From Rhizaria sp. SCN 62-66 (taxonomy: Eukaryota), in assembly GCA_001724265.1 (NCBI GenBank), contig MEDY01000147.1, forward strand, positions 46,378 to 66,377: a stretch of 20,000 bases of DNA, read 5' to 3'. Shown here one piece after another: positions 1-20,000 of the stretch; within the stretch, counting starts at the first letter, position 1, and each line of letters opens with the position of its first letter. The position numbers and the translations under genes were made by a program. A model generated the notes under the pieces. The model did no database searches, had not been told where the DNA came from, and saw only the letters and a list, made by a program, of their open reading frames with translations.

Positions 1-462
1 GGTTGTGCTTCTTCGTCTTGGCCTTGCTCTTCTCACTACTTGCATTTGCACTGACACTCATACTGTCATCGCCGTCGTCATCATCGCTGTCGCCGTCGTC
101 ATCGCTATCGGCATCATCAGTGACTGTGGCAGCCTTCCGGTCCCGTTTCTTTCTCTTGAGCATGCGCGTATAGTCACTGTCGTCGCCATCATCGTCGCCG
201 TCATCGTCCAGCGAGGCCTCCTCCTCGTCTTCTTCCTCATTAAACCGATCACTGCTGTCGCCCTCGTAGCCATCGCCCTCCGCGCCGTCGCCCTCGACTC
301 CCCAGTGCGAGTCGTCCCCGACGTCGCCCATGTCGTCGTCGCTGTCGCCAGTGTAGCCGTCGTAGTCAGCGCCGTCGTCGACGATGAAGTCATCGACGTC
401 ATCGTCGCCACCGCCGCCCCCGCGCTTCTTGCCGTTGCCGCTGCCCGTACTCGCACCCGCAC

Positions 463-496
<34 letters not shown>

Positions 497-1114
497 GCCG
501 CCAGCATCAGCGCCAGCGCTGTTTGCGTAGCCTTCGTCGTCGGCGGCAGTCAGCACGAGCTCCAGCGGCATCACGGGCGGGTAGCTGGCCTCGGCGTCAG
601 CCTCGGTCAGCGCCACGCGCACGCGCTTGTTGCTGGCGCTGGTGTTGTGGTGATGTACGGGCCGGTGCGAGTCAATGCAGTAGACGTTGACATTGGCGCG
701 CGCGCGGTGCTTGAGTTGCAGCAGCGCCTCCAGGTCAGCGCCGGCGCCGCAGTCAAGCAGGACGATGCTAACAGCGGGCGCGTCGAGGTCGCCGTCGTCC
801 TCATCGTCGTCGTTGCCGTGCGCGAGCGATGACGAGGAGGACGACGATGAGTAGATCGAGCGAGAGGCTCTTGACTTGGGGGCGGGCACAGGGCCCACAA
901 AGGCGTCCGTTGCGACAACCATGTCCTGGTAACCGGACACGGGAACGACAGCGTAAGCGATGCAGTCACTCTCAAGCAGGCCGACGAGCATTTGGTAAGA
1001 GCAGAGCCCATCGATGGTGTTAGCGGGGAGGATGAGGATGCGGTGCTTTCGCTTGCGGAAGTCGAGCCGAATCGACGGGTAGAGTAACTTCAGGTGGTTG
1101 TGAGGAATCAACAT
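1..1114 (-). CDS. CDC45: Cell division control protein 45 (CMG helicase cofactor), N-terminal part; continues beyond the left edge
   Basis: Hand translation from ATG 1114 (minus) stays open to position 1: MLIPHNHLKLLYPSIRLDFRKRKHRILILPANTIDGLCSYQMLVGLLESDCIAYAVVPVSGYQDM...SIVLLDCGAGADLEALL...VYCIDSHRPVHHHN..., then a long D/E/G-rich loop with basic patches. It matches the recalled Cdc45 motifs DALC, VPVSG, NCG and DxHRP. Probably missing from the ORF track because there is no stop in the window. Confidence 0.93.
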
Positions 1115-2762
1115 CGTGACTAGAGTAAACGAGACACGAGATCGCGCGCGGAGAGTGCGGAAAGGCGCGGGGCGGCGACGGCGAGCGCGCGCGAGTGCGG
1201 CTTGTGTAGAGGAACGAGCAGACGGACGAGAAGTCTTCAAGAAAGGTGTGTTTCCAAGCGTGGTACGCTGTCCCAGAAGAAGATAGGCTGCGTAATAATA
1301 TAAACACAAATTTTGTTTGTGGGCGAGGTGTTGTGACAAAAAAATAGAGATATGATCAAGTACAAGCCGATGGTTTATCACAGAGTATGGTGGGCGCATG
1401 AGGGTTAGTTAAGAGGGTATCTTAAGATGAGATTTCGGGGGATATTTGTTCTTTAGAGCAAAATATATTTCAATTAAATGATAGAAAAGCAAGATGTCTG
1501 CGACGACAGCGTATCAAATGGCAGTTCCACGATAAAGCCACGATGATTTCTATAGCCGCGATAGGGCTTCAACTTGGCGCCATTTCGCTCACACCAGCGG
1601 CCTGATGTGAGGTCCAGTTGTTGTCGGCAAGCAGTATGATTGTCACTTCATAGCATCGTCCATTTATTCTGTTTTAATCGCAGTGGTATGTGATAGCCAG
1701 CAGTAATGGCAATCAGTGTACGTTACAACGGTGTTAAGTAAACATCATTATGTATTACAATGCGTTTTGTGTGAGTTGACGTGAGTCTTGATTTACAACG
1801 ACGGACAGGCCACAGTTGAGTTAACATTACATAGTTAACATTACATGTACTATAGCAGAGAGAATACAAACATCTAGAGAGAGAATATACCATATTATCT
1901 AAAGAGAAAAGCGAAAAGAACATATACGAAGGAAAAAAAGAAAGAAGAAGATAGAGGGCAAGAGAGCGGGCGAGCGAGAGAGAGAGGAGGTGGAGAAAGC
2001 ACAAGAGACAGGGATACGGAGAGTGGTGAAGTAAGCTGAAGCCACAGTCCTGTGCGATGACGTGCTATGCGGCGTTGTTGTGTAATGCTGCGCTGCGTGA
2101 GATCGTGCCACGGTACGTTGTGTCAAGTACAACAAGTCAGGTCGAGTCTAGCGAGACTAAACACGATAAATTGCATTTCACGCAATTTGAGGCAGTAGCA
2201 GGAGCAACACCAACAACAATAACATCACAACAGCGTCAGTATCACTTAAAAACGACAACAACAAAGTGGATGCAGTGACAAACAATGCGACAATGGTGGC
2301 AACAACGATGAAGCCAATTTTAAACACGAACATTGACAACAACAGGAGGCGACAACAACAAAATCAACGGTCAGCGTGGTAGTGGTTGAGTAAACAGAGA
2401 GAAAGATATACATATTGTTGTGTGTCCCAGAAAGAAATGATCATTGTTTTTTGTTCATCGTTCACTGTAACTATTGAGCGAGTGGGGGTATTGTTGCAAG
2501 TTATGATAGATTGAGATTGGTTATGAAAAAGAGAGAGGAAAAAAAAGAAGAATAAGAAGCAAATCAGTTGATTTCATCCAAATTCGGTACGGAAGCTGTG
2601 TGGCTGAATGAATCAAGAAGTGAAGACGCAAGAATGGAAGTATAGAAATGAACAACTCACGAGAGAGGAGTGCGCAGACGCGTTAAGGTCAAACACGACG
2701 CGACGCAATCATAACAACAGCCAACAGTGTTTCCGCTGCTGGTTGCGTTTGTGTTGACAGGC

Positions 2763-2803
2763 TTACCGGCTGACCTGCGCAAACTGTCCCTGCTGCTGCT
2801 GCC

Positions 2804-2840
<37 letters not shown>

Positions 2841-4001
2841 GTAGTCGGCGGCGCCGCCGCTCTGGTGCACTGCGGGGGCCCCGGGCGCGGGCGCGCCGGC
2901 CGCCGCGGCCGCCGCGGGGACGTTGCCGCCGGCCTGCTGTTGCTGCTGCTGCTGGGCCGCGGTGGAGGCGCGGCGCGGGCGGCGCTTGAGGTCGGCGAAG
3001 AAGGGGTGAGAGAGCGCGGCCTCGGCCGTGATGCGCTTCGAGGGGTCCATGTGGAGCAGCGCAGCGAGCAGGTGCAGTCCGTCGGCGTCGCCCTCGAGGC
3101 GCGGCACCAGCACGTGCAGCGGCGTCGGCTTGACCGAGGCCGAGCCGGGCGGGAACGAGGCCGCGTAGAGGGGCAGGTTGACGGCGTTAGGCCAGTCGTG
3201 GTGGTCCGGGGTGCCCATGAGCTCGGTGATGCACTCGAGCTGCTTCGCGTCCGTAGCGCCTATGATGGGGAAAAATGAGAGAGAACGAGGGACAGGAAGA
3301 AGAGACTCAGTGAGAGACATGTTCATAAAGCAATACGTCACTAGTGCAAGAATACATGAGGATCTTGCGTGCGATGTTTAGCAGAGGAACGTACCGGGGA
3401 AGAGCGGCGAGCCGTTGACCATCTCGGCGAAGATGCATCCGACGGACCAGAGGTCGACCTCGGTGGAGTAGTCGACCTCGCCCAGCAGCAGCTCGGGGCC
3501 GCGATACCACACCGTGATGATCTCGTGCTTGAGCGCGCTAACGTCCATGGCGAAGGAGCGCGCGAGCCCGAAGTCGGCGAGCTTGAGGATGCCCGAGCGG
3601 TTCAGCAGCAGGTTCGCGGGCTTGAGGTCGCGGTGCAGCACCTTCTGCTTGTGGCAGAAGGCGAGGCCCTGGAGCAGCTGGTAGAGCAGGGACTTGACTG
3701 TGATGATGTCGAGGCCGGCATTGCAGGCGTCGAGGTACTTCTTGAGGTCGAACTCAAGGTACTCGAAGACCATGGTGAGCTTGTCCATCATGTGAATCAC
3801 GTCGTGCATCACCACAATGTTCTGGTGCTTAAGGAACTTGAGCAGGGCGATCTCACGAATCGCCGTGGAGGGGATGCCTTCCTCTTCGATGAGGCTGATC
3901 GTCTTGAGGGCGACAGACTCGGATGTCTTTTTGTCCTTGGCCTTGTAGACGACGCCGTAGGTGCCCTTGCCGACACGGTCGAGAACTTGGTAGCGGTCCA
4001 T
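2763..4001 (-). CDS. PSTAIRE cyclin-dependent kinase (CDK1/2/5, Pho85/Crp-like), ~367 aa; exons 4001-3395 and 3259-2763
   Basis: Motifs [35 protein letters not shown] and [12 protein letters not shown]. The intron 3394-3260 (GTACGT...CATAG) joins LFPG to ATDAKQL in frame; then [16 protein letters not shown], a poly-Q tail and a TAA stop. Confidence 0.95.
2801..2953 (-). repeat. Coding (CAG)n tracts giving poly-Gln in the CDK C-terminal tail
   Basis: (CTG)n runs on the plus strand at ~2805-2837 and ~2934-2953 translate to poly-Q on the minus strand. Confidence 0.85.
3260..3394 (-). other. Spliceosomal intron, 135 bp, phase 1 (CDK)
   Basis: Donor GTACGT, pyrimidine tract and TAG acceptor; removal restores the kinase C-lobe reading frame. 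Confidence 0.92.
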
Positions 4002-4580
4002 ACTGACTTTCCAAGAACAATAGATAAGATAGATAGATTAGATGTACTGCGGCGGTCAACGAGGCAACGGATGAGCGAGCGCACGGAGGACTATGCTGTG
4101 CAGTGCTGTGCTAAGCTGTGAGTGTGTGTGGTGTGTGCGCGGGAGCGGGTGTGCGGCGCGCAGGAGACTAGAGAAAGGCAAAACGCGCGGTGAGGTGCGA
4201 GGGCGAGCAAGGCCGACAGCTGGCTGCTCGGCGGCGGCGGTTGTGGAAATAGTTTGGGAAACGGGTGAGTGTGTTGGTGCTCACTAAGAGTGGGCGGCGC
4301 GAGGTCAAAAGAAGCGACTACGACTCAGCGGAGGAAGTGGGCGCACGCAAAAGAGATGGGAAAACGCTGGGTAGGCAAAAAGACGACGGGCGGGGTTAGG
4401 CGCGCACGCGAGAGAGAGAGGGAGTGAAGGCTGTTTGGAATGAAAAAAGAGGACAGGAGGGGGCGGATGGGTATGAGAAAAGCGTGCTAGGGAGGCGATA
4501 GTATTTTGTTTTGCCAATGTAACACAATAAACAAAAACCTCAACTCGGGGAGTATCTAATAATACGGCTGCTGCATTGCT

Positions 4581-4869
4581 TCGCGGTCGGAGCGGCGCAC
4601 ATATCCGACCCGCGAGACGTTCAGAGCGATGCCACTGGGCCTTGAGAGGTGCTCAAAGGGCGACGGGGCCCAGCAAGCCCGCCTCTGCGCAGGATGCAAC
4701 CGGCCCATAGCAACAGTGTAAACAAGCACAAAACAAGACCCATGTGCGCGGAAAACGGTTTCGCCGGGCTTGGCAGGCGTGCAAACAGGCCCAGTCAGGG
4801 GTGCATGAGCAAACTCGGCTCTCTGAGCCGACCAATTCTCAGCCCGCTCTGGGCGCCGGATATGCGCGC
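4581..4869. repeat. Imperfect nested inverted repeat (fold-back element) in the divergent CDK/Cgr1 intergenic region
   Basis: Colinear complementary blocks: 4595-4609 with 4855-4869, 4622-4629 with 4844-4851, 4634-4642 with 4787-4795, and 4674-4681 with 4765-4772; there is also a hairpin 4815-4831. Confidence 0.6.
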
Positions 4870-5244
4870 TTAACGCCAAAAACGACACCCATAACTACAA
4901 TAGTGCACAGGCAGCACCAAACGCGGGCCCAGAAGTGACCCACACAATCATATGCAACGCAATAAGAGTTTCCGAATCAGCCTCGTGTAGAGTCGAGACA
5001 GACAGGGCTGGCAGCGGCGGCCTAATTTGTCTCCCACAGTCGTCGGTGTGGAAGTGACCAAGCACACAGCTGGCCCCACCACAGCCACAGAGGAGGCATC
5101 AGAAGCCATCTCGTGCGACATTGTCTGACCGTCGTTGCGCCTATAATTTTACCCCGAAGCTTTTTCATCGTTATTCACATCTGTTTATTATTTTACATTC
5201 TCACTATTTGCCTTCCTCGTGTGTCCACGCCAGAACAGCGCACC

Positions 5245-6224
5245 ATGGTACGTACAATCGCCCACTTCGACTAGCCCGCATTTCCGCCTTGCGCACCGCC
5301 CTCTATTTTTATTTCTCATTAAAACCTCAACAACCCGTAGCTTATTTTTAATATCTCACCGGATCATCTTGTTTCTGTTTCTCACGCTGCTCTTCTTGGC
5401 CTCGAACTCGATATGCATCAACACAGGGTATCACCAAGCGCAACCGCCCCATGCCGCAGGAGTCGAAGCGCGTGCGCATCCTGACGCGCGTCACCGAGGA
5501 GTACAACGCCGCCGAGGCCGCGGCCAACCCCCGCGTTGGCTTTACCGCCGAGGACGCTCCCACCGAGACCACCGCGCTCGTCTCCCTCTCCAAGCCTGTC
5601 GTACGTCACCGTTTCACCTCTCCTCATGGCACTTTCTCTATTCGTCGTCATCTTTCTCTCGAAGCCGATCATTATTCTTCATGAAGTTGCACATGTGTTT
5701 TAATTATGTCGTGATGTACTGTAGAACTGTGAAATTATCCCGTCAAGCCATATTATTTCCATCTATATCACTCTTTGTATTTCCGTCACGTTCCTTTGAC
5801 ATGACATCACTCGGTCGGACTCACTCTTGCTCTTATCCGTTTCTGCTCATTTGCATTTACTCCACAGAGCACGCTGGACATCAACTCCACGGGCTCGGTC
5901 CGCGGCGTTCGCGTTTCTGGTAACACCTCCAAGCGCCTCCGCAAGCGCTTCAGCTCGCTCGTGGTCAAGAACAAGCTCATGACGTCGTCCTACGCCAAGC
6001 GCGTGGCCGAGCGCGAGGCGCGCGACCGCATCAAGGTCGAGCAGGCGAAGCTCAACGAGATGTCGGAGGCCATCAAGGATGCGGAGCGCCGTCGCCACAA
6101 GCAGAAGGAGGAGGCGCGCGCCGAGCGCATCAAGGCCCAGAACGCCGCCACGGGCCAGAAGCTCTCGCTTAAGACCCTCAAGAAGCTGACGCCCAAGCAG
6201 CTCAAGAAGCTCCACCGCATGTAA
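5245..6224 (+). CDS. CGR1: Cgr1/CCDC86-family basic coiled-coil nucleolar rRNA-processing protein, ~177 aa; exons 5245-5247, 5427-5600, 5868-6224
   Basis: The spliced product reads MGITKRNRPMPQESKRVR...GVRVSGNTSKRLRKRFSSLVVKNKLMTSSYAKRVAEREARDRIKVEQAKL...LKKLTPKQLKKLHRM. This fits the recalled Cgr1/CCDC86 pattern (SG..K...RFS, then a charged coil, then KxxKKQ). Both introns are GTACGT...CAG and phase 0. Confidence 0.72.
5248..5426 (+). other. Intron directly after the start codon, 179 bp
   Basis: CACC-ATG|GTACGT...ACACAG|GGT ATC ACC AAG; the downstream exon is in frame with ATG 5451. Confidence 0.75.
5601..5867 (+). other. Intron, 267 bp, phase 0 (Cgr1-like gene)
   Basis: GTC|GTACGT...TCCACAG|AGC; AT-rich; joins two GC3-rich frames. 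Confidence 0.88.
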
Positions 6225-6305
6225 GGCCGCCGCGCTCTTTATGATTGGCAGTGCCCGTGCGAATGCCACTACACATATCAGTGCAGCTATGGTGCGACCG
6301 CAAGG

Positions 6306-6325
6306 ATCGATAGACGTCTATCGAT
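6306..6325. repeat. Perfect 20-bp palindrome ATCGATAGACGTCTATCGAT
   Basis: The sequence equals its own reverse complement; ATCGATCGAT follows at 6328-6337. Confidence 0.85.
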
Positions 6326-7006
6326 TGATCGATCGATAAAGGCGACGTATCGAGCTGGGGCCAGCCGCAGGTGCTGTGACAAACGCACTGAGGTTTCAGT
6401 GAAGGTTTGATTTTACACATCAGAAACATGGACACACAATATGACGTCTGATAGCACACTGTACACGTTCAAGCACACGAGCAGAGCTCTGGCTCACTGC
6501 ACATGCAGTAGCGCTTGTATTGCTTGTTGTGAGACAACTCCAATTCATGTTTCTGAGGTTATAGTTACTCTAGTTTTCTTCTTTTAGCGAATAAATTTCA
6601 CGCTGTTGTTACATTCACACCATGTGTATCGCATTTCACGAAGAGTCTAAATCCCTTTACTCGGCAGGACAACGAAATGACTATAGGCAGGATCGTTTCA
6701 AAGCACAAAAAGATTTAAAGATGTTAAAGATGTCGCATTAGCCATTGTATTTAATGTAGCTGTATTGTAAGTAGTAGTATAGTACTGGCTGTACCGCGAG
6801 GACACGAGCAGAAACGGTAACATTGCTGTTGTAATTTCGATGCCACGTCTTTTGCACGTACACAGACACAAGACACACTGCAAGCAAGGTAGGTGAGATA
6901 TACCCCCCAATTAGTTCAAAATCCTCACCATCGACAGACCTCAACACAAAACCAACCTAAGCTTTCGCTTTCGCCGTCTAGAGTTTCAAGCTTTTTGATT
7001 TAGAAC

Positions 7007-9107
7007 TTAGAACTTGGCGGCAGCAGCAGCAGCGGGCTTGGCGGCCTCGCCGGAGAGCTTGCTGATCCAGTCGTCGGTCTGCTTGAGCACGTCGGTAGCC
7101 TTGCCGAGGGTGGCCTTGACGTCGGCCTCGGACTCGAACTTGACACCCGCAGTCTTAGCAACATCGGCCATGGACTTGGCCTTGGGCTTCTTGCCACCCT
7201 TCTTGGCGCCGGCCTTCTTGGGCTCCTTGATCGCGACAGTCTTGGAGTCGGGGGACGCGGCGGCGGCGACGAGGTTACCGGAGAGCTCAGCGGTGAGCTT
7301 GGCCTCCTCCTTGCGCTGCTTGGCGATCTCGGCCGCCTCGGCGTCGTCGCGGTCGTGCATCTTGTCCTCGGCCGCGCGCGCGTTGCGCTTGGCGAGCTTG
7401 GCGCGGAACTTCTTGTTGTCGCCGAACTTGGACATGATGTTCAGGGCGGTCTTCTCGACGGTACTGCCCTTGGGGTTGAAGAACTGCTTGCCGTGCTTCT
7501 TGGCGTTGCGCTTGCGGAAGCGGCGGGCGGCCTGCTTGGCGTTGCGGGCGCGCTTGTTGGCACCGGACTTCTGCTCCTGGGCCTTGGCCGCGCTGGCAGC
7601 AAGGTTCTGCTGCTTCTTGGCGGCAGCGGCAGCGAGGTCGAAGTACTTCTTGGCCTTGGCGGCGTCCGAGTTCTGGTACTTAACGGCGAGGCGCTGGTAC
7701 TCAGCAGCCTTGTCGTTGGCCTCAGTGGCCTGCAGCTGAAGCTTCTTCTGGTTGGCAGCAAACTCCTCAGCCTTCTTCTTCTCGGCAATCATCTTAGCGG
7801 CCTCGAGCTTCACAGCATCCGTCGACGCAGTGCCGGACGCCTTGGCGGCGGCGGCGCGGCGCGCGGCGGCGAGCTTAGCGCGCAGCTGGGCGATCTTAGC
7901 GGTCTGGTCGGCGCTGCCCGTGGAGGCGCGGCGACCCTTACGGCCATTGCGGCGGCGGTTGCGGCGGGCGGCGCGGCGGGCCTTGCGGGCAGCGCGGCAA
8001 GCCTTGCCGGCGACGCCCTTGGCACACTTGGGGCCACGGCGACCCTTACGGCCCTTGCCACCACGGCGACCCTTACGGCCCTTGCCACCACGGCGGGCGC
8101 GACGAGCCTTACGAGCAGCGCGGCAAGCCTTGCCGGCGACGCCCTTGGCGCAGCGACGACGGAGCTTGCGGCCCTTGCCACCACGGCGGGCGCGACGAGC
8201 CTTGCGGGCAGCGCGGCAAGCCTTGCCGGCGACGCCCTTGGCACACTTGGGGCCACGGCGACCCTTACGGCCCTTGCCACCACGGCGAGCGCGGCGGGCG
8301 GCACGGCGAGCCTTGCGGGCAGCACGGCAGGCGTTGCCGGCAGCACCCTTGGCGCACTTGGGGCCCTTGCGGCCACGGCGAGCCTTGCGTCCCTTGCGGC
8401 CACGGCGAGGACCCTTGCGACCCTTACGACCCTTAAGACCCTTGCGACCCTTGCGCCCGCGACGAGCGCGGCGGATGCCACGGCGTCCACGACGGTGACG
8501 ACGGTGGCGGCGACGGCGGTCCATGCTCACGCTGGCGCGAACCATGGGAACCTCCATCACAGCAGTGGAGTCAACCTCGGCAGAGAGCTCGAGGAGAGCA
8601 GTCTCGCCCTTGAGGGCGACGGAGTTGTCGAACTGAGCAAGCTCGTACGACGCATCGCTGCTAGCAGTGCTCCCGACTAAACAAGGAGAGGACAGAAAAA
8701 GAGGCACAATACAAAAGAAAATCGAAGAAAGACACGTGTGAGGCAAAGTGCACCGAGAATGTGACGTCGAACAAAGGAGCAAGAGGGGACAGGCCTGGGC
8801 AGGGCTGTAGGGGCAAAAGGAGAACATCTCACAGCTCCTGTCTGGCACGCAAGCGCGTTGAACAAGACTGCCAGAGAGCATGGCGGTAGGTCTAGATAGG
8901 ACACACTGACTCTGCGTAGTGATGTGCGTTCACAAGGCCGCTGTAGCGTGCACAAAGGGCTGCAGGATGGGGTCAATCGAGAGTGGGTTCGATTGGTCGG
9001 GTTGGCAGATTAAAAAGTGGTTCATTGGGAAGGAAAAGGTCGGAGGACGTACCAGAGAACAAGGCCAGCAGAGCGACCAACACACCGATAAACCAAAAAT
9101 GCTTCAT
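7007..9107 (-). CDS. Uncharacterised predicted secreted, highly basic repeat protein, ~574 aa; exons 9107-9053 and 8676-7007
   Basis: Exon 1 is MKHFWFIGVLVALLALFS (signal-peptide-like) followed by a GTACGT donor at 9052. The acceptor TTTAG at 8677 is phase-compatible (G|TC = Val). Exon 2 is open for 1670 nt, has strongly biased codons (AAG, CGC/CGT, GCC/GCT, GGT) and ends in TAA. Confidence 0.85.
7928..8518 (-). repeat. Coding tandem repeats: four CAKG(V/A)AG(K/N)ACRAARKARR modules separated by (G/R)KGRKGRR linkers
   Basis: Modules start at 8356, 8245, 8152 and 8026 (spacings 111, 93 and 126 nt) and are near-identical at the DNA level. Confidence 0.92.
8677..9052 (-). other. Intron, 376 bp, phase 1, separating the signal-peptide exon
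   Basis: GTACGT donor; long pyrimidine tract before TAG. Confidence 0.8.
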
Positions 9108-10055
9108 AGTAGAGCAATTAGGTCTTCTTCGCAGAGAACGAGGCCGAGAATGAGGGGCTCAAGAACCCCCTTGGGAGGCAGGTGCCCCCACTCTAAGGGG
9201 GGGCTCGACTACTTAGCTCACGGTCATCAGCTTGCCCACAGTCGCGTTCGACCTCGAGAAGATCATTGTAGCGTCTATTTCTATCTTTTTCATTTATTTT
9301 TAGAAGATATAAAACATGTTTACAATTACCTCGTAAAAGAATTCTTTTAAGAATACACTAGCATTTTCATTCGTAAAATATCGAGCTCTGGGAGGACGCG
9401 TTTATGGTGCTGACTGGGCTCCTCCCAGTCAAGCTCTGTCGGCGCGGGTTGGTTGACCGTTGCTCTTTCTCTTCGATTGCACTGTGGGAGTTCAAATCAA
9501 GGCAGTTGGACTGGGCGACTTGCGATCGAGATTCCGCCATGTTGCGTTCGTTGTTAGCGTGCCAAGTTTAAAAATACGCCTGATCGAGGGCGTATTTACA
9601 CATTTCCTTTTTAATATTTCGCTGCAAGTGCCCTATTTGTCCCAATTCTACCTGTTGGTGAATGCACACAGACGATGTAGCCGTTCCTCAACCAACCTCT
9701 CTTCGGTGCTGCACTTGGAGCCCTGAACCTCTCCCATTTTAATTTTCGTTCACTTCTATTAAACATTACGTATTTTCTACTTCTCACTTACGTTTTAGTG
9801 CTTCGCGGAGTCGATTTTGCATTGTCTGCGTCTGCGCTTTAACACCTACCCGTTTTTTCCCCCAGCCCAGCTCGTTGGAGGTCCACTCCTTCCTTCACGC
9901 TCACAGCCGCACCAGCGCCGCGCCCGCGCCAGTGTTGTTGTTGTGTGTCTTTGCTGTTTGCTCTTGTGTCAGTGCTCCAATCTTTACTTGTCGACACAAC
10001 ACAACAGCTGTAACAGCCTCACGCTCCCTGCGTGACGAACACTTCGGTTAGCAAG

Positions 10056-13000
10056 ATGATGCAGTTCCGCCACACAAAGACCATCACGTCACCGACACGC
10101 TTCGACGCGGCGGGCCACTACGAGAAGCGCGTGCTGGCCATGGCGTGGGCGCCCAACTCATACCGTCTTGCCGTCGCGCTCGCGGACAACTGGATCTACC
10201 TGTTCGACGAGAATCTGGAGCTCATGGACCGCTTCCCCACGAAGCCCGCCAACAAGCCCGCCGACGGGAGCCCTGCGGCGCCGTACTCCGTCCGCGGCCT
10301 CGCCTTTTCGCCCGACTCGGAGCGGCTGGCGATCGCACAGTCGGACGATATCGTATTCGTGTACCGCCTGGGCGCGACGTGGGAGGACAAAAAGGCCATC
10401 GTCAACAAGTTCTACCTCCAGACGGGCGGCGCACACATCCCGGATCAGAGCATCACCTCGGTCTGCTGGCCCTCAAAGCGCCCCAACGAGATCGTTTTCG
10501 GGCTCGCCAACGGCTCCGTCAAGGTCGGCGTCTCCAAGGTCAACCGGGTGATCACTCTCTACGACACGACGTCCTTCGTCCTGGGCCTGGCCCCGTGCAC
10601 CGACGGCAACTCGTTCGTGTCCGCGCACGCCGACGGCACGATCCGCAAGTACTCGTTCCCGAACGGGCCCGACGTGCCGGCGTCGAGCATGGTGCTGGTG
10701 AAGCTCGACTTCATCCCCTACCACATCGCCGTCGGCGAGCATGTGCTCGTGGCGGGCACCGTGACAGACACGCAGCCGCACAAGAAGCTCGTGTCCGGAG
10801 ACAACATTGTGCAGGCCATCGACCTCTTTGGACAGACCATCCAGCAGCTCAGCTACAACAGCAACAACCCCGAGGGCGCGGTCGACCTCGCCTCCGCGCC
10901 CTCGACGGCCGCGGGCGGCAAGGCGCTGACGAACCGCTTCCCGCCGTCGCGCGAATTCTCCTCCTGCGCCATGGCGCCCTCCGGCCAGCTGATGATCCTC
11001 GGCATGTTCGACCGCTTTGAGGCCTTCTCCTTCAACGCCACGCGCAAGCGCTGGGAGTTCGTCAAGAACATCCCTTCGGTCGAACAGCTGCTGTCGATCA
11101 ACGCCGTCGCCTGGAAGCCAGACGGCTCCAAGCTCACCGTCGGCTCCGTCTCGGGCGCCTTGGACGCGTTCGACGTCTGCCTCAAGCGCGCGCTGTACCG
11201 CGGCCAGTACGAGTTCCTGTACACGTCGTTGTCGTCGGTAATCATCAAGCGGCTGGCGACGGGCGCCAAAGTGGCCGTGCAGTCGCGCTTCGGCTGCGAG
11301 ATCCAGAAGCTCAACGTCTACCACGACCGCTACGTCGTTGCTAACACACCCGAGACGCTGCTGCTCGCGGACCTGGACGCCGGGCTCATCTCCGAGGTGC
11401 GCATGGTGCTCGACTACAACGCGACCAGCAACGACAGCAACGGCGGGCTGCTTCCGGCCCGCAATGGCGCTGGCGCCGCTGGCGCTGCCGTCAGCGGCGC
11501 GCACCGCGGGCCGCGGTACCTATTCGAGGCCGAGGGCGCGTGTGTGGTGCACAACAGCGGTGAGCTGAGCGTGATCGAGTATGGCCACAGCGCGCCCACA
11601 GGCTCGGTCCGCACCGAGCACTTCTCGCCCTACCTGCTCTCGCTCGTCATCCAGAAGGACGGGGCCAACAGCGCCGGCGGCGGCGTCGTGCCCGCGGGCG
11701 CTGGCGTGGGCGCCGCCGGCGCGGGCGGCGTGAAGCGGCTGGCGTACCTGCTCGACTCGCAGGCCGTGCGCGTGGTGGACCTGGTGTCGCAAACGGCGCT
11801 GGCGTCGGCCACGCACGACGCGACCGTCGACTGGCTGGAGCTGAACCAGACGGGCACCAAGCTGCTCTTCCGCGACAAGCGCCGCACGCTCGTGCTGCTC
11901 GACATCCTGACGCAGACGCGCACGACGCTGCTCAACTACTGCGCCTACGTGCAGTGGGTGCCCGGCGCGGACGTGATCGTGGCGCAGGGCCGCGGCGCGC
12001 TGCACGTGTGGTACGACCCCGACCAGCCGACGGACGTGACGGTGATCCCGGTGCAAGGCGACGCGACCGAGATCGAGCGTGTGCAGCACTCGGCCTCGGG
12101 CGCGGGGCAGACCTGGGTCACCGTCGACCAGGGCATCGACACGGTCCGCATTTCTCTCAACGACGCGCTCATCAACTTCGGCACCGCGGTTCGCGCGGGC
12201 GACCTGCACTCGGCCGCAGCGACGCTCGAGACGCTGGCCGCCGAGGCCGCCGAGACGCGCCGCCACGCGGCCGCGGCGGCCAGTCTGCTGGCCAGCAACG
12301 GCGGTGCGGGCGCGGGCGGCGACCCGCTGCTGCTGCCCGACGCCGCCACGGGCCAGGCCAGCGCCACGTCGGCGGCCGCGGCGACCGACACGATGTGGGT
12401 CACTCTGGCGCGCTTGGCGCTGGGCAAGGGCGACTTCGTGGTCGCACAGCGGTGCTACGCGGCGCTGCAAGACGTCGCCAAGTCGGCCTACCTCGACAAG
12501 GTGGTGCGCCAGGTCGCCGCTGAGAAGGCAGGCGGGCATTTCAGCGGCGTGCAGTCGCCGCAGGTCCGCGCGCTGCTGCTGGCGCTGGGCAAGCAGCCCA
12601 AGGCGGCCCAGGGCGCTTTGCTCGAGGCGGGCATGGTCGAGGAGGCTGTGGCTCTGTGCCGCCGCCTGCACAAGTGGGAGGAGGCGCTCCAGATCGCGGC
12701 TGCGCGCAACCTGCCCTCGCTGCCGCAGCTGCAGCACGACTACCTGGCCTACCTCGTCGCCACCAAGCAGGAGGAGCGCGCCGGCGAGCTCAAGGAGAAG
12801 GCCGGCGACCTGGCCGCGGCGCTGCAACTCTACCTGCGCGGCGGCTTCCCCGCCCGCGCCGCGCAGCTCATCCTTAAGGCGAACCTGCTGCATGACACGG
12901 CGCTGTGCGAGGAGGTCCACCAGTCGCTGCTGCGCGGCCGCTGCTTCGAGAAGGCCGGCGAGCTGCTGGCCGCGCGCCGCGAACCCCAGCGCGCGCTCGA

Positions 13001-16000
13001 CGCCTACCGCCAGGGCCGCTGCTACAACAAGGCGCTGGAGCTGTGCCGCGCTGCGTTCCCGGCCAAGCTGGTCGCGCTCGAGGAGGAGTGGGGCGACTAC
13101 CTCGTCACCCAACGCCAGTACGTCGATCGTCACTTAAGCAGACAAAATCTTCATATGAGCTCATTGATATTTACATTTTCATTCTATAATTACCAAGATG
13201 ATGTATTCTTATGATAGTATTCTTCTGATATATTTGTAAACTCTAACATTCTCTTCATCCGTATTTGCTCTTTCGCAACTCTCCTCACCTTAGGTACGAC
13301 GCTGCTTGCGCGCACTTCATGGAGGCGCATCACTACCTCAAGGCGGTGCAGGCCGCGATTGGCGCCGAGCAGTGGGCGCGCGCCGTGAGCATCGCGGCCA
13401 CGATTGACCCCGCCGATGCGGCGCCATACCTGCGCAAGGTCGGCCAGCACTACGCCTCGGCGCGGCGCTGGCCCGAAGCTGAGAAGGCCTTCGTCGACGG
13501 CGGCGCCCCGCAGGAGGCGGTGGCGATGTACGGCAAGGCAGGCGAGTGGGACAAGGCGTACCGCATTGCCAAGACGTTTATGCGCCCGCACGAGCTGATG
13601 CACATGTTCGTGTCGCAGGCGCAGAAGGCCGAGGCCGATGCTGTGACCGAGGGCGCCGCCACGGGCCGCGGCGCGGGCTCGGTTAACGTGAGCAAGCTGC
13701 AGGAGGCGGAGCGGCTGCTGGTGACCGTGGGCGAGGTCGACCGCGCGATCGCGATGTACAAGAAGCACTACCTGTTTGAGGACATGTTGCGGCTGGTGCG
13801 TGAGCACCGGTCCGAGCTCGAGGTCGAGACGCACCTGCATCTGGCGCGCAAGCTGGAGAAGGAGGGCAACCTGGCGCAGGCTGAGGAGTACTTCCTGCGC
13901 GCCAAGGAGTGGAAGCCATGCGTGGCGATGTACCGCGAGCACAACCGCTGGCAGGACTGCCTGCGCGTCGCCAAGGAGCACGGCGGGCCCGCGGCCTTCA
14001 AGCAGGTCGCCTACGCCTATGCCACCTCGGTTGGCGACGACGCGGGCGTCAAGTTCCTCGCCGAGCACAACCTGGCGGAGCAGGCCGTAGCCTTTGCGAT
14101 CGAGCGCGGCGAGTGGGACTCGGCCTTCATGCTGGCCGAGAAGTCGTGCCGCCACAAGCTGCCTGAGGTGCACCTGCAGCGCGCGATGGCATACGAGGAC
14201 GAGGGCCGCTTCGCCGACGCCGAGCGGGGCTTCCTGCTTGCCAACAAGCCACGCGAGGCGATCGAGATGCACATCCACCAGAAGGACTGGACGGCGGCGA
14301 CGCGCATCGCGACGCAGGCGGACCCGTCGATGCTGCCCGACATCGCCGTCGCGCAGGGCCGCGCGGCCGCTGAGGCGGGGGCGTGGGCGCAGGCTGAGGC
14401 CTACTACCTGCAGGCGCAGCAACCGCAGCACGCACTGACGATGTACCGCGAGCAGGGCCGCTGGGACGACGCCATCCGCCTCGCGCGCCAGTACTCGCAG
14501 AAGGACGTCGCCTCACTCGAGACGGAGAAGCTGCGCGGGACCGCGGCGGCCGCGACACCCGACTCGGGCGACTACCTGCTCTCGCAGGCGCGCGTGGCCG
14601 AGTCGCAACGGCAAATCCCGGCCGCGGTGGACCAGTACCTGCTGCTGGCGCCGGGCCACGTCGCTGCGGGCACGCAATTGCCCTCGCTGGCCGCGCTGGC
14701 CGATGTGCTGGCGCACGCCACGCGCCTCGCCACGCAGCACCTCCCGCGCCAGCAGGCGCAGGTCGCTGTGCGCGCGGCCGCGCCCAAGCTCGTCGCCGCG
14801 GGCGCCGCCGACCGCGCCGGGCGCGCGCTCGCCGAGGTGGGGCTCGTCGAGGAGGCGCTGCAGCTGCTTGTGCGTGAGGACAAGGGCGACGTTGCCACAG
14901 AGCTCGCGCGCACCTACGGCGGCTACGAGATGGTCCGCACCGTCGAGGCCATGCGCCAGGTACGCACATTTCTTTTTCTTATTTTGGAAATATCTCGACA
15001 CATATTTGTTTTTTATTCGTATGTCTGTTGCTTTTATGTTTGTACGCGCCTATATCACAAATCTATCTTTCATTTAATGCCCTTTCTCACCCCTGATCAT
15101 AGGACCACCTGCGGCAGAACAACCGCATCGAGGAGCTGGCCCCGCGCAACGCGGGCATGGCGGTGGACGTGTACGCACAGGCGGGTCAGTGGGACAAGGT
15201 GCTGGAGCTGGCGCGCCAGCAGGGCCCCGCGGCGGTGCACCTGTACGCGGCCAACCACGCCGCCAAGCTCGTCTCCGAAGGCCGCTTCAAGGCCGCCGTG
15301 TCGATCCTCGCGCAGCACGGCTGCGAGGCGGCGCCCAGCGTGTTCCCGCTGCTGCGCCGCGTGTCGCAGGAGGTGCTGGCGATGAGTGAGGAGAAGCTCG
15401 GCGACGACGCCGGCGCCGCCTCGGCCACCGGCGGCTATCAGCTCACGGGCCCCGCGGGCGCCGACGGACTCCCGTTTGTCTCGCTGCCGGCCGCAATGGA
15501 CGCGCTCAAGCGCGTGCTGCTGGCTGTGCTCGCGGGCGTCACGGCCAACAACAGCGCGGCCATCACGACGGCCGAGCACGCCGCCGCGGTAACGGAGCTG
15601 CGCCGCTTCGCGTCTGTGGCGCACCTCTTTGCGACGCGCGAGAAGGCCAAGGCCTCGGGCGCGCTGCCGATCGCGGCCAAGCTGTCGATGGCGCTGCTGC
15701 GCGCCTCGAACCTGCTGCCCGTGGACCGTGCGTTCCTGGAGGCCGGCAACGCGTGCCGCGCGCTGAGCGACAAGGCGCCCGCGTGGCACTCGAACGCGCT
15801 CGTCTTTTACAACCGCTTCATCGACCTACACGACGCTATCTCAGACCCCGAGATGGGGAACATCACCAACAAGGACTTCGAGGGCACCGACATCCCCAGC
15901 CCGTACGACATGCCGCTGCCGTCGCGCCACTGCGTGCCCTCGGCGCTGGCCGAGGAGGTCCGCGACTGGGTCCTGGAGAAGATCGCCGACGGCGAGCAGA

Positions 16001-16239
16001 GGCTCGCGCAGCGCCGGTGCGAGAACTGCAACAAGGACACGTACGCGGCGAACTTGGCGTGCTTCACGTGCCGCGCCAAGCACGACGAGTGCGTCGTGAC
16101 GGGCTGGCCCGTGCTTAAGGCCACCGCCGTGCAGTGCGGCGGCTGCGGCAAGAAGGCCAACCGGCTCGACTGGAACGAGTGGGTCGACGCCAAGAAGGCC
16201 TGTCCTTGGTGCGACGCCGCGCAGAAGCCGCAGTATTAA
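10056..16239 (+). CDS. IFT172: Intraflagellar transport protein 172 (IFT-B), ~1954 aa; exons 10056-13117, 13294-14959, 15103-16239
   Basis: N-terminus MQFRH...AMAWAPN...DRFPTKPA...YSVRGLAFSPDSERLAIAQSDDIVFVYRLGATWEDKKAIVNKF; also VDWLELN..GTKLLFRDKR, LEEEWGDYL, EDEGRF..AE..FL.ANKPREAI.M and DFEGTDIP. Architecture is WD40 propellers, a TPR-like solenoid and a Cys-rich C-terminus. Two GT-AG introns join three ORFs in frame. Confidence 0.97.
13118..13293 (+). other. Intron, 176 bp, phase 2 (IFT172)
   Basis: CA|GTACGT...CTTAG|G TAC GAC; AT-rich; contains a CTAAC candidate branch point. Confidence 0.92.
14960..15102 (+). other. Intron, 143 bp, phase 0 (IFT172)
   Basis: CAG|GTACGC...CATAG|GAC CAC CTG; AT-rich; moves the reading frame into that of ORF 15157-16239. 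Confidence 0.92.
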
Positions 16240-16704
16240 GCCGGTTGCGGTGTGATCTTGTGCGAGAGTTATCGTGATGATTCATTCGTTGGAGTATGAA
16301 GAGAGCGGACATTGTGTACTGGTATGAGATATTTGTATTAGTTGTTGCATACAGCTGTATTATATGAAGGGATGGAGGGGACCGTTTTAGTATATTGTGT
16401 ATTTCTATGATAACACTGCTTGAATACAATTTCAAGTCAATTGACGTTTATTTTGCTAAGCTTCGACTCTGGTTTGTATGTGTACTGACTGTGAGCGTGA
16501 CGATGTGACGAAACGGGTGGGCTGCTGTTGTGTCACGAAGGTTCAGAAGGGGGCACTGTCAGCAAAATTAAACCAGAGCTTCTCGATGCAGTAGTCCGTG
16601 GTTTGTGCTGTTTTTGCAATGTTAAACAACAATAGATTGTTTATTATAACACACTGAACGTTCATTGACATGTCAAGCGATCTTCACGATCTTTCGAGAC
16701 GGAT

Positions 16705-18696
16705 ATGGTTCGCCTCGCGCTCGGCGTAATTCACTCCTCCCTCTGCTTCTAATCCAGTCGCTCCAACTTCACAGTCGATGCAGTTCAAAACAATCTTACA
16801 AAGAAAGTAAAAAGATTGGTTGTTTTAATTGTTTGTGCCACTTTCAGTGAATAACATCGTTGATGCTCCTGCCTTTGATCCCTGAATGCACTTTTCGTGA
16901 CGCCATCTCACGGTAACTCCCATCGTCCCCGCTCTGTTTCGCTCTGTCTAGCCCCCGTTCCTGTCCATGGAGCTCAACGTCCCCGACGCCGTGCAGCAGA
17001 TCCCTGGCGACTTTTCCCCGGGCATTACGCTCGCGCGCTTTACGCGCACGACCGCGGAGGAGGCCGCGCCCGCGCACTCGTGGGAATCGCTTGACACGAG
17101 CATCTACTCGGTCCGCGCCACCCCCGACCTCGAGAACTACACAGCCCCCGCGGCGCCTGCGCTGTTCGAGACCTTTGCCGTTGACTTTGTGCACTCGGAT
17201 CTTAAGGTGACGTCGGTGGCGCGCCGCATCACGCTCAACAACGAGCTCAAGGCCGACGGCAAGATGGTTGGCGGGATTCCCCGCGTCTTCATCATGAACT
17301 GGGTGCTGCCGCGCTACGACCCGCCGAACCCGCTCTGGGGCGCAGACCAGACTAACGGCGAGGGGTACAACATTATCATCTACGCCAAGCTTGCCGCCAA
17401 CATCCAGCAGGCCATCGGTACGTCAAGTCACCAACAAGAGCAACTTTTAACAAACCAATGCAGGTCGTGTTTGTGTTGTTAGCAACAGGTTTACCTCCAC
17501 AAATTCGTGGTGTGTCACAATTTCCGGCTGCATTCTTATAGATAACATGCAAATAACTTTAGTTCTTCTTCATATTTAAAATTTTTTTCTTTCTGTCGTG
17601 TCATTGCGCCTGTCGCAGAGAAAGCCCTGGCCGACGGGTGGGACATGTCCTTCTGGGCCGCGACGCTGGGCCTGGACGACGCCGCCCTGCTCGCTGCCGC
17701 AACGGCCGAGGCGGCGCTGATGTTCCCGCCGCTGCGCGAGCCGGCGAACCCGGACGCGCAGTCGCTGATCGGATCGCTCTTCTCCTGGGGCGGCGGCGCC
17801 GCAGCGGCCGACGACGAGGCGACCGTGGCGGCCCGCAAGCGGTACGAGCAGTGGAAGGACCTCTCGGCCAAGCGCGAGGCGCGGCGCGTGGAGTACATCA
17901 CGGCCTTTACGGCCAAGGCGCGGCTCCCGGTCCCCGCGGGGCTGCCTAACGCGCTCGCGCTCATCCACCGCATTGTCAACGGGCGGCGCAGCGCGTACAA
18001 CATGCGCAACCGCGCCGTGAACCTACTACAGCCAACGCTGCCGGTGCCGCTGGTGACCGCAGCGGGCGTCGAGGCCATCTACCACGGCGATGACGGCGAC
18101 GACGAGATGATGGACGCGGCTGAGGCGCTGCAGGCCGAGCGCGAGGACGCAGAGGACAAGGCTAACCTCAACTGGGCCATGGCGCGGATGCGCATTGTGA
18201 CACGCATCTGCAACCTCGATGCCTGCCAGTTCAACGCCGTGGTCAAGCCGCTCGCGGAGAAGTACAACGGCTGCCCGTACGTTTCCCGACGCGATTGTGT
18301 CCTCTTGCCGTATCATTTTTATTGAGTGTGTTCATTGATATCATGTCTCACTGCCTTTTTCAATCCTCTTGCGGTCTCTTTGCTTTTACTCCCCACAGCT
18401 ACTTTGTTGCCGACTGCCAACGGCTGGAGACCACGGGCCCGGTTTTTGAGGCCAGCATCGACGTGCACCAGTTCTCCTACCTCTCCAAGCTCGGGCTTGC
18501 CGCCTGCCGCGACATCCTGACCGTGCTCATCTTCGACGTGCTGCTCGTGGCGCAGGGTTCCCTCGCTGCGGAGCTGCCCGAGGTGCCCACGCTCGGCGTT
18601 CGCATTAACCAGATGCGCCTCGAGGGCGCGCCCAACATTACCTCGGAGCGCGACAGGGAGCTCAGCGCCATGATGAGCCCCAAGAGCCCCGAGTAA
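16705..18696 (+). CDS. EDR2 C-terminal (DUF1336)-like domain protein, ~470 aa; exons 16705-16707 (tentative), 16952-17417, 17619-18276, 18399-18696; alternative start at ATG 16967
   Basis: Motifs W...YSVR...ALFETFAVDF, IPRVFIMNWVLPRY...GEGYNIIIYAKL, RMRIV.RI.N...KYNGCP, FEASIDVHQFSYLSKLGL and QG..AAELPE..LG.RI match the recalled plant/protist DUF1336 pattern. Introns 17418-17618 and 18277-18398 are GTACGT...CAG and phase-compatible. Confidence 0.8.
17418..17618 (+). other. Intron, 201 bp, phase 1
   Basis: ATC G|GTACGT...CGCAG|AG AAA GCC. Confidence 0.87.
18277..18398 (+). other. Intron, 122 bp, phase 2
   Basis: TGC CC|GTACGT...CACAG|C TAC TTT. Confidence 0.87.
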
Positions 18697-19145
18697 GAGT
18701 AAACGCCGAGTATAGCGCCCGATCACAGTCTGCTGTCTTGGGGTCAAAGGGTGAGTGTGCAAAGTCTGAACGAGTTTTTGCGCTGTCGCCGCTGTTTTAC
18801 TCTGAACACACCTGGATGAACAGTCTCATCAAATCCTGAATTCAGTGCTTTTGTGCTGCTATTCCTGCTATTCCTCGGCAGGCGAAGTCTTGGGTAGGCG
18901 CTGTGGCAGAAGCAATCGGTGCACATGTGCTTTGTATGGTGTTTTGTCTTGTTTTGTTGTGGCTCTGGTTTCATTTTTCAAGTGTAAATGACTGTGAGCA
19001 AACACGGCAAATCTAACACTCTATCAATGCTGAAGCATGACTGCTGACCCCGTTATGGACGCTGTTGATGGTTACTGTTGTTTCCACGATGCAGTATTCC
19101 TCCTGTTGATGCTTGTTGGTTGCGACACACGCGTTAGCGTGCTTT

Positions 19146-19235
<90 letters not shown>

Positions 19236-19252
19236 GTTGTTGCTGTTGTTGT
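19146..19252. repeat. (TTG)n/(CAA)n microsatellite
   Basis: About 29 perfect TTG units at 19146-19232, then a short degenerate tail. Confidence 0.97.
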
Positions 19253-20000
19253 ATGTTTAACACAAACTTGTCAAATTATCATATTTTCTTTTTTCTCATG
19301 AAGTCGTTTCGTCATAAGGTTATCACATTTTCTGTTGCCAACAGGTTGCAGGACTCTGGCATATAGCAATTACAACAGCAAGCTTGAGCGTGTTTTGATG
19401 CTGTTCCTTCGTTGTTTTACTGCTTGTTTTGGTCATTTGCGATGTGGTCGCACTCTGACGCTTCCAACGTCTGTCCTATATTTGCAATATTCGCTTCACC
19501 TCAGTTCGTTATCTTCGTGTTGTGGAAGTCCGCCGAACGTCTGTTGTCATCGTTGACTTCGTCGACTAAGTCAAACCAAAACAATATCAACTGTAAAGAA
19601 CTTAACAATTTTACACGTTTATATATAACAGCCCGTTTCAGTTTGCTTACCAACCAAATATTACTAGTCATACAAAGCTCTCTTGCTTGTGATTTCCCAA
19701 TGGGTAGCTTGGGTAAGGGTGAAGCTCTCGATGTTGCGCACACAAGAAGTAATGGTGTGCGTCAAGGGCATTGTTATAAAATCAATAGATTCGAACTGGA
19801 AAACAACGAAAAAATCGTCGATTTTATGAACCTACATTTGACTGGGAACTCGATATTGGGCTGCGGAGCGACAAAGTGTAGGTTGTACAAGATGAGTTTA
19901 TTGAATAACCCCTATGTAGCGTCAACTAAAAAACGCGATTTCGCGCTTTTTTTGCGACTTTGGCGCACTTTCGTAGAAGTTATCAAACTACGTGGTTTAT

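Follow-up and report, generated by a model that had tools for sequence, protein, structure and literature searches.

A predicted secretory precursor with a 203-residue polycation, and further genes of like layout, in a probable cercozoan of activated sludge

The window analyzed in this work, a stretch of 20,000 nucleotides of contig MEDY01000147.1 from the assembly of Rhizaria sp. SCN 62-66 (GCA_001724265.1), carries on its minus strand a gene for a predicted secretory precursor. A signal peptide and a mildly acidic pro-piece precede 203 residues without a single Asp or Glu, followed by a long helical region (Table 1). At least six further genes of the same genome are built in a similar way. 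The layout is a known one; the sequences, two recurrent signatures, and the gene set itself had no match in the searches made. We give an even chance to the explanation that the protein is a highly expressed secretory cargo, the matrix or adhesive of a granule or extrusome, which is condensed with polyanionic partners.

Table 1. Features of the window. Positions are those of the 20,000-nucleotide stretch; residues are those of the spliced protein.
Feature	Position	Strand	Remarks
CDC45-like start (presumed)	2-1408	minus	
Cyclin-dependent kinase	3381-4037	minus	
Cgr1-like protein	5805-6224	plus	match below cut-off
C-terminal tail	7010-7039	minus	Lys-Pro, Ala run, Lys-Phe; end common to other signal-peptide proteins
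Ala/Lys-rich helical region	7040-7909	minus	residues 275-564; net basic, no Cys; no homologue or fold match
Polycation	7910-8518	minus	residues 72-274; 203 aa without Asp/Glu, 101 Lys/Arg
Four C-x8-C units, with an Ala/Arg helix after each	7997-8356	minus	inside the run above; putative disulfide loops
Pro-piece, mildly acidic	8519-8662	minus	residues about 24-71, net -7; putatively cleaved off
Shared pro-piece motif ALLELSAEVD	8570-8599	minus	residues 45-54; motif type recurs in other secretory proteins of the genome
Exon 2, through the TAA stop	8676-7007	minus	under RNA contigs of runs X1, X3, and X4
Phase-1 intron	9052-8677	minus	376 nt; GTACGT donor, pyrimidine tract ending in TAG (GT-AG)
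Exon 1	9107-9053	minus	55 nt; includes the start codon and encodes most of the predicted signal peptide; assigned from sequence
IFT172	10056-16239	plus	head-to-head with the gene, about 950 bp apart
EDR2_C-domain protein	16952-17482	plus	
ORF without Pfam match	17546-18325	plus	
(TTG)n microsatellite	19146-19257		about 37 copies

The original prediction placed the N-terminus of the protein on a separate exon. The gene model confirms it: exon 1 encodes the expected hydrophobic stretch, and splicing leaves an open frame of 574 aa on the minus strand (pI 11.8, net charge +130). To check the model against RNA and DNA, we placed contigs from four public runs (X1, X3, X4, and X10) on the gene. In the polyA run X3, one contig joins position 8674 to position 9055 with 4 letters between them, a net skip of 376 nt that stays in frame. 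This contig has a depth of 3, carries 40 nt of exon 1 on its short side, and shows 10 differences in 101 nt (about 10%), which indicates that it comes from a related strain; of the two differences listed for the pro-piece, one is silent and the other replaces Val with Leu. Run X1 covers positions 6897-8677 and has nothing inside the intron, run X10 covers the intron in a DNA-like manner, and run X3 also contains an unspliced intron piece. The junction between 9053 and 8676, which the original prediction proposed to confirm with RNA, is supported by this one related-strain contig and by consistent coverage. The GTACGT hexamer of the donor site recurs after the signal-peptide exons of sister genes (see below). 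The codon bias of the gene is as strong as that of HSP90 and far above that of IFT172 (GCG/Ala of 0.09, versus 0.24 and 0.47, respectively), which suggests high expression. Two length differences were seen in the coding sequence. A 27-nt insertion in run X3, at position 7016 within the C-terminal tail, keeps the frame, and so does a 126-nt skip in run X4 inside the repeats (7988-8115, with 35 ambiguous letters); the latter is either repeat-number variation or assembly collapse.

Residues 1-23 are predicted to be a signal peptide, given their hydropathy and the similar N-termini of the sister genes. The best 12-residue hydropathy mean is 3.07, at residue 6, and no later segment exceeds 0.93. 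The acidic segment of about 50 aa that had been described next is present, but it is mild. The abrupt switch to a stretch lacking Asp and Glu also stands, with a corrected length: the acid-free run has 203 aa, and the 197 residues given originally mark the point where its Lys/Arg content ends. This run starts with a series of Arg and seven Gly-X-Y triplets, and is composed of 70 Arg, 31 Lys, 40 Gly, 36 Ala, and 8 Cys, with 2 Ser, 1 Thr, no Tyr, and 6 large hydrophobic residues in all. In 10,000 shuffles of the protein, no acid-free run reached 203 aa, the maximum being 140. The remaining ~300 residues have a net charge of +35. They had been described as a helical coiled-coil region, of which the long helices are indeed predicted in a single-sequence structure model (pLDDT 78-93 at exon-2 residues 291-390, but pTM only 0.28), while a coiled coil is plausible, with a modest heptad enrichment.

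The claim that this is a secreted precursor without known relatives was supported in the collections searched. The ESM Atlas gave no match to the window protein nor to its sister encoded on contig C102, phmmer found no homologue among 1.84 billion representative proteins, and a search of 5.8 billion proteins with the C-terminal region, restricted to lengths of 305-972, found none either. A PDB sequence search with the window protein gave no match, and Foldseek with the low-confidence model returned generic helical hairpins, none of them significant (best E 0.9). In Pfam, there is a marginal match to Collagen (27.9 bits for a cut-off of 27.2), explained by the seven Gly-X-Y triplets of the run, a sub-threshold one to EGF_TEN, and nothing else. 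The only NCBIfam matches are to bacterial collagen-like adhesins, and they are weak and far below cut-off. The JGI metagenomes contain one identical partial copy and nothing else. Finally, we found no publication on such proteins in Rhizaria in a literature search made mostly outside subscription journals and without supplements.

Within the genome, protein searches show the C-terminal half and the pro-piece to be single-copy. Hence, the genes described here share a design and motifs, not alignable domains, and the proposed search for paralogues of the C-terminus gave none by protein alignment, while at least six further genes with a like layout exist. The DNA pattern of the basic repeat led to a second gene, on C102, and a search with the C102 protein led to a third, on C467. 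The products of these two align (E 1.6e-13), the sole alignable pair among the seven genes, and the alignment is probably driven by composition. The polycation precursors found are on contigs C147 (the window), C102, C467, C40, C12, C47, and C189, and this census of seven is a lower bound. All seven have a hydrophobic N-terminus, an acidic piece whose net charge ranges from -7 to -28, and then a sudden switch to Arg; in four, the window gene included, the hydrophobic N-terminus lies on its own short exon. The residue before the switch is D, E, A, or G, and the boundary is thus not exactly conserved. Acid-free runs of 188-209 aa with 40-50% Lys/Arg occur in five of the seven, with repeats that differ between genes, which suggests that length and charge are kept rather than sequence. 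The exceptions are C40, with a run of 80 aa and a second acidic spacer, and C189, with 50 aa. Tyr is absent from the acid-free run of the window protein and occurs at most once in those of the other six, where uninterrupted Gly-X-Y triplets number at most five. Amphipathic cationic segments are found in sister proteins; the one in C12 has 8 hydrophobic residues out of 18 and a moment of 1.01. The window gene thus belongs to a wider gene set with a shared layout, that of a signal peptide, an acidic pro-piece, and an Arg-led polycation.

Other searches did not extend this set. Among Arg-run DNA patterns over the genome, Ala/Asp repeats dominate and controls outnumber matches, and the RRRGG pattern recovered three known members, with 17 matches versus 9 in controls. 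No new polycation was found at 26 more motif loci (20 hand-picked from 155 matches and 6 returned loci). Co-regulation with the head-to-head IFT172 was considered and dropped, since the sister genes adjoin unrelated housekeeping genes.

The first of the two signatures lies in the pro-piece. The window gene, C102, and C467 have a motif of the form [SA][LFM][LVIM]E-x-[DES][AS]E, with Ala at the first Glu in C102. The pattern derived from these three seed genes has 13 matches in the genome, for none in controls: the 3 seeds, 7 in-frame occurrences in acidic segments (6 of them with a visible signal peptide), and 3 chance matches. A shorter pattern gave 28 matches, again for none in controls. We examined 22 of these, the other 6 being within genes already found, and assigned 16 to the motif class (a signal peptide is visible in 10 of these, and the N-terminus was not seen in the other 6) and 6 to chance. 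Three pro-cathepsins supported by Pfam carry the motif: it lies between the I29 inhibitor and the catalytic domain of two of them, and follows I29 in the third. The region between these domains is removed from pro-cathepsins. The motif is also found in PLA2G12 (a phospholipase A2), a weak LCAT-like protein, a frame with a thioredoxin domain, and the very long acidic pro-region of a transglutaminase-like protein with a signal peptide (L099, contig C153, 3946-7047, minus strand). Many Asp/Glu/Ala-rich polyanionic secretory proteins carry it as well, and the eleven acidic frames measured have net charges of -38 to -110. Similar acidic motifs occur in secreted proteins of other SAR protists, and the motif may be widespread.

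The second signature is at the C-terminus. The pattern A[AK]KF-stop has 8 matches in the genome and none in controls, all of them ending Lys/Ala-rich frames. A signal peptide is present in 6 of the 6 proteins whose N-terminus is on the contig, which corresponds to an independent count of 4 out of 4, as the window gene and C38 shaped the pattern, and two matches are at contig edges. Further Lys/Ala-rich helical proteins end in Lys-Phe or in Phe runs (L282, L283, L284, L285, L287, L288, L289, L178, and L179), with signal peptides in those that have a visible N-terminus. Such an end may be a luminal sorting signal. Two of these secretory genes, L179 (C110) and L285 (C96), have frame changes inside their repetitive coding sequence, which are either assembly errors or unrecognised short introns.

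The host, a long-branch SAR flagellate of activated sludge, is probably a cercozoan. The runs holding the window sequence are labelled as wastewater, activated sludge, and biofilm. The IFT172 protein is at most 44% identical to any relative among the matches listed. We built trees from its first 800 residues, using FastTree with 93 of the 120 listed matches and IQ-TREE with 42 of them. IFT172 is placed in a clade of unnamed sequences (support of 1.0 in FastTree and SH-aLRT of 100 in IQ-TREE), which is sister to alveolates (0.89 and 89.5, respectively). The two trees differ on the grouping with stramenopiles, which has a support of 0.98 in one and of only 9.1 in the other, and the heterolobosean Pharyngomonas is found elsewhere. 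By its position, this clade would be rhizarian. The sole SSU rDNA in the genome (L003, contig C706, 2959-10403) is AT-rich, contains four group I introns, and has an additional hairpin next to helix 17; about 500 additional bases in the first of these introns may code for a homing endonuclease. We take these features to look heterolobosean, in conflict with the IFT172 tree, and contig C706 is therefore probably misbinned. Ubiquitin is encoded by separate monomer genes, several of them in tandem (L004, L005, and L011; contigs C3 and C651), and no polyubiquitin monomer junction was seen among those examined. They are unusually divergent, start with M-S-M-Q, and extend three residues beyond the di-glycine. 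The M-S-M-Q start recalls, by analogy, the one-residue insertion in rhizarian polyubiquitin described in the accessible part of an earlier work (PMC6133090). Cercozoans, including the long-branch sainouroids, are prominent in treatment plants, according to the available portion of another (PMC8827150).

If the protein is the matrix or adhesive of a granule or extrusome, the following steps can be envisaged. Splicing, as in the related-strain contig, would give a protein with a signal peptide which, judging from its hydropathy, would enter the ER. Cleavage ahead of the Arg run, probably by a cathepsin-type protease, would remove the motif-bearing pro-piece. The 200-residue polycation would stay whole and attached to the helical scaffold, and this is probable because we detected no kexin or dibasic convertase: the kexin/furin P-domain (PF01483) has no match in the genome, whose assembly is incomplete, and the five S8 peptidases, typed by eye, are KP-43-like (three), site-1 protease-like (one), and tripeptidyl-peptidase II-like (one). 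The original prediction had the charge partly masked by the pro-piece during trafficking. This is not supported, as a net charge of -7 faces one of +101 in the polycation, and the counter-charge must come from elsewhere. Neutralisation would instead occur in trans, by polyanionic secretory proteins or other polyanions, and the cargo would condense; at the gene level, the genome encodes both polycationic and polyanionic secreted proteins. After release, the material would bind to negatively charged surfaces and, more speculatively, might be cross-linked by the secreted transglutaminase. It could serve in prey capture, in attachment, or in a coat or cyst wall.

Such a matrix would work like the granules of the sandcastle worm, by analogy and without relatedness. 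The cement of this animal forms by condensation of polyanions and polycations in granules, as described in the accessible part of PMC4275877, and the separate polycationic and polyanionic secreted proteins encoded here could likewise condense in a granule. However, the window polycation has no Tyr for DOPA, which excludes DOPA curing, the acidity comes from Asp/Glu repeats, and the host is single-celled. The same part of that source reports that the transglutaminase model of barnacle cement was refuted, and cross-linking in our system is thus speculation. The granule cargo of ciliates is acidic, not basic, in the portions available of two sources (PMC4978903, PMC12811490), and the granule lattice and trichocyst matrix proteins are acidic calcium binders in the former. 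These are also multigene sets of secretory pro-proteins, thought to be processed en route, with cathepsins implicated. In contrast, window-type proteins are strongly basic, as shown by the pI and net charge given above, and no sequence, Pfam, or PDB link was found between the window protein and the ciliate granule or trichocyst proteins.

The strongest counterpoint to the matrix reading is the presence of the pro-piece motif on digestive hydrolases (the cathepsins, PLA2G12, and the weak LCAT-like protein), which suits a food-vacuole destination equally well, together with the amphipathic cationic helices of some sister proteins such as C12. The protein may then be a bactericidal or prey-clumping cargo, sent with cathepsins and phospholipase to food vacuoles or prey, where the polycation would bind to bacterial envelopes and permeabilise them. 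We regard this as possible, if rather unlikely. Protamine and other long Arg/Lys polymers are bactericidal. Defensins, cathelicidins, and the eosinophil pro-major basic protein also combine a signal peptide, an acidic pro-piece, and a cationic mature part. In cationic antimicrobial precursors, the pro-piece roughly balances the mature charge, there is an amphipathic hydrophobic segment, and a dibasic convertase is used. However, the window pro-piece offsets 7 of 101 charges (about 7%), and the cationic part is 200 aa long, with large hydrophobic residues at only 6 of its 203 positions (they are locally abundant in the amphipathic segment of C12). It remains attached to 300 further helical residues, no kexin P-domain was found in the genome to free peptides, and the Pfam search gave no antimicrobial family. 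The suggestion of a polyprotein cut into microbicidal peptides is weakened by the same failure to find a P-domain and by the scarcity of large hydrophobic residues.

It is quite improbable that we are dealing with a silaffin-like protein forming the matrix of silica scales or of a silicified cyst. Some cercozoans make silica scales, and acidic partners exist in this genome, as silacidins do in diatoms. The accessible part of PMC4557024 gives Sil1p a signal peptide, an acidic domain, and basic repeats, and the gross layout of the window protein is the same. The likeness to silaffins noted in the original prediction holds for this layout and fails beyond it. The window protein lacks the Ser-rich units and the RXL at repeat ends (2 Ser and a single internal RXL in 203 aa, no RXL in the pro-piece); it is instead Arg/Gly/Ala-rich, with Cys loops and a helical C-terminal half of 300 aa, and has no sequence similarity to Sil1p. 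No silicon transporter was found in the assembly, which may be incomplete (PF03842, no match at E<=1). We think it very improbable that the protein is a trimeric collagen-like polyanion binder that combines a short stretch of Gly-X-Y with a helical region for oligomerisation. The Collagen match just above cut-off and the weak adhesin matches in NCBIfam point that way, but a long Gly-X-Y run is missing: the seven uninterrupted triplets are nearly all charged, and the other members have even fewer. Lastly, a protamine- or H1-like nuclear protein, started from a Met just before the Arg run (codons at residues 59, 63, and 70) and preceded by an accidental signal exon, is hardly credible despite its Arg/Lys/Gly/Ala composition and a junction known from a single low-depth contig, since this contig has exon 1 in frame, the spliced protein has a signal peptide and a secretory-type pro-piece, and the polycation genes, the window gene included, share the hydrophobic N-terminus (seven of seven) and in part its own short exon (four of seven).

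To our knowledge, little is known of the proteins that cercozoans use as materials for extrusomes, adhesion, coats, and cyst walls. The seven genes provide a concrete set of candidates, with two putative sorting or processing signatures and candidate enzymes for processing and cross-linking. That five different repeats converge on acid-free runs of about 200 residues suggests a physical design rule. A bolder view, which we consider unlikely, is that they belong to an undescribed system of regulated secretion in this rhizarian lineage, marked by the acidic pro-motif and often by the Lys-Phe end, and delivering a polycation-polyanion coacervate glue that is set by transglutaminase. If true, this would be a single-celled counterpart of the underwater cements of animals, and would provide activated sludge with a natural cationic flocculant. 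A role as glue or flocculant would matter for the part that protists play in shaping sludge flocs, and for wet adhesives inspired by biology.
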